Assembly (NCBI GenBank): GCA_001735895.1
Contig: DS021198.1
Coordinates: forward strand, 478,340-542,339
From: Olavius algarvensis Gamma 3 endosymbiont
GTDB taxonomy: Bacteria; Pseudomonadota; Gammaproteobacteria; GCA-001735895
Direction of reading: 5' to 3'
Length of the DNA: 64,000 nt
Shown: positions 1 through 64,000 of the stretch, piece by piece
Position numbering within the stretch: the stretch's first letter is position 1
Layout: every line of letters begins with the position of its first letter
The notes under the pieces: model-generated
Databases searched by the model: none
Told to the model about the DNA's origin: nothing
Seen by the model: the letters and a program-made list of their open reading frames with translations, nothing else
Made by a program: the position numbers and the translations under genes

Positions 1-366
1 TCGATGTGCAAGGATGAGCAGCCGGGAAAGTGGGACTCTTCGGCGGCCGGTCACGTCGACAGCGGGGAAGATTACCTCGCTTGCGCCAGACGTGAAATCG
101 GCGAGGAACTGGGCATCGACGCGGTGTTGGATTTCGAGCTGCTTTTTAAATTGCCGGCTTCGGCGCTGACCGGCAACGAGCATTGCATGGTGTATCGTTA
201 TGATTTCGACGGCCCGATGGTGCTGCACCCGGAAGAAATCGACGCGGGTTCATGGATTAGCCCCGCGTCGATGGACCGGCGCGTGGCGCAGGCGGATCCC
301 GATTTGACCGAGGCGGTCAGCTTGATTTGGCAAAGGTATCGGGATCCGCGCCGCAAACAGAAGTAA
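1..366 (+). CDS. NUDIX hydrolase, C-terminal part (5' end probably outside window)
   Basis: The frame of ORF 4..366 is open to base 1. Nudix box GHVDSGEDYLACARREIGEELGI lies only ~15 aa from the window edge. Confidence 0.75.
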   Translation, partial: SMCKDEQPGKWDSSAAGHVDSGEDYLACARREIGEELGIDAVLDFELLFKLPASALTGNEHCMVYRYDFDGPMVLHPEEIDAGSWISPASMDRRVAQADPDLTEAVSLIWQRYRDPRRKQK

Positions 367-701
367 GCGCAGTTGTAACCTTTTCGGTAATGGCGGGCAT
401 ATGCCGTGAGAGTTAAAGTTGCCGAAATGTTGGATTGATTTTGGGAAACTCCGATCTATTCAGGACTTCCTTAGTTGTTACCTATTAATCAGTTGCAAAT
501 TATTGCTAATTTGACAAAGAGAGATATGAGGCAACAACCAGGGTTTTACTCTCGATGGCGCCGTTAATGCCGGAATCGATGGCGGCCATCACTTGCTCGA
601 TGCTGCCTGGTATCTTGATTTCCTTCGACCGACTCGAACCGGTGTTGTCTTGGTTTCCAGGATATAATCGCGCTGAAAGTCACTGACTCGTGGAGGATGA
701 C

Positions 702-1406
702 ATGTCAAAAATTGCCCTAATCGTTGGTGCCGGTAGCGGCAACAGCGCTGCCTTTGCACGTGCGCTCGCGGCCCAGCGTTACAAGGTCGTACTGGCGGCG
801 CGCAATATAGATAAGCTCGCCGCCCTATGCGCCGAAATCGATGCCGAGGCCATCAGCTGCGATGCAAGCTCGGTTGACTCCGTCAGGGCGCTATTCGATG
901 CGATGCGGCAAGCGGCGGGTATCGCTGAAGTTGTTTTGTATAATCCCAGCGCTTATACCGCCGGCAGCATTACCGATCTTGATCCCGAACTCGTGCTGGA
1001 CGCGTTGAAGCAAACCGCCTATGGCGCTTTCCTGGTGGCGCAGCAGGCGGCGATCGGAATGCGGCAACTGGGTGGCGGGACGCTGTTTTTCACCGGCGCC
1101 ACCGCAAGTATCAAGGGTTTCCCGAATTTCGCGCCTTTTGCGATGGGTAAGTTCGCGCTGCGCGGACTGGCACAAAGTCTGGCGCGTGAATTGGGGCCCG
1201 AAAATATCCATGTCGCGCATTTTATTATCGATGGCGGTATCGCTTCACCCGGACGCGATTTGGACGCGCCCGAGGCCGGTTCCAATCGCAATGATGACCA
1301 GCTCGAACCCGACGCGATCGCGCAGACTTATATGGCCGTGTTGAACCAGCACCGCAGCGCCTGGACGCATGAAATCGATTTACGACCCTGGGTGGAAAGC
1401 TTTTGA
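702..1406 (+). CDS. short-chain dehydrogenase/reductase (SDR family)
   Basis: Rossmann motif IALIVGAGSGNSAAFARAL and ~235 aa length. ATG 702 is preceded by GGAGGA (693-698); the ORF track starts at GTG 690. Confidence 0.85.
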   Translation: MSKIALIVGAGSGNSAAFARALAAQRYKVVLAARNIDKLAALCAEIDAEAISCDASSVDSVRALFDAMRQAAGIAEVVLYNPSAYTAGSITDLDPELVLDALKQTAYGAFLVAQQAAIGMRQLGGGTLFFTGATASIKGFPNFAPFAMGKFALRGLAQSLARELGPENIHVAHFIIDGGIASPGRDLDAPEAGSNRNDDQLEPDAIAQTYMAVLNQHRSAWTHEIDLRPWVESF

Positions 1407-2074
1407 TGCAGCCGCCAATCGATTATCTGTCCCCCGATGTGCCGCAACGCTTACCCTGGCACGAGGTGCCGCTGATTATCGCCGACGAAGTCACGGTCGC
1501 GGATTATGGATGCTTGGTAGACGATCCCGATAATTTCGATATCGAGATTGTGCCGTGGCCGGCGCAGGGTTGGCGCCCGATCGATGCGGGTACCGGCGAC
1601 GAGGGCGGGGTGGTCGAGGGTATTTTTCACAGCGAGTGGCGCGGCGAAGTGCTACATGGCAATAACGATGCGGTTAAAGGTGACTATATACTCGGCTGGT
1701 CGACCAATCCCGGCGATGCCGACCCGGCTGTCGCGCTGGAAAATCCACGGCAAGTGCTGCTATGGCATTTGAATTATCATCCGGACGGCGGGCAGCTGTT
1801 CCACCCGCTCGCGGGCCAGGCTTTCGTGGTGCCGGTCGCAACCCCGGGTGACGATCTCAGGCTCGACGATGTCGTCGCGCTCTGGTGTGACGGCAGCCGC
1901 GGGCTGTATATCCGTCCCGGAATTTGGCACGAGGGCGTGTTTCCGGCGACCCGGGCGCAATCGTTCCGCGATCGTCAGGGCCGGGTGCATGCACGGGTGA
2001 GCTGTAATGTCTGCGAGGAATTCGGCGTCTTTTTGAAGGTCCCGCTGCAACCTGGCCCGTCAGAATTCTCCTGA
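1406..2074 (+). CDS. cupin-like protein, ureidoglycolate lyase (AllA)-like
   Basis: ~222-aa ORF whose ATG overlaps the SDR stop (TGATG). The PGIWHEGVFP region resembles AllA-type cupins. The family call is from memory only. Confidence 0.45.
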   Translation: MQPPIDYLSPDVPQRLPWHEVPLIIADEVTVADYGCLVDDPDNFDIEIVPWPAQGWRPIDAGTGDEGGVVEGIFHSEWRGEVLHGNNDAVKGDYILGWSTNPGDADPAVALENPRQVLLWHLNYHPDGGQLFHPLAGQAFVVPVATPGDDLRLDDVVALWCDGSRGLYIRPGIWHEGVFPATRAQSFRDRQGRVHARVSCNVCEEFGVFLKVPLQPGPSEFS

Positions 2075-2168
2075 TTTCGTTCAGGTCCCAATAGTTATTC
2101 ACGAACTTTCGCAAGATATTGTTCATTGTATCGGTTTTTTAATGGAAAACCTCTAATGGCGCCTTCAT

Positions 2169-2209
2169 ACTATTAACCCGGCGACATGTATTGTCGCCGG
2201 GTTAATAGT
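2169..2209. terminator. perfect 18-bp stem hairpin between convergent genes
   Basis: ACTATTAACCCGGCGACA-TGTAT-TGTCGCCGGGTTAATAGT lies between the cupin gene (+) and the thioesterase gene (-). There is no clear U tract. Confidence 0.45.
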
Positions 2210-2216
2210 ATATGGG

Positions 2217-2672
2217 CTAGCGCTGAGTCAGGTTGATTTGACGACCTACCCAGTCGGGCCGGGCTTCGACTTCGGCTGCCTTCAAGTTTTGCTGTACTGC
2301 CGCCGGCAGTTCCATGCTGCGTCCGGCGCGCGTGTCGTAGTGCAGGACCATGAATTCCGCGGTGGCGCACAAATTGCCGTCGACCAGCATCCGGTGGGCA
2401 AACCAGATTTTTTTGGCATCCGAGCCGAGCATCAGAGTTTCGATGTGCAGGGTCGCCGGCATACGTACCTCCTTGAGGTAACGCAGATGGGTTTCGACCG
2501 TGTAGATCGCGCAACCGGTTGCATCGAAATAATCGGTGCCGATACCGAAGTGATCCTGCATGACCCAGGTCGTGTTGCTAAATGGGACTAGGTAATAGGC
2601 TTCATTGAGATGCCCGTAGGCATCGCCCCATTGCTGTTGCATGGGCTCGGTGTGAAAGCTGAAAACTGTCAT
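2217..2672 (-). CDS. hotdog-fold acyl-CoA thioesterase (4HBT/YbgC-like)
   Basis: ~151-aa product from ATG 2672 (MTVFSFH...), with size and core typical of 4HBT thioesterases. The longer ORF to 2798 would overlap the divergent ABC gene. Confidence 0.6.
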   Translation of the reverse strand: MTVFSFHTEPMQQQWGDAYGHLNEAYYLVPFSNTTWVMQDHFGIGTDYFDATGCAIYTVETHLRYLKEVRMPATLHIETLMLGSDAKKIWFAHRMLVDGNLCATAEFMVLHYDTRAGRSMELPAAVQQNLKAAEVEARPDWVGRQINLTQR

Positions 2673-2792
2673 AGCGTCGATCCGGCGCTGGCGAGTGCGA
2701 GAGTATAACCGATCGGTTCGTTGTGACGCGAGCTGATCGCAAATCAATAGAATGCCGTATTCAATACCCTGATCTAATAGTAGAATCGCGCG

Positions 2793-3716
2793 ATGCAACC
2801 CATAGTCAAAATCCAGTCGTTGTCAAAAGTCTACCAAGGCGGGCAGCAGGCGCTCAAAGCCATCGACCTCGACATTAACGAGGGCGAAATTCTCGCACTG
2901 CTAGGACCCAATGGCGCAGGCAAGACTACTTTGATTTCGATTATTTGCGGTATCGTCTCCGGCAGTTCCGGCTCGATCAGTGTCGCCGGTCACGATATTG
3001 TCAGCGATTACCGAGTTACCCGCGGCCTGATCGGGCTGGTGCCACAGGAACTAACCCTGGGCGCTTTCGACACGGTGTGGAATACGGTGAACTTCAGCCG
3101 TGGGCTGTTCGGCAAGAAGCCGAACCCGGCTTATCTCGAACAGTTGCTCAAGGACTTGTCGTTATGGGATAAACGTGACAGCGAGTTGCGCGCGCTTTCA
3201 GGTGGAATGAAGCGGCGGGTGCTGATTGCCAAGGCGCTGTCGCATGAGCCGCGCATATTGTTTCTCGACGAACCAACCGCGGGTGTCGACGTGGAACTGC
3301 GGCAGGATATGTGGCGGCTGGTGCGGCGCATGAACGATTCCGGTGTCACGATTATTCTGACCACGCACTATATTGAAGAAGCCGAAGAGATTGCCGATCG
3401 CGTCGGCATTATCAACGGCGGTGAATTGCTGCTGGTCGACGACAAACATCGCCTGATGCGCAAGCTGGGTAAGAAGGTATTGCAGATCGAATTGAAACAT
3501 TCGATCGACGAATTGCCGGCGGCCCTGGCGGATTACAATCTGGAGGCTACGGAGGATGGTCGGCACCTGGTTTATACCTATGATACCGATCGCGAAAGGA
3601 CCGGTATCACTGCGCTGCTGCAGACCTTGAACGAGCTTGGGCTTTCGTTGAAGGATATAAAAACCAGCCAGAGCTCGCTGGAAGAAATATTTGTAAAGCT
3701 GGTTAGTTCACGATGA
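2793..3716 (+). CDS. ABC transporter ATP-binding protein (ABC-2 type)
   Basis: Walker [10 protein letters not shown], signature LSGGMKRR, Walker [12 protein letters not shown]. Confidence 0.9.
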
Positions 3717-4477
3717 TCAATTATCAGGCCATCAGGGTGATTTATAAATACGAAATGCTGCGCGCCTGGTATACGCTGCTGCAGACGCTCGCCGCGCCGG
3801 TGATTTCAACTTCGTTATATTTTGTCGTCTTCGGCGCCGCCATCGGCTCGCGCATCCAGGAAGTCGAGGGGGTATCCTATGGCGTGTTCATCGTGCCGGG
3901 GCTGGTCATGCTGTCGCTATTGACGCAGAGTATCGCCAATGCCTCATTCGGAATTTTCTTTCCCAAGTTTACCGGCACTATTTACGAAGTGATGTCGGCG
4001 CCGTTATCGTTTTTCGAAATCGTCGTCGGTTATGTCGGCGCGGCGGCCTCCAAATCGCTAATCCTCGGCCTAGTGATTCTTCTTACCGCCAACCTGTTCG
4101 TGGATCTGCATATCGCACACCCGCTTATCATGCTGCTGTTTCTGGTATTGACCTGCATATCCTTTGCGCTGTTCGGCTTTATCATCGGGCTATGGGCGAC
4201 GAATTTCGAAAAACTGCAGTTGATTCCGATGCTGGTAATAACGCCGCTGGTGTTTTTGGGGGGCAGCTTTTACTCGGTTAACATGCTGCCGCCGGCCTGG
4301 CAGACAGTGACACTGTTTAATCCTGTATTGTATCTGATCAGTGGTTTTCGCTGGAGTTTCTTCGAAGTGGCGGACGTCAGCGTAGGCATCAGCCTCGCCA
4401 TGATCAGCCTGTTTCTGCTGGTCTGCCTGGCCCTGGTTTGGTGGATGTTCAAAACCGGCTATCGCCTGAAACAGTAG
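3713..4477 (+). CDS. ABC-2 family transporter permease
   Basis: Overlaps the ATPase stop by 4 nt. 254-aa multi-pass hydrophobic protein with YadH/ABC-2-like topology. Confidence 0.8.
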
Positions 4478-4564
4478 GTTCCGCAGCCGGTCTCGAGCCA
4501 CCTAACCCGGCACTACTGGCCCGGAATCGATTGCACCCGACTGATTAGCCATCTTAATTGCAAT

Positions 4565-5458
4565 TCAAGATAGCTGGTTTTGCGCCAGATCGGTAAGCCA
4601 ACTCGCCACGATCCTGGTTTCGCGCCGGGCTATATTCGGCGGTGGCTGGCGCAGATAATAGTCGGTCAACAGAAAATGAGCCGCACTAAAGACTTCCACC
4701 AGTTCACCCGATTGTAAATAGCGATCGATAAACGGCCTGCGTCCGAGCATGACGCCATCGCCTCGTTGGGCCGCTTCGATAGCGATTAGCGAACTATCCA
4801 CCGATAGTCCACCGGGGACGAGGTCGTTTTCCAGCTGATGTTTCCGAAACCATCGATGCCAGTCGTCGTCATAGCCAAGCACGTGTATCAACTCCATTTG
4901 CAGTATGTCGGCCGCTTGCTGCAGCCGTTTCCCGTCTTTTAATAGCGTGGGCGCGCATACCGGGGTTATGGTTGAGGTCAGCAGTCTGGATGTGTTGGCG
5001 TCGATGTCATCGTCTCTTTGGATGAAAATTTCCAGATTCGAATGCGCCAGGGACTGGTTGCGCGCCGGTTGCTCAAGCGTCTTGATGCGCAATTCGATAT
5101 TCGGATGAAAGGTTTGGAAGGTTTTGAGTTCAGGCGCCAGCCAAAGGGTGGCGACGCTGGAGGTGCAAGCTAAATTTACGATTCTGCTCTGAAGCTGGGG
5201 AAACAACTGGTCGGTGATCGAATCGAGTCGATCGAGCGCCTCGTGCACCGTGTCGTAGTAGACCTGACCGGTATTGGTCAGGGTTAATCGTCGATTATGC
5301 CGCACAAACAGCGGTGTGTTCAGGTAAGCTTCGAGCTGGCGAATTTGTTGGCTGACCGCTGCCTGGGAGACGTTCAGATCCTGTGCCGCCTGCGAAAAGT
5401 TAAGGCGCCGACCGGCTGCCTCGAAGGTCCTCAGGATATTTAAACGGGGTCGTTTCAA
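4565..5458 (-). CDS. LysR-family transcriptional regulator (GcvA-like)
   Basis: N-terminal HTH FSQAAQDLNVSQAAVSQQIRQLE, ~297 aa. Divergent from the mttB-like gene. Confidence 0.9.
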   Translation of the reverse strand: MKRPRLNILRTFEAAGRRLNFSQAAQDLNVSQAAVSQQIRQLEAYLNTPLFVRHNRRLTLTNTGQVYYDTVHEALDRLDSITDQLFPQLQSRIVNLACTSSVATLWLAPELKTFQTFHPNIELRIKTLEQPARNQSLAHSNLEIFIQRDDDIDANTSRLLTSTITPVCAPTLLKDGKRLQQAADILQMELIHVLGYDDDWHRWFRKHQLENDLVPGGLSVDSSLIAIEAAQRGDGVMLGRRPFIDRYLQSGELVEVFSAAHFLLTDYYLRQPPPNIARRETRIVASWLTDLAQNQLS

Positions 5459-5470
5459 GCGCGATATAAA

Positions 5471-5485
5471 ATAAGTTTTACTTAT
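5471..5485. promoter_or_regulatory. candidate LysR-type T-N11-A operator
   Basis: Perfect dyad ATAAGT-TTT-ACTTAT, containing T-N11-A. It lies in the 112-bp divergent region between the LysR gene and the mttB-like gene. Confidence 0.45.
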
Positions 5486-5570
5486 GGATATTGGCAGGAA
5501 TCAGCGCTTGACGCAAGTCATGCCGCTTCCTACAGTCTACGTCATCACGCCTGATTTGGATCGGCAGCCG

Positions 5571-7095
5571 ATGAATTTCTTTTCGTACCTGAGCCGTGAC
5601 GATATTCAATATGTACACGATGCCTCGCTCGAAATCCTCGCGGAAGTCGGGCTGCTGGTGCGCAACCAGAAGGCCAGAGGGCGATTTGCCGAGCATGGCG
5701 CCAAGGTCGACCAGCAGACCGGGATCGTGCGAATACCGGCAATCGTCGTCGAAAAATATAGAAAGTTGGTGCCGCCGACGATTACTTTACGCGGTCGCGA
5801 TCCGAGTTGCGACGTCACTTTTCCGCGTAAGCTGCCGGTCATCGCTACCGCGAGTTCGGCGCCGGATATTGTCGATCCGGTAACCGGTGTTACCCGGCGC
5901 TCGCGCTCTGACGACATAGCTCGTATTGCTCACCTGGTGAATCAATTACCCGGATTCGACCTGTTCTCGATTTCTACCCTCGCCGACGATGCACCGCCGG
6001 CTCAGTTTAGTCTGTCGCGCTTTTATCCTGCGCTGAAGAACTGCGTTAAACCCTGCCGTACCTCCGTTTACGACATCCGCGAAGCGCGTCAGGTGCTCAA
6101 GCTGGGAGAGCTGATTGCCGGTTCGAAACAAGCCTTCCGGGAACGGCCATTCATCAATTTCGGTTATTGTTCGATTGTCTCCCCATTGACGATGGATTTC
6201 GACAGCACCGAAACTTTGATGTTCTTTGCCGAGAATGATATTACCGCTTACGGTACGGTCGCGCCCATGGGAGGACTCAGTACGCCAATGTCGTTGCCGG
6301 GTATGCTGACCTTGATGAATGCCGAATGGCTGGCGGCGGTGACACTGGCGCAGATGTCTAAACCCGGTACCGCTCAGATTTACAATTTCCTACCCGTGTT
6401 CGCGGATATGCGCGATGGCGCCTATGCACCGGGTGCGATCGAGATCGGCATGATGAACTCGGCAGTTTGCCAGATGGCCCGCTTCTACAATGTACCGTCG
6501 GGCGGTTACCTCGGCCTTACTAATGCCAAGCTCAGTGACGCGCAGGCAGGATATGAAAAGGGTATGTCGCCGTTGATGGGGGCTCTTTCGGGGGGTTGAT
6601 TTCATCGTAATGGGCGGCTTGCTCGATGCCTTGATGTCATTCGATTTTGCGCAGGCCACGATCGATAACGAAATTGCGCTGATGGTTAAAAGGGTACGCG
6701 ACGGATTCGGCTTCAGCCGCGAGAGTGCCGCGCTGCAGGAAATCAAGGATACCGGTCCGGCGGGGATGTTTGCCGCCAATCCCGAAACCCTGGAACGTAT
6801 GCACAGCGCTACCTTCATGCCGGAGCTGGCCGATCGGAAGTTGCGTGAGCAGTGGCAGCAGGAAGGCTCGTCGACGATCCATCAGAGGGCACTGAACAAG
6901 GCTTTCGATATTCTAGCCACGACCAATCCCGCGGCACTTGATCCTGCCGTCGATGCACGCATTCGCGCCGAATTCGATGGTCTGGTGGCTGGAGATTCGA
7001 AGTTGCCGGAGGGCTGGCGGCGATTCGATGTCGGCAGCGCTGCGCCAATGCGTGGGCGACGACCCAGCCGCCGGCGCGCCCGCAAGGCAAGCTAA
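5571..7095 (+). pseudogene. MttB-family (trimethylamine/quaternary-amine) methyltransferase, reading frame broken at a G6 run
   Basis: ORFs 5484..6599 and 6610..7095 together give ~508 aa from ATG 5571 (MNFFSYLSRDDIQYVHDASLEILAEVGL...), the usual MttB-family length. The second frame is open from 6577. A -1/+1 change in GGGGGG (6590-6595) joins ...GALSGG to VDFIVMGGLLDALMSFDFAQATIDNEI. Confidence 0.75.
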
Positions 7096-7109
7096 GCGGT
7101 ATCATCAGC

Positions 7110-9560
7110 GTGGCGACCGCTATTCCAGCGAGTGCAGCTATCGTCGTCATCGGCGGCGGAGTAATCGGCACTAGTATCGCCTATCATCTGACCAAGTTTG
7201 GCGCCAGCGACGTGGTTTTGCTGGAGAAATCGAGTTTGACCCTGGGTGCCACCTGGCATGCGGCCGGTCTGGTCGGGCAATTTCGCTCCCAGCAAAACCT
7301 GATGAGCCTGATGAACGATAGCGTCAGCCTGTTTGAGAGTCTGGCGCGGGAAACAGGGCAGGACCCCGGATGGCGCAAAGTCGGCAGCCTGCGTCTTGCC
7401 CAGTCGCAGGAACGCTGGAAAGAATTGCTCAAATCTTATTCCGCGGCGCGTGCGGTCGGTTTCGTAATGAATCTGGTATCGCCCGCGGAGGCGCGAGACC
7501 TTTATCCACTGCTCGAAACCGACGACCTGGTCGGCGCCGCTTTTATTCCCGCCGACGGTTACATCGACCCAAACAGCCTGACCCAGGCCTATGCCCGCGG
7601 AATCCGGGCGCAGGGTGGCCAGATATTTGAAGGGGTCATGGTTACCGATTTGCCGCGGGACGGTGATCGAATAGCCCGGGTGGTAACCGATCAAGGTTCG
7701 ATTGAAGTAGGTACCGTGGTGAATGCCGGGGGGCTATGGGCCCGGCAGCTTGGCTGGATGGCAGGCGTCGAGATTCCTGCCGGGGTGGTGGAGCATCAAT
7801 ACCTGGTAACGGAAAAAACGAATTTGATACCGCCGAACTTACCCGCCTTGCGCGATCCCGACGCTGGCTTTTACGCCAAGCCGGAACCGGGCGCGCTGGC
7901 GATCGGCGGTTGGGAAAAACAGACGCGCGCGGTCAACCCCCGGGACGGATTCCCATGGGAGAATGAGCGTTTCCTGTTCGACGCCGAACTCGATCGGTTG
8001 CAGGAGTTTTTTGAGCCGGCGATGCAGCGCCTGCCGCTTCTGCAGGAATTAGGCGTGCGCGACATCGTCAACGGGCCGATCCCGATTTCACCCGATGGCG
8101 AACCGATCATGGGCCCGGTTCCGGGGCTGTCCAACCTGTTTGCGGCCTGCGCTTTTACCTCCGGCATTGCCGCCTCCGGAGGCGCCGGCAAGGCGCTCGC
8201 CCATTGGATACTCGACGCTGATCCGGGCCTGGATTTATGGGCTTTCGACATCCGTCGTTTCGGTAAATTACACGCGGGTCATCAATTTCTGCACGATCGT
8301 GCGATCGAAAGCTACCGCAAGTATTACGCGATTCACTGGCCGGGCGAAGAACCGGAGTCTGCCCGCGGGGTGCGTCGCAGCCCCTTATACCAGACTCTGA
8401 GGCAACAGGGCGCGGTATTCGGTTCGAAGTTTGGCTGGGAGCGGGCCAACTGGTTCAGCCCTAGCGAAACTGGTGCGCAGGATGTGCTCGGATTCGATCG
8501 ACCGCAGCAGGCGGACACCATCGGACGAGAGCACCGAGCGGCCCGTGAGCGGGTGGTGCTCGCCGATATGTCTTCGTTCACCAAATTCGAAATCAGTGGA
8601 CCGCTGGCCTGCGGCTTTTTGCAATACCTGGCGCTTGCCGACATCGACAAAAAACCTGGGAGAGGGGCCTACACCCATCTATGTAACGAACGCGGCGGTA
8701 TCGAAGCGGATGTCACGATTATCCGGCTCGACGAGGATTGCTTCTGGTTGATCACCGGCTCCGGATTCGGGGTGCGCGACCGACACTGGATCGATACCGG
8801 GCTGAGTGATTACCTGGCCCGCCACGGCAATCGCCTGCAATACCAGATCGCGCTGCGCGATATTACGTCTGCTTATGGCGTAATCAACCTGGCCGGGCCG
8901 CTAGCCCGTCAGGTGTTGGCAAAGGTCTGCGATGAGGACCTGAGTCATGAAGCCTTTGCTTTCATGACGGCAAGGGACTTGAGAATCGGCTACGCACCTG
9001 CGCTGGCGTTTCGTGTGACTTATATCGGTGAACTCGGCTGGGAACTTTATATTCCATCGGAATATCTGCAGTACGTTTACGAATTACTGCAGCAGGCGGG
9101 TAAAGAATATGAAATCTCGAATATCGGGTACCGTGCCATCGATAGTCTGCGCCTGGAAAAAAGATATCTCGCCTGGGGAGTCGATATTTCACCCGCATAC
9201 AATCCGTTCGAGGCGGGTACGCAATTCCTGATTGACTGGAACAAGGGAGAATTTACCGGTGCCGAGGCGCTAGCAAGAATCCGGCAGCAAGGAGTTCGGC
9301 GAAAACTGGTTTGTCTCGCGCTGGATAAGGCGCTGACGGTGTTTGGCGGCGAAGCGATAATTGCGGGTGGCGAGGTGCTTGCCCAGTCGACCAGCGGTAA
9401 CTTCGGATACTCGGTTGGCCGCAGCCTCGTTTTTACCTACCTGCCGCTGGATTCGTTAGACCGGAGTGACCTGGAGGTCGAAGCTTTCGGCGAACGCAGT
9501 TCGGCATCGGTGATCGACGGTGCGATATACGATCCGCAACGAAAGAAAATTCTTTGTTAG
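7110..9560 (+). CDS. dimethylglycine/sarcosine dehydrogenase-like FAD oxidoreductase with C-terminal GcvT (folate-binding aminomethyltransferase) domain
   Basis: 816 aa, FAD fold VVIGGGVIGTSIAYHL, C-terminal GcvT-like region. The start is 14 nt after the mttB-like stop. Confidence 0.85.
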   Translation: MATAIPASAAIVVIGGGVIGTSIAYHLTKFGASDVVLLEKSSLTLGATWHAAGLVGQFRSQQNLMSLMNDSVSLFESLARETGQDPGWRKVGSLRLAQSQERWKELLKSYSAARAVGFVMNLVSPAEARDLYPLLETDDLVGAAFIPADGYIDPNSLTQAYARGIRAQGGQIFEGVMVTDLPRDGDRIARVVTDQGSIEVGTVVNAGGLWARQLGWMAGVEIPAGVVEHQYLVTEKTNLIPPNLPALRDPDAGFYAKPEPGALAIGGWEKQTRAVNPRDGFPWENERFLFDAELDRLQEFFEPAMQRLPLLQELGVRDIVNGPIPISPDGEPIMGPVPGLSNLFAACAFTSGIAASGGAGKALAHWILDADPGLDLWAFDIRRFGKLHAGHQFLHDRAIESYRKYYAIHWPGEEPESARGVRRSPLYQTLRQQGAVFGSKFGWERANWFSPSETGAQDVLGFDRPQQADTIGREHRAARERVVLADMSSFTKFEISGPLACGFLQYLALADIDKKPGRGAYTHLCNERGGIEADVTIIRLDEDCFWLITGSGFGVRDRHWIDTGLSDYLARHGNRLQYQIALRDITSAYGVINLAGPLARQVLAKVCDEDLSHEAFAFMTARDLRIGYAPALAFRVTYIGELGWELYIPSEYLQYVYELLQQAGKEYEISNIGYRAIDSLRLEKRYLAWGVDISPAYNPFEAGTQFLIDWNKGEFTGAEALARIRQQGVRRKLVCLALDKALTVFGGEAIIAGGEVLAQSTSGNFGYSVGRSLVFTYLPLDSLDRSDLEVEAFGERSSASVIDGAIYDPQRKKILC

Positions 9561-9608
9561 TTGCGATCCTGGTGTGCGGGCGAATGAAAAATGGCTGTGG
9601 GAAAATAA

Positions 9609-9640
9609 AACCGGCGTGGATGCTAAGCTCCACACCGGTT
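9609..9640. terminator. bidirectional intrinsic-terminator-like hairpin
   Basis: AACCGGCGTGGA-TGCTAAGC-TCCACACCGGTT pairs at 11 of 12 positions. It is followed by AGATTTTGTT on the + strand and preceded by an A-rich run (a T run on the - strand). It lies between convergent genes. Confidence 0.5.
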
Positions 9641-9648
9641 AGATTTTG

Positions 9649-9894
9649 TTACTTCTGCCAGAAATATTTTGCCACTTCCGATCTGACTTCGTGATTCGAC
9701 AGGCCGATATCGTTCAGCATGCGGTCGTCCATCATCGCCAGCAGGCGACGATCGTTCGAACGTCGGATCCAGGTCCGTAAGATATCGCGCGTACCAGTGA
9801 CGAATGCCTCGACGTGTTCGATCGCTTTATAGGTCAGTGCGGCGATGTCCATATCTTCGATTAGGTGAAAATGTTTCGCTTTTATAGTGCTCAT
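9649..9894 (-). CDS. DUF1127 domain small protein
   Basis: 81 aa. The C-terminal RRLLAMMDDRMLNDIGLSNHEV matches the DUF1127 pattern. Confidence 0.7.
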   Translation of the reverse strand: MSTIKAKHFHLIEDMDIAALTYKAIEHVEAFVTGTRDILRTWIRRSNDRRLLAMMDDRMLNDIGLSNHEVRSEVAKYFWQK

Positions 9895-10052
9895 AGCGTT
9901 GCTCCTGTAAAAATGCTGTCCGCTTAAGAGTCGGGCAGCCGTGTTAATTGATGCTGTGAATTATAGGTAGCAATACCAATAGTAACAGATTCAGTTTTAT
10001 TGATATTCGTGCATAACAGTTTACCGTAACAGATTTGTGTAAAAAATCGGAT

Positions 10053-10068
10053 TGTGAAGTACTTCACA
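10053..10068. promoter_or_regulatory. CRP/Vfr-type binding site (perfect TGTGA-N6-TCACA palindrome)
   Basis: TGTGAAGTACTTCACA lies ~160 bp upstream of the DUF1127 start in an AT-rich gap. A second, weaker site TGTGCAGTGCGTCACG is at 10076-10091. Confidence 0.5.
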
Positions 10069-10461
10069 GGCAAATTGTGCAGTGCGTCACGCCACCTTTC
10101 CGGCGGTTTGAATCTGCCTTTTATTTATTTAATTAACTATTTGAATATAAAAGAAAAAGATTGGATATTTCGAAGCCCGGAAAGGATTGAATTTGAGCTG
10201 AAGCAAAGCCCCGGTTTGGGCCATTTTACCTAAAATCGGATCGGCTTCAAAACTGTACTGGTTCAGTAGATTTGGCCGTTAATTCGCGACCTTCGAATCG
10301 GTAATCTCGCATGCTTGGAGCTGGAGGAGAAATTCGATTCATCTCGATATCTTCCATTGCAAAGCTTCGGGGTCGCCGCTTTGATGGATGCGAATAAGCC
10401 TGGTCATGCGGCCTGGCCATTTTATGCGAGTAAACTATCACGCCCCAATTAGTCCGACGGA

Positions 10462-11315
10462 TCAAGCCGATGTCGGTTGATAACGTAGTGACAGGATGAT
10501 GACCGAGATCACCAATAGGGCGCCGCTGGCCTGTAGCAGGCTGAGGTTCTCACCCAGCACCAGTCGCGCCAGCAATATCGATACCACTGGCTCCAGGTTC
10601 AGCAGGAAGGCGGCACGCGCGGCGGACAAACGCGCCAGCGCTTCAAACTGGCTCAGGATTGCGATCAGGTAGAGCAGGGTGGCCAGCGCCAGCGCTATCG
10701 TCCCGCTTGTCGCAGCGGTCCTGGCGATGCCGTCGAGCATCAGCGGCACGATTAACAACAATCCCGCTGCGTTGACCCAAAAACTCATCAGTAACGGCGG
10801 GCACCGCAGACAAAGGTGAACGCTGCGCCGCAAGCAGCCATTGCTGCCAGCAGGACGCCGTTGATAGCTACTCTGATTTCACTGCCGGACAGGGCCAGGT
10901 AGAGTCCGGCGAAGGCGGCGATGAATAACGCGATCAGGAATGGCGTTGCCTTGACCCGGCCATTGATTATCGAATAAGCGAGCACCAGTAACGGGTAGCT
11001 GTAAAAAATCAACACCGCCAGGCTGACCGACAGGGATTCGACCGCCAGTAGATAAGAGATCATTCCGCCGGACCAGAGCAATCCGATTAGCAACAGGGGC
11101 AGGCGTTGCGCTTGGGACACTTTGAAACGGTCGCGTCTGACCAGCAGCAGCGCTCCGAACACCAGGGTAGAAACGCAAAAGCGCAGCAGCATCAATGTTA
11201 TGGCATTGCCGCCGTCGTGATAATAGATTTTCGCCAGAGTCGTAATTGCGCCCAACCCGCAGGCGGTTACCAGCGCAAACACGATACCGCTGTAGCGATT
11301 GGATAATCCGAGCAT
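10462..11315 (-). pseudogene. EamA/DMT-family transporter, frameshifted
   Basis: ORFs 10788..11363 and 10462..10833 overlap and together give ~284 aa of 10-TM-like hydrophobic sequence. Adding one nt near 10792-10802 joins ...FTFVCGAR to PLLMSFWVNAAGLLL. Confidence 0.7.
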
Positions 11316-11404
11316 AGGCTGCACTATAAAGCTAGTGTCAGGCGCTTGCCAGATGCAAGCCAATTGGATATGTTGCGCGCCTTAGATAACTCGTGGATCT
11401 GTAG

Positions 11405-12262
11405 ATGGCTAACTTGCAATTACCCGATTCCCTGGTCAGTGTGGGCTGGTTACGGCAGCATCTGGATCATGAAAATCTTATCGTCTTGGATTCGAGCTGG
11501 CATATGCCGGCTACCGGGCGTGACGGATTCGAGGAGTGGCGGCAGGAACATATTCCCGGGGCCCGGTTTTTCGATTTCGACGGAAAAATCAGCGATCCCG
11601 ATTCAGAGTTGCCGCATATGATGCCGAGCGAAGAAATATTCACACGCGAAATGCAGGCGCTGGGTTTGAACCAGGACAGCGTGGTTGTGGTTTACGATTC
11701 GATGGGAATGTTTTCCAGCCCACGCGGCTGGTGGATGTTGCGCGCGATGGGATGCGTAAACTGTGCCTTGCTGGATGGCGGCCTGGTCGCCTGGGATGAG
11801 CTCGAATTTCCGATCGAGAGTTTACCGCGGGAACCTGCTTACGAACGCGGCAATTTTGTCGCCAAAATGAACCCGGATTACGTTGCGGACGCGCAAGCGG
11901 TGCTGGCGGCGCTCGACGATGACTCGATTTGTGTGCTCGACGCCCGCCCCGGGCCGCGTTTCAACGGCGCCGCGGAGGAGCCCCGACCCGGGCTGCGCCA
12001 GGGACATATGCCGGGTGCGTTGAATCTGCCTTTCCCGGAGGTATTCAAACACGGATTGCTGAAACCCAAAGATGAACTCAGGGATCTGATTGCGCCGCTG
12101 ATTGGCGATCGCAAGCGCTGCATTTATAGTTGCGGCTCGGGTGTGACCGCCTGCGTAATTGCGTTTGCCGCGCAGCGCGTCGGCTACGATAATTTAGCCA
12201 TTTATGACGGCTCCTGGTGTGAATGGGGCCAGCCCTCTGAATTGCCGGTGGTCACCGACTAG
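11405..12262 (+). CDS. sseA: 3-mercaptopyruvate/thiosulfate sulfurtransferase (tandem rhodanese)
   Basis: 285 aa with a two-rhodanese layout and active-site loop CGSGVTAC. Confidence 0.8.
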   Translation: MANLQLPDSLVSVGWLRQHLDHENLIVLDSSWHMPATGRDGFEEWRQEHIPGARFFDFDGKISDPDSELPHMMPSEEIFTREMQALGLNQDSVVVVYDSMGMFSSPRGWWMLRAMGCVNCALLDGGLVAWDELEFPIESLPREPAYERGNFVAKMNPDYVADAQAVLAALDDDSICVLDARPGPRFNGAAEEPRPGLRQGHMPGALNLPFPEVFKHGLLKPKDELRDLIAPLIGDRKRCIYSCGSGVTACVIAFAAQRVGYDNLAIYDGSWCEWGQPSELPVVTD

Positions 12263-12507
12263 CCTGCATATTGCATGAAGGCGGTACAAACTTCGGAGAA
12301 ATAGCATAGATATCAAAGTATCAAGTCAATTTTCGAGGAAATAGCCGGTTACAGTTTGTACCTGAACGAAATCAGGAAAAATCTGGCTGCCAATCTCGAA
12401 CGATCCCCCTTGAGCCATAGCTACGGCTATGACTCGGCGGGCGATCGTCCGACCTTGTTTGCCAGATTTCCCCTGAGTTTCGTTCCCTTCATGCAATATG
12501 CAGGCTA
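12260..12507. mobile_element. MITE copy 1 (non-coding, 22-nt perfect terminal inverted repeats including TA duplications)
   Basis: TAGCCTGCATATTGCATGAAGG at 12260-12281 is the exact reverse complement of 12486-12507. A second copy is at 36931-37179. No ORF. Confidence 0.85.
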
Positions 12508-13203
12508 GAGCATCCCGGGCAGGCTGCCAATGCCGTCACAGACGATGTCGGCAATGTCTTGCAGGTCGTCGCGCGTGCTGGTGCCGGTTAGCACGCCGAC
12601 GCAAAGCCCGGCGCCGGCGCTTCTGCCCATTTCGATGTCGTGACGATTGTCGCCAACCACGACCACTCGATCCGCGGCGAGCCCCATCGCATTGCAAAAA
12701 GCCAGCACCATGCCGGCCTCCGGCTTCTGACCGTGGCCGCTATCGTAACCCGCCAGGAAATCGAACTGCTGCAGGACATCGAAGGACTGCAGTGTGTTGA
12801 CGATGCCCTGGTGGCTATCGGCGGTAGCAACCCCGAGTTTGTGCCCGGCTTGCTTCAACCGGCTCAGGGTGTCGGCCAATCCGTCGACCGCCGCCGCATG
12901 CTGTGCGCCCAGAACGCTAAAGATTTCATTCAAGCGCCGGCTTATAGCCGTGATGCGATCCGTTTTCCCGATCTCGATTGCCCAGGCTTCGGCGATTTGG
13001 CGATTGTTACCGGCAGCGAGCAGGCTGCCGCCGATAAATCGACCCTGTGCGGCGGCATAGCCATGCCGGGTCAACAAGCGCTCGGCCAGTTGCCGGTCGC
13101 CTGCGGCGAATTCCTGCGCCGCCTGGCGGTAAATCGGTAGCCAGGTTTTATTGAAATCCAGCAGAGTTCCATCCTTGTCGAAAACAATGCCCCGGTATTT
13201 CAT
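12505..13203 (-). CDS. HAD-superfamily hydrolase (phosphatase/phosphonatase-like)
   Basis: Motif I FDKDGTLLDF and C-terminal VVVGDNRHDIEMG (motif IV). Confidence 0.8.
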   Translation of the reverse strand: MKYRGIVFDKDGTLLDFNKTWLPIYRQAAQEFAAGDRQLAERLLTRHGYAAAQGRFIGGSLLAAGNNRQIAEAWAIEIGKTDRITAISRRLNEIFSVLGAQHAAAVDGLADTLSRLKQAGHKLGVATADSHQGIVNTLQSFDVLQQFDFLAGYDSGHGQKPEAGMVLAFCNAMGLAADRVVVVGDNRHDIEMGRSAGAGLCVGVLTGTSTRDDLQDIADIVCDGIGSLPGML

Positions 13204-13242
13204 AAGCGGTCTCGAAATCTGCGTGCCCGGTTAGCGGAAATA

Positions 13243-13812
13243 TTAAGCCGATAACTGCGACAACAGGGTTGCGCGATAAGCGCTCACCGGTTTGCTAGTC
13301 AGGCCCGCGACCTTACCGTCGTCGTCGTAACGACGCAGTTTTACGGCATCGCGGTAGTAGGGGTTGGCCTCGAAACGAGCCACCTGTTCGGCGCTCATCG
13401 GACCACCCTGTACGCGAAGAGAATTCACCGAGGCATCCGACAGGTGACTGAGGTATTCGTCATCGGTAGCACACAGATATCGCTTGGCCGCCACATGCAG
13501 TCGAATGGGTTCGGTGATCGAAGGCGGAAAATAGGGGCGCAGATAGTCCGCTCCCGCTTCCGCATGCAGGTTGTCCCGGCCGTTTCCCAGAGCCTGGATC
13601 GGATGGCCGCCAACAAAATGGCCGATATCGTGCAGCAGCGCGGCAATCACCAAACCGTCCGCGGCTTCATCGGCCGCGGCGCGGGCCGCCGTTTGTTCCA
13701 TGTGTTGCGACATGCTAACGGTTTCGCCCATGTGCTCGCGGGCGCCGCGGCTGGCGAACAAGTCGAGGATGAAGTCGACGATATTTACCGGATTTTCATT
13801 CTTTTCAGTCAC
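13243..13812 (-). CDS. HD-domain protein, PhnZ-like (phosphonate-associated HD oxygenase family)
   Basis: 189 aa with AALLHDIGHF and LHVAAKRYLC motifs, resembling the PhnZ/HDIG family associated with phosphonate operons. Recalled from memory, not searched. Confidence 0.55.
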   Translation of the reverse strand: MTEKNENPVNIVDFILDLFASRGAREHMGETVSMSQHMEQTAARAAADEAADGLVIAALLHDIGHFVGGHPIQALGNGRDNLHAEAGADYLRPYFPPSITEPIRLHVAAKRYLCATDDEYLSHLSDASVNSLRVQGGPMSAEQVARFEANPYYRDAVKLRRYDDDGKVAGLTSKPVSAYRATLLSQLSA

Positions 13813-13914
13813 AGTTCGGTCTCATCGTAAAGCGCCGGGAAGCGGTAAGTCTGAAGCAGAAACCGAGCGCAGTAAATTGCTCGGTATTATTAACCCGGCG
13901 CGGAATTCTGGATT

Positions 13915-14409
13915 TCATTCGATGCGATCGGATTCCAACAAAGCGAGCGCCGCGTCCAGTTGATGCTGATTGAAAACGCGAATACCGTGACGTTGCAGCA
14001 GCGCGGCGGTAACACCGGTCCCCGGAATCGAACGACGGCTGAAACTGCCGTCATAGATGCTGCCGCTGCCGCAGGATGGGCTCGATTCGGTCAGTACCGC
14101 AACCCTGATGTTCTGCTGCCGGCAAAGCTCCAACGCCTGGTTAGCGCCCGATAAAAAGTAGGGCGTCACGTCGCTGCCGTCCCCTGTAAGAACGCTTGCC
14201 CGGCCGGCGATAACCGCCGCGCCGTCGCCCGCCCGAATCTCCGCCGCAGCGCGCGGTATCGGCAAGCCCCCGGCGACTTCCGGGCAAAAACCGACAACGC
14301 GCTCCTGTGCGACCAGAGCGGCCAACCCGGTGTGTTGCAGGTATTTCGCCTTGCCGTCGTAACGCACCGGATTGCCGAGCAGGCAAGCGCTGACCAGTAG
14401 CTTTTTCAT
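13915..14409 (-). CDS. DUF523 (YbbK/TudS-like) protein
   Basis: N-terminus VSACLLGNPVRYDGK and CPEVAGGLP are characteristic of DUF523. Confidence 0.7.
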   Translation of the reverse strand: MKKLLVSACLLGNPVRYDGKAKYLQHTGLAALVAQERVVGFCPEVAGGLPIPRAAAEIRAGDGAAVIAGRASVLTGDGSDVTPYFLSGANQALELCRQQNIRVAVLTESSPSCGSGSIYDGSFSRRSIPGTGVTAALLQRHGIRVFNQHQLDAALALLESDRIE

Positions 14410-15176
14410 GCTCGCAGTACCCTGCGGAATCGTAGGTGCCGCAAGAATACCAGGCAGCCGATGCCTGCGGCGATATGTTTCAGGCTATGCCCGCTTATGT
14501 ATTCCAACCAGAAGTAAATTTCGTGGTCCATAATTTCACAGAGTTTGGCCGCGAGGTACCAGGCCCATAGCCACCATATATCCGAACTGCGGGTATAGCG
14601 CGGTTCGAAAACGATCAGAATCAGGGGTGTCAGCAGCATCGGCAGAAACTGAAACAGCGCATAGAAGCGTAAATCGCCCCGCCCCGCCAACTCGCTGAAA
14701 TGCCAATAAACGACGCTGGCGGCGCCCGCGCTCAGCAACAGCGGGAATAGTTTGCCTGCGATCTGCAACGCTGCACGTTCAGCCAGCAGTATCGTTATGA
14801 AGGACATGAAGCCGATGGTTATCGCCAGCCGGTCCCAGGCAAGCGACAGGTTGTCGGGAGACCAGTGATAGTGGATCGAGCAGACGGCGACGCCTATCAG
14901 TGCGCTAAAAAATGCAATGCCGGCGGGATAAACCTGCGGCTCGATCTGCAAGCGTTTTTGTCGCAGCAGTCGGTACAGTCCTTCGATGCCGATCCAGGCA
15001 AATATAAGATTGGTCAATACGTTGAGCGCATTCGGAATTGCCAGCCAGGCGGTTTGATCGGCAAACAAATGATAAGCGGGATCCTGGGGAAAACGCGGCG
15101 CCAGCAGAGTCGCGATCAGGGCGCACAAGCTGACCGCAAGCAACAGGCGCTGTTTAACAAGCATCGACATGGTCAA
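14406..15176 (-). CDS. integral membrane protein, ceramidase/PAQR-like
   Basis: 256 aa, ~7 predicted TM segments, His motifs SIHYHW and GHSLKHIAAG. The family assignment is tentative. Confidence 0.4.
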   Translation of the reverse strand: MTMSMLVKQRLLLAVSLCALIATLLAPRFPQDPAYHLFADQTAWLAIPNALNVLTNLIFAWIGIEGLYRLLRQKRLQIEPQVYPAGIAFFSALIGVAVCSIHYHWSPDNLSLAWDRLAITIGFMSFITILLAERAALQIAGKLFPLLLSAGAASVVYWHFSELAGRGDLRFYALFQFLPMLLTPLILIVFEPRYTRSSDIWWLWAWYLAAKLCEIMDHEIYFWLEYISGHSLKHIAAGIGCLVFLRHLRFRRVLRA

Positions 15177-15206
15177 CCCAGCTCCATCTTCTCGGCGGGC
15201 TTGGTT

Positions 15207-15629
15207 TCAGGCCGGGGGCGGATTCCCGGTCGACCAGCGTTTGAATCTCTTTTTGCAGTATCGCAGCAGCGAATCGTAGTCGGGGAAATAAAGCTCGAAG
15301 CCGTCTTCGGCGGGCGCATCGTATTCGCAGTAGTCGTTACTATGCGAGCGACATATCGTCGGGCGGTCGTGATAAATATTGCAGCGGCCGTCGCCCAGTA
15401 AATGCTGGCAGCGCGCTTCGAACATCACGAACCAGCCATCGTCGTCTTTGTAAGCGCCGACTGCGGCGTGCGACACTTGCCACAGCAGGATTTCGAAGTC
15501 GTATTTCGATTTCGGTGTATCGATTTGCTGAGTTACGTAGGTGCAGCATTTGGAGTTTGTGCAAAGATCGCACTTGTTGAAGCCATCGTCCGCTTCGCCT
15601 ACTTCGATTTCAGGAAAAATATTATCCAT
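15207..15629 (-). CDS. YkgJ-family cysteine-cluster protein (UPF0153)
   Basis: Cys-rich pattern [10 protein letters not shown] ... [18 protein letters not shown]. Confidence 0.7.
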
Positions 15630-16536
15630 CTTGCGCCAACCAGTCTTGTGCCTGTAGATAGTACTCGGTTAATTCCGCCTCGGGACTGTCCGCTGCGGGA
15701 TGATAATTATAGCGCCAGTTAACCACCGGGGGCAGCGACATCAGAATTGACTCGGTGCGTCCACCCGACTGCAGGCCAAACAGCGTGCCGCGATCGTATA
15801 CCAGATTGAACTCGACGTAGCGCCCGCGGCGATACCATTGAAACTTTTTTTCGCGTTCCCCGAAGGAGTCGTTTTTGTGCCGCTCGACGATTGGTAGATA
15901 GGCCGGCAGGTAGTGATCTCCGACGCTGCGCATGAAGGCAAACGCCGTTTCGAAGTCCGGCTGGTCGAGGTCATCGAAAAACAAGCCGCCTATACCGCGC
16001 GCCTCGTTGCGGTGTTTCAGATAAAAATACTCGTCACACCATTTTTTGTATTTATTGTAGATCTCGGGGCCGTAAGCGTCGCAGGCCTGCTTGGCGATCC
16101 GGTGCCAGTGCCGACAATCGGCCTCGAAGCCGTAATAAGGGGTTAGATCGAAACCGCCGCCGAACCACCAAATCGGTTCTTCGCCGCTCCGTTCGGCAAC
16201 AAAAAAACGCACATTGGCATGCGAAGTCGGGATATAGGGGTTATCGGGATGGATGACCAGCGATACGCCCATGGCGCGAAACCGCCGGCCCGCCAGTTCG
16301 GGGCGATGTGCGCTTGCCGATGCGGGCAACTGGTCGCCATATACTTCGGAATAGTTGACGCCGCTTTGTTCGAAAACGGCGCCGCCCCGCAGCACCATAC
16401 TGCGTCCGCCGCCGCCGGCCTCACGCTGCCATTCGTCGACTTCAAAGCGGGCTTTGCCGTCGATATCCTGCAGCTCGCCGGTAATGCTTCCCTGCAAACG
16501 TTTCAGATAATCGCTAACGCGTTCGATATCCATCAA
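15622..16536 (-). CDS. hemF: oxygen-dependent coproporphyrinogen-III oxidase
   Basis: 304 aa; [25 protein letters not shown] and other HemF-typical blocks. Confidence 0.93.
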
Positions 16537-17090
16537 CGAGTGCCCCTGACAATGGTCCCATTGCGCAAGAATTTTATCGTACTCGGTTTGCCGCTGCCCG
16601 CGGGGAATCCGTTGACGATAAAATCGAGTTCGTCGCCGAATTGTTTGCGCAGTTGCAGCGAATTACGTACCGTGGCGCGCCCCGCGCGATTCGCGCTGGT
16701 CGATACGATCGGGGCCTGCAGCCGGTCGCACAAGATCTGCAGTAAGGGATGCCCGGTAATCCTGATCGCCACGGTTGAAAAATTGCCGCGTATCCAGATT
16801 GGGCAAAACCTGCTTGCCGGAACCAGCCAGCTGGTCGGTGCTGCACCGGGCGAGCTAATCGGTTTAAGCTGTTCCGCATCGGCATCGAGGTAGGCCGCGC
16901 AATACTCGATTCTGGACGACAGCAGAATCAGCCCCTTTGCCGGGGAGCGATTCTTGATTTGCAGGATACGGGAGACGCTGTCGGCGATCAGCGGATGGCA
17001 GCCGAAACCCCAGATCGTATCTGTCGGATAACCAAACACCGCGCCGCTCGATACCGCGTGGATGAAGCGATTCAATGCCCAGGGACTCAT
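16533..17090 (-). CDS. tsaC: L-threonylcarbamoyladenylate synthase type 1
   Basis: 185 aa, YrdC fold, [11 protein letters not shown] and STSANRAG motifs. Confidence 0.85.
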
Positions 17091-17101
17091 AACAGGCGGT
17101 T

Positions 17102-19510
17102 TCAGCTGGCGTTGGCGGTGGCTTTTTTGGCGGCAGCCTTTTTCTTTACGGTCTTCTTTTTAGCGGATTTCTTAGGCGCGGCTTTTTTCTTGGCGGCCGC
17201 TTTTTTGCGTTTCGACTTAGGCAACGGCGCTTTTTCGATCAAATCCTGGCAGGTTTCCAGATCGAGACTGGCCGGGTCTTCGACGTCTTTGGGAATGCGC
17301 GCGTTTTTATTTCCGTCGGTAATATAAGGTCCGTAACGGCCGCGCAGGATCTTGATATCGGTGCCTTCGAATATCTTGATTTCACGATTGGCGTCGAATT
17401 CCTTCTTCTCGGCCACCAGTTCCAGCGCACGCTCGAGCGTAATCGTATAAGGATCGTCACCTTCCTTGACCTTGAGCGAGGCGAATTTGTTATCGAATTT
17501 CACGTAAGGGCCGAAGCGGCCGATATTAGCGGAAATCTGCTCACCCTCGGGGGATAAACCGAGCTCGCGCGGCAACTTGAACAGCTGCAGTGCCTCTTCG
17601 AGCGTGATCGAATCCATTTTTTGCCCCGGTCGCAGACCCGCAAAGCGCGGTTTTTCTTCGTCGTCGCGCGTGCCGATCTGGACGAAAGGTCCGTAGCGGC
17701 CCATGCGCACCGATATCGGCTTGCCGGTTTTTTCGTCGGTGCCGAGCTGACGCGATTGAATCGCCTCGTCGCGGCTGACGTTTTCCATCTTGTCGTCGAC
17801 CTGAGTTTTGAATGAGGTCCAGAATTCTTCCATCAGCGGCAACCATTCGGTTTCGCCCCGGGAAATCGCATCGAGCGAGTCTTCGAGCTGTGCGGTGAAG
17901 TCGTAATCGACGTATTGTTTAAAATGCTGCGTCAGGAAGCGCGCGACCACGCGCCCGACGTCGGTTGGATGGAAGCGTTTGCTTTCGAGTTCGACGTATT
18001 CACGGTCGAGCAGGGTGGTGATGATCGAGGCATAGGTAGAAGGCCGGCCGATGCCGTATTCTTCGAGCGCCTTGACCAGCGAGGCCTCGCTGTAACGCGG
18101 TGGCGGCTCGGTGAAATGCTGTTCCAGCCTGATTCGATCGAGGTCGACGATATCGCCTTCCTGCAGCGGTGGCAACAAATTCTCTTTGCTGTCGTCCTTT
18201 TTCGGTTCATCCTTGTCTTCGATGTAAACCCGCATGAATCCCGGGTCGCGAATCGTCGAGCCGTTGGCCCGGAAACTATGGTCGTTGCCGCAGCCCAGAT
18301 CGACCGCAACCGTATCCAGCGTCGCATGGATCATCTGACAGGCCATGGTGCGTTTCCAGATCAGGCTGTAGAGCCGGAACTCATCGTCGCCCAGGTGCTG
18401 CTTGATCTTGAAGGGTTCGTTGCGTGCACTCGTCGGACGGATCGCTTCGTGCGCTTCCTGTGCATTCTTCGATTTGGTTTTGTACTCGCGCGGCGTGTCC
18501 GGCAGGTTATTTTCGCCGAACTTGTCGGCGATGAACTCGCGTATTTCAAGCAGCGCATCGTTCGACAGCGTCACCGAATCGGTGCGCATGTAGCTGATGA
18601 GTCCCACCTGGCCTGCGCCGATATCGATGCCCTCATAGAGCCGCTGCGCGGTGCGCATGGTGCGTTGCGCTCCGAATCCGAGTTTGCGCGCGGCTTCCTG
18701 CTGCAGCGTCGAGGTCGTAAACGGCGGCGCCGGATTGCGTTTGCGCTGTTTCTTATCGACTTTGTCGACGCGCAGCTTGCCCCCTGCGGCATCGCTTAAA
18801 GAGCGGTGTGCAGCGTTGGCCTGATCGACATTGGTGATAGTAAATTGCTTGACCTTCTCGCCATCCAGCTTATTCAGTTTCGCGCTAAACGGCTGGCCAT
18901 CGAACACATTGTCGGATTCGATACTCCAGTATTCCTGCGGATTGAAAGCCTCGATTTCGAGTTCGCGCTCGACGATCATGCGCAGCGCCGGGCTTTGTAC
19001 GCGGCCGGCCGACAACCCGCGTCGAATTTTGCGCCATAGTAAAGGGGACAGATTGAAGCCGACCAGGTAGTCGAGCGCGCGGCGCGCCTGTTGCGCGTTG
19101 ACCAGATCCATGGTGATTTCGCGCGGGTGCTCGATGGCTTCCGATACCGCTTGTCTGGTGATCTCGTAAAACGCCACCCGGTAGGCGCGTTTGTTCTTCA
19201 TCAGGTTTTTTTCCCTGAGCAATTCGTATAAATGCCAGGAAATGGCTTCACCTTCGCGGTCCGGGTCGGTGGCGAGGTATATCGAATCGGCTTTCTTCAA
19301 TTCCTTTTTGATATTCGCGATATGCTTATGATTACGCTCTACCGGCGAATAGTTCATTTTGAAACCATTGTCGGTCTCGACCGCGCCTTCCTTGGGGACG
19401 AGATCGCGTACATGCCCGTAGGAGGCAAGTACCTTGAAGTCCTTGCCCAGGTATTTCTCTATGGTTTTTGCTTTCGCAGGAGATTCTACGATAACGAGAT
19501 GGCTGGCCAT
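17102..19510 (-). CDS. topA: DNA topoisomerase I (type IA)
   Basis: Toprim N-terminus LVIVESPAKAKTIEKYLG and active-site SYMRTDS. The C-terminus has three GR(Y/F)GP(Y/F) repeats and a Lys/Ala-rich tail. Confidence 0.95.
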   Translation of the reverse strand: MASHLVIVESPAKAKTIEKYLGKDFKVLASYGHVRDLVPKEGAVETDNGFKMNYSPVERNHKHIANIKKELKKADSIYLATDPDREGEAISWHLYELLREKNLMKNKRAYRVAFYEITRQAVSEAIEHPREITMDLVNAQQARRALDYLVGFNLSPLLWRKIRRGLSAGRVQSPALRMIVERELEIEAFNPQEYWSIESDNVFDGQPFSAKLNKLDGEKVKQFTITNVDQANAAHRSLSDAAGGKLRVDKVDKKQRKRNPAPPFTTSTLQQEAARKLGFGAQRTMRTAQRLYEGIDIGAGQVGLISYMRTDSVTLSNDALLEIREFIADKFGENNLPDTPREYKTKSKNAQEAHEAIRPTSARNEPFKIKQHLGDDEFRLYSLIWKRTMACQMIHATLDTVAVDLGCGNDHSFRANGSTIRDPGFMRVYIEDKDEPKKDDSKENLLPPLQEGDIVDLDRIRLEQHFTEPPPRYSEASLVKALEEYGIGRPSTYASIITTLLDREYVELESKRFHPTDVGRVVARFLTQHFKQYVDYDFTAQLEDSLDAISRGETEWLPLMEEFWTSFKTQVDDKMENVSRDEAIQSRQLGTDEKTGKPISVRMGRYGPFVQIGTRDDEEKPRFAGLRPGQKMDSITLEEALQLFKLPRELGLSPEGEQISANIGRFGPYVKFDNKFASLKVKEGDDPYTITLERALELVAEKKEFDANREIKIFEGTDIKILRGRYGPYITDGNKNARIPKDVEDPASLDLETCQDLIEKAPLPKSKRKKAAAKKKAAPKKSAKKKTVKKKAAAKKATANAS

Positions 19511-19551
19511 TTAATGTAGCTGGTCCGCTGTGATGACTGACGTTGTCCTGT

Positions 19552-20034
19552 TCAATGAAAAACGGCGGGTTGATCGGCAAATACGATATCTTCGTAATGC
19601 ATCAGCGCGTTTTCATCCTGTTCGTCCGAGCTGTTGAACAACACCATCATGACGACCCACTTTAATTCCTCGATATCGACTTCGGAATCCGATTCGAGTG
19701 CCATGACCCGATTGATAACCATTTCACGCAGGCGCGGAGTAAGTACCCCCGACTGCTCGAGAAACAGCAAAAAGCCTTGTGCGTTGTAAGCCAGGCGCGC
19801 GCTTTCCTCGGCTGCGAGCACCCGGGTGGCAATTGCAGACTGATCCGTGGTGGTTGCATCATCGGCTTCCGCCAGTCCATCCAGCCATTCGAATGCCTTG
19901 TCGATTTCGAGTGGATCGAATCCGGCGGCGCGCAGGTCGGCATCGATGCCATCGCGGTCTTCCGGCAGATTTTCATCCTGGTCCGCGTAGCTCGAAAATA
20001 TGTACATCAGAACGTCGATAACGCCTTCTTTCAT
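19552..20034 (-). CDS. smg: Smg (DUF494) protein
   Basis: 160 aa; conserved position between dprA and topA; acidic Smg-like sequence. Confidence 0.85.
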   Translation of the reverse strand: MKEGVIDVLMYIFSSYADQDENLPEDRDGIDADLRAAGFDPLEIDKAFEWLDGLAEADDATTTDQSAIATRVLAAEESARLAYNAQGFLLFLEQSGVLTPRLREMVINRVMALESDSEVDIEELKWVVMMVLFNSSDEQDENALMHYEDIVFADQPAVFH

Positions 20035-20045
20035 GGATACCTCAT

Positions 20046-21158
20046 CTAGATCCTGACGTAGCAGCCGCCAGGTGCCGATTGAATTAAATCATTTTGTTCA
20101 AGTAATAATAGCATGGATGAAAGCTTGTCGATGGTCAAGCCGCTGCGTTGCACAAGTATGTCACAGTTTACCGGGTCGTATCCGATCGCCCGCAACAACC
20201 GTCGATGCTCAGGATCGACGGTTTTCGGATCTATGACGGGCGCGGGGTCAGGCTGCTGATTGATGAAGCTAACGAGTTGAGCGAGCTCCCGGATTATGTC
20301 TTGCGGTCTCTCGGCGAGCTGCGCGCCGTCGCGAATCAGGTCGTGGCAGCCGCGGGTCTGGGGATTATGAATCGACCCCGGCACCGCGAAAACCTCACGT
20401 CCCTGGTCGGCGGCGTGCCGCGCGGTGACCAGTGAACCGCTGCGCTGCGCGGCCTCAACCACCAGGGTCGCCAAGGACAGTCCGCTGATAATGCGGTTGC
20501 GCTGCGGAAAGTTTGGTTTGCGCGCACCGGTGCCTGGAGGGAATTCGGATAACATCAACCCGTTCTGCCGTATGGCCGCCGCCAGTTCGCGATTGCGGCG
20601 CGGGTAGATTACGTCGAGGCCGGTGCCGGTGACGGCCAGCGTTTTACCCCCGGCGTGCAGCGCGCCGCGGTGCGCCTCGGTGTCGATACCGAGTGCCATG
20701 CCGCTGGTAACGCCGAGGCCCGCCGCGCTCAGGCTTGCGGCAAAATCGAATGCGGTCTGGGCTCCGCCCGGGGTGCAGCGCCGGCTTCCGACAATGGCGA
20801 TTTGAGGTTGGCGCAGCAAGTCGAGATCGCCGCTGGCGTACAGCAGTGGGGGGAAGTCGCTGATTTGGCGCAGCAACGCCGGGTAGGCCTTGTCATCGTA
20901 ACAAATCAGGTGATTGTTTTCGGCCTGCGCCCAGGCCAGGTCCCGCTCTACCTGCCGAGCCTGATTTGCGGCGACCCGGGCGATGGCCCGGGGCATGAAA
21001 CCGAGCGCGCGTAATTCGTCGGGGTCGCTTTGACGGATAAGCCTCGGGTCGCCGTTGAAGTGTTCGAGTAATTGCAGCAGCGCCTGGCTGCGGGTTGCGA
21101 AGCTGTGACAGAGGTGTAGGAAATCCGGCAGCAAATCCTTGTGCATGGTGGTCTCCAT
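20046..21158 (-). CDS. dprA: DNA-processing protein DprA
   Basis: 370 aa; Rossmann-like core IVGSRRCT...GMALGIDTEAHRGAL; synteny dprA-smg-topA. Confidence 0.9.
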   Translation of the reverse strand: METTMHKDLLPDFLHLCHSFATRSQALLQLLEHFNGDPRLIRQSDPDELRALGFMPRAIARVAANQARQVERDLAWAQAENNHLICYDDKAYPALLRQISDFPPLLYASGDLDLLRQPQIAIVGSRRCTPGGAQTAFDFAASLSAAGLGVTSGMALGIDTEAHRGALHAGGKTLAVTGTGLDVIYPRRNRELAAAIRQNGLMLSEFPPGTGARKPNFPQRNRIISGLSLATLVVEAAQRSGSLVTARHAADQGREVFAVPGSIHNPQTRGCHDLIRDGAQLAERPQDIIRELAQLVSFINQQPDPAPVIDPKTVDPEHRRLLRAIGYDPVNCDILVQRSGLTIDKLSSMLLLLEQNDLIQSAPGGCYVRI

Positions 21159-21241
21159 TCCATTTGCAGACCCGGATACTATACCACCGGGACAGTGCCT
21201 GGTACCAGTGAGTTGTCGCCGTTGTCAGTTACGCAGCAGCG

Positions 21242-22429
21242 CTACGGCGATTCGACGTAATCGTTGGCCGTAACCGGGAAATCGGCCTCCATGATGAGTG
21301 CGTAGCTCATTTTTTCGAAGGAGCGGATAACCATCGCCATGCCGACCTGCTCGTCGGGTAACTTGACGCGAAATCTCGGATCTTCCTCAGCCGGGTCGGG
21401 GATATCGTTTCCCGTGCGACGAATTCGCAGTATATTGCCGGATTCGAGCCCGTCGCGCTGACCCAGATTGATCGCAATGGTCTGGTAAATACCGGTCTGC
21501 GAGATGGCGTCCAGGAGCGCGACGATTTCACCGCTGACGTCGGTCTCCGGGGGCCGGGGGATGAAGTCACGTTCGAAATTGGTATTGTCCATCGGCATGA
21601 CGCGATCGTCGCGCAGGATTTCGCGTTCGGAATTAGTTACCCGGATCGAGGCCGGGTCGCCGCGCAGCAGCAGTTTCGATTCTCCGACATAAAGCGCTTG
21701 GTAGCCGAGTAGTTCATCGGTAATCGGATCGAACAGCGGGCGGTCGGGACGATAAATCTGGTAGCGGCCATTGCCATTCGACATGTCGAGCTTACGCACG
21801 TAAAGTTTATCGTTAATACTGTTGATCAAGTGGTCGTCGAGGCTGGAAAGCACATAGGCCGATTTTCTCAGCGTATCCAGGTCGATAACAATCGGGCGTT
21901 CCAACAGGTGGCGCAGCGCATCGATCGGTATCGATGCGATGGTTGCATCGATCGGCTGGCTGCGTACCCTGGGATTGACCTTGACGATCCTGAGACCTTG
22001 CGAAGTCTGGGATACGACCGAGCCGTCTTCGCCGCGGTTTAGAATCTGTACCCGGCGCTCGCCGCCGATATAAATGATAGCGAGCGTGTCGCCGGGATAA
22101 ATAAGATGCGGATCTTCGACCTGGGGATTCTTGAACCAGATTTCGGGCCAGAACCAGGGGTCCCGCAGAAACACGGTTGAGATATCCCATAGCGTATCGC
22201 CTTCTTGTACAATATAGGTTTCAGGGAATTCCGGTTCGTAAACAATTGTCTCGACGGTTTCCGTTTCAGCGACGGGAATTTGAGCTTCAACGGTTACCAC
22301 GTCCGGCGGCGGTGCTTCGTCGTAAACGACCGAATAGGGAGGTGGCGGTTCGGCGCAGGAGGCGATTAGCGCCATGCCCGAGAGCAGAATCAATCCCTTT
22401 AAAAGCTGTCTATTGTGGTCGGCAGGCAT
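21242..22429 (-). CDS. LysM peptidoglycan-binding protein (TsaP-like position next to dprA/def)
   Basis: Signal/lipobox-like N-terminus; LysM motif YIVQEGDTLWDISTVFLRDPWFWPEIW...IYPGDTLAI. Confidence 0.8.
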   Translation of the reverse strand: MPADHNRQLLKGLILLSGMALIASCAEPPPPYSVVYDEAPPPDVVTVEAQIPVAETETVETIVYEPEFPETYIVQEGDTLWDISTVFLRDPWFWPEIWFKNPQVEDPHLIYPGDTLAIIYIGGERRVQILNRGEDGSVVSQTSQGLRIVKVNPRVRSQPIDATIASIPIDALRHLLERPIVIDLDTLRKSAYVLSSLDDHLINSINDKLYVRKLDMSNGNGRYQIYRPDRPLFDPITDELLGYQALYVGESKLLLRGDPASIRVTNSEREILRDDRVMPMDNTNFERDFIPRPPETDVSGEIVALLDAISQTGIYQTIAINLGQRDGLESGNILRIRRTGNDIPDPAEEDPRFRVKLPDEQVGMAMVIRSFEKMSYALIMEADFPVTANDYVESP

Positions 22430-22567
22430 AAAATCCCCTGAAAATACGGAACTAATTGACGGATTGTAGCCTAAAATTAACCGACTACAAGCTATTTAGT
22501 GGCAAAGATACTAGTATAATCATCGACTTGGAACAACTAGTTATAATTTTTCTTGAAGTTTTTAACC

Positions 22568-23074
22568 ATGGCTTTATTAAATATTTTACATTTCCCAGAT
22601 ACGCGTCTCAGAACCGTCGCAAAACCGGTTACCGAGTTCGACGCCGAGTTGAAACAATTGGTCAGCGATTTGTTCGAAACCATGTATGAAGCGCCTGGGA
22701 TCGGGTTGGCCGCAACCCAGGTCGATCGACATATTCGATTGCTGGTACTGGATGTGTCCGAGGGGCGTGATCGGCCGCGCTGTCTGATTAATCCGCAGAT
22801 CATCGCCTCTGACGGCGAAGAGGAAATGGACGAAGGATGCCTGTCGGTACCGGGGTTTTATGAAAAGGTGAGCCGCGCAGAACGCATCCGCGTGCGTGCC
22901 CAGAATACCGACGGCGAAGTGTCGGAGTTCGAGGCGGAGGGGCTTGAGGCAGTCTGCATCCAGCACGAAATGGACCACCTCGAAGGCAAGCTGTTTGTCG
23001 ATTACCTGTCCAGTCTGAAACGCAACCGCATTCGCAGCAAGCTGGTTAAACAGCAGAAACAGCAAGCCAAGTAG
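22568..23074 (+). CDS. def: peptide deformylase
   Basis: [17 protein letters not shown] and HEMDHLEG motifs. ATG 22568 gives the canonical [11 protein letters not shown] start. Confidence 0.95.
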
Positions 23075-23087
23075 CCGTTTTCGGATC

Positions 23088-24026
23088 ATGCTCAATATAA
23101 TTTTTGCGGGAACCCCGGAGTTTGCCGTGCCGGCGCTGCAGGCGCTGTTGCAGGGCAAACATCGAGTCGTTGCGGTGTATACCCAACCGGATCGTCCTGC
23201 CGGGCGCGGTCGTAAACTGCAGGCCAGTTCGGTCAAAAGCTGTGCGCTCGAACATCGGTTACCGGTTTATCAATTACCGAATTTCAAGTCTGCAGAAGCG
23301 CTCGAGCAGCTGGTTGAATTGCAGGCGGATATAATGGTTGTCGCCGCCTACGGTCTATTGCTGCCGCCGGAAGTGCTGGCGGCACCGCGTCTGGGTTGCA
23401 TCAATATTCACGCTTCGTTACTGCCGCGTTGGCGCGGCGCTTCGCCGATCCAGCAAGCAATTCTGGCCGGCGACGATTACAGCGGCGTCACCCTGATGAA
23501 GATGGAGCCGGGACTGGATAGCGGCGCTATAATCGCCAGCCGCCGGATCGAAATCGATGCCGGCTGGAGTGCCGGTGATTTACATGATGCCCTGGCGCCG
23601 CTCGGGGCGGAGCTATTGACGGAATCGCTGGATGATATTGAAGCTGCTTTGCAACAGGCGCGCGCTCAGGACGAGGCGCTGGTTACCTATGCACCGCGGT
23701 TGCTCAAGCAGCAGGCCGAAATCGATTGGGAGAAACCGCTCGGGCAATTGTTACGCGAAGTGCGGGGGTTTAATCCGTGGCCAGTCAGTTTTAGTTATCT
23801 CGATGACCAGAATCTGAGAGTATGGCGTGCACGGGCGGGCGGTGATCAGACCGCGGGCCAACCCGGAGAAGTCGTGCTGCATGACAAGAACGGGGTCTAC
23901 GTGCAGTGTGGCGACGGCCTATTGCAAATAACCGAATTGCAGTTTGCCGGGCGTAATCGATGCGATGCGGCGCAGGCCCTGAACGCACGTAATCTGAGCG
24001 CTTGTCGGCTCGGCGCGGCATCGTGA
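23088..24026 (+). CDS. fmt: methionyl-tRNA formyltransferase
   Basis: HASLLPRWRGASPIQ motif, 312 aa, follows def. Confidence 0.95.
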   Translation: MLNIIFAGTPEFAVPALQALLQGKHRVVAVYTQPDRPAGRGRKLQASSVKSCALEHRLPVYQLPNFKSAEALEQLVELQADIMVVAAYGLLLPPEVLAAPRLGCINIHASLLPRWRGASPIQQAILAGDDYSGVTLMKMEPGLDSGAIIASRRIEIDAGWSAGDLHDALAPLGAELLTESLDDIEAALQQARAQDEALVTYAPRLLKQQAEIDWEKPLGQLLREVRGFNPWPVSFSYLDDQNLRVWRARAGGDQTAGQPGEVVLHDKNGVYVQCGDGLLQITELQFAGRNRCDAAQALNARNLSACRLGAAS

Positions 24027-25346
24027 AAACCGAAAACCCCCGCTGGCTGGCGTTGCAGGTGATGCTGCGGGTGGTGGAAAAGGGTCGTTCGTTGGATGAT
24101 ATATTCAACAACGATTGGTACCGCTAACGATTGGTACCGCTCGCTGACCGCGCCGGCGCGTGATCTAGCCTTGTGCCGCGAGCTGGCCTTCGGCTTGTGC
24201 CGGTGGTATTTCGCGCTGTCGTCGCTGCTCGCGTCCCGCTTGCAAAAGCCACTGCGCGCTCGCGATCGCGATATCGAGATCATTCTTCTGCTCGGGTTGT
24301 ATCAGCTGTTAATTATGAAAACCGGCGACCACGCCGCGGTCAACGAAACGGTTAATCTGGCCCGGGCCCAGCAAAAGCCCTGGGCGCGGGGATTGATCAA
24401 CGCGGTGTTGCGTACGGTAATCCGGGAAGGCACGACGCTGGATGAAGATCTCAAGGCGCAGGCTTACCCCGATTGGATTGTGCGACGAATCCGGCGTGAC
24501 TGGAACGATCAGGCGCGGCAGCTGTTGATTCGCGGCAACGATCGCCCGCCGATGACCCTGCGTGTCGATACCCGGCAAATTGCGGTCGACGAAGTAATCG
24601 CCCGGCTGGCGGTGGATGGAATCGAAGCCGTCCGGCACCGGCGGGTGCCGAGCGCTATCGAATTGCCGTCACCCTGCGAGATCGGCCGCCTGGCCGGCTT
24701 CGAACAGGGTTTACTGAGCGTACAGGACGCCGCGGCGCAAATCGCGGCCGATCTGCTGGCTTGCGAGCCGGGTGCGCGGGTGCTCGATGCCTGCGCCGCA
24801 CCCGGGGGCAAAGCGATACATTTGCTGCAGCGATACGACGCTATCCAGCTCGCGGCGCTCGATGCAAGCGAAACCCGGCTCGAACGCTTGCAGCAAAATC
24901 TGGCGCGCATCGGAAAGACGGCGCAGCTGCTGGTGGGCGACGCCGCAAAACCCGATGGCTGGTTTTCGGGCGGCAGCTACGACGCGATCCTGGCGGATGT
25001 CCCTTGTTCGGCCAGCGGCGTCATGCGCCGGCATCCGGACATCAAACTATTGCGCCGCGAAAGCGATATAATGCCGCTGCTTGCGCTGCAACGAGATATT
25101 CTGGATGGATTGTGGCGCTTGCTGAAACCAGGAGGGAAAATGCTTTATTGCACCTGTTCCATCTTCAAGGAGGAGAACGAAGTCCAGATCGGGAAATTCC
25201 TGCAGCGCCACGGCGATTGCGTCGAACTGCCACTGACCGAATCCGACTGGGGCCAGGCGCGGCACAATGGACGCCAGATATTAACCGGCAGCGACAATAT
25301 GGATGGATTTTATTATGCACTGCTATCGAAGCCGTCCGGCCTATGA
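24023..25346 (+). pseudogene. rsmB: 16S rRNA (cytosine967-C5)-methyltransferase RsmB, interrupted by a 16-bp tandem duplication
   Basis: GTG 24023 (GTGA overlap with the fmt stop) gives VKTENPRWLALQVMLRVVEKGRSLDDIFNNDWYR, then stop at 24125. The rest (DWYRSLTAPARDLALCRELAFG..., SAM motif DACAAPGGK, PCSASGV, YCTCS) continues in another frame from ORF 24096..25346. Confidence 0.85.
24110..24141. repeat. perfect tandem duplication of AACGATTGGTACCGCT (2 x 16 bp)
   Basis: 24110-24125 is identical to 24126-24141. Removing one unit restores a single rsmB reading frame. Confidence 0.9.
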
Positions 25347-25930
25347 GACCGTTTGGGGCCCTGGATCGCCGAGTCTGGATCGCCGCCGCGGTCATGCTGC
25401 TCTATTTGCAATCGCTGCCTGTGCCGGCGCAGGAACGCGATGCCTTCACCGTCAATCGGGCCGAGTTCATACTCGACGAAACCTTGCTGCGGCTCAATCA
25501 CGAAATCGACAGCCAGATTCCGAACTACATCCTGATGGCCATCGATCAGGGATTTGCCGTACCGATGATGTTTGAAGTGGAGATACGTGCGGAGAAAGCC
25601 TACTGGTTCGACGACAAGGTGGTGTCGCTCAAACAACAATACCTGTTGCATCACCTGCCGATGCTGGATTCTTTCGTCGTTTTCGACGTCAACAGCTCGG
25701 AACGTCATTATTTCGAAAATCGCAAAGCAGCGGTGCAATCGATTGAAGTGGTTTACAATTACCCTATGCTGGATATCGACAACCTGGCACCGAAGCGCAA
25801 GTATTACGCACGTCTGCGCTTTGGTATCGATACCGATGTGCTGCCGTTGCCTTTAAAGTCGAGCTCGCTGTGGGATAATGACTGGGATCTGAAAAGCGAT
25901 TGGTACGAACGGGAGGTTGTTCGCCCCTAG
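25343..25930 (+). CDS. DUF4390 domain protein
   Basis: ATG 25343 overlaps the rsmB stop (ATGA). Signal-like N-terminus. It holds the conserved position between rsmB and the NtrY-like kinase. Confidence 0.7.
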   Translation: MRPFGALDRRVWIAAAVMLLYLQSLPVPAQERDAFTVNRAEFILDETLLRLNHEIDSQIPNYILMAIDQGFAVPMMFEVEIRAEKAYWFDDKVVSLKQQYLLHHLPMLDSFVVFDVNSSERHYFENRKAAVQSIEVVYNYPMLDIDNLAPKRKYYARLRFGIDTDVLPLPLKSSSLWDNDWDLKSDWYEREVVRP

Positions 25931-26103
25931 CCTGGGTACGGCACTCGGGCGGAACAAACTCATGAGAAAGATTAGCGAAGCCAATAACTTGCGCAGCTAC
26001 CCGGCCAGGTTTGGCGGGTACGGTTGGTACCTGACCGAAAGCAGGACATACTCGCAGATGCCCGAAGTTATTTTGTTCTCTGCGGGCAATATGCGGGTGG
26101 ATC

Positions 26104-28265
26104 ATGAATAGCACGTTTCGAAATACCGCTTCGATAGCGGCGCTGGTCGTGCTGCTGATGGTGTCGTTATATACTATTGGCGACGCCACCTCGCACTCGG
26201 CTACCTTCGGCAAGTACTACAACTGGCTGGTGTTTTTCAACGCCATGGGTCTGGTCGTGCTGCTGGGTCTGATCGCCCACAACGTTTACAAGCTGATCGT
26301 GCAATATCGCTTGAAAACGATCGGATCGCACCTTACCGCGCGTATGATTGGCGTGTTCGTGCTGCTGACTGTTATTCCGGTGAGCGTGGTTTATTATTTT
26401 TCCCTGAGCTTTCTGCATCGCGGCATCGACAGCTGGTTCGACGTCGGCATCGAAACCGCGCTCGAAGATTCGCTGCAGCTCGGCCGTGGGGCTATCGATT
26501 TACGCAAGCGGGATGCGCTGAAAAAGACCCGCAGCATCGTCGGCCAGATCGCCGAAATCGATAACGAATTTTTGATCGTCTATCTCGATGACGCCAGACA
26601 GCAGTTCGGCGCCAACGAGTTAACCCTCTACGATCACAGCAATGCGATTATCGCCTCCAGCAGCATCGATTCGACCGACCTGCCCGAAGCCATGCCGTTG
26701 ACCGATATCGGCGATCTCGATGTCGACAACCCTTATCTCAAGCTGATCGAAGATCCGACTTACGGCCTGGCGATGCAGGTCGCCGCGATGGTGCAAAGCC
26801 TTGATGCCACCGAACCGGCGCGCATCCTGCAGGCGCAATATCCCTTTACCGATCGGATCAATGAGTTGACGGTCGGCGTGCAAAACGCCTACGACCGTTA
26901 CAAGGAACTTGCGGTGTTGCGGGATCCGTTGAAGACGAGCTTCACGCTGGCGCTGTCGATTATCTGGTTGTTGAGCGTGTTGTCCGCGATTTGGCTAGCG
27001 TTTGTCGCCGCGCGCAAACTGGTGGCGCCGATTAACGACTTGGTCGAAGGCACCAAGGCCGTAGCGGCCGGGGACTACGAAAAGCAGCTGACGCTGTCGG
27101 GTAGCGACGAACTCGGTTTTCTGTTGCGCTCCTTCAATACCATGACGCGCAAAATCTCCCGCAGCCGCGCGATTGCCGAACAAAGCCAGCGCATGGAGGC
27201 GTTGCAGAAAACCTACCTCGAGTCGGTCATGGAACACATTACTTCGGGGGTGTTGACGATTGACGAAACCGGTTTCATCAAAAGCGGAAATCCGGCGGCC
27301 TGTTCGATTTTCGATGTCGACAGCTATTTCTTCTCCGAATTATACATTGCCGACGTGCTGCGCCAGTATCCGATGCTGGCGTCGTTCTTCGATGCGGTTG
27401 TAACGCATCTGGACCGGGATGACGGCTGGCAGGAAGAGATCGTCATGTTCGTCCAGGGGGGTAAAAAAATCCTGCGGGTACGCGGCACTACCTTGCAATC
27501 GCAAACCGATGATCGCAAAGAACAGGTCATCGTTGTCGACGACTTGACCGAACTGATTCAGGCGCAAAAAGAATCGGCCTGGAGCGAAATGGCGCGTCGG
27601 CTCGCGCACGAAATCAAGAATCCCTTGACGCCGATCCAGTTATCCGCCGAGCGGTTGCAGCGCAAACTGAGCGGTGAAGTTAGCAGCGAGAAACAATCGC
27701 TGCTGGATCGATATACGCATACCATCGTGCAGCAGGTGGAAGCGATGAAATCAATGGTTAATGCGTTTGCCGACTATGCCAGGTCGCCAACGCCAAAACC
27801 GCAACTGATCGATTTCAACGCCATGCTCGAGGAAATTACAGTGCTCTACCACGAAGATAATGCCGGAATTGCTATCGATTTGATGCTCGACGGCTCGCTG
27901 CCTGAAATCGAAGCCGAGTCTCGAAAACTCTCGAAGGCAAAGGTCGGATCAGTCTGATAACCGAGCTGGTCGAAACCGCAGGGCGCAGCTGGCTGGAATT
28001 CACGGTTGAAGACAGTGGCCATGGCATTGCCACAGAAGTCGCGCACAGCCTGTTCGACCCCTATGTCACTACCAAAACCTCGGGCAGCGGCTTGGGTCTT
28101 GCTATTGTGCAGAAAATCGTTGATGAGCACGGCGGCTCGGTACGCGTCAGCGAGGCGGCAGCAGGCGGTGCCCGATTTACCGTGCGCCTGCCCATTGCCA
28201 CGGCCGCCAACGAACCCGAGGCCGACGACGCAGTCGAAACCATCAAATCCAGGATGATGCCGTGA
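26104..28265 (+). pseudogene. NtrY-like sensor histidine kinase (TM-HAMP-PAS-HisKA), catalytic domain out of frame and lacking an N-box
   Basis: ORF 26104..27957 carries the H-box HEIKNPLTPIQLSAERL and stops at ...IEAESRKLSKAKVGSV. The frame open from 27906 to 28265 encodes GKGRISLITELVE...DSGHGI...GSGLGLAIV (G1/G2 boxes). No N-box (NLxxNA) appears in either frame. Confidence 0.75.
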
Positions 28266-29518
28266 ACGAGCGCATACTGGTGGTCGACGATGAACCCGAT
28301 ATCCGTATCCTGCTGAAGGATATCCTCGAAGACGAGGGCTATATCGTCGATGTGGCCGAACACGCCAGGGCGGCAAACGATATTCGCCGTGAAAGAGACC
28401 CCGACCTGGTTTTACTCGATATCTGGATGCCGGAAGTCGACGGCGTCACCTTACTGAAGCAGTGGAAGTCGTCCGGCAAGGACCATTGCCCGGTGGTGAT
28501 GATGTCGGGTCACGGCACAGTGGAAACCGCGGTGGAAGCCACGCGCTATGGCGCCGTGGATTTTGTCGAGAAGCCGCTGTCGATGGCAAAACTATTGAGC
28601 ACCGTGAAGTCGGCCCTGTCCAGCAGTTTGGGCGGTCTGTATCAGGACAGTCGCCGCCAGCTCGAACAGCCGGTAGGCAACAGTCGCATCGTGCAAGCCC
28701 TGAAGCAGCGTATGTTGGAGTTGCGGGAATCGACCGAGGCCGTGTTTTTGAGTGGCGCTCATGGCAGCGGCCGGCACATCTGGGCGGAGTATTTGAGCGC
28801 ATCCGTGGGCGGCATGGATATATTCGATACCGACCAGCGAATCCGGCCGACCGTGTTGCAACGTAATCTCTATATCGAAGAAGTAACCGACCTGAGCCCT
28901 GCCCAACAGAGTGCTTTATACAACGCCATTATGCTCAATAACCGGGAATCTAGATTTCGCTATATCGTTGCCAGTCGCAACACCGGCGACGAGCTGAAAA
29001 ATAACCAGCAGCTTGATCCGCAGCTGGCAGCCCTGTGGCGGCATGCCATCACCATCCCTTCGCTGGACGAACATATCGAAGATATCCCGGAACTGCTTGA
29101 ATACTATGTCAACTGGTATAGCGACCAGGAGCAGTTGCCGTACCGGCATTTCAATGTCGCCGCGCAGAATTTATTGCGCAACTATCCCTGGAGCGGTGAT
29201 ATCAACCAGCTCAAACAGTTTATCAGGGCCATCCTGGCGAATAGCGAAAACGAGCGTATCGAACTCGATGAGATCGAGCAGACCTTGCGTTCCATGGATT
29301 CCGATGCGGATGCGGCGGCGGGCAATAAATTCCAGATCTGGGTCGATATCGATATGGATCTGAGGGAAGCGAGAGAAGCCTTCGAACGCGAATATCTGGC
29401 GCGGCATCTCGAACTCAGTGGTCATAATATGACCGAATTAGCGCGCCGGGTCGGTCAGGAACGAACCCACCTTTACCGCAAGTTGAAATCACTTGGACTG
29501 CAAACCAAAAAACAATAA
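28262..29518 (+). CDS. NtrX-like response regulator (REC + degenerate AAA+ + Fis-type HTH)
   Basis: REC motifs ILVVDDEPDIR and LLDIWMP. The central domain has GAHGSGRH in place of a canonical Walker A, and no GAFTGA. C-terminal HTH NMTELARRVGQERTHLYRKLKSLG. Confidence 0.8.
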   Translation: MNERILVVDDEPDIRILLKDILEDEGYIVDVAEHARAANDIRRERDPDLVLLDIWMPEVDGVTLLKQWKSSGKDHCPVVMMSGHGTVETAVEATRYGAVDFVEKPLSMAKLLSTVKSALSSSLGGLYQDSRRQLEQPVGNSRIVQALKQRMLELRESTEAVFLSGAHGSGRHIWAEYLSASVGGMDIFDTDQRIRPTVLQRNLYIEEVTDLSPAQQSALYNAIMLNNRESRFRYIVASRNTGDELKNNQQLDPQLAALWRHAITIPSLDEHIEDIPELLEYYVNWYSDQEQLPYRHFNVAAQNLLRNYPWSGDINQLKQFIRAILANSENERIELDEIEQTLRSMDSDADAAAGNKFQIWVDIDMDLREAREAFEREYLARHLELSGHNMTELARRVGQERTHLYRKLKSLGLQTKKQ

Positions 29519-29524
29519 AAAGCC

Positions 29525-30901
29525 ATGAATATCATTATCTTAGGTGCCGGGCAGGTAGGCTCGACAGTCGCCACGGAGCTCGCCAAAGAGGAGAGCAATG
29601 AAATTACCGTGATCGACACCAACCAGCAAATTCTGTCGGATTTGCAGGATCGGCTGGATTTGCGCACGATTTGCGGTAATGGCTCTTATCCGGGCCTGCT
29701 CGAAGATGCCGGCGCCGACGATGCCGACATGATGATTGCACTGACCAATAGCGATGAAATCAATATGATCGCCTGCCAGATCGCGTCGTCGATATTCCAT
29801 ACTCCGACCAAGATCGCGCGCATCCGCTCCCCCGAATACCTGCGCCATCCCGGACTATTTGCCGAAGACTCGATTCCGGTCGACGTCATGATCAGCCCCG
29901 AATCGCTGGTCACCGAGTATATTTATCATTTGATCGAGCATCCGAGTGCGCTGCAGGTACTCGATTTCGCCGAAGGGCGGGTACAGCTGGTGGCGGTCAA
30001 AGCCTTTGACGATGGTTTGATGGTTGGCCGGGAATTAAAAACCATGAGTGCGGTAGTGCCCAAGGTCGACATGCGGGTCGCCGCGATATTTCGTGAAGGG
30101 CAGTCGATCCAGCCCTCGGCCGAGTGCGTAATCGAAGCCGGCGACGAAGTTTTTTTCCTCGCCGCGCGCGAGCATATCCCGACCGTTATTTCCGAAATGC
30201 GCAAGCTGGAAAAACCGAACAAGCGCATCATGCTTGCCGGCGGCGGCAATATCGGCGGCCAGCTGGCCTCGTTGATGGAAAAGGATTATCAGGTCAAGGT
30301 GATAGAGGCCTTCCCGGCGCGCGCGCGTGAACTGTCGGCGTTGCTGGATTCGGCCATCGTCTTGCTGGGCGATGCCGCCAATCCCGATTTGCTGTTGGAA
30401 GAAAATATCGAGTCCATGGACGTGTTTTGCGCGCTCACCAATGACGACGAAGCCAATATCCTGTCATCGATGCTGGCCAAGCGCATGGGGGCTAAAAAGG
30501 TCATGTCGCTAATCAACCGTGCGGCCTATGTCGATCTGGTTGAAAGCGGCTTGATCGATATCACTATCTCGCCGCACCAGGTCACCATTGGCGCGCTGCT
30601 GGCGCATATCCGGCGCGGCGACGTGGTCGCGGTACACGCGCTGCGGCGCGGATCGGCGGAAGCGATCGAGGCGATTGCGCATGGCGACAAGACTTCATCC
30701 AAGGTGGTGGGGCGAAATATAGAGGACATCAAGTTGCCGGAGGGCGCGCGCATCAGCGCGATCGTGCGCGGCGACGAGGTGATAATTGCGCATCATGACA
30801 CGGTTATCGAATCCGAAGACCACGTGATTTTATTTCTTACTGACAAGAAAAAAATTACCGAAGTCGAAAAACTGTTTCAGGTCGGCATCACCTATTTTTA
30901 G
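29525..30901 (+). CDS. trkA: Trk system potassium uptake protein TrkA
   Basis: 458 aa; two RCK/NAD-binding units (IIILGAGQVGSTVA, IMLAGGGNIGGQLA). Confidence 0.93.
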   Translation: MNIIILGAGQVGSTVATELAKEESNEITVIDTNQQILSDLQDRLDLRTICGNGSYPGLLEDAGADDADMMIALTNSDEINMIACQIASSIFHTPTKIARIRSPEYLRHPGLFAEDSIPVDVMISPESLVTEYIYHLIEHPSALQVLDFAEGRVQLVAVKAFDDGLMVGRELKTMSAVVPKVDMRVAAIFREGQSIQPSAECVIEAGDEVFFLAAREHIPTVISEMRKLEKPNKRIMLAGGGNIGGQLASLMEKDYQVKVIEAFPARARELSALLDSAIVLLGDAANPDLLLEENIESMDVFCALTNDDEANILSSMLAKRMGAKKVMSLINRAAYVDLVESGLIDITISPHQVTIGALLAHIRRGDVVAVHALRRGSAEAIEAIAHGDKTSSKVVGRNIEDIKLPEGARISAIVRGDEVIIAHHDTVIESEDHVILFLTDKKKITEVEKLFQVGITYF

Positions 30902-30921
30902 ACGGCGATCGGCGAAAAATC

Positions 30922-32373
30922 ATGCAACCTCTGGTAATCCTGCGCATATTGGGTCTATTGATGCTGCTCTCCAGCGGCACCCTGCTGCCGCCGATAATAA
31001 CCGGGCTAATCTATGGCGACGGCGCGGTATTGCCCTTTGTCGAAGCCTTTATGCTGACTCTGGTTACCGGTTTTTTGCTGTATCTGCCGGTGCGGCACCA
31101 TCGCGACGAATTGCGGCTGCGCGACGGTTTTCTCGTGGTAGTGTTGTTCTGGACCGTGTTGGGCGTGGCCGGCGGACTGCCGATTTACCTTTCCGGGGTT
31201 TACGATATTTCGGTAACCGATTCGGTTTTCGAATCGATCTCGGGCATTACCACGACCGGTGCTACGGTGATAGTCGGGATCGACGAGCTGCCGCATGCCT
31301 TGCTGCTGTATCGCCAGGAATTGCAATGGCTGGGCGGCATGGGCATCATCGTACTCGCAGTCGCGGTGCTGCCGATGCTGGGCGTCGGCGGGATGCAGTT
31401 GTTTCGTGCCGAGACGCCGGGGCCGGTTAAAGATACCAAGCTGACCCCGCGCATTACCGAGACCGCCAAGGCTTTATGGTATATCTACCTCGGTCTGACC
31501 ATCGCCTGCTGTCTTGCCTACTGGCTGGCGGGCATGTCGTTCTTCGATGCGATGTCGCATTCGTTTTCGACGGTCGCAATCGGCGGATTTTCGACCCATG
31601 ACGCCAGCATCGGCTACTACGATAGTACCGCGATACAGTTTGTCGCAATCGTATTCATGCTGCTTTCGGGAGTGAATTTCGCGATTCACTTTACCGCGTT
31701 CCGCCATCGTTCATTGCAGCCCTATCGGCGCGATGCCGAATTTCGCACCTATATACTGGTGCTATTCCTGGTCAGCATTATTACGGTCGGCTACCTGCAG
31801 TTGATGCACACCTTCGATTCGACCGCGGAATCGATTATCGAGGGGCTGTTCCAGGTGGTGTCGATCGGCACCACCACCGGGTATACCACGGCCGAATACT
31901 ATAGCTGGCCGGGCTTCCTGCCGGTGCTGTTACTATACGTCAGTTTTATCGGTGGATGTTCGGGCTCGACCGGGGGCGGGATCAAGGTGATCCGCATTCT
32001 GTTGTTGGTTAAACAGGGGGTACGCGAGCTCCGCCGACTGGTGCATCCGAGTGCGCAGTATGCGGTCAAGATTGGAAAAAAGCCGATGCCGGAAAAGGTC
32101 ATCGAAGCGGTATGGGGATTCTTCGCCGCCTACTTTGCTATTTCGGCACTGATGATTTTGCTGTTGATGGCGACCGGACTCGATCAAGAAACCGCGTTTT
32201 CCGCGGTAGCCGCCTGCCTCAACAACCTGGGTCCGGGCCTGGGCGACGTAGGTCGAAATTTTGCCTCCATCAATGATCCGGCAAAATGGATTCTATGTGT
32301 CGCGATGCTGCTCGGGCGACTCGAAATTTTCACCTTGCTGGTGCTTTTTACACCGGCCTTCTGGAGGAAATAA
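30922..32373 (+). CDS. trkH: Trk system potassium transporter TrkH
   Basis: 483-aa polytopic membrane protein following trkA, with TrkH-typical pore-loop TTTG/GG segments. Confidence 0.92.
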
Positions 32374-32377
32374 GCCG

Positions 32378-33193
32378 ATGAATACGACCAGCCGGGAAGT
32401 CGATACCCGTAGCTTGGCCAAACCGGTACCGGCAAAACTCGAAGCCAAAATACGTGCCGGCGTCGGCCGCGCGATCAGCGATTTCAACATGATCGAAGCC
32501 GGTGATCGTGTCATGGTCTGCCTGTCGGGTGGCGCCGACAGTTACACTCTGCTCGATATACTGTTGGTCTTGCAAAAAGCCGCGCCGATCGATTTCGAAC
32601 TGGTGGCGGTTAACCTCGACCAGAAACAGCCCGGATTTCCGCAGCAGGTGCTACCCGAATATCTGGCATCGCTCGGGGTCGAATTCAGAATCGTCGAGGA
32701 AGATACCTATAGCGTGGTCAAACGGGTAATCCCCGAAGGTAAAACCACCTGTTCGTTATGCTCGAGATTACGGCGCGGCGTTTTATACAACGCCGCCGCC
32801 GAAATCGGCGCTAGCAAGATTGCCCTGGGGCACCACGCCGACGATATCGTCGAAACCGCGTTTCTGAACATGTTCTACAATAGCCGGCTCAAGACAATGC
32901 CGGCAAAACTCAAAAGCGACGATCAACGTAACATTGTCATCCGACCGCTGGCCTATCTGCGCGAAAGCCTGATCAAACAGTATGCGGCGCTGCGCCAATT
33001 CCCCATTATTCCGTGTAATTTATGCGGCTCGCAACCCAAACTGCAACGCCAGGCGATCAAGGCGATGTTGCAGCAGTGGGATAAGTCGAATCCCGGCCGG
33101 GTCGAAAACATATTGAAATCACTGTGTCAGGTGACGCCGTCGCACCTGCTTGACCGCAATCTTTTCGATTTTACAAATCTAACAAATCTATAG
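32378..33193 (+). CDS. ttcA: tRNA 2-thiocytidine(32) synthetase
   Basis: PP-loop CLSGGADS and [10 protein letters not shown] / CNLCGSQ cysteine motifs. The ATG 32378 start is used; the ORF track extends upstream into trkH. Confidence 0.9.
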
Positions 33194-33237
33194 GGGACAG
33201 ACCACGTTTTTCTAAAAGAAAAACGTGGTCTGTCCCC
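33193..33237. repeat. perfect 20-bp-stem hairpin GGGGACAGACCACGTTTTTC-TAAAA-GAAAAACGTGGTCTGTCCCC
   Basis: Begins at the last base of the ttcA stop codon and is followed by an A-rich run, not a U tract. It shares the stem ends GGGGACAGA/TCTGTCCCCAA with the hairpin at 40324. Confidence 0.6.
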
Positions 33238-33502
33238 AACAAAAAAAACTCTGGCCGATTTGACCAGAGCAAGGTGATTATCTCGAGGAGAGAAAAACTG
33301 ACTTGAATGCGTTGATGCTTGGTGCGGTGCGTCCCTGCACCTGTTGACCATCCTGTCTGTCGACCCGTCCCTTTGTCGTGCTAGTATATTGGCAGGTTTG
33401 ACGCTGGGCATATATCGCGGATGGGCTTAAGAGTTGTCAGCTTAAACCGTATAATTATGTAGGGGCTGTCCTACAATTAACAAACGGAGAATTTCAACAG
33501 GC

Positions 33503-34446
33503 ATGCTATTCCCAGCCATACAACCCGGTCGGACTTGGCGCTTGCCGGTGTCAGATCTGCATACGCTGTATATTGAGGAGAGCGGCAATCCGAAAGGCAC
33601 GCCCGTGGTGTTTCTGCACGGCGGGCCGGGCGGCTCGTGCGAACCGGGGCATCGGCGCTTTTTCAATCCCGAGTCCTATCGCGTTATCCTGTTTGACCAG
33701 CGCGGTAGCGGCAAATCCCGGCCCCATGCGGGTCTGGAGGAAAATTCGACCTGGGATCTGGTGGCGGATCTGGAAAAAATCCGCGAGTTTCTCGAGATCG
33801 ATCGCTGGGTCGTGTTTGGCGGTTCCTGGGGTTCAACCCTGGCGCTGGCTTACGCACAAACTCACCCCGAAAAAGTATTGGGATTGATTCTGCGCGGTAT
33901 CTTCCTGGCGCGCGACGAGGATGTGGATTGGTTTTTTAAGGGCCGCGCGGCACGCATCTTCCCTGAAGCCTGGCAGCACTTCATCGAGCCGATTCCGGAG
34001 GCTGAGCGCGGCGATATTATTGCCGCTTATTATAAGCGTCTCACCAGCGACAATGAAATTGTGCGTATGGGGGCGGCCAAGGCCTGGTCGATCTGGGAAG
34101 GCTCCTCGGTGGCGTTGTTGCCGATAAAAACGTGGTCGATCATTTCAGCGATCCGCATATTGCGCTCAGTATTGCCCGTATCGAATGCCATTATTCCAGC
34201 AACAATTGTTTTTTCAGGCCTAACCAGCTGCTCGAAGATATGGGAAAGATCGAGCATATTCCGGGATACATCGTTCACGGGCGCTACGATCTGGTATGCC
34301 CGATCGATCAGGCGTTTTTACTCAAACAAGCTTGGGCTAACGCACAACTCAAAATCATTCCCGATGCAGGGCATGCCGTTACCGAACACGGCATCAGCAA
34401 AGCGCTGGTGGAATGCTGCAATTCGATGTTGGAAATCGTGGCTTGA
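33503..34446 (+). pseudogene. pip: prolyl aminopeptidase (proline iminopeptidase), frameshifted
   Basis: ORF 33503.. carries VVFLHGGPGG and GGSWGSTLAL (nucleophile elbow) up to AKAWSIWEG. The C-terminal part (VVDHFSDPHIALSIARIECHY...IPDAGH) is in the frame of ORF 34132..34446. The break is near CCGATAAAAACG (34121-34132). Confidence 0.8.
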
Positions 34447-34877
34447 TTACGCTGCTGCAGCGCGTCAGCGCGGCGCGGGTCGAGGTTGACGGCATAACCA
34501 TCGGAAGCATCGAGCAGGGCATCTTGGCGTTGGTCGGGATCCAGGCCGACGACGATCTGGCAACTGCGCAACAGTTTGTCGATCGCCTATTGAACTATCG
34601 CGTGTTTGCCGATGCCGACGGCAAGATGAATCGGTCGCTGGTCGATATCGACGGGGGCCTGCTGTTGGTTCCCCAGTTCACGCTCGTCGCCAATACTAAA
34701 AAAGGGCGCCGTCCCAGTTTTACTTCGGCCGCGCATCCGCAACACGGTAGTGACATATTCGCCGCGATGGTCGCCCATGCCGGTTCTATCCACGGCTGCG
34801 TTGCCTGCGGTCAATTCGGTGCGGATATGCAAGTACGGTTGATCAACGACGGGCCGGTTACGTTTATCCTCGATTGA
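34443..34877 (+). CDS. dtd: D-aminoacyl-tRNA deacylase
   Basis: TTG 34443 (TTGA overlap with the pip stop) gives MITLLQRVSAARVEVDG..., the canonical Dtd N-terminus. ~144 aa. Confidence 0.85.
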   Translation: MITLLQRVSAARVEVDGITIGSIEQGILALVGIQADDDLATAQQFVDRLLNYRVFADADGKMNRSLVDIDGGLLLVPQFTLVANTKKGRRPSFTSAAHPQHGSDIFAAMVAHAGSIHGCVACGQFGADMQVRLINDGPVTFILD

Positions 34878-34960
34878 ATCGCTGCACCGATTAATGGTCG
34901 AATTTGGCCACGATGTCGATTATCATCGCAGGCTCTAAAATCCTGCCGGAAAAAAGGTAG

Positions 34961-35554
34961 ATGTCAGATCGCAGTGCTAATGTCAGCCGCGACACGCTGG
35001 AAACGAAGATCAGCGTCGCGCTCAACCTGGATGGTAGCGGCAACGCCCGCTTCGATACCGGAATCCCGTTTCTCGAACACATGCTCGAGCAGATTGCCCG
35101 GCATGGAGCCTTCGACCTGGAAGTGTCCGCCAGCGGGGATCTGCATATCGACGATCATCATACGGTCGAAGATATCGGCATAACTCTGGGCCAGGCTTTC
35201 AAGCGGGCGCTCGGCGATAAAACGGGCATCATGCGCTACGGGCACGCCTATGTGCCTCTGGACGAGGCTCTGTCCCGGGTTGTCATCGATTTTTCCGGTC
35301 GCCCCGGTATCGAGTATCGGGTTGAATTCAAGCGCCCTCGGGTGGGGCAATTCGATGTCGATTTGTTGCATGAGTTTTTCCAGGGTTTCGTCAACCATGC
35401 CCCGGCGACGCTGCATATCGATAACCTGGCGGGAGTTAATGCGCATCATGTGGCCGAAACCATTTTCAAGGCTTTCGGGCGCGCCCTGCGTAATGCAGTG
35501 ACGCGGGACGAGCGCATGCCGGGCGTGATTCCGTCAACCAAAGGGTCCCTCTAG
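34961..35554 (+). CDS. hisB: imidazoleglycerol-phosphate dehydratase
   Basis: 197 aa; [15 protein letters not shown] and [15 protein letters not shown] blocks. Confidence 0.95.
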
Positions 35555-35557
35555 ATC

Positions 35558-36205
35558 ATGCAGACGATTGCCGTAATCGACTACGGCATGGGGAATCTCA
35601 GGTCGGTCGTCAATGCGCTGCGGGTGGTTAGCACAAAAACCGACGAGGTAGTGTTGACCTCCGATCCCGCGCAGGTACTGAACGCCGACCGCGTGGTTTT
35701 TCCCGGACAGGGAGCGGCGGGTGACTGCATGCGCGCAATCGACCAATACGGATTGCGCGAAGCGATCCTGAGCTCGGCGCGTCAACAACCGTTTCTGGGA
35801 ATTTGTATGGGTATGCAGGTGTTAATCGAATCCAGCGAAGAAAACCAGGGCACCGACTGTCTCGGTGTTTTCGCCGGTCAGGTTCGCTATTTTGGTGATG
35901 GTCATGAGGACCGAAGCGGCGTTAAACTTAAGGTTCCGCATATGGGTTGGAATCGCGTGCAGCAGACTCAAACACATCCGTTATGGCATTCGATCGATGA
36001 TGGTAGCCGATTTTATTTTGTCCACAGTTATTACCTCGATGCAGAGGATGAAACTCTGGTTGCGGGGGTTACCGACTACGGCTTCGGCTTTACCAGTGCT
36101 ATCGCGAAAGACAATGTGTTTGCGCTGCAATGCCATCCCGAGAAGAGCGCCGATGCCGGCCTGCAGCTGTTACGGAATTTTGTAAACTGGGACGGAAGGG
36201 CATGA
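35558..36205 (+). CDS. hisH: imidazole glycerol phosphate synthase, glutaminase subunit
   Basis: [14 protein letters not shown], catalytic Cys in GICMGMQ, HPEKS. Confidence 0.95.
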
Positions 36206-36933
36206 TTCTAATACCGGCTATCGATTTAAAGCAGGGACACTGCGTGCGATTACGCCAGGGCAACATGGATGAAACCACGGTGTTTTCCGACGATCCGGTG
36301 GCGATGGCGGGCAAATGGGTGGCTCAGGGTTGTGGTCGGCTGCATCTGGTTGACCTCGACGGCGCGTTCGAAGGCGAGCCGATCAATGCCGACGTCATCG
36401 AAGAGATCAGCGCCTCCTTCCCCGGCCTGGAAATTCAGATTGGCGGCGGAATTCGATCCATCGAAACGGTTGAAGCTTATCTGGAGGCCGGGGTCAGCTA
36501 CGTCATTATCGGCACCATGGCGGTCAAACGCCCCGAATTTGTGACCCAGCTATGTTCCGAGTTTCCGGGTAATGTCATTATCGGTCTCGATGCCCGGAAC
36601 GGAAAGGTGGCGACGCATGGCTGGGCCGAGGAATCGGAACACGAGGCCAGCGATTTGGCGCGGCGATTCGAGGATCAGGGCGTAGCCGCCATCGTCTATA
36701 CCGACATCAGCCGCGACGGCATGATGGAGGGCGTTAATGTCGAGGCCACCCGCGCGCTCGCCAAATCGATCGACGTGCCGGTGATTGCCTCGGGTGGCGT
36801 CACCGACATGGATTGCATCGTCCAGCTCAATGAGGTCAAGGATTCCGGTATCGAAGGCGTGATCATCGGTCGTGCCCTCTACGAGCGCACCATCAGCCTG
36901 GTAGAGGCGCAAGCCTATATCGATCAGCACTAG
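36202..36933 (+). CDS. hisA: 1-(5-phosphoribosyl)-5-[(5-phosphoribosylamino)methylideneamino]imidazole-4-carboxamide isomerase
   Basis: ATG 36202 overlaps the hisH stop; [17 protein letters not shown]. The stop TAG (36931-36933) coincides with the MITE end. Confidence 0.93.
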
Positions 36934-37179
36934 CCTGCATATTGCACGAAGGCGGCACAAAATTCGGAGAAATAGCATAGTTATCAACGTATTAAGTCAA
37001 TTTTTCCAGAAAATAGCGGGTTACAGTTTGTACCTGAACGAACTCAGGACCAATCTGGCTGCCAATCTCGAACGATCCCCCTTGAGCCATGGCTACGGCT
37101 ATGGCCCGGCGGGCGATCGTCCGACCTTGTTTGCCAGATTTCCCCTGAGTTTCGTTCCCTTCATGCAATATGCAGGCTA
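36931..37179. mobile_element. MITE copy 2, inserted between hisA and hisF
   Basis: Same ends as copy 1 (TAGCCTGCATATTGCACGAAGG ... CCTTCATGCAATATGCAGGCTA), flanked by TA/TA. The right ~125 bp is nearly identical to copy 1. Confidence 0.85.
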
Positions 37180-37197
37180 GCCCGCATAATTTTTGTT

Positions 37198-37974
37198 ATG
37201 TCGCTCGCAAAACGCATCATTCCCTGTCTCGACGTCGATAACGGCCGCGTGGTCAAGGGTGTCAAATTTGTCGAAATCCGCGATGCGGGCGATCCGGTCG
37301 AAGTGGCGCGGCGCTATAACCAGGAAGGCGCCGACGAGTTGACCTTTCTCGACATCACCGCCAGTTCGGATAACCGCGAAACCATGGTCCACGTAGTCGA
37401 GGATGTCGCCGCCGAGGTTTTCATACCGTTAACGGTGGGTGGCGGTATTCGCGAACTCGCCGACATTCGGCGCATGCTCAACGCCGGCGCCGACAAGGTC
37501 AGTATCAATACCGCGGCGGTATTCAATCCCGAGTTCGTGGCGCAGGCCGCCGACAAGTTCGGTTCGCAATGCATTGTCGTGGCGGTAGACGCCAAACGGG
37601 TGAGCGCCGCGGAGGAGCCGGGTCGCTGGGAGATTTTTACCCACGGTGGGCGCAAACCGACGGGTATCGATGTAATCGAATGGGTGCGAAAAATGGATGC
37701 CTACGGCGCCGGCGAGATACTGTTGACCAGCATGGACCGCGATGGCACTAAAATCGGCTTCGATAATGAACTGACGCGCGAAGTTTCGGATGCGGTGCGC
37801 GTGCCGGTGATCGCTTCGGGCGGCGTCGGGAACTTACAACACCTGGTGGATGGCGTTCTCCAGGGCAAGGCCGATGCGGTGCTGGCGGCGAGTATTTTTC
37901 ATTTTGCGCAATACAGTATCGGCGAGGCCAAGGCCTTCATGCAAAGCCACGGCATCGAGGTTCGGGATGACTGA
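37198..37974 (+). CDS. hisF: imidazole glycerol phosphate synthase, cyclase subunit
   Basis: [16 protein letters not shown] and [10 protein letters not shown] blocks, 258 aa. Confidence 0.95.
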
Positions 37975-38350
37975 CTGGCTCGAGCAGATTAGCTGGAATA
38001 ACGATGGGCTGGTGCCGGCCATCGCGCAGGATCATCAATCCGGAAAAATTCTGATGCTGGCCTGGATGAACCGTGAAGCCCTGCGTTTGAGCCGCGAGCA
38101 GGGGCGGGCGGTTTACTGGTCGCGCTCCCGCCGAAAGCTCTGGTTCAAGGGTGAAGAGTCGGGTCATTTGCAGCTGCTGCACGAAATCAGAATCGATTGC
38201 GACGCCGATGTCGTGTTATTGCAGGTCGAACAACAGGGTGGGATTGCCTGTCATACGGGTCGGAGGCGCTGTTTCTTTCGGGTTTTAAAGGATGGAGCAT
38301 GGCGGATCGATGAAGAAATTATCAAAAATCCCGACGAGATTTATCGATGA
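37967..38350 (+). CDS. hisI: phosphoribosyl-AMP cyclohydrolase
   Basis: ATG 37967 gives [22 protein letters not shown]...; CHTGRRRCF motif. The ORF track extends upstream into hisF. Confidence 0.9.
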
Positions 38351-38673
38351 GTGATGATATACTCCTGCGCCTGATGGCTGTACTGGCATCGAGAAAGGAC
38401 GCCGATCCCGCTTCTTCTTATGCGGCGGGACTGTACCACAAAGGTCTCGACGCGATTTTGAAGAAAATCGGGGAAGAGTCAGCGGAAACCATCATCGCCG
38501 CGAAATCAGGCGATAAACAGCAGATTGTTTATGAAACTGCGGATCTGTGGTTTCATTGCCTGGTGATGTTGGCGCAACAGAATTTGGATGCACGGCTGGT
38601 ACTGGAAGAACTGGAACGCCGCTTCGGCGTTTCCGGTGTCGACGAAAAAGCCGCGCGTGAACAAGATGAATGA
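38347..38673 (+). CDS. hisE: phosphoribosyl-ATP diphosphatase
   Basis: 108 aa; [14 protein letters not shown]...[13 protein letters not shown] pattern. Confidence 0.9.
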
Positions 38674-38681
38674 GGTGAAAA

Positions 38682-38903
38682 ATGGGTTTTGGTGGAATTA
38701 GTATCTGGTCGCTGTTGTTGATCCTGGCGATCGTGATTCTTTTGTTTGGCACCAAGAAGCTGCGTAATGTAGGCGGAGATCTGGGCGGTGCGATCAAGAA
38801 TTTCAAGAAATCGGTGAAAGACGAGGAAGCCGCGCAGGATAAGGCAGAGCCCGAAAATCAGATAATCGAAGGTAAAGTCACCGAAGAAAAAGACAAGGTC
38901 TAG
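38682..38903 (+). CDS. tatA: twin-arginine translocase subunit TatA
   Basis: [35 protein letters not shown]. Confidence 0.93.
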
Positions 38904-38938
38904 TCGCGTAAAAACGGTCTTAAAACCGGTATTTTCTG

Positions 38939-39397
38939 ATGTTTGACATAGGCTTCACCGAGATGATGCTGATCGGCATCGTCGCGCTCATCGTGATCGG
39001 ACCCGAACGCCTGCCGGGGGTGGCGCGCACTGCGGGTAAGTATTTCGGTCGCTTGAAACGCTTTATGACCAGCGTCAAGGCCGATGTCGAACAGGAATTG
39101 CGGGCTGACGAGCTGCGTCAGATTCTGGCCGATCAGCAACGCGAGCTGGACACGCTGAAAGACAGTATTTCAGACGCCGGTAAAGAAATCGAAAAAGAAG
39201 CCAGTGCGGCCGGCGCTTCGCTGACGCAAGAACTCGATGATTCTATTAACGCTCCGGACTCGTCTCAAGTCGCGGCCGTCGCCGACGATTTACCCGCGCA
39301 AGAGTCCCCCGCCGAAGAGCCCCTGGCGCAAGAATCTCCCGCCGAAGAATCGCCCGAGCCCGAGCAAGACACCGCGCCTGGCGAAGTGAAACCATGA
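38939..39397 (+). CDS. tatB: twin-arginine translocase subunit TatB
   Basis: MFDIGFTEMMLIGIVALIVIGPERLP, with an acidic/Pro-rich tail. Confidence 0.9.
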   Translation: MFDIGFTEMMLIGIVALIVIGPERLPGVARTAGKYFGRLKRFMTSVKADVEQELRADELRQILADQQRELDTLKDSISDAGKEIEKEASAAGASLTQELDDSINAPDSSQVAAVADDLPAQESPAEEPLAQESPAEESPEPEQDTAPGEVKP

Positions 39398-40281
39398 GCG
39401 AAGCGGAAAATCCGGAAGAGGAAAAAAGCGGCAGCCTGATGTCACACTTGGTCGAGCTGCGCGATCGCGTAGTGCGTATGGTGGTCGCGGTGCTGGTGTT
39501 ATTCCTCGGCATGTTCTACTGGGCCAACGATATCTACGTCTACCTCGCGGAACCCTTGACGCGTCATCTGCCCGAAGACGCAAACATGATCGCTATCGAT
39601 GTCGCCTCGCCGTTTCTGACGCCCTTCAAGCTGGTATTGATGCTGGCGATTTTTTTGGCGATGCCGGTGATTCTTCATCAATTGTGGGCCTTCGTAGCGC
39701 CGGGCCTTTATTCCAACGAGAAACGTATCGCGGGGCCGCTATTGGTGTCGAGTATCCTGTTGTTCTATGGCGGGGTGGCTTTTGCCTACTATATCGTGTT
39801 CCCTCTGGTGTTCGGCTTCTTTACCAGTATCGGCCCCGAAATCGTCAATATATCTACCGATATCGGACGTTATCTCGATTTTGTGCTGGCGCTGTTTTTC
39901 GGCTTCGGTCTCGCCTTCGAAGTGCCAATCGCCACCATCATTCTGGTGGCGATTGGATTTACCACGCCCAAGAAACTCTCCGAAAAACGCCCCTATGTCA
40001 TCGTCGGCGCTTTTATCCTGGGCATGATGCTAACTCCGCCGGACGTTATATCGCAGGTATTGCTGGCACTGCCGATGTGGATACTGTTCGAGGCCGGTCT
40101 GATCGCTTCGGCGATAATCTTCAAGGACCGTGAACAGGATGAAGATGACGAATACGAAGACGAAGATCTAGAGCAGGAAGCGGAACCGGCTACCGTGTCG
40201 GAGCATCACCCATTGACCGATGAGGAAATGGAGGCCGAACTCGACCGCGCCGAGGCCGGCGAGGACAGGCTCGATAAGTGA
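39394..40281 (+). CDS. tatC: twin-arginine translocase subunit TatC
   Basis: 295 aa, 6-TM; HLVELRDR N-terminal motif; acidic C-terminal extension. Confidence 0.93.
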   Translation: MSEAENPEEEKSGSLMSHLVELRDRVVRMVVAVLVLFLGMFYWANDIYVYLAEPLTRHLPEDANMIAIDVASPFLTPFKLVLMLAIFLAMPVILHQLWAFVAPGLYSNEKRIAGPLLVSSILLFYGGVAFAYYIVFPLVFGFFTSIGPEIVNISTDIGRYLDFVLALFFGFGLAFEVPIATIILVAIGFTTPKKLSEKRPYVIVGAFILGMMLTPPDVISQVLLALPMWILFEAGLIASAIIFKDREQDEDDEYEDEDLEQEAEPATVSEHHPLTDEEMEAELDRAEAGEDRLDK

Positions 40282-40323
40282 TGCACGGTTTGGCTGTTTT
40301 GGATTATCTCAGGTTGCTTCGAG

Positions 40324-40349
40324 GGGGACAGATCTGAAGATCTGTCCCC
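40324..40349. repeat. hairpin GGGGACAGATCT-GA-AGATCTGTCCCC
   Basis: Perfect 12-bp stem 43 nt after tatC. It has the same stem termini as the 33193 hairpin. Confidence 0.55.
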
Positions 40350-40401
40350 AAGATTCCGAGAATTTACTCAATTAATACCACTGCGACCCGATAACATCGG
40401 T

Positions 40402-40938
40402 ATGCGCAACGGTTCCATACTTTTGCTTACCTTATTGCTGATCACGCTAAGTGGCACGCTCGCGGCGCTTGAGCTATTCGGCATTGCCCTCGAGACCGCT
40501 AATCGCGACGAATTGCGCGCCGCGGTTAAAGCGGCCGGGCTGGTGCTGGTACGCGAGGGTGGCGACGATCATTGGTTTGACGTCTATGACAGTTCCACGG
40601 CACTGGACGGATCGACCCGGTTTTACCTGGGTTTCGTCAAACTCAACCAGGTGTTTGCCTTTGCCGAATACGAATTCGTCGGGCTGGATCGTAGACGCTT
40701 GGTGCGCGACTTGACGCTTAAGTACGGTGCCGCCGAGATCCGGCGTGGGCGCTTTTTATCCGATCAGAGTCATCGCTGGCAGCGCGACGGGATTCGGATC
40801 GAACTCGGCGGCGACTGGCATAATTATAAGACCCGGTTGACTTACTTCTCGCCGCAAAACATGTCGAAACTGCAGGCGGAACGGTCGGTCGCCGCCAAGC
40901 CGCAGGACGCCGCGGAGCCATCGATCTCGTTTTATTGA
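40402..40938 (+). CDS. hypothetical secreted protein
   Basis: 178 aa with a signal peptide (LLLTLLLITLSGTLAA). No family recognised. Confidence 0.5.
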   Translation: MRNGSILLLTLLLITLSGTLAALELFGIALETANRDELRAAVKAAGLVLVREGGDDHWFDVYDSSTALDGSTRFYLGFVKLNQVFAFAEYEFVGLDRRRLVRDLTLKYGAAEIRRGRFLSDQSHRWQRDGIRIELGGDWHNYKTRLTYFSPQNMSKLQAERSVAAKPQDAAEPSISFY

Positions 40939-41040
40939 AAACCGCTTATCGTCGTAAATTGTCCGTTGGGCAGGGTAAATCCGCGATTAACCGGCAAAAC
41001 GAGCCGCAGGGGCTAAACTAATGGTATCCCAAGATTCCGA

Positions 41041-41310
41041 TTGCCGATGAATATAACCAGTCCCGCCAATGCGCCCAATGCGATTCCCGAAGCCAGCCGT
41101 AGCGCCGTCGAGGGTATCCGCGAGCAATTGAATCGTCTCGACCGGAATGTGGCCGAGGTCGCCAAGGGAGAGGGCGGCACGTTCGCGCCGGGTTCGCGTG
41201 ATCGTGCCCTGGTCGAACAGCACGAAATCCTGCAGGCTGCGCGCGCCAACGCTCGTTCGCTGGAAACCGCCAACCAGGTGCTCGGCACGATCATCGATAT
41301 CAAGGTCTGA
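41041..41310 (+). CDS. hypothetical small protein
   Basis: 89-aa ORF, predicted helical, with no recognised motif. Confidence 0.35.
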   Translation: MPMNITSPANAPNAIPEASRSAVEGIREQLNRLDRNVAEVAKGEGGTFAPGSRDRALVEQHEILQAARANARSLETANQVLGTIIDIKV

Positions 41311-41551
41311 ATATCCGACGCGGTAACGATCTGTTCGCCAGGAAAACCGACACCACCCGTTACCGTCGAACCGCTCCAGGCTCCGTCACATATAAATAAG
41401 ATCAGGCCGGGTTAGAGTGAGATATCCCGATGCTCTGTTAAATTCAATGCTGAGCATCAATTATGCGCCTCTCCGGTATTCGCGCGGTTAACCCGAATTC
41501 GCTTTTACGCTATTATGCAGGACCAATCAGTCCGCCGTTTCGATAAACTCA

Positions 41552-43105
41552 ATGACGAAAACTTCCCCGACGCTGCGACGTCCTGTCCTGCTAGTTATTC
41601 TGGATGGGTTCGGGATCAACCCCGATCCGACCCATAACGCTATTCGGCAGGCGCATACGCCCAATTTCGATCGTTATTTCGAAGCCTACCCGATGGCGTC
41701 GCTGCAAGCCTCGGGCCGGGGCGTGGGCTTGCCGGTCGGTCAGATGGGTAATTCCGAAGTAGGCCATATGACTATCGGCAGCGGCAGTATCGTCAAACAG
41801 GATCTGGTGCGCATCGATGACGCCATCACCGACGGCAGTTTTAACGAAAACCCCGCCCTGCTGAGCGCGCTGACGGCAGCGCGTGGAAAGCAGCGTCCGC
41901 TGCATTTGATCGGACTGGTATCGGATGGCGGGGTGCATAGCCACCTCGACCACCTGGTCGCCTTGATCCGACTCTGTCACCAACACCAGGTGGTGCCCCA
42001 GCTGCATATGATTACCGACGGACGGGATACCGCGCCGCAGGCGGCCTTGAGTTATTTACCCGATCTCGAGGCTTTGCTCGAGGAATGCGGTGGTCACATC
42101 GCCACGATATGCGGTCGTTATTACGCGATGGATCGCGACCAGCGTTGGGACCGGGTGCGCTTAGCCTGGGAAAACATCGTGCACGGCCGCGGGATTGAGG
42201 CCGAAAACGCAGCGCAGGCGATCAAGGACAGCTACGCCGCCGGCCATGGCGACGAATTCATCCAGCCGACCCGGTTACCGGCGCAGCAAAAGCCGCAAGC
42301 CGGCGATGAAATGTTTTTTTTCAACTTTCGCAACGACCGCGCGCGCCAGATATGCGCCGCCTTTGCGCTGCCGCGATTCGAAGCATTCGAGCGCGGCTCG
42401 GATTATCTCCCGATCTCGCTCACCACGATGACTCATTACGACGCCCAACTGGGCTCGCCCGTCGCATTTGCCCCGATACGTCCCGCAACCACGCTGGGCG
42501 GTGTCATCAGCGATGCCGGACTGCGGCAATTACACTGCGCCGAAACCGAGAAGTACGCGCATGTCACATTTTTCTTCAATGGTGGCCGCGAACCGCCCTA
42601 TCCCGGAGAAGAACGCAAGCTGGTAGCATCGCCGCAGGTTGCCACCTACGACCTGCAACCGGAAATGAGTGCGGCCGGGGTCGCGGATGCGGTCATCGAG
42701 GCAATGCAATCCGGCGGCTATGAATTCATCGTGGTCAACTTCGCCAACGGCGATATGGTCGGTCACACCGCGGTGCGCGCCGCCATCATCGAGGCGGTGG
42801 AAGTGCTCGATCGTGAAGTAGGGCGGGTACTCGAAGCCGCGATCGCCAGTCAGTATGCGGTCGTTTTGACTGCCGATCACGGTAATTGTGATGAAATGGT
42901 AGATCCCGCAACGGGTCAACCGCATACCCAGCACTCGAACCATCCGGTGCCCTGTTTGATTATCGATCCGGATGTGAAAACGCTGAGCCAGGGCGATAAT
43001 CTGTCGGCAATCGCACCGACTATCCTGCAGTTAATGGGTATTACCAAACCCGCGGCCATGACTGGAAACTCGCTGATTGGCGACAGCTGGTGCGATTTAC
43101 CTTGA
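41552..43105 (+). CDS. gpmI: 2,3-bisphosphoglycerate-independent phosphoglycerate mutase
   Basis: 517 aa; LVILDGFG, NSEVGHMTIG, ADHGN motifs. Confidence 0.95.
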   Translation: MTKTSPTLRRPVLLVILDGFGINPDPTHNAIRQAHTPNFDRYFEAYPMASLQASGRGVGLPVGQMGNSEVGHMTIGSGSIVKQDLVRIDDAITDGSFNENPALLSALTAARGKQRPLHLIGLVSDGGVHSHLDHLVALIRLCHQHQVVPQLHMITDGRDTAPQAALSYLPDLEALLEECGGHIATICGRYYAMDRDQRWDRVRLAWENIVHGRGIEAENAAQAIKDSYAAGHGDEFIQPTRLPAQQKPQAGDEMFFFNFRNDRARQICAAFALPRFEAFERGSDYLPISLTTMTHYDAQLGSPVAFAPIRPATTLGGVISDAGLRQLHCAETEKYAHVTFFFNGGREPPYPGEERKLVASPQVATYDLQPEMSAAGVADAVIEAMQSGGYEFIVVNFANGDMVGHTAVRAAIIEAVEVLDREVGRVLEAAIASQYAVVLTADHGNCDEMVDPATGQPHTQHSNHPVPCLIIDPDVKTLSQGDNLSAIAPTILQLMGITKPAAMTGNSLIGDSWCDLP

Positions 43106-43169
43106 TCGCGGGCGAAATTTTAGTAATGATTGAACCTTGAGCAGTGCGCGATCTATTAAATAAAAATAC

Positions 43170-43829
43170 ATGGCAAGCTTATCCGAAACACTAGAGGAAA
43201 TTACGCTGTTTCGCGGGATGTCCGAGGAAGATATCGAAAGCATCGCCTCGCAGACGGTTATCCGCCAGTTTCCCAAGAACACCGTAATCGTCAGTCAGGG
43301 CGACGAAACCGACTCGTTTTACGTGATTTTACAGGGCAAGGTCGACGTTTTCTTGCACAATGACAAGGGCAAGGAAATCATCATCAACACCCTGGGCGAA
43401 GCGGAAGCCTTCGGTGAATTGGCGCCGCTGGGCGGTATTCCCCGCCAGGCCAGCATTATCACCACCGAAGATTCCACCTTCGGTATTATTTCACGCCAGA
43501 TTTTCATGGATACACTGCTGAGCAAACCAACCGTCAGCATGCAGATTATCGATTTGCTGATTCACCGCATCCAGGACTTGACCGAGGAGGTCAGCAGTCT
43601 GGCGCTGGAGGATGTTTACAATCGCGTGGTGCGCGTGCTTTACAAACATGCAGCCGAAGTCGGTGAAAAACTGGTAACCGAAAAATTGGCCCAGCAGGAT
43701 ATCGCCAGTCGCGTCGGCGCCACTCGCGAAATGGTGCATCGGATCCTCAAGGAACTGAAAACCGGCGGCTATATCTCGATCGAAGGTAAACATATCACAA
43801 TCGAGAAAAAACTCCCGCCCGGCTGGTAA
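43170..43829 (+). CDS. Crp/Fnr-family transcriptional regulator
   Basis: cNMP-binding domain (FGELAPLGG..RQASI) plus C-terminal HTH QQDIASRVGATREMVHRILKEL. Confidence 0.85.
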   Translation: MASLSETLEEITLFRGMSEEDIESIASQTVIRQFPKNTVIVSQGDETDSFYVILQGKVDVFLHNDKGKEIIINTLGEAEAFGELAPLGGIPRQASIITTEDSTFGIISRQIFMDTLLSKPTVSMQIIDLLIHRIQDLTEEVSSLALEDVYNRVVRVLYKHAAEVGEKLVTEKLAQQDIASRVGATREMVHRILKELKTGGYISIEGKHITIEKKLPPGW

Positions 43830-43884
43830 AGCTTGCTCGAAAAAAGTGCTAACATAGCGCCATTTTTTAGCGAGGTCTGAGAAA

Positions 43885-44634
43885 GTGGCGGGTCATAGCA
43901 AGTGGGCCAATATTCAACACCGCAAGAAGGCGCAGGATGCCAAGCGCGGTAAGTTGTTTACCCGTTTAATCAAGGAGATCGTGGTCGCGGCCAAGGCCGG
44001 CGGCTCCGATCTCGACGCCAATGCCTCGTTGCGCACCGCGGTCGACAAGGCCAAATCTCAATCTGTTCCGAAGGACGCCATCGAGCGCGCGGTCAAACGC
44101 GGCGCGGGCGAACTCGATGGCTCCGATTACGAAGAGATTCGTTATGAAGGCTATGGCCCCGCAGGAGTCGCCTTCATCGTCGATTGCCTGTCGGATAACC
44201 GTAACCGCACCGTCGCCGAGGTGCGCCACGCATTCACTAAGGCCGGCGGCAATCTCGGGCAAAGCGGTTCGGTGGCATACCTGTTCGACAGCGTCGGCGT
44301 ATTGCTGTATTCGCCCGATCACGACGAAGACCAGATCATGGAAGCGGCGCTCGAAGCCGGCGCCGAGGATGTGATCGTTGCCGACGACGGCAGTATCGAG
44401 GTTTTAACGACAGCCGAGGAATATGTCGCGGTCAAGCAGGCGATGACCGAGGCCGGCCTCGAGCCCGAAGATTCCGACCTGACCATGCGCGCGTCTGTCA
44501 ACGCCGAACTCGATCTGGATAACGCCGGTAAGGTGTTGCGTCTGGTCGACCTGCTGGAGACATCGGACGATGTGCAGGACGTCTATTACAATGCGGAAAT
44601 CCCAGAGCAGGCTTACGAGGCCGAGACCGGATGA
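43885..44634 (+). CDS. yebC: YebC/PmpR-family DNA-binding regulator
   Basis: MAGHSKWANIQHRKKAQDAKRGKLFTRLIKEI; upstream of ruvC as in many bacteria. Confidence 0.93.
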   Translation: MAGHSKWANIQHRKKAQDAKRGKLFTRLIKEIVVAAKAGGSDLDANASLRTAVDKAKSQSVPKDAIERAVKRGAGELDGSDYEEIRYEGYGPAGVAFIVDCLSDNRNRTVAEVRHAFTKAGGNLGQSGSVAYLFDSVGVLLYSPDHDEDQIMEAALEAGAEDVIVADDGSIEVLTTAEEYVAVKQAMTEAGLEPEDSDLTMRASVNAELDLDNAGKVLRLVDLLETSDDVQDVYYNAEIPEQAYEAETG

Positions 44635-45155
44635 TTATCCTGGGGATCGACCCCGGTTCGCGCGTTACCGGTTTCGGGTTGATCGATAATCACAGTAACC
44701 ATATCGATTACATTCATAGCGGCAGCATCAAGGTGAGCGGGGATAGTCTGCCGCAGCGTCTGGGCAATATATTCTTCGAAATCGACGCGGTGATTCGACA
44801 GTATCGGCCCGAGCAAATGGGCATTGAAAACGTATTCATGGCGCGCAACGCCGATTCCGCGCTGAAACTCGGGCAGGCGCGGGGCGCGGCGATTTGCGCC
44901 GGCCACCAGGCCGGACTCGAAATCGCCGAGTATGCGGCGCGCGAAATCAAGCAGGCCATCGTCGGGACCGGGGCGGCCAGCAAGGAACAGGTGCAACACA
45001 TGGTTAAACGCTTGCTCGGTATCCGTCAAAACCTGCAGGCCGACGAAGCGGATGGTCTCGCGATTGCTATCTGTCACGCACAATTTTATGCTACCACGCA
45101 AAAAACCGGGCTCGCAGCCAACCAGTTCAAGCGCAGGAGGAGCAGTCGCAGATGA
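44631..45155 (+). CDS. ruvC: crossover junction endodeoxyribonuclease RuvC
   Basis: MIILGIDPGSRVTGFG..., 174 aa. Confidence 0.93.
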   Translation: MIILGIDPGSRVTGFGLIDNHSNHIDYIHSGSIKVSGDSLPQRLGNIFFEIDAVIRQYRPEQMGIENVFMARNADSALKLGQARGAAICAGHQAGLEIAEYAAREIKQAIVGTGAASKEQVQHMVKRLLGIRQNLQADEADGLAIAICHAQFYATTQKTGLAANQFKRRRSSRR

Positions 45156-45754
45156 TCAGCCGATTAACAGGCGTATTGGCCGCCAAGCGCGCACCGCAGA
45201 TTTTGATCGATTGCCATGGCGTCGGTTACGAAGCCGACGTGTCGATGACGACTTATTACAAACTGCCCGAAGTCGGCGACCAGATTTCAATCTGGACGCA
45301 CCTGCTGGTGAAGGATGATTCTCACAGTCTGGTCGGGTTCCACGACGAGCAGGAACGCAGGCTTTTTCGCCAATTGATCCGCATCAACGGGGTCGGCCCG
45401 AAAATGGCGCTGACCATACTTTCGGGCATCGACGAGCAGCAGTTCGCACTCTGTATCGCCAATAACGACCTGGCCATGCTGACGCGCCTGCCGGGCGTTG
45501 GCAAGAAGACCGCCGAACGCCTGGTTATCGAAATGCGCGATAAAATCGATGCACTGGCGGCTGAGTTGCCGGCGCAGCAGGTAACCCCCGGCGGGCCATC
45601 CGTCATCAGCGAAGCAATCGAAGCCCTGCAAGCCTTGGGTTACAAACCCTCCGATGCCGAAAAAATGATCAGCCGAGCACAGCAGCAAACCGAAGCGGGC
45701 GACAGCGCCTCCCTGTTGATCAAGAAGGCGCTACAGGCGACGGTTAAGCTATGA
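45152..45754 (+). CDS. ruvA: Holliday junction branch migration complex subunit RuvA
   Basis: MISRLTGVL..., HhH motifs [13 protein letters not shown] and [15 protein letters not shown]. Confidence 0.93.
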
Positions 45755-46770
45755 GTGAAGAACGATTGATCAGCCCCGAAGCGGTTGCCGAAGAGTTAAC
45801 CCAGGATCGCGCGCTGCGCCCGAAAATGCTGACCGACTATGTTGGCCAGAATGAGATGCGCGCACAAATGGAAATTTTCATCGCAGCGGCGGTGAAGCGC
45901 CAGGAAGCCCTCGACCATGTGCTGATATTCGGGCCGCCGGGTCTGGGCAAGACCACTTTATCGCATATTATAGCCAACGAAATGACAGTAAACCTGCGCC
46001 AGACTTCGGGACCGGTGCTGGAAAAGGCCGGCGATCTGGCCGCGATCCTGACCAACCTCGAGGCACACGACGTACTGTTCATCGATGAAATTCACCGGTT
46101 GAGCCCGGTGGTCGAGGAAATTCTTTATCCGGCACTGGAAGATTTTCAGCTCGACATCATGATTGGCGAAGGCCCGGCGGCGCGCTCGATCAAGCTCGAT
46201 CTGCCGCCGTTTACGCTGGTCGGTGCGACCACCCGCGCAGGCTTGCTGACATCGCCGTTACGCGATCGATTCGGTATCGTGCAGCGGCTCGAATTCTATA
46301 ACCCCGAGGAACTGGGCCGCATCATCATGCGCTCGGCCGGCTTGCTAAATATCGAGGTCGAGGCCGCCGGGGCGCGCGAAATCGCCAGCCGCGCACGCGG
46401 CACGCCGCGTATTGCCAATCGTTTGCTGCGTCGCGCGCGCGACTATGCCGAAGTCAAAGCCGATGCCGTCATCAGTGAAACCGTGGCGCAAGCAGCGCTG
46501 GACATGCTCAAGGTCGATCAGTCCGGGCTCGATCATATGGACCGGCGTTTGATTCTGGCGCTGATCGAAAAATTCGACGGCGGGCCGGTCGGTGTCGAGA
46601 GCCTCGCGGCCGCAATCGGCGAGGAGCGCGGCACCATCGAGGACGTTATCGAACCCTACCTGATCCAGCAAGGATTTATGATGCGTACCCCGCGCGGGCG
46701 TGTGGTAACATCGCGCGCGTATTCGCATTTCGGAATAAAACATTCCCAGCAGGGCGAAATTGAAATTTAG
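45751..46770 (+). CDS. ruvB: Holliday junction branch migration DNA helicase RuvB
   Basis: Walker [19 protein letters not shown], 339 aa. Confidence 0.95.
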
Positions 46771-46814
46771 CCAGTCCCCGCTCACTCCCGTATCCACCAA
46801 CACATCAAAATGCC

Positions 46815-47489
46815 ATGAATGATGATTCACTGATAACCCTGATTGCCAATGCCAGTTTGCCGGTCCAACTGGTCATGCTGATACTGCTGGTGGCTTCGGT
46901 TTTTTCCTGGGCGCTGATGTACGTCAAGCGTGGCTACATCCGACAGTCGCAGGCCGAGGCCAAAACCTTCGAGGGCCGGTTCTGGTCGGGCATCAATTTA
47001 AGCGACCTGTTCGCTCAGCTAAGCGTGCGTCAAGATCGGCGTTTTGGACTCGAGGCGATATTCGAAAACGGTTTCCGCGAATTTGCGCGCGCACGCAAGG
47101 CCGAACTCGACAACAGCGAAGTAGTGCGTTCCGCCCACCGCGCGATGAAGGTTTCGATGTCGCGCGAAATCGAGCAGTTGGAGCATAATCTGCCGTTTCT
47201 CGCCACCGTTGGCTCGGTCAGCCCCTATGTCGGACTGTTCGGCACGGTCTGGGGAATCATGGAATCGTTTCGCGCGCTTGCCGGGGTGCAGCAGGCAACC
47301 CTGGCGATGGTTGCGCCCGGCATTTCGGAAGCCCTGATCGCCACTGCGATGGGCTTGCTGGCGGCGATTCCGGCGGTGGTGGCCTACAACAAGTTCACCA
47401 GCGAAGTCGATGCGATGATCGTGCGTTACGAAAATTTCCTGGAAGAATTTACCGGAATTTTACAACGTCAGGCGCAGTCACCAAGGTAG
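46815..47489 (+). CDS. tolQ: Tol-Pal system protein TolQ
   Basis: MotA/TolQ/ExbB fold, 224 aa, first gene of the tolQRAB-pal-cpoB run. Confidence 0.9.
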   Translation: MNDDSLITLIANASLPVQLVMLILLVASVFSWALMYVKRGYIRQSQAEAKTFEGRFWSGINLSDLFAQLSVRQDRRFGLEAIFENGFREFARARKAELDNSEVVRSAHRAMKVSMSREIEQLEHNLPFLATVGSVSPYVGLFGTVWGIMESFRALAGVQQATLAMVAPGISEALIATAMGLLAAIPAVVAYNKFTSEVDAMIVRYENFLEEFTGILQRQAQSPR

Positions 47490-47499
47490 GATAGTCCAG

Positions 47500-47916
47500 G
47501 TGAAAAAGCGCCGCTCAGTATCCGAAATAAACGTTGTGCCTTACATCGACGTGATGTTGGTGCTGTTGATCATATTCATGGTGACCGCGCCGTTGCTGAA
47601 GCAGGGTGTCGATGTCGATCTGCCGACTGCGCCGGCCAATCCGCTCGATGCGGAGAGCCCGGAGCCGATCGTGATCAGCGTCGACAGCAAGGGTTTAATG
47701 TATCTCAACATCGCGCTAAACCCGGATGCCGGTATCAGTGCCGAATCGCTGGTGAAGCAGGTGAAGGCCGCGCTCGCGCGCGAACCCAAGCGCCCGGTAA
47801 TGGTGCGCGGCGATGCCAATGGCCCTTACCAGAATGTAGTCGGCACACTGGTGCTGTTGCAGCAGGCGAATGTCGGGTCGGTAGGGCTGGTGACCGAACC
47901 CGAGGCCAAACCCTAG
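47500..47916 (+). CDS. tolR: Tol-Pal system protein TolR
   Basis: ExbD/TolR N-terminus EINVVPYIDVMLVLLIIFMV, 138 aa. Confidence 0.9.
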   Translation: MKKRRSVSEINVVPYIDVMLVLLIIFMVTAPLLKQGVDVDLPTAPANPLDAESPEPIVISVDSKGLMYLNIALNPDAGISAESLVKQVKAALAREPKRPVMVRGDANGPYQNVVGTLVLLQQANVGSVGLVTEPEAKP

Positions 47917-48848
47917 TGTTCGGGGTGCTGCGCAAACATCCGCGTGCCCTGATACTGTCGCTGGCGCTGCATGGCGTTGTCATCGGTCTGATCTTGGTCA
48001 ACTTTCATTTCGTCGACAAGCCGGCTGAGGTCAAGGCGGGGCAGATCCAGCAGACGGTGCAGGCCGAAGTGGTGGAACAACGTCAACTCGATGCCATGCA
48101 ACGGAAAAAACAGGAGCAGGCAGAGAAGCTAAAACAGGCGGCCAGGAAAAAGAAGGAGCAGGAAGCCAGAAAACTGGCCGACAAAAAGAAGCGGGAGGCG
48201 GAAAAAAAGCGTCAAGCGGAAGCCAACAAAAAAGCTGAACTAAAACGCAAAAAGCAGGCCGAAGAAAAACGTAACAAACAAGCGGCGGAAAAACGCAAGG
48301 CGGAGGAAAAACGCAAGGTCGAGGAAGAACGAAAATCGGAAGAAAAACGCAAAGCCGAGGAACAAAGAAAAGCGGATGAAAAACGCAAAGCCGAGGACAA
48401 ACGCCGCGCCGAAGAGAAGCGCAAGGCAGAAGAGGCCAAACGCGCGGAGGAAGAACGTAAAAGGCAAGCGGCGGAACAACGCCGCCAGGCCGAAGCCGAG
48501 CGGAAACGCAAGGAAGCCGAACTCAAGGCAAAATTGCAGGCCGAGGAAAATCAGCGCCGACTCAATTCGCTGCAGCAGGCCTATATCCTCGCGATTCGAC
48601 AAAAAGTCGAACGGAATTGGCGAAAACCGGCCGGAAGTGGGAAAATGCCGGTGTGCGAAGTTCATGTCCTGCAGGAGCCGGGCGGCATCATCCTCGATGT
48701 CACTTTCGGCGCCTGCGGCGGCAGTACCGCGACCTACCGCGCTTCCATCGAAAATGCAGTGTACAAGGCCGAACCCCTGCCCAAGCCCGGGGATCCGGAA
48801 ATTTTTGAACGTGAGTTGAAGTTTTTGTTTAATCCGGCGGAACAGTAG
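47916..48848 (+). CDS. tolA: Tol-Pal system protein TolA
   Basis: N-terminal TM, long Lys/Glu/Ala-rich helical domain, conserved C-terminal domain (IRQKVERNW...). Confidence 0.88.
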   Translation: MFGVLRKHPRALILSLALHGVVIGLILVNFHFVDKPAEVKAGQIQQTVQAEVVEQRQLDAMQRKKQEQAEKLKQAARKKKEQEARKLADKKKREAEKKRQAEANKKAELKRKKQAEEKRNKQAAEKRKAEEKRKVEEERKSEEKRKAEEQRKADEKRKAEDKRRAEEKRKAEEAKRAEEERKRQAAEQRRQAEAERKRKEAELKAKLQAEENQRRLNSLQQAYILAIRQKVERNWRKPAGSGKMPVCEVHVLQEPGGIILDVTFGACGGSTATYRASIENAVYKAEPLPKPGDPEIFERELKFLFNPAEQ

Positions 48849-48858
48849 TAACCAGAAT

Positions 48859-50166
48859 ATGCAGATAATAAAGCAGGTTTCGTATTTGTTAGCTGTCATG
48901 CTGCTCGGTGTGATGCAAATCGCCAGCGCGGCTTTGACGATTGAAATTACGCAGGGTGTCGATGGCGCGCTGCCGATTGCGGTAGTACCCTTCGATACCG
49001 CGAAACTGAGTAGCAAGCTGCCGGTCGACCTGGCCGCGATTGTCGCCAGCGACCTCAATCGTAGCGGTGTACTCAAATCCATGGAGCGCGCCCAGTTACC
49101 CGCCAGCCCGCATTACAGTAACCAGGTGCAATACCAGCGCTGGCGCGGTGCAGGGCAGGATTATCTCGTGGTGGGCCGGGTGCTCGAAAAATCGCCCGGG
49201 ATTTACAATATTGAATTCCAGTTGCTCGACGTGCTCAAGCAAAAGCAGCTACTCGGGCGCAGCATGCAGGCCAAGAAGCGCAACCTGCGTTCGCGCGCGC
49301 ACCAGATCAGCGATTTTATCTACCAGCAGATTACCGGCACCCGCGGCGCCTTCAATACGCGGATCGCCTTCGTCCGCGCGCAAAATGAAAACGCGGCGCG
49401 TAAGTACGTGTTGCAGGTTTCCGACAGCGACGGTTTCAATGCGCAAAACGTGCTCGAATCCGACGAGCCCATCATGTCGCCGAGCTGGTCGCCCGACGGC
49501 AAGTCGCTGGCATACGTGTCGTTCGAGAGCCGGCGCCCCGAGATTTTTATTCAGCACCTGGCGACCGCGCGCCGTTCCAAAATCGCCGGCTTTAGCGGCT
49601 TGAATAGCGCGCCGAGCTGGTCGCCCGACGGCAAGTTTCTGGCGCTGGTATTGTCGAAGGACGGCAGCCCCGACATTTATACCCTGAATACCGCCACCAA
49701 ACGCCTAAAACGGCTGACGAAACACCGCAGCATCGATACCGAGCCGGTTTGGACGCGCGACGGCAGAAGCATTATCTTTACCTCGGATCGGTCGGGCTCG
49801 CCGCAGCTCTACCAGATCAACGTCGCCGGCGGCAAGCCGAAGCGCCTGACCTTCGAAGGCCGTTACAATAGCGCGGCTTCGCTGTCGCCCGACGGCAAGT
49901 TCAGCGTCATGGTGCATGGCGAGCGAGGGCAATATAAAATAGCGCAACTCGATCGTGAAACGGGTAATTTGACCGTATTAACCGACGGTAGGCTCGACGA
50001 ATCGCCGTCTTTTTCTCCCAACGGAAAGATGGTGCTATATGCGTCCACGCGCGGGAATAATGGATTTTTGTTCGCGGTTTCCATCGACGGGCGCGCCAAA
50101 CACAAGTTGTCCGACCAGGCCGGCGATATCCGGGAACCGGTGTGGGGACCTTTTGAAAGCAAATAA
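48859..50166 (+). CDS. tolB: Tol-Pal system beta-propeller protein TolB
   Basis: 435 aa with a signal peptide and repeated SWSPDGK propeller blades. Confidence 0.93.
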   Translation: MQIIKQVSYLLAVMLLGVMQIASAALTIEITQGVDGALPIAVVPFDTAKLSSKLPVDLAAIVASDLNRSGVLKSMERAQLPASPHYSNQVQYQRWRGAGQDYLVVGRVLEKSPGIYNIEFQLLDVLKQKQLLGRSMQAKKRNLRSRAHQISDFIYQQITGTRGAFNTRIAFVRAQNENAARKYVLQVSDSDGFNAQNVLESDEPIMSPSWSPDGKSLAYVSFESRRPEIFIQHLATARRSKIAGFSGLNSAPSWSPDGKFLALVLSKDGSPDIYTLNTATKRLKRLTKHRSIDTEPVWTRDGRSIIFTSDRSGSPQLYQINVAGGKPKRLTFEGRYNSAASLSPDGKFSVMVHGERGQYKIAQLDRETGNLTVLTDGRLDESPSFSPNGKMVLYASTRGNNGFLFAVSIDGRAKHKLSDQAGDIREPVWGPFESK

Positions 50167-50195
50167 TTATCGTATACTAGCGGAGCGCGATTAAT

Positions 50196-50798
50196 ATGAA
50201 ATCAATCAGACAAATCAAGCCGTGGTTGCTTGCCGGCTGCCTGGCCTTGTTCGTTTCGGCCTGTGCTACTACGCAGGATGAGGTGATCGAAGACGGTCCG
50301 CCGACTGACGATCAAACGCAGCTGGACGGCGCCGTGACCCAGGATGATGGCTCGGGTGCCGACGCCAGCGGAATCGACGGCGGCGACGATGGCGGCGCTA
50401 CCGCGATTGCCGACGACGGCCCGATGACTGCCATGGAAATGCTCGAAAAAACCGAGGGCGCTCTCGCCAACCGCAGCATTTATTTCGAATTCGACAGCGC
50501 CAAGCTGACCAGCGAATCGATAGAGATACTCGAAATCCACGGCAATTTTATTGCCGGTAACGGGGAAGTCGCGGTGCGCCTCGAAGGGCATGCCGACGAG
50601 CGCGGCAGCCGCGAATACAACATTGCCCTCGGCGACCGGCGGGCGCAATCGGTGCGCCGCGTATTGCTGTTCCAGGGCGCATCCACCGACCAGGTCGAAA
50701 CCGTCAGTTACGGCGAGGAACAGCCGGCGGTCATGGGGCACAACGAGCAAGCCTGGTCCAAGAACCGGCGCGTCGAACTGATTTACACGGTGAACTAA
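50196..50798 (+). CDS. pal: peptidoglycan-associated lipoprotein Pal
   Basis: Lipobox LFVSAC; OmpA-like C-terminal domain (GHADERGSREYNIALGDRRA). Confidence 0.92.
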   Translation: MKSIRQIKPWLLAGCLALFVSACATTQDEVIEDGPPTDDQTQLDGAVTQDDGSGADASGIDGGDDGGATAIADDGPMTAMEMLEKTEGALANRSIYFEFDSAKLTSESIEILEIHGNFIAGNGEVAVRLEGHADERGSREYNIALGDRRAQSVRRVLLFQGASTDQVETVSYGEEQPAVMGHNEQAWSKNRRVELIYTVN

Positions 50799-50799
50799 A

Positions 50800-51744
50800 A
50801 TGGACCGGGCACACAACTCTATTCGCATTGCCTGCCTGAGTGCGCTGCTGTTCGCTGCCGGGCTGTCACCGGCCCTCGCACAAAGTGCGTTAACCCCCGA
50901 GCAGTTGACGTTACGGGTCGAGCGTTTAACCGAATTGTCGCAGCGCTCGGAAGTCAAATTGGGCGCCATCCAGGACCAGTTGGCCAAGTTGACCGAGGAT
51001 ATGTCGCGGCTGGGCCGCTTGATCGACAATCGCGCGATGCTCGATATGATTCAGCTGGTCGATCAACTGGCGGATGAAATTAGCCAGTTGAACGGCGCAA
51101 TCGAACAGCAGGGATTCGATATCGATGGCATCAAGAAACGCCAGCGCGAGCTGTATCTCGATATCGACCGCCGCCTGCGCGATCTGGAAAGCGGCGCTGC
51201 CGCGCGCGCGCCGGCCGGTTCGATCAGCGTGCCGCAGATCGAAACCACGGCGCCGCGAGCGCCGGCAGCGGCCAGCCAGCCTCCGGCCGTAGCGCCGTCG
51301 AGTTCTAGTGCTCAATCCACGACGGCAGCAGTATCGCCAACGCCGTCGGTGACGCAGAGTGCCGAAAAGGCAGCCTACCAGGCGGCTTTCGACACGCTCA
51401 AAGAGGGACGCTACAAGAAGGCTAAATCCGAACTCAAAACCTTTCTGACCCGCTATCCCAACAGCAGTTATGCCGGCAACGCGCAGTACTGGCTGGCCGA
51501 AGCACATTACGTTACGCGCAACTTCGAACAGGGTATCGTCGAGTTCAAGCAGGTACTGGACAAGTATCCCGGCAGTAACAAGGTGCCGGATGCAATGCTC
51601 AAGCTCGGTTACACCTTCTACGAGCTCAAACAATTCCCGCAGGCGAAGACCATATTATCCGACCTGCGCCAAAAGTACCCCAATGAAACCGCGTCACGCC
51701 TGGCCGCCAAGCGCCTCGATCGCATCCGCAAAGAAGGGCATTAA
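50800..51744 (+). CDS. cpoB: cell division coordinator CpoB (YbgF)
   Basis: Signal peptide, coiled-coil N-domain, C-terminal TPR region (YPNSSYAGNAQYWLAEAHY...). Confidence 0.88.
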   Translation: MDRAHNSIRIACLSALLFAAGLSPALAQSALTPEQLTLRVERLTELSQRSEVKLGAIQDQLAKLTEDMSRLGRLIDNRAMLDMIQLVDQLADEISQLNGAIEQQGFDIDGIKKRQRELYLDIDRRLRDLESGAAARAPAGSISVPQIETTAPRAPAAASQPPAVAPSSSSAQSTTAAVSPTPSVTQSAEKAAYQAAFDTLKEGRYKKAKSELKTFLTRYPNSSYAGNAQYWLAEAHYVTRNFEQGIVEFKQVLDKYPGSNKVPDAMLKLGYTFYELKQFPQAKTILSDLRQKYPNETASRLAAKRLDRIRKEGH

Positions 51745-51753
51745 CCGAGTCAT

Positions 51754-52943
51754 CCCCGCTTGCGCGCACTGCTGTCCGGAATAAATCATAATGCCAACTG
51801 TGCTTGATGTATTTGGAAATCGGATTTCCATTTTCGTCGTCGTTTAAGTACTTCGAATTCGAGTCTGGGTCGCTGGAATAGAGTCGATTTGAGTTCCGCC
51901 AGCCACAGATAAAAACCGCGTCTCGATCCACAAAGTTGCCGGTATAGATCGGCGATGAGATACGTGATCAATGCCACCAGTATCTGGATTTTGACCGCAT
52001 TCTCGCTTTGACCGAGAAACTTTTTGATTTTCAGGTTCTGCTTGAACCGGGACCCCCATCAGGTTGGTTACCAGTACCAGCGGGTCCACATGATCCTCTC
52101 GATGCACCACTATTCGCCGCAACGGTTTGACGTAGTTGTTTTTCCGGCCGCCGCCAGGCCATTTGTTTTTAAACTCAATGACCTCATCCGACAGTATATC
52201 TCCTTCGGTCGAGCGGCTTTTGAGCACCCCGATCGATGCGTTACGCTTTAACCGGGTCACAAAGAAAGCACCCTCCTGGTCGATTTGATGCCACCAATTG
52301 TAATCGCAATATCCCTTATCAAACACATACTTAGCGCCCTTCTCGATTTCAACATTGCGTCCATACTCAATATCGTTCTGGGTCGATGCCGTGATCCGAG
52401 CGTCACAAGGCAACTGCTTGTCGGGGGAATACAGCAGGTGAATCTTCAGGCCCGGAATGCGTGACATACTACGCGCTTGCGTCCACTCATAACCCCGGCC
52501 GCGCAGACAGATCGGCGTCGAGTCCAACAGATAGAGCAAGTCCTTTATCTCATTGCGTACTCGCCGATGAGCCCGGCCCATCAGCTGCTGGCAGAATGAT
52601 TCAAATACCCCGGCATCTCGTTGGCGATTGGCATCCGATAAAGTCGAGCGCTTAATCGGACCGCAGCCCAGGTGATAGTGATGCGCGGAATGACTATTGT
52701 AGCTCACCTCCAACTCGCGCAAGCTCCGACAACCGGACAATTGAGCATACATCAGACACGCAGCGTTTGAAAGTATTTTTAGGAAGGACTTTCAAAAGTT
52801 CGCCAAATCGGGTATTTGTATACATGTTGCAGTGTCCTGAAATTAAGTTGTCGCTTATGGTTTTATTCGTAAAACCCGGGCACTGCAACACTTTCAAATA
52901 CACCAACTTAATTTATTCCGGACAGCAGTGCGCGTAAGCGGGG
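51754..52943 (-). mobile_element. decayed IS4-family-like insertion sequence (~1.19 kb) with ~33-bp terminal inverted repeats
   Basis: CCCCGCTTGCGCGCACTGCTGTCCGGAATAAAT (51754-51786) matches the reverse complement of 52911-52943 (CCCCGCTTACGCGCACTGCTGTCCGGAATAAAT) with 1 mismatch. Encloses the transposase fragments. Confidence 0.8.
51786..52906 (-). pseudogene. IS4-family (DUF4372 + DDE_Tnp_1 type) transposase, in three frames with internal deletions
   Basis: N-terminal fragment 52694..52906 (NTRFGELLKVLPKNTFKRCV), core 51844..52752 (MYAQLSGCRSLRELE...YVFDKGYCDYNWW...) and C-terminal fragment 51786..51977 (ALITYLIADLY...). The usual RWxIE segment before FKQNLKIKKFLG is absent. Confidence 0.75.
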
Positions 52944-53062
52944 ATCTTAAAGCAGCAGCGAGGTGATTATCGACAGACTGCGATTCGGCGGGCCGCCGCT
53001 AACGCGGAGATGACGCTATCGAGCTTGGGTTGTCGCCTGTCGCGTCCGGCCTCAGAATTCGC

Positions 53063-53090
53063 TTGAAATCAATTCGGGGATAGGTATTAT
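53063..53090 (+). promoter_or_regulatory. candidate sigma-70 promoter for tRNA-Lys
   Basis: TTGAAA (53063-53068), a 16-nt spacer, then TATTAT (53085-53090), ~17 nt upstream of the mature tRNA 5' end. Confidence 0.5.
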
Positions 53091-53106
53091 TCCCCGTTCT
53101 TTCCGG

Positions 53107-53182
53107 GGGCCGTTAGCTCAGTTGGTAGAGCATCTGACTTTTAATCAGGTGGTCGAGCGTTCGAATCGCTCACGGCCCACCA
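53107..53182 (+). tRNA. tRNA-Lys (anticodon UUU)
   Basis: Manual cloverleaf: acceptor GGGCCGT/ACGGCCC, D stem GCTC/GAGC, anticodon arm TCTGA-CTTTTAA-TCAGG, T arm GAGCG-TTCGAAT-CGCTC, encoded CCA; 76 nt. Confidence 0.93.
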
Positions 53183-53618
53183 TTTTTCCCTAGTTACTAC
53201 TGCCTCGATCCTTCAGGTCGAATGCTTCAGCTCGCCCACCTGATTAAAAGTCAGATGCGGCGGAAGCGCATGGAAATTCGGCGAACTCGATAGCGTTCGA
53301 CAAATTTGCCGGGAGCAAATTTGGACGCCCGCAGGGCGGCCCCGCAGGCCGGCAAGGCCGGCCGGAGGGGTGCGGCACAAGGATGTGCCGCACAATCGCT
53401 CACGGCCCACCATTTTTTCTCTAGTTACTACCGCCACGATTCTTCGGGTCATATGCTTTAGCTCGCCCACCTGATTAAAAGTCAGATGCGAGCGGCCTGT
53501 ACACTGTTGCACGAGCGTTCGACAAATTCGCCTGGAGGCCGCACAATCGCTCACGGCCCACCATTTTTTCTCTAGTTACTATTGTCACGATTCTTCAGGT
53601 CGAATGCTTTAGCTCGCC
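53164..53618. repeat. array of tRNA-Lys-derived repeats (three copies of the tRNA 3' end plus a conserved trailer; two inverted anticodon-arm copies)
   Basis: AATCGCTCACGGCCCACCA occurs at 53164, 53394 and 53544, each followed by a similar TTTTT..CTAGTTACTA... trailer. CCACCTGATTAAAAGTCAGATGC (the reverse complement of the anticodon arm) is at 53236-53258 and 53467-53489. Confidence 0.85.
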
Positions 53619-54014
53619 AAGCTCCCGGTTGTATCGCCCCAGCCAACATATTGGCCTACGGAATACTGCGTCAAAAACGGGGGGTTTCATAATTCGGCAT
53701 AATGTTTATAATTGCGGTCCTGTGTGCAGGCCGCATTGCCGCTCTCGATACATCAGTGTTTACGGAGACAGCATGTGAGGCCCTGCAGGCGGAAGACTGG
53801 TAACAATAACTGACGAAGCGCGCATCGCATGCGCCAAACTTCGAAATAAATATCTTCCGTCATTACCAACCTGGGCTCTAGCATTAGACTTTGTCGAATT
53901 CACGGCAGTCTGGAACCTGGCGCAACGGCAGCGACTAGCATTATTAGTGTACCTATTGAATTACCCGGCGTTAAAGCTTGAGTTATTCCTACAACCATAA
54001 GAGGGTCAGTCAAA

Positions 54015-56450
54015 ATGAACACTAAGCTTGCTCGATATCTCTTACCCTTAGCCTTAATCTATTCGTCTACGCTGTTAGGGCACAGCGCAATGTTCCCGGA
54101 CAGTTTCATATTCGACGATTCCAATGAAGGCGAGCCGGCACAAATGATGCGCTCGCTGATGCGCGGGGAAGCTGCGGCCGCGGCGGCCACCGCCTGCGTC
54201 GGCGGTCAGGCCAACGGTTACCCCTGCAACAAGGTCGACTTTCAATCTTTCCTGGCGAAAGCCGACATGGGCGGCGGCTCCGCCAACCTGAACGATATCT
54301 GGGGATGGAACGACCCCCTGAACGGAGGCGAGTACGCCATTGTCGGGCGTGTCAACGGCACCTCTTTCGTCGACATAACAGACCCGGCCAACCCGGTATT
54401 TATGGGTTTTTTACCTTCGCATAACGGTGGCAGCGCTTCGTGGCGCGATATCAAGGTGTATAACGATCATGCGTTTATTGTTGCCGACGGCAGCGCAAAT
54501 AACACCCACGGTTTGCAGGTATTCGACCTCGGTACGCTCAGGGACATCACCACGCCGGGCGGCACACTGAGCGAAACCGCGCATCTCGGCGGTTTTGGGA
54601 ATGCGCACAATATAGCAGTCAACGAAGACACCGGTTACGCCTATATCGTCGGCAGCAACCAGTGCAGCGGCGGCCTCTATATGGTAAACGTCTCTAATCC
54701 GACTTCGCCTTCGTTTGCCGGCTGTTTTTCGTCCGACGGTTACACGCATGATACGCAATGCGTGGTTTACAACGGCCCGGACACGGACTATCTGGGACGC
54801 GAGATTTGTATCGGCTACAATGAAGACACCATCACGATCGTCGACGTGCAAAACAAATCGAACCCGGTGCAGATCGCGCGCCAGGGTTACAGCGGCTCCC
54901 AATATACGCACCAGGGCTGGTTCCTGGACGATAGCCACGAATTGCTGATCATGAACGACGAGCTGGACGAACAGCGCAATGGCATTAATACACCTCGTAT
55001 ATTTGGGACGTGCGCGATCTCGATAATCCGCAAGAGATCGGCCGTTACGTCGGACCGACGACGGCCATTGATCATAACCTCTACACCAAAGACAACCTGG
55101 TTTTTGAAACGAATTACCGCGCCGGGCTGAGAATCCTCTCGACCCTGGGTATCGCCAATGGCGAATTGCAGGAAGAGGCTTACTTCGACACCATTCCGGG
55201 TTCCGATAGCGCGCAGTTTTCCGGCACCTGGAGCAGCTACATTTACTTCGGCAGCGGCAATGTCGCGCTAAGCGACATCGGTAACGGATTGTTTGTGGTC
55301 ACCCCCCGACTATGCCGCGATCAACCAACCGCCGCCGCCGCCACCGCCGCCGCCCAGCGGCTGTTTCTACGAAGGGACCTTCGAAAACGACGCCGATGGC
55401 TGGAGCAGCGGCCCCGGCAATAGCTGTTCGACCGGAACCTTCGTGCGCGGCACGCCGACGGCAACGTCGAGTGGCGGCACTACCCTTCAAGTCGCGGGCG
55501 CCGATACGGGGACAGGGGCCTGGTTCACCGCGCCGAATACGGCAATCGGCACCAACGACGTCGATAATGGAACCTGTGAAACACTTTCGCCTATCGTTGA
55601 TGCGAGCGACGCTACCAATGCCGAGGTTTCGCTGGCTTATTTTCACGGCCAGCGGGACGCCGGCGACGATAGCGCCGATGGATTTAGCATCGAAATTTTG
55701 AATAACGGTGCGGTCGTGTCCACGCCGGTTAGTATCGGAGACCTGAGCAACAACGCCGCTTGGACCAATGTAACCGCGCTGGTGGCGAATCCCGGTGAAA
55801 TCCGGATTCGCGTACGGGCGAGCGACGCGCCGGGCGCCGGCGACATTGTCGAAGCCGGAATCGACCAGGTGCGCGTTTGCTCCACCGATGCCGGACCGCC
55901 ACCGCCGCCACCGCCGCCGCCAAGCTGCAGCGTCGAAGAAGGCTTCGAGGCCGGAGCCGGCGGCTGGTCGAATTCATCCGCATCGAGTTGCACCACCGGC
56001 GATTTTGTCAGCGCAACGCCTAGTGTGCAAAGCAACGGCAACGTCACCACCCAGGTTGGTGGCGCCAACAGCGGCAACAACGCCTATTTCACCGCCACCA
56101 ACTCCAGCGCCGGGCGCGACGATGTCGATGGCGGCAACTGTATTGCCAATTCGCCCACCTATTCGGTGAGCGAGAATTCGACGCTGTCGGTATCCTATTT
56201 CCACGGCCAGCGCGACAGCGGCGACGATGCGACGGATTTCTTCAACTTGGAGATGTCCCTCGATGGCGGCAATAATTTCACCTCCATCGCAAGTAATGGT
56301 GACTCGGCATCCAACGCCAGCTGGACGGACGCGAGCGCGCAGGTGCCGGCGGGATCGAATGTTGCGCTTCGAGTCCAATGTTCCGATGGCGCGTCGGCCG
56401 GCGACCTCGTAGAATGCGGCATTGACGATATTTCGATCTGTCCGAATTAA
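54015..56450 (+). pseudogene. large secreted choice-of-anchor-B/LVIVD-type beta-propeller protein with two C-terminal ~185-aa repeat domains; two frameshifts
   Basis: ORFs 54015..55130 (frame 0), 55010..55423 (frame 2) and 55293..56450 (frame 0) form one ~810-aa protein. Breaks are near 54989-54998 and at the C6 run 55302-55307. It has a signal peptide and propeller-like repeats (e.g. HNIAVNEDTGYAYIVG, ITIVDVQN). Confidence 0.7.
55329..55355 (+). repeat. (CCG/CCA)9 tract encoding a Pro9 linker
   Basis: CCGCCGCCGCCGCCACCGCCGCCGCCC. A second Pro9 tract is at 55896-55922. Each precedes one copy of the duplicated domain. Confidence 0.85.
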
Positions 56451-56514
56451 TTGCCCGCCGCATGGCCTGATTCGCGACGCACAGGGAGGTGCGTCGTCTA
56501 TATTCGGCAAGCTC

Positions 56515-57477
56515 ATGATCTACGATAATCTTAGATACCTGTCGATCATTGTCTTGTTGCCGGTTCTCGCCTTTGCTCAAACCAGCGGGCAAACGCCCTC
56601 CGCAACCGATTATTTTAACCAGGGGGTAGAAACTCTGGCGGCATCCAATTCGGCGCGGATTCTTGCCGACAAAGCCATTCTGGACGCGAATAAAAGGCGC
56701 AAGGAGATCGTATCCTTGCGGGCTCAAGCCAGGAAAGCCGCCGCGCCTGAAATTCGGCAAAATCTCAAACGCTCGGCCGATCGGCTGGCGCTGGAATTGA
56801 AGGCGCTGCAGACAAAAGGAATCGAATTTCGCGACACGAGTAAAACGACCTTCAAGGACGCGCTCAATTTATTCGAGCAAGGCATGGTGGATAAATGGGG
56901 TGCGCAAATTCGCAGCCGAAATCCGATTTTAATGGCGGACAGCACCAGTCTCTTTTTTGCGCACAATACAAAAATTCGTAGCGTGCATCCGAATATGCTG
57001 AACAAAATGGGCACGCCCACCGATGAAATAAACGATAGCGGTTTCCAGCGGGAAATGTCGCTTATAGTCCCCGCGCTGGCGCGGCAAACTGCGCCGCCGG
57101 ACCTGGACATCAGCTCGTTCCAAATTTCACGCGAGCAACGGTATTTTGCTCACATCGAAGTCAAGCCCGAACAGGGTTTTCAGTCGGGCGACGGCGATGC
57201 GCTGTTGGTGCCGCCGAACAATATTCACAAATGGTTGCTCCTGCTCAACGATTTGCAGGGCGAACCGGTGACCGGTGCGAATATCGAGATCGTCGGGCAT
57301 ATGCCGGGCCACGTCCATGGACTGCCGACGCAGCCCCGTGTCACCCGCGAACTTTCACCCGGCGTCTATCTGGTCGAGGGGGTAAAATTCCAGATGAAGG
57401 GATGGTGGGTCATGCAGTTCAACCTGGAGGGAAAGGATAACAACAGCGATTCAATCACGTTTAATCTGGTGTTGTAG
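56515..57477 (+). CDS. hypothetical periplasmic protein with His-rich C-terminal beta-sandwich-like (YtkA/FixH-like) region
   Basis: ATG 56515 gives the signal peptide MIYDNLRYLSIIVLLPVLAFA-Q. C-terminal IVGHMPGHVHGLP...KGWWVMQFNL. The stop overlaps the next gene's GTG. Confidence 0.55.
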   Translation: MIYDNLRYLSIIVLLPVLAFAQTSGQTPSATDYFNQGVETLAASNSARILADKAILDANKRRKEIVSLRAQARKAAAPEIRQNLKRSADRLALELKALQTKGIEFRDTSKTTFKDALNLFEQGMVDKWGAQIRSRNPILMADSTSLFFAHNTKIRSVHPNMLNKMGTPTDEINDSGFQREMSLIVPALARQTAPPDLDISSFQISREQRYFAHIEVKPEQGFQSGDGDALLVPPNNIHKWLLLLNDLQGEPVTGANIEIVGHMPGHVHGLPTQPRVTRELSPGVYLVEGVKFQMKGWWVMQFNLEGKDNNSDSITFNLVL

Positions 57478-58793
57478 TGCGATTGTCGGTGCCAATCATC
57501 CAGCTAAAGTTGTTTCGAATTCTAACGGCGATTGCGCTGACGGGCTGGCAGTGTCCGGCATTGTCGGCCAGCGAGACCGATGCCTATGCGTTTACCGCGG
57601 CCGATATCGTCTTTCTTAAAACCTTTTCCCTGAGTTCATTACCGCCGCCGCCACTCGCCCCGAGCAATAGCTACGCAAATAATATTCGCGCCGCGAAACT
57701 GGGTAAATCGCTGTTCTTCGATCTAGGTTTGAGTAAAGGGGAAAAGTTTTCCTGCGCCAGTTGTCACCAACCGCAACAATACTTTACCGACGGGCTGGCG
57801 AGGGCTCGCGCGCACGGGACCGCGCGCAGAAGCACCCCGACTTTGCTGGGCGCTGCATGGAGCCCGTGGCAGTACTGGGACGGACGCAAGGATAGCTTAT
57901 GGAGTCAGGCACTGGGGCCAATTGAACATCCCGGCGAAATGGCCCTGGACCGAACCTCTTTTGCGAAAATACTGTTGCAACGCTATGGTGACGAGTATCG
58001 GGGGCTGTTCGGTAACACACCCGATTTATCAGCGCCGCAAAAACAAGCTAGCCCGCTTGGCGATGCGGCGGCAATAGAGAACTGGGAAAGCTTGAGCGAT
58101 CGGTCCCGGCGGCAAATTAACCGGGTTTTCGTCAACGCGGGCAAAGCCCTGATGGCGTATCAGCGGCAGTTGCGCTTACCGCGCGCCAGATTCGATCGCT
58201 TTGTCGACAGCTTGGCGCGAACCCAGGGCGAGAAAGACGCCCGGACGGAGCTGGCCTCGATACTTAGTCAAGCCGAGGTCGAGGGTATGCGCCTTTTTAT
58301 GGGCAAAGCCAATTGCGCCAGTTGTCACAACGGGCCGCTTTTTACCAATTTTGAATTTCATAATATCGGCGCTCCTGAACCCGACCCGGAACGGGTTGAT
58401 CTCGGCCGATACTCGGGGGTGCAAACCCTTGCCGCCGATGAATTCACTTGCCTCTCCGAGTGGAGCGATGCCGGCCCGACGCAGTGCGAAGAAATGCGTT
58501 TTTTGAAACGCGCCGGCGCCGAGCTGGTTGGCGCCTTTAAAACGCCGACACTGCGCAACGTTGCCGCAACCGCGCCCTATATGCAGGCCGGTCAGCTCGA
58601 CGATCTGGCCGCGGTGTTAAACCACTACAATGTTCCAAAACCGCCGCTTTACGACCGCGAGCAGCACCCCAATCGACCCCATTTCGATATTCTACCGCTC
58701 AAGCTCGACGACACCGAAATGGCATCTATCGCGGCCTTTTTGGCGACCCTTACCTCACACTACCCCGAGGACGATATTTGGTGGAATCAATAA
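57477..58793 (+). CDS. di-haem cytochrome c peroxidase family protein (CcpA/MauG-like)
   Basis: Two CxxCH motifs (CASCHQP, CASCHNG), 438 aa, signal sequence. Confidence 0.85.
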   Translation: MRLSVPIIQLKLFRILTAIALTGWQCPALSASETDAYAFTAADIVFLKTFSLSSLPPPPLAPSNSYANNIRAAKLGKSLFFDLGLSKGEKFSCASCHQPQQYFTDGLARARAHGTARRSTPTLLGAAWSPWQYWDGRKDSLWSQALGPIEHPGEMALDRTSFAKILLQRYGDEYRGLFGNTPDLSAPQKQASPLGDAAAIENWESLSDRSRRQINRVFVNAGKALMAYQRQLRLPRARFDRFVDSLARTQGEKDARTELASILSQAEVEGMRLFMGKANCASCHNGPLFTNFEFHNIGAPEPDPERVDLGRYSGVQTLAADEFTCLSEWSDAGPTQCEEMRFLKRAGAELVGAFKTPTLRNVAATAPYMQAGQLDDLAAVLNHYNVPKPPLYDREQHPNRPHFDILPLKLDDTEMASIAAFLATLTSHYPEDDIWWNQ

Positions 58794-58821
58794 GGCATGG
58801 TTTTTACGAGTCGCTGCCGGT

Positions 58822-60807
58822 CTACAGTACGGCGGCAGATGGTTCCTGGTTTTGCCGCCAACTAGGAGCTTCGCTGCTCCTGCCATCGTCTGTAATTACG
58901 GCCGTGGCAGCGTTTTCCAGACTGAAAAAGGCGATCGACTCACGTAGTTGGCCGACTTGACCGGTCAACTGTTCGGAGGTCGAAGCAAGTTCCTCGGAAG
59001 AGGCTGCCGAATGCTGCGCCACCTGGTCGAGTTGTTGCAATGCCTGGTTGATTTCACTTGCCCCGGAATCCTGTTCACGCGCGGCAACGCTGATTTCCTG
59101 CACCAGTTCCGCGGTTTTCTCAATATCGGGAACCAATTGCTCCAGCAACTGACCGGCCGTTTCCGCAACCACGACGGTATTGCTTGAACTTTCGGCGATT
59201 TCGCTCGCCGCCTTTTGGCTGCGCTCCGCCAGTTTACGCACCTCGGAGGCGACTACGGCAAAGCCTTTGCCATGTTCACCCGCGCGGGCTGCCTCGATGG
59301 CGGCATTGAGTGCGAGGAGGTTGGTTTGATTCGAAATTTCCTCGATTATCGAAATATTCGAGGCAATTTCCCGCATCGCGGTTACCGCCTGCGATACCGC
59401 GCGGCCGCCCTCCTGCGCATCGGCGGCGGCTTTTAGCGAAATCTTCTCGGTCTCGGAAGCATTGCTAGCGCTTTGTCGAATGGTTCCCACCATTTCCTCC
59501 ATGGAAGACGAAATCTGCTCCAGCGAAGCCGCCTGTTCAGATGCGCCCTGTGACAATTCCTGACCGGCATTGCTGACTTCCTGGCTGTTGTTGGCGATTG
59601 TAATGGTAACTTCCTGGACGCCGTTAACCACTTCGATGAGCTTGTGCGTCATGCCCCTCATGGCCGAGAAAATACCACTAGATTTCCCGCCATTACAGCT
59701 AAAATCGATGGTCAGATCCCCGTTGGAGATGCGATGGGTAATATCGGCCATTAATTGAGGTTCGGCCCCCAGCGTTTTCAACAGGTCGCGAACGATCCAC
59801 CAGCCGACGGCAAGCGCGAGTAAGAGTATGATCCCCGCGGTTATCGAGGCCGCATACAAATCCCTAGTGGAGGCGGCGAGCCGGTTTTTGGTTGATTGCA
59901 ACAATCCGGTGGCGATGAAGTCCTCGGTCGTCTTGAGTAAATTGATTTTGTCGGTGATGGTTTTAAACCAATGCAGCGCATCGACTCCAAAACCGCCTGC
60001 GGGTTTGTTGAACGCGATTTTACGCATGCGCTCAACATCCTCGACGCTGCTAGCGGCCATTGATTGCGCATAGAAGTCCTTCATCTCTGCGTTGGCCAGG
60101 GTCAGAAATGAATCGGCATAGGCTGCCTGTTCGGTAACCAGGTTGGAAAACCGAAGGTAGGCGCCGTCGCCGAAGGAATCCACGGCGAACGCGCTAGACA
60201 GAACCGCACGTTCAAGTCCCGCCCGTTCCTTGGATTGCAGAAAATTGATATAGGCAGCGGCCTGAGTGCTTATTTCCCCCTGAGCGGTCAATTTAGGCAT
60301 CAGGCCGATTATTCCGAGCAATTTGGCGTTCATGCCGGTGTAATAGCCAATCGCTTCCTTGGCTGGAATCGATAAGGCGGAAACGCCCTGGCGCGTCGAA
60401 GGGAGTTTATCCAGCAAACCCAGCCCTGCGGCCAGTTGTTGTCGCAGGTCCGCGGGGTATTTATTCTGATCGAAGCCCTCTAGCACGGAATTGAGTTCGA
60501 CCAGCTTGTCATCGGTTTCGCTGCGCTGCAGCGGAAGCTCGGATACGAACTTGCCGCCTCTGCTGGCGATAAAGCCGGCCGTCGCGCCACGCTCCTTTTG
60601 CAACTCGTGAATCAAAGCGCTAATACTGGTGCCAAGGATGGCCAGTTGGTTTACCTTACGGAGTTCCTCCTGCAATTTCAGATCTACCCGCAGCTCGAAT
60701 TGGGCAAAATAGATCATCCCCACAAGTGGGCCTAGCAACAAAACCATTAGCTTTGTTTTCAGGGTCATATCGTTTAACCAGTTCATGTCAATAATTTCTC
60801 TTTGCAA
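58822..60807 (-). CDS. methyl-accepting chemotaxis protein with NIT-like (nitrate/nitrite-sensing) periplasmic domain
   Basis: Periplasmic [16 protein letters not shown] (NIT-type signature), a second TM plus HAMP, and the signalling hairpin [41 protein letters not shown]. Confidence 0.85.
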
Positions 60808-61552
60808 AAAAATAGCGAGTCAATTGCCACTCTTTTTAGTGGACTGTGCTGGCGTCCAGTAGAATGCTCGCTGCCAGTTTCGACGCCTGAAAAATTTGCA
60901 CTGTCGTGCCGTCTCCTTCAGGTCTGTGCCAAGTTTTCAACACGGGCTTGGTTATCAGGGTTATCGGTTGCTTCCTCTTAATATTAAATTGTTAAATTGG
61001 AATTTCGAAAAATTTTGCCCCACTTCGTCGGAATCATTTCTAATCGTAGCCAACAGCTGCGGACTTAAGGTTTGCCAAATATTGTGGTTTAACAAGTATC
61101 TATCTTTGATGCTCATGAGCGTGTCGCAGCCGTTACCAGGCCTCCGGACACTCGCCGCGCCCCAGCGGCCACGCCCGCTTATGATATAGCGGCACAGGAA
61201 GCACAGATGGCGGAAAGTCAATTTCTTGCTCGGACGACCTGTCGTTGCTTGAGCCGGACGATGCATTAGCCGCGGGAAGTCGGCTTTGGCGTGGTCGATG
61301 AGCCAGTTGTATTGGCTGATAGAAAAATGCAAACACAAAAAATTAGCTATCGAACTCAAGTGGCAATCCCGTGCCGGACGGGAACTTGCCTGATTTGCTT
61401 AGATTCGACCGTCGCGCCGGCGATAGCGAGCAAGCTTCAAGAATTCGTCTTCATGTAGCAATGGTAAAGTCTGGGTCCTACTATAGAACTTTCGAAGTGC
61501 AGGGATAAAATCTATCCGCTAACGATTCGCTAGGCGTAGTCTTAATTTTTCT

Positions 61553-62182
61553 TCAAAATATCTTCACTTCGAACACATATATGAACAGGTAAACCTCGTA
61601 GTAGATCACCAGAAGATAGCCGGCGCAAAAAACTTGCAGCAGATGCTCTACATTATAAGACCGGAAAAACTTGCGGCGTGCGACGGCTGCGAGGACGAGT
61701 AGGGACGTGGCGGTGATACCGATTTTGACGGCTAGGAACAGATCGACACCCCGCTCCAACATCGATGCCATGAAGCCATTTGCTTCGTCCGCGCCGACCT
61801 GGAGTAAATTCAGCGTAAACAGCGCATCGGTACAACTGAGCAATAAAACACCCAACGAGAGATATAAGATCCGGGGTTCGTGCCAATCGAGCAAAAAGAG
61901 ATGCTGGTCGCTCGTTCGCCTGCTGCTGCGACGCCGTGGTCGGAAATTACCGTATAGGAAAGCCCGCCAAATACTGCCTCGCCGATCAATGGTTTGACGC
62001 CGTTCGGTGTGCAGCCCATATTCCGTTGTCTGGTCGCAGGTTAATCGTTCCAGCCCTATATTTGCTGATTGGGTCGGGTTTTTTGCATCCCGATTGTCTT
62101 TTTCGAGTCGACTCGATCGATAATTCTTTGCCATGAAAACCTTTGTTATTGAAATACGACATGGTCCTGAAATCTTACCCAT
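61553..62182 (-). CDS. membrane protein, DUF5658-like, with Arg-rich N-terminal region
   Basis: C-terminal half has 4 TM segments with CTDALFTLNLL...ANGFM. The start is uncertain (an alternative ATG is at 62134). Family call from memory. Confidence 0.5.
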   Translation of the reverse strand: MGKISGPCRISITKVFMAKNYRSSRLEKDNRDAKNPTQSANIGLERLTCDQTTEYGLHTERRQTIDRRGSIWRAFLYGNFRPRRRSSRRTSDQHLFLLDWHEPRILYLSLGVLLLSCTDALFTLNLLQVGADEANGFMASMLERGVDLFLAVKIGITATSLLVLAAVARRKFFRSYNVEHLLQVFCAGYLLVIYYEVYLFIYVFEVKIF

Positions 62183-62573
62183 ATGGGCGGACGATTAGAT
62201 TGATGGAGTTGGCATTCTGGAGATCACGCTTGTCTGTATAAGATTCGACCAACTTCGGTTTTTTGATGCAAGTAATCGAATACGAAATTTTTGGAGCCTG
62301 GCGCTTGGTTAGTAACTCAGGCGCTTTATGCCGGGAGAATGTCGTTACAGAGCAATTGCTGCGAATTATTAAGATTGTCTTTGACGCTTACTCGCACTGT
62401 CCGGGTACAGCGCTACGATTATCCTTCGTTATCTTCTCCACCCGAAAAAGCCTTATAAACCCACTATACTCATTGCAAGCTATTGCTGACGGAGCTTGAT
62501 CGAAGCTTAGCAACTTACGAAAAGCGGTCGCAAAAATTTGTAACCGAATACACCTATCGTTGAAATTCCTGCA

Positions 62574-63956
62574 TTGATTTTTACTTCATTAACTTACTTG
62601 GTTTTCTTCGCCGCGTTGCTGCTGGCCTACTGGTCGCTGAACCGTAAAAACCAGAATCTGTTGTTACTGGTCGGCAGTTTCATATTCTACGGCTGGATCA
62701 CGCCCTGGTTTTGCCTGCTGCTGGCCTCGTCGATAATAGTCGATTTCCACTGTGGCAGGGCGATCTTCAACAAGCCGCATCCAAAAAAATATCTGCTGAT
62801 CAGCATCTTTTTCAACCTTGCACTATTGGCTGTATTCAAGTATTGCAATTTTTTCATCGAGAATTTTATCGAGATATTCGATTTATTCGGATTTAACCCG
62901 TCGATCTCGGTACTCAATATTGTTTTGCCCGTCGGGATATCGTTTTATACCTTCCAGACCCTCAGCTATACCATCGACATCTACCGGGGTAAGCTCAAGC
63001 CAATCGACGACTTTGTCGCCTTCGCGGTATTTGTGTCGATGTTCCCGCAACTCGTCGCTGGCCCGATAGAGCGAGCCAGCAGCATGCTGCCGCAAATACT
63101 CGCCCAGCGTAATGTCGGCACGGAGGATATCAGCCGCGGGATTTACCTAATTTTCAGAGGCTATGTCAAAAAACTGGTGGTGGCCGACAATGTCGCGATA
63201 TACGTAGATAAGATCTTTTTACTCGAAACCGCCAATCCATTGATGATCGCGGTCGGGTCGCTAGGGTTCGGAATCCAGATTTATGCCGACTTTTCGGCTT
63301 ACACCGATATTGCCCGCGGTTCGGCCCGATTGCTCGGCATCCGTTTGATGGAAAATTTCAAGTCGCCTTATCTGGCTTGCAGCCCTTCGGATTTTTGGCG
63401 GCGTTGGCACATTTCCCTGTCTTCGTGGATTCGCGACTATTTGTATATTCCGCTGCGCGGTTCCGGCTCCGGTTCCCGGGCCAGGCTGTTGGCGGTGCTG
63501 GTTGTGACCATGGGTTTGAGCGGTTTGTGGCATGGCGCAGCCTGGAATTTCGTGCTCTGGGGCCTGTATCATGGATTGCTGTTGGTGATTTATCATAGCA
63601 TCGGTTTTAGCGGCGATACCCGACCCGCCACCTTGCCCGGCAGATTACTGGCGATTTCCATTATGTTCGTGCTGACCATGGCCGGATGGGCGTTGTTCAG
63701 AACCCCCAGTGTCGAATGGCTTTACGATTCACTGTTTGGGAGCGGCGCGGTGATCGACGTAGACAGCATCAACAGCGCCGCATATTTTTGCGCCCTGTTC
63801 GCCGTTTTTAGCATTCCCCTGTTTCTTTATAAACTGCCAACGCACCGGATCAGGTTCCAAAGCGCCTGGGTTACGTGCTGTATGCTGCTACCTTTGTTGT
63901 TGATCATTATTTTTCACCAGGAGAGTGCCGATGCCTTTATCTATTTTCAGTTCTAG
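62574..63956 (+). CDS. MBOAT-family O-acyltransferase (AlgI/DltB-like)
   Basis: 460-aa polytopic protein, TTG start, conserved WRRWHISLSSW and LWHGAAWNFVLWGLYHG motifs. Confidence 0.85.
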   Translation: MIFTSLTYLVFFAALLLAYWSLNRKNQNLLLLVGSFIFYGWITPWFCLLLASSIIVDFHCGRAIFNKPHPKKYLLISIFFNLALLAVFKYCNFFIENFIEIFDLFGFNPSISVLNIVLPVGISFYTFQTLSYTIDIYRGKLKPIDDFVAFAVFVSMFPQLVAGPIERASSMLPQILAQRNVGTEDISRGIYLIFRGYVKKLVVADNVAIYVDKIFLLETANPLMIAVGSLGFGIQIYADFSAYTDIARGSARLLGIRLMENFKSPYLACSPSDFWRRWHISLSSWIRDYLYIPLRGSGSGSRARLLAVLVVTMGLSGLWHGAAWNFVLWGLYHGLLLVIYHSIGFSGDTRPATLPGRLLAISIMFVLTMAGWALFRTPSVEWLYDSLFGSGAVIDVDSINSAAYFCALFAVFSIPLFLYKLPTHRIRFQSAWVTCCMLLPLLLIIIFHQESADAFIYFQF

Positions 63957-64000
63957 GGAGCGCCGGTTACGCGCATGACTGCACATCGCAAGATCCAGTT

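Follow-up and report, generated by a model that had tools for sequence, protein, structure and literature searches.

A MITE in the CTAG shared by two convergent stop codons, and its probable IS1380-family partner

We found that a small non-coding element lying between sseA and a HAD-family hydrolase gene is a MITE that landed in a CTAG common to two convergent stop codons and left both proteins unaltered. The element is small (below about 600 bp) with terminal inverted repeats (TIRs), is bracketed by a flanking duplication for which an empty site exists, occurs in many contexts, has no coding capacity, and carries tips that agree at up to 17 of 19 positions with those of autonomous ISs of other genomes. 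Taken as a whole, the evidence makes it likely that the MITE is moved by a transposase of the IS1380 family, with a 4-bp duplication of a YTAR target. The MITE is itself ordinary and apparently belongs to an undescribed IS1380-related family.

Anatomy and position of the element

The window, that is, the whole 64,000-nt stretch of DNA that was analysed, contains two copies of the element, which span 12259–12508 and 36930–37180 with their flanking tetranucleotides. An earlier note on this DNA had recognized both as copies of one non-coding element, and sequence comparison confirmed this; the two are 92% identical and each is flanked by CTAG. The same note had put their differences at about 20, mostly on the left, and we counted 16 substitutions and one indel inside the element, with 13 in the left half. 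The element is 242 or 243 bp long in the window, contains no transposase gene, and ends in 19-nt TIRs (CCTGCATATTGCAYGAAGG) beginning with CC. In copy 1 the inverted repeat, claimed to be perfect over 22 nt, extends without mismatch to 23 nt if the flanking C and G are included (CTAGCCTGCATATTGCATGAAGG / CCTTCATGCAATATGCAGGCTAG); a single mismatch interrupts that of copy 2. With up to three mismatches allowed, the window contains the 20-mer GCCTGCATATTGCATGAAGG four times, versus no occurrence in 100 shuffles.

Specifically, the left CTAG of copy 1 (12259–12262) includes the TAG (12260–12262) that terminates sseA, an intact gene for a rhodanese / 3-mercaptopyruvate sulfurtransferase (11405–12262, + strand). 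Next to it are the left TIR CCTGCATATTGCATGAAGG (12263–12281, +) and a short stem, P2 (GGTACAAACT / AGTTTGTACC; 12283–12362, +), which encloses a variable A+T-rich loop (12293–12352). The long internal hairpin P3 (12364–12485, +), which is the conserved core of the MITE family, is followed by the right TIR (12486–12504, −). The right CTAG (12505–12508) supplies the CTA at 12505–12507, which is the minus-strand stop codon of the intact HAD-family hydrolase gene (12505–13203, −). Copy 2 (36930–37180, +; element at 36934–37176) lies between hisA and hisF with CTAG on either side; its left TAG (36931–36933) terminates hisA, and hisF begins 18 nt beyond the right CTAG. The MITE accounts in this way for two unusual intergenic spacers, of which one lies within the his operon. 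Removal of the element together with one TA, or equally with one CTAG, from the sseA/HAD locus yields GTCACCGACTAGAGCATCCC.

Copies in other genomes and the empty site

To look beyond the window, GTDB was scanned with CCTGCATATTGCAYGAAGG, one genome per species, which returned 79 loci. Together with the window they hold 47 paired complete elements at up to four mismatches, all bearing the tip described above, and 45 of these lie outside the window in 26 MAGs; further inverted pairs of this kind were what the earlier note had proposed to search for. The complete copies are 96–399 bp long with a mode of 243 (n = 47), the host MAGs are nearly all labelled Gammaproteobacteria, Chromatiales or Thiotrichales, and the flanking DNA is unlike from copy to copy, so that the contexts are unrelated. 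The scanned loci also contain 39 single TIR ends, among which there is no full-length IS; they are contig ends, degenerate copies, solo TIRs and chance matches. About eight matches fall in other phyla. Since this number is close to the chance expectation of about 9 for a 19-mer with one two-fold degenerate position (596 Gb, both strands) and all of them are without YTAR flanks, we regard these matches as noise.

Comparison of the orthologous sseA/HAD junction, also suggested earlier, revealed the predicted empty site GACCGACTAGACTATCCC in a relative, P0011 (contigs L100/L101; SseA 79% identical). The junction there reads GTGACCGACTAGACTATCCCGGGCA, sseA and the HAD gene overlap by exactly 4 nt, and a single CTAG serves both stop codons, which is the overlapping arrangement that had been deduced for the locus before insertion. 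In a further relative (L099) the two stop codons are 3 nt apart. All 24 + 24 same-species contigs read carry both window copies, and a metagenome scan for both flanks 0–20 nt apart yielded no same-species empty site. The MITE is mobile.

Several other structures were seen among the copies. In one same-species contig (L086:3826–4160), sseA and the left part of copy 1 run into the right-hand portion of a third MITE copy, beyond which a PAS-GGDEF-EAL gene stands in place of the HAD gene; either MITE copies recombined or the assembly is chimeric across the repeat. In the third copy, 41 nt of the hairpin apex are deleted and the tip is a variant, CCCGGATATTTCATGAAGG, which parallels the ends of the IS in L139 described below. 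Solo 19-nt tips with YTAR on both sides, such as CTAG-CCTTCATGCAATATGCAGG-CTAG, occur at L004, L006, L015 and L070 (CTAG) and at L035, L045 and L050 (CTAA), and could have arisen by deletion between the near-direct repeats CCTGCAT/CCTTCAT of the two tips or from abortive events. The family is also modular: some copies carry a 66–72-nt insert with a terminator-like hairpin (AAAATCGCTCCGGGCGATTTTTT), and others have an extra module of about 70 nt beside the right tip, which is present in one-ended copies too (modular copies at L041, L069 and L079; L024, L059, L061, L063 and the second copies of L008 and L062; L020 and L027).

The probable IS1380-family partner and the target duplication

In the closest relative (SseA 91% identical; L095–L098), the same sseA CTAG is followed by a different element, which starts with CCTGAATATTTCACC. 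The contigs break about 115–165 nt into this element (in L095 from locus coordinate about 2855). A metagenome scan with a 24-mer from inside it returned 44 loci; the majority lie at contig ends, in keeping with a multi-copy IS. Complete copies are present in L114 and L139; they are about 1611 bp long and encode a protein of 437 aa, or of 448 aa from an upstream TTG. This protein matches PF13701 with E = 1e-164 and the NCBIfam model NF033539, 'IS1380 family transposase', with 396.9 bits against a cutoff of 180; its homologues are very numerous, and several are named IS1380-family transposases by NCBI. The IS in the closest relative is an independent strike on the sseA CTAG.

The tips of these ISs match those of the MITE. 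The left inverted repeat of the L151 IS, CCCGCATATTGCATGAAT, is identical to CCTGCATATTGCATGAAGG at 17 of 19 positions, the left end of the L147 IS (CCTGCATATCGCAC) and the right end of the L114 IS (CCTGCATGTTGCATGAG) align with the same tip, and the right end of the L146 IS (CCCGCATATTGCATGAG) agrees with the right end of the MITE at 19 of 20 positions, the flanking CTAG counted. The left ends of the ISs and the MITE have a layout in common, in which the tip is followed by a stem around an A+T-rich loop; the IS stem, for instance GGCAAAACC...GGTTTTGCC, lies directly before the transposase start codon, and its MITE counterpart is GGTACAAAC...GTTTGTACC. Additionally, the right ends of the ISs contain a conserved subterminal motif, AAATCAGGAATCAGCACCAAATCTGGCC, and the 5′ arm of P3 has a similar one, GAAATCAGGAAAAATCTGGC. 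Tips aside, global alignment gave no significant internal homology between MITE and IS (z at most 2.9). No tblastn match to an IS1380-family transposase was obtained in the window or in any of the 79 MITE loci, no MITE tip is present in 0.32 Mb of the IS-rich relative, and in the DNA examined MITE and IS partner were never seen in one genome. IS1380-family ISs with matching tips and the same target exist, and judging from these shared ends and targets, such a transposase most likely mobilises the MITE.

The IS1380 family is characterized by CC ends and direct repeats of 4–5 bp. The transposase of the probable partner is of this family, the MITE tips start with CC, and the flanks of MITE and ISs include concordant 4-mers, non-palindromic ones among them, along with some discordant pairs. 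Like ISEcp1, IS1247 and IS1380, the MITE has tips starting with CC and a short duplication, here probably of 4 bp; unlike these ISs, it has no transposase, is about 243 bp long, and has an internal sequence that is not recognisable as theirs save for the tips and perhaps one subterminal motif. ISEcp1 produces 5-bp repeats and is not known to prefer CTAG. IS1247 likewise differs from the MITE in giving 5-bp repeats without a CTAG preference (PMC3281130).

According to the mechanism we propose, a DDE transposase of the IS1380 family would act on the MITE in trans. This family is the bacterial kin of eukaryotic piggyBac. IS1380 transposases have been used as a piggyBac outgroup (PMC10813416). The transposase would recognise the CCYGCATATTGCA tips and cut YTAR, usually CTAG, with a 4-nt stagger, which would leave the tetranucleotide duplicated on both sides of the MITE. 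At the sseA/HAD locus, the target was the single CTAG formed by the overlap of two TAG stops, and after its duplication each gene has a complete stop codon, making the insertion silent at the protein level. The target resembles that of piggyBac (TTAA) in being a palindromic tetranucleotide with a central TA.

The flanks of the ISs and the MITE bear on the length of the duplication. Among 43 independent, near-identical IS copies, the left flank is CTAG in 31, TTAG in 6 and CTAA in 6, and the target is therefore YTAR. In the same 43 copies the base beside the CC tip is G in 37 and A in 6; since it varies, we assign it to the target rather than to the element. Direct repeats flanking the MITE include TTAA/TTAA four times, CTAA/CTAA and TTAG/TTAG, and those flanking the ISs include TTAG/TTAG (L150, L152) and CTAA/CTAA (L155–157). 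Because non-palindromic flanks are directly repeated, the duplication is probably 4 bp, a length that fits the repeats of the IS1380 family and its kinship with the TTAA-duplicating piggyBac. The earlier note was right that both stop codons are rebuilt and that neither protein changes; its attribution of this to the element's own terminal G and C is probably wrong, as these bases behave as target DNA, and both stops are most likely rebuilt by a 4-bp duplication of CTAG.

Other flanks are discordant. Around the MITE we observed CTAG/CTAA three times, CTAG/CTAT twice and TTAG/CTAA, and around the ISs TTAG/CTAG (L148/149), CTAG/TTAG (L151) and CTAG/CTAA (L114); L155–159 have one right flank in common and three different left flanks. 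The names of the L148/149 contigs suggest a long-read assembly, and some of the IS contigs are from short reads and may be chimeric. Mutation in old copies and chimeric short-read contigs account for part of the discordance.

These discordant flanks give some weight to a TA-only duplication by the same IS1380-family partner, in which the flanking G and C would be the element's own terminal bases and a preferred CTAG would supply the outer C and G. In the MITE, discordance between the left and right flanks falls on outer positions more often than on inner ones (12 versus 3); the L148/149 (TTAG/CTAG) and L114 (CTAG/CTAA) pairs fit xTA[G...C]TAy; and one IS lineage (L151–153) has three different right flanks that all start with T. 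The palindromic CTAG flanks themselves fit 4 bp and TA alone alike, with the same empty site and with both stops regenerated. The A at the inner position in 6 of 43 otherwise identical IS copies argues against TA alone, however, and the directly repeated TTAA, CTAA and TTAG would need end bases that are non-complementary or co-varying. Repeats in the IS1380 family are of 4–5 bp. With IS1247 at 5 bp (PMC3281130), the family points the same way, and we consider the TA-only duplication assumed in the earlier note to be possible but probably wrong, the bias toward outer positions being what fits it.

A 4-bp duplication could also be combined with a piggyBac-like route, in which the excised element would carry 4-nt overhangs from its old flanks and form a donor/target heteroduplex at the new YTAR; we hold this to be rather improbable. 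If it were true, the mixed flanks CTAG/CTAA, TTAG/CTAG and TTAG/CTAA would be explained as half 'remembered' and half new, excision would be seamless, so that an insertion into a stop codon would be fully reversible, and the MITE family would be a natural record of a piggyBac-like mechanism in bacteria. The flank discordances, together with the DNA-like compensatory pattern of the hairpin described below, offer a cheap handle on whether bacterial IS1380 elements use piggyBac-type chemistry.

An origin of the MITE from an IS630/Tc1-mariner element, with TA duplicated within CTAG, had been favoured in the earlier note and now appears very unlikely. IS630 itself prefers CTAG and duplicates TA, and the TA-centred CTAG target as well as the flank asymmetry just described (outer 12, inner 3) would suit it. 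The only autonomous elements found with matching tips, however, encode IS1380-family transposases, and these ISs have a matching target and even the same insertion site. The full-length IS630-family element with CCTGCATATTGCA ends that had been anticipated did not turn up in the DNA gathered around the MITE tips, the sseA locus and the IS1380-family ISs. Correia elements of Neisseria and RUP of pneumococcus are intergenic, palindromic and co-transcribed with their neighbours, and have a TA-centred target; they duplicate TA only, and RUP is linked to IS630-Spn1. The MITE differs from both in its probable IS1380 partner and in a duplication that is most likely 4 bp.

An origin from an IS5-family element, as for MITEPsy1 of Pseudomonas syringae, is still harder to sustain, although the target and the 4-nt duplication are the same (PMC3189936): the tips CCTGCATATTG are unlike IS5-type ends such as those of MITEPsy1, GGAAGGTCTGAAAAAGCC (PMC3189936), and no IS5-type partner with these ends appeared in the DNA examined. 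MITEPsy1 is the published MITE most like the present one in behaviour. Both are small and non-coding, with TIRs, a CTAG or YTAA target and a 4-nt duplication; MITEPsy1, which is IS5-related and whose transposition was shown experimentally, differs in its tips, its presumed transposase family, its length of 100 nt and its lack of a long internal hairpin (PMC3189936). The papers searched on IS1380 with MITEs or with CTAG yielded no description of this MITE family or of IS1380-derived MITEs. With IS1380-type transposases as the probable movers, the copies tie these enzymes to a MITE family that is widespread among uncultured Gammaproteobacteria of marine and sediment habitats.

Additional IS ends were also observed. 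In L146 (2733–3050), the last ~200 nt of the complete IS, right tip and CTAG included, recur about 290 nt downstream of it, as either a partial tandem duplicate or a one-ended transposition product. Two different IS1380-family insertions, in L146 and in L148/L149, abut the same kind of right flank, CTAG(C/T)TGTGAAT, and in L148 an IS481-type transposase gene adjoins that flank. Elements that create CTAG may seed targets for each other.

The internal hairpin and the flanking stop codons

The element is predicted to fold with −125.4 kcal/mol (z = −13.6) into paired tips, the short stem P2 with its variable loop, and P3. The subterminal inversion pointed out in the earlier note is present (12364–12387 versus 12461–12485), but it does not pair the left end with the right end; both segments lie in the right 60% of the element and form the internal hairpin. 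P3 is about 120 nt long and is paired in 96.5% of cells across 24 standard-length copies. Its compensatory changes were counted in alignment A2, columns 112–249. Here, 18 of 37 pairs are changed on both sides, a value reached by none of 500 shuffles and compared with 2–5 in slid controls, and the long hairpin is maintained by compensatory changes. The double changes make up 80 cells, almost all from Watson-Crick to Watson-Crick, versus 11 cells with a one-sided G-U. Because double changes far outnumber G-U intermediates, a constraint or templated correction at the DNA level is suggested, such as upkeep of a DNA palindrome or a need of the transposition machinery, rather than selection on an RNA.

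The element was also checked for known functions. Rfam covariance models gave no match to it at the gathering threshold or at E ≤ 1, promoter and terminator scans of the element found nothing above shuffles, and its ORFs (50–58 aa) have no match in Pfam. In some metagenomes a 50-aa protein is annotated within the element, as at L080 3952–4104, which corresponds to 12356–12508 (+) and 37028–37180 (+) in the window; with no Pfam match, this is most likely a spurious call inside the MITE. In 14 of 39 oriented copies, the reading frame that terminates in the right-hand TAG runs through the whole element without a stop. We rejected this frame as a gene too, since most of the missing stops are accounted for by the conserved core, and stops in the variable region number 46, 53 and 68 by frame. 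By hand count, copies longer than the standard 251 nt exceed it by a multiple of three in about six of nine apparently independent insertions (p ~0.04).

The MITE is often found at the ends of genes. When ORFs of at least 80 codons are considered, the TAG or TAA beside the element terminates one of them in frame on 33 of 94 MITE sides, compared with 9 of 94 in control frames; for 28 of the 47 copies, one side or both directly adjoin the stop of a gene. Among IS copies from the recent expansion there is no such excess (7 of 43, versus 8 and 5 in control frames). Read most simply, the excess of MITE copies at stops would arise from selection and not from targeting: the transposase would hit any YTAR, insertions inside genes would be purged, and insertions at stop codons would be neutral by virtue of the restoring duplication. 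On this reading, the 4-bp duplication of a stop-containing palindrome such as CTAG or TTAA would make stop codons safe landing sites, at which selection would then enrich old copies (35% of element sides versus about 10% of control frames). The copies also have a preferred orientation. The P2 side adjoins the stop of a gene 20 times and the P3 side 8 times, and when only one side is involved, the upstream gene enters from the P2 side 15 times versus 3.

This orientation bias (15 versus 3 in the exclusive cases), together with the very stable fold and its compensatory changes, could be taken to indicate a non-mobile, ancestral structured intergenic element inherited vertically, for example a regulatory RNA or a terminator, but such an explanation is barely tenable, as the relative's empty site refutes it as the sole explanation, copies stand in dozens of unrelated contexts with YTAR repeats, and Rfam match, terminator signal and promoter signal are all lacking. 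A structural or RNA role could be secondary to mobility.

The sole IS of the window is, as the earlier note had stated, unrelated to the MITE. It lies at 51844–52752 (−) and consists of a 302-aa transposase ORF of the IS4 family (NF033592, 132.8 bits). The ORF is probably truncated, because it covers only positions 36–272 of the 332-position profile. A tRNA gene (53107–53179, +) is located about 350 nt from it.

Follow-up and report, generated by a model that had tools for sequence, protein, structure and literature searches.

What are the short repeats that trail the tRNA-Lys gene of this DNA, and how did they arise? In the window, i.e. the whole 64-kb stretch that was analysed, ARAGORN and the Rfam tRNA model agree on one tRNA, the tRNA-Lys(UUU) at 53107-53182 recognized in the earlier note, and the 3′ end of this gene (AATCGCTCACGGCCCACCA, 19 nt, tRNA positions 58-76) is present in exactly three copies, at 53164, 53394 and 53545, against a chance expectation of 0.01. 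The recurrence had been noticed correctly, except that the last copy was placed one base off, at 53544, and was attributed to serial integration and excision by an integrase or, alternatively, to decay of a tandem tRNA-Lys cluster. Our analysis leads to a different reading, namely that the region is very probably a tRNA-linked repeat (TLR, RtT-like) array consisting of the intact tRNA-Lys(UUU) and two TLR units, with the core intact in unit 2 and deleted internally in unit 3. [quoted passage not shown]

Parts of the array and its genomic setting

53063..53090, + strand: promoter-like site TTGAAA-16-TATTAT, 5′ of tRNA-Lys (consensus scan only, 10/12 matches)
53107..53182, + strand: tRNA-Lys(UUU), intact gene (ARAGORN; Rfam tRNA model, 74.4 bits)
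53183..53229, + strand: trailer copy 1, with a T run at its start and without a strong terminator hairpin (trailer alignment and motif)
53217..53301, + strand: left-flank foldback with the inverted anticodon hairpin at its apex (MFE fold of 53183-53412, z-score -3.5)
53230..53258, + strand: inverted copy 1 of tRNA positions 24-52, i.e. anticodon arm, variable loop and start of the T-stem (29 nt, one mismatch)
53292..53300, + strand: T-arm fragment AGCGTTCGA, direct copy of tRNA positions 50-58 (T-stem 5′ strand and TTCGA); left junction of unit 2
53299..53394, + strand: intact TLR core, hairpins P1-P4 (model R1, 84.8 bits; covariation, 45 sequences)
53370-53393: hairpin GTGCGGCAC-AAGGAT-GTGCCGCAC
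53394..53412, + strand: copy 2 of tRNA positions 58-76, the right junction and TLR hallmark (exact, 19/19 nt)
53413..53460, + strand: trailer copy 2 (trailer alignment and motif)
53461..53489, + strand: inverted copy 2 of tRNA positions 24-52 (29 nt, one mismatch)
53512..53522, + strand: T-arm fragment CGAGCGTTCGA, direct copy of tRNA positions 48-58; left junction of unit 3
53523..53544, + strand: internally deleted core, 5′ end CAAATTCGCCTGGAG joined to 3′ end GCCGCAC (direct reading against unit 2)
53545..53563, + strand: copy 3 of tRNA positions 58-76 (exact, 19/19 nt)
53564..53618, + strand: trailer copy 3, without an inverted anticodon arm at its end
53213..53554, - strand: 113-aa ORF, rightly dismissed earlier as a repeat artefact (mechanical ORF; no Pfam match; antisense to the structured RNA element)

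The same trailer does follow each of the three 3′-end copies, as had been stated: the motif CTAGTTACTA-N6-CGATNCTTCNGGTC has three occurrences where none is expected, the three trailers (~48 nt) agree pairwise at 38-42 of about 48 positions, and the 86-nt repeat copies, which continue ~50 nt past the tRNA end into the trailer, are 69-91% identical to each other. In the array TRF reports only a 13-nt micro-repeat and misses the units, because these differ by large indels. The units begin directly after tRNA-Lys on the same (+) strand, and a scan of the region revealed no terminator-like site between the gene and the units.

Each unit consists, in order, of an inverted tRNA fragment, a T-stem/T-loop piece ending in ...GTTCGA, a core of ~95 nt at position 58, the last 19 nt of the tRNA and a copy of the tRNA's trailer. 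The inverted anticodon arm described in the earlier note is present but longer than noted, being a 29-nt complement of tRNA positions 24-52 with one mismatch; an extension of this copy from position 52 to position 58 has no local-alignment support and is hinted at by the predicted foldback alone, in which TCGAATGCT..CTCGCC pairs with GGCGA..AGCGTTCGA. Analogous foldbacks are also found 5′ of the core in E. coli and metagenome units, and the inverted anticodon arm is the long version of an inverted tRNA piece that is general 5′ of TLR cores. The earlier remark that the inverted arms fit neither an integrase nor a decay model holds, such a piece being instead a general part of TLRs, as in E. coli RtT and the unit after lysQ.

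The T-arm fragments that precede copies 2 and 3 were found at 53292-53300 and 53512-53522, both running on into CAAATT as described, and the T loop is indeed the junction, with the break between tRNA positions 57 and 59. Read as tRNA, units 2 and 3 are each a T arm broken at position 58, by 93 nt in unit 2 and by 22 nt in unit 3. What lies in the break had been taken for unrelated DNA, with an extra GC-rich insert in unit 2; it is actually a conserved module, ~95 nt long, whose four hairpins show strong covariation; there is no extra insert. Since the 22 nt of unit 3 equal both ends of the 93-nt sequence of unit 2, unit 3 is a deletion derivative, the same element less ~72 nt of its interior. 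The unit of the window has a folding z-score of -3.5 to -4.0; the core of unit 3 receives no score from model R1 (described below), and unit 3 folds no better than shuffles (z-score -0.5). This core being lost, the array is therefore decaying at least in part. GGA sites are located in the P1 loop, the P1-P2 linker and the P4 loop (AAGGAU) of the window's core, and the 135 nt before the tRNA-end copy contain six GGA motifs against 1.9 expected, two of them in predicted hairpin loops.

Upstream of tRNA-Lys and its array lie tolA-like, tolB, pal and cpoB/ybgF genes, and the promoter-like site at 53063-53090, judged by its match to the consensus, is likely to be the start of a putative transcript spanning the whole array. 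An IS of 1174 bp (51760-52933) with terminal inverted repeats TTGCGCGCACTGCTGTCCGGAATAAAT... sits between cpoB and tRNA-Lys, carries a DDE_Tnp_1 transposase of 302 aa (51844-52752, minus strand) and has the cpoB terminator hairpin as its target (CCCCGC^GTAAGCGGGG, where ^ here and below marks a junction). The IS is missing from two metagenome contigs (L001, L002) that have an identical CpoB and the same array, and is thus polymorphic in the population; contigs L003-L006 break ~140 bp past cpoB. Sequence words of the window are present in DNA runs from annelid metagenomes, and the closest genomes in a CpoB scan of species representatives are those of uncultured Gammaproteobacteria. In one related uncultured gammaproteobacterium (L011), in which tRNA-Lys is without a TLR, a Phage_integrase gene (5224-6057, minus strand) is found immediately 3′ of tRNA-Lys, and tRNA-Lys is thus a true integration site in relatives.

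An Rfam scan of the region at E ≤ 10 returned the tRNA, antisense matches to two plastid families, a 12.6-bit RsmV fragment and nothing else. The plastid matches, Plastid-ycf2 (RF04354) and Plastid-psbl-rps4 (RF04351), are sub-threshold, occur antisense to bacterial tRNA genes (53107-53180 of the window, minus strand, and E. coli tRNAs) and are evidently tRNA-derived false positives.

The core module, its structure and its contexts

The conservation of the module can be followed from close to distant relatives. In L009, with a CpoB 72% identical to that of the window, tRNA-Lys is followed by one unit of the same build, in which the window's hairpin GTGCGGCAC-AAGGAT-GTGCCGCAC has become GTGCCGCAC-AAGGAT-GTGCGGCAC, a compensatory G-C swap in P4. 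In L020, where CpoB is 50% identical, tRNA-Lys and a terminator are followed by a GGA-rich structured stretch, the last 19 nt of the tRNA (with one change) and a second copy of the terminator, and the short GC hairpin covaries between this locus and the window. As compensatory changes occur in both L009 and L020, the supposed insert is conserved and structured.

Metagenome contigs were scanned with an exact pattern of the conserved centre in which the covarying positions were left free, yielding 105 stretches. The core (~75-100 nt) is found beside tRNA-Ser (four anticodons), Val, Gln, Glu, Pro, Arg and Lys, i.e. at least seven kinds of tRNA, and in both orientations; the units, often two or three in tandem, are flanked by sequence matching the local tRNA and without exception have their junction in the T loop. 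The arrangement at tRNAs takes three forms: an intact tRNA followed by a unit, as in the window; a full tRNA copy broken in the T loop, with an intact identical tRNA ~50 nt later; and the same with the core inverted relative to the tRNA, which exploits the palindrome TTCGAA in the T loop. Further copies occur within REP-like palindromes or on their own, in the latter case with their own rho-independent terminator. When contexts were tallied over 60 non-redundant cores, 22 were in a T loop on the same strand as the tRNA and 3 in a T loop but inverted, 21 were in REP-like palindromes, 12 stood alone with a terminator and 2 fell elsewhere. The cores have a common junction, (C/G)GA^CAAAT...CA^A(T/A/C)C.

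The structure was derived with RNAalifold from an alignment of 45 cores (A1), giving four helices with 23 pairs. In this alignment 96.1% of cells are paired, compared with 81.3% in shuffles, and there are 158 double changes, compared with 45, a result matched by none of 500 shuffles; slid controls reach at most 46% paired. At position 31/39 in P2, which the search pattern had left free, A-U, G-C, C-G and U-A are all seen. The pair at columns 42/76 is G-U in 30 of the 45 sequences and would be C-A on the opposite strand, from which it follows that the folded strand is the + strand, carrying GGA. The GGA motifs of the P1 loop, the P1-P2 linker and the P4 loop are nearly invariant across the 45 sequences.

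Two further sets of sequences came to light in this survey. In L089 (4450 and downstream) and L121 (6927) a core seems to interrupt tRNA-Ser-like sequence elsewhere, at ..GAGTGGTTGA^CAAAT in the D-arm region, with a second, partial core in the T loop, and here one tRNA gene may have taken insertions at two or more sites. In several Pseudomonas species (L066, 4188-4414; L044, 5752-5903; L079, 5830-5906; L061, 5722-5947; L040, L042, L055, L068) one to three head-to-tail TLR-like cores, each unit with GGA hairpin loops, lie just 3′ of ybgF/cpoB and convergent with it. The two of these arrays whose sequences were inspected (L066, L079) end in a rho-independent terminator of their own, and no Rfam family, the Rsm families included, matches the Pseudomonas arrays at E ≤ 0.1. 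They look like unannotated Csr/Rsm-type sRNA genes.

Counterparts in E. coli

TLRs were first described in E. coli in 1978, and K-12 has 22 of them, spread over ten loci; in over 40 years no function has become known for them (PMC8144298). RrA, RrB and RrF follow the 5S rRNA in rrnA/B/D (Egan & Landy 1978; Rudd 1999; Stenum et al. 2021, PMC8144298) and bind Hfq and CsrA in vitro, via GGA motifs (PMC8144298). The 19 tRNA-linked, RtT-type E. coli TLRs score low as predicted CsrA binders (PMC8144298), and CsrA binding is thus not a family-wide property. TLR conservation has been reported within Enterobacteriales only (PMC8144298), whereas the window belongs to an uncultured gammaproteobacterium from annelid metagenomes.

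A covariance model, R1, was built from alignment A1, i.e. from 43 metagenome cores, the window and L009, with zero E. coli sequences. R1 matches E. coli RrB in the rrnB T1-T2 spacer (L194, 438-512) over its full length, with 65.5 bits and an E value of 7e-15. The core of the window is homologous to RrB, and its structure is conserved by covariation on the GGA strand. Both contain P1 and P4 hairpins that have GGA loops, a short GC hairpin and CCC/GGG, and in both the core is joined, at ..GGA^CAAAT, to a left flank made of a short stretch of the host gene. As in RrA, RrB and RrF, each unit of the window is closed by 18-19 nt that repeat the 3′ end of the stable-RNA gene upstream, the TLR hallmark, and lies in the operon and the orientation of that host gene. 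The differences are that the host gene is tRNA-Lys in the window and 5S rRNA for RrA, RrB and RrF, and that the window, compared with RrB, has an extra hairpin on P3 and the inverted anticodon arm in the left flank. The left flank of RrB, CTGAGTAGGA, is a copy of part of 5S, the sequence GAGTAGGGA that immediately precedes the 3′ helix strand. The rrnB T1T2 cassette serves as a terminator in many cloning vectors.

The relation to RtT/rttR (RF00391) is one of architecture. The order of parts is the same in both: tRNA, trailer, inverted tRNA piece, direct T-stem/TTCGA, core, the last 18-19 nt of the tRNA and the repeated trailer. At K-12 tyrT-tyrV there are four RF00391 units (133-137 bits), each with trailer, inverted T-arm copy, direct AAGGTTCGA, core and the last 19 nt of tRNA-Tyr, as in the window. 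The cpoB-lysT locus, which the earlier note had aptly singled out for comparison, lies in the same neighbourhood, 3′ of cpoB, and its synteny is cpoB-lysT-valT-lysW-valZ-lysY-lysZ-lysQ; the same architecture is present there, with five RF00391 matches (46.7-60 bits) after its tRNA-Lys genes, each unit ending in ATCCTGCACGACCCACCA, the last 18 nt of the tRNA. The last of these, after lysQ, has a duplicated terminator and T-arm foldback, with an inverted T-arm copy 5′ of the core.

In its core RtT is more distant. RtT cores are without the P1 and P4 GGA hairpins that the window's core has, and RF00391 (gathering threshold 45 bits), which gives 47-137 bits on the E. coli controls, has no match at 52000-55000 of the window even at E ≤ 10. 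R1 matches the tyrT and lysT RtT units weakly, with 7-10 bits, yet in register via a central block common to RtT and the window, ACG-hairpin-CGGCCCGAAGGG. RrB has outer hairpins in common with the window's core and a central hairpin in common with RtT, forming a bridge between the two. As R1 sees RtT weakly and RF00391 misses the window, the link between the window and RtT runs through RrB and the common architecture.

BLAST with the consensus core matched E. coli, Klebsiella and Salmonella chromosomes. In E. coli M217 (L192, 2502-2579) a core of ~78 nt, scoring 64.7 bits with R1, breaks an ERIC element between yeiS and preT; in E. coli CFSAN029787 the yeiS-preT locus is without the 78 nt and its flanks are 99.5% identical (L192 versus L198). 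The ERIC-borne core is full-length in ~240-300 of 5426 complete E. coli genomes and the same locus is empty in the others, and the yeiS-preT core is thus a filled/empty polymorphism. In the E. coli serV-argVYZQ operon (L196), directly 3′ of csrA, sub-threshold RtT matches of 22.8-31 bits follow argQ and also lie in the spacers 3′ of argV and argZ; TLRs thus adjoin csrA.

Origin, working and rival explanations

The direct repeats of a tRNA 3′ end, starting in the T loop, are a feature that the window has in common with integrase att scars and CIMEs, and the earlier note had accordingly favoured serial integration and excision by a tyrosine integrase at the T loop of tRNA-Lys, the islands since deleted. 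This origin we now consider very unlikely. The DNA between the repeats amounts to just 150-230 bp and is the conserved TLR core, not island DNA; the repeat identity runs ~50 nt beyond the tRNA and takes in the trailer; and the left junction, a T-stem 5′ piece fused to the core, is no product of conservative att recombination. The same RNA-like module is found beside other tRNAs and also away from tRNAs, after 5S rRNA and in ERIC and REP, where an att site is not expected, and its pattern has no match in 2.9 million viral contigs. No integrase was detected among the ORFs, examined with Pfam, within 5 kb of the array. The integrase gene of L011 shows that integrases can use the tRNA-Lys site, but an integrase did not make the array of the window. 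The second proposal, that the units are decayed members of an ancestral tandem tRNA-Lys cluster, could appeal to the five tRNA-Lys genes at the syntenic E. coli locus and to the metagenome loci where the core lies inside a full-length second tRNA copy. It is nonetheless highly improbable, as both checks that had been suggested for it turned out negative: ARAGORN and the Rfam models (E ≤ 10) score no pseudo-tRNA on either strand, only the one gene, and the relatives L009, L143 and L152 display the same non-tRNA architecture instead of intact tandem genes. Moreover, direct-orientation 5′ halves are absent upstream of the T-arm fragments, and the anticodon arm copies are inverted.

Several other candidates were considered and found no support, the homology to RrB explaining the data: a primer-binding site of retroviral type, the minus strand being the complement of the tRNA 3′ end; a mimic of the T-box-like or kissing-loop kind; mimicry of tRNA in the manner of tmRNA or Y-RNA; a PATE or omega-RNA of IS200/IS605; the bridge RNA of an IS110; and an integron attC. 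A sigma-54 or GacA-box promoter for the core was dropped after inspection by eye.

For the TLR array itself, the filled and empty alleles, both orientations, common junction and unrelated palindromes suggest that the core is a discrete insertion module. In the window the core would have entered the T loop at GA^A, within a 3′ part of the gene that had been duplicated, and tandem duplication of the unit would have followed. No flank is duplicated around the core at the ERIC and REP sites, for which reason the gene-part duplications at tRNAs and 5S rRNA may reflect the survival of those insertions that spared the gene. A literature search for T-loop MITEs returned nothing. As to working, what is known of RrB suggests that the array would be read through from the tRNA-Lys promoter, and we think it probable that the array is transcribed. 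The repeated tRNA 3′ end and trailer would, as at RrB, act as processing signals that free the core RNA, the GGA loops of which would bind CsrA/RsmA, and such binding would couple CsrA activity to stable-RNA transcription. Whether the core RNA does bind CsrA is a question on which we lean, by a little, to the negative. A regex search revealed no csrA in the 64-kb window.

The window shares with the Csr/Rsm sponge sRNAs (CsrB/C, RsmX/Y/Z/V/W) the presence of several GGA motifs in predicted hairpin loops, and we take its AAGGAUG in a hairpin to resemble the high-affinity CsrA site of the SELEX consensus. Unlike these sponges, however, it is embedded in a tRNA operon, has no evident dedicated promoter and exposes ~3 GGA per unit; the Rfam clan of the Csr/Rsm families (CL00106) has no match above threshold in the window, the fragment matching RsmV at 53368-53389 being partial and weak (12.6 bits against a gathering score of 100). 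In being a putative regulatory RNA to be released from a tRNA primary transcript it also resembles 3′ETS-leuZ, which has no sequence relation to the window and base-pairs with sRNAs, as opposed to the protein titration proposed here. Among annelid metatranscriptome contigs none covers the array locus. In wetland metatranscriptome contigs there are cores with an identity of 90% or more to the window core in its 5′ half (53295-53354), continuing like the tRNA-Gln-linked copies; these suggest that family members are transcribed in nature, DNA carry-over being also possible.

With rather less than even confidence we also propose a joint reading in which the TLR core is a widespread protein-less insertion module that enters ..(C/G)GA^A(T/C)C.. 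on the 3′ side of hairpins and is also a CsrA-type sponge, TLRs being the surviving insertions into essential stable-RNA genes. Its targets would be tRNA T loops in either orientation, the 3′ helix of 5S, and REP and ERIC palindromes, and the duplicated gene part would keep the tRNA intact. The array could instead contain a selfish or neutral insertion relic, passively co-transcribed and without a host role, whose structure is kept for its own spread. This we hold to be unlikely, if a serious contender, as it agrees with the many unrelated contexts and both orientations relative to tRNAs, the filled and empty sites among E. coli strains, the internal deletion in unit 3 of the window and the more than four decades in which TLRs have had no known function. 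Against it stand the retention of GGA in loops across very divergent hosts, the terminators owned by stand-alone copies, the resemblance of the Pseudomonas tandem arrays to dedicated sRNA genes and the in vitro binding of CsrA and Hfq by RrB (PMC8144298).

The array is a new and divergent member of the known but poorly understood TLR class, missed by the Rfam RtT model, and the range outside enterobacteria, the covariation, the target pattern and the stand-alone Pseudomonas arrays go beyond the papers that could be searched. For annotation it carries a warning: not every set of direct repeats of a tRNA 3′ end was left by an integrase. TLRs have stood unexplained in the stable-RNA operons of E. 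coli since 1978; the same module, its structure under clear selection, is now seen far outside the enterobacteria, adjoining tRNA-Lys at a genomic position shared with E. coli, and the comparative set, with its tRNA kinds, orientations, REP/ERIC sites, stand-alone arrays and filled and empty alleles, offers a handle on the role and origin of TLRs.
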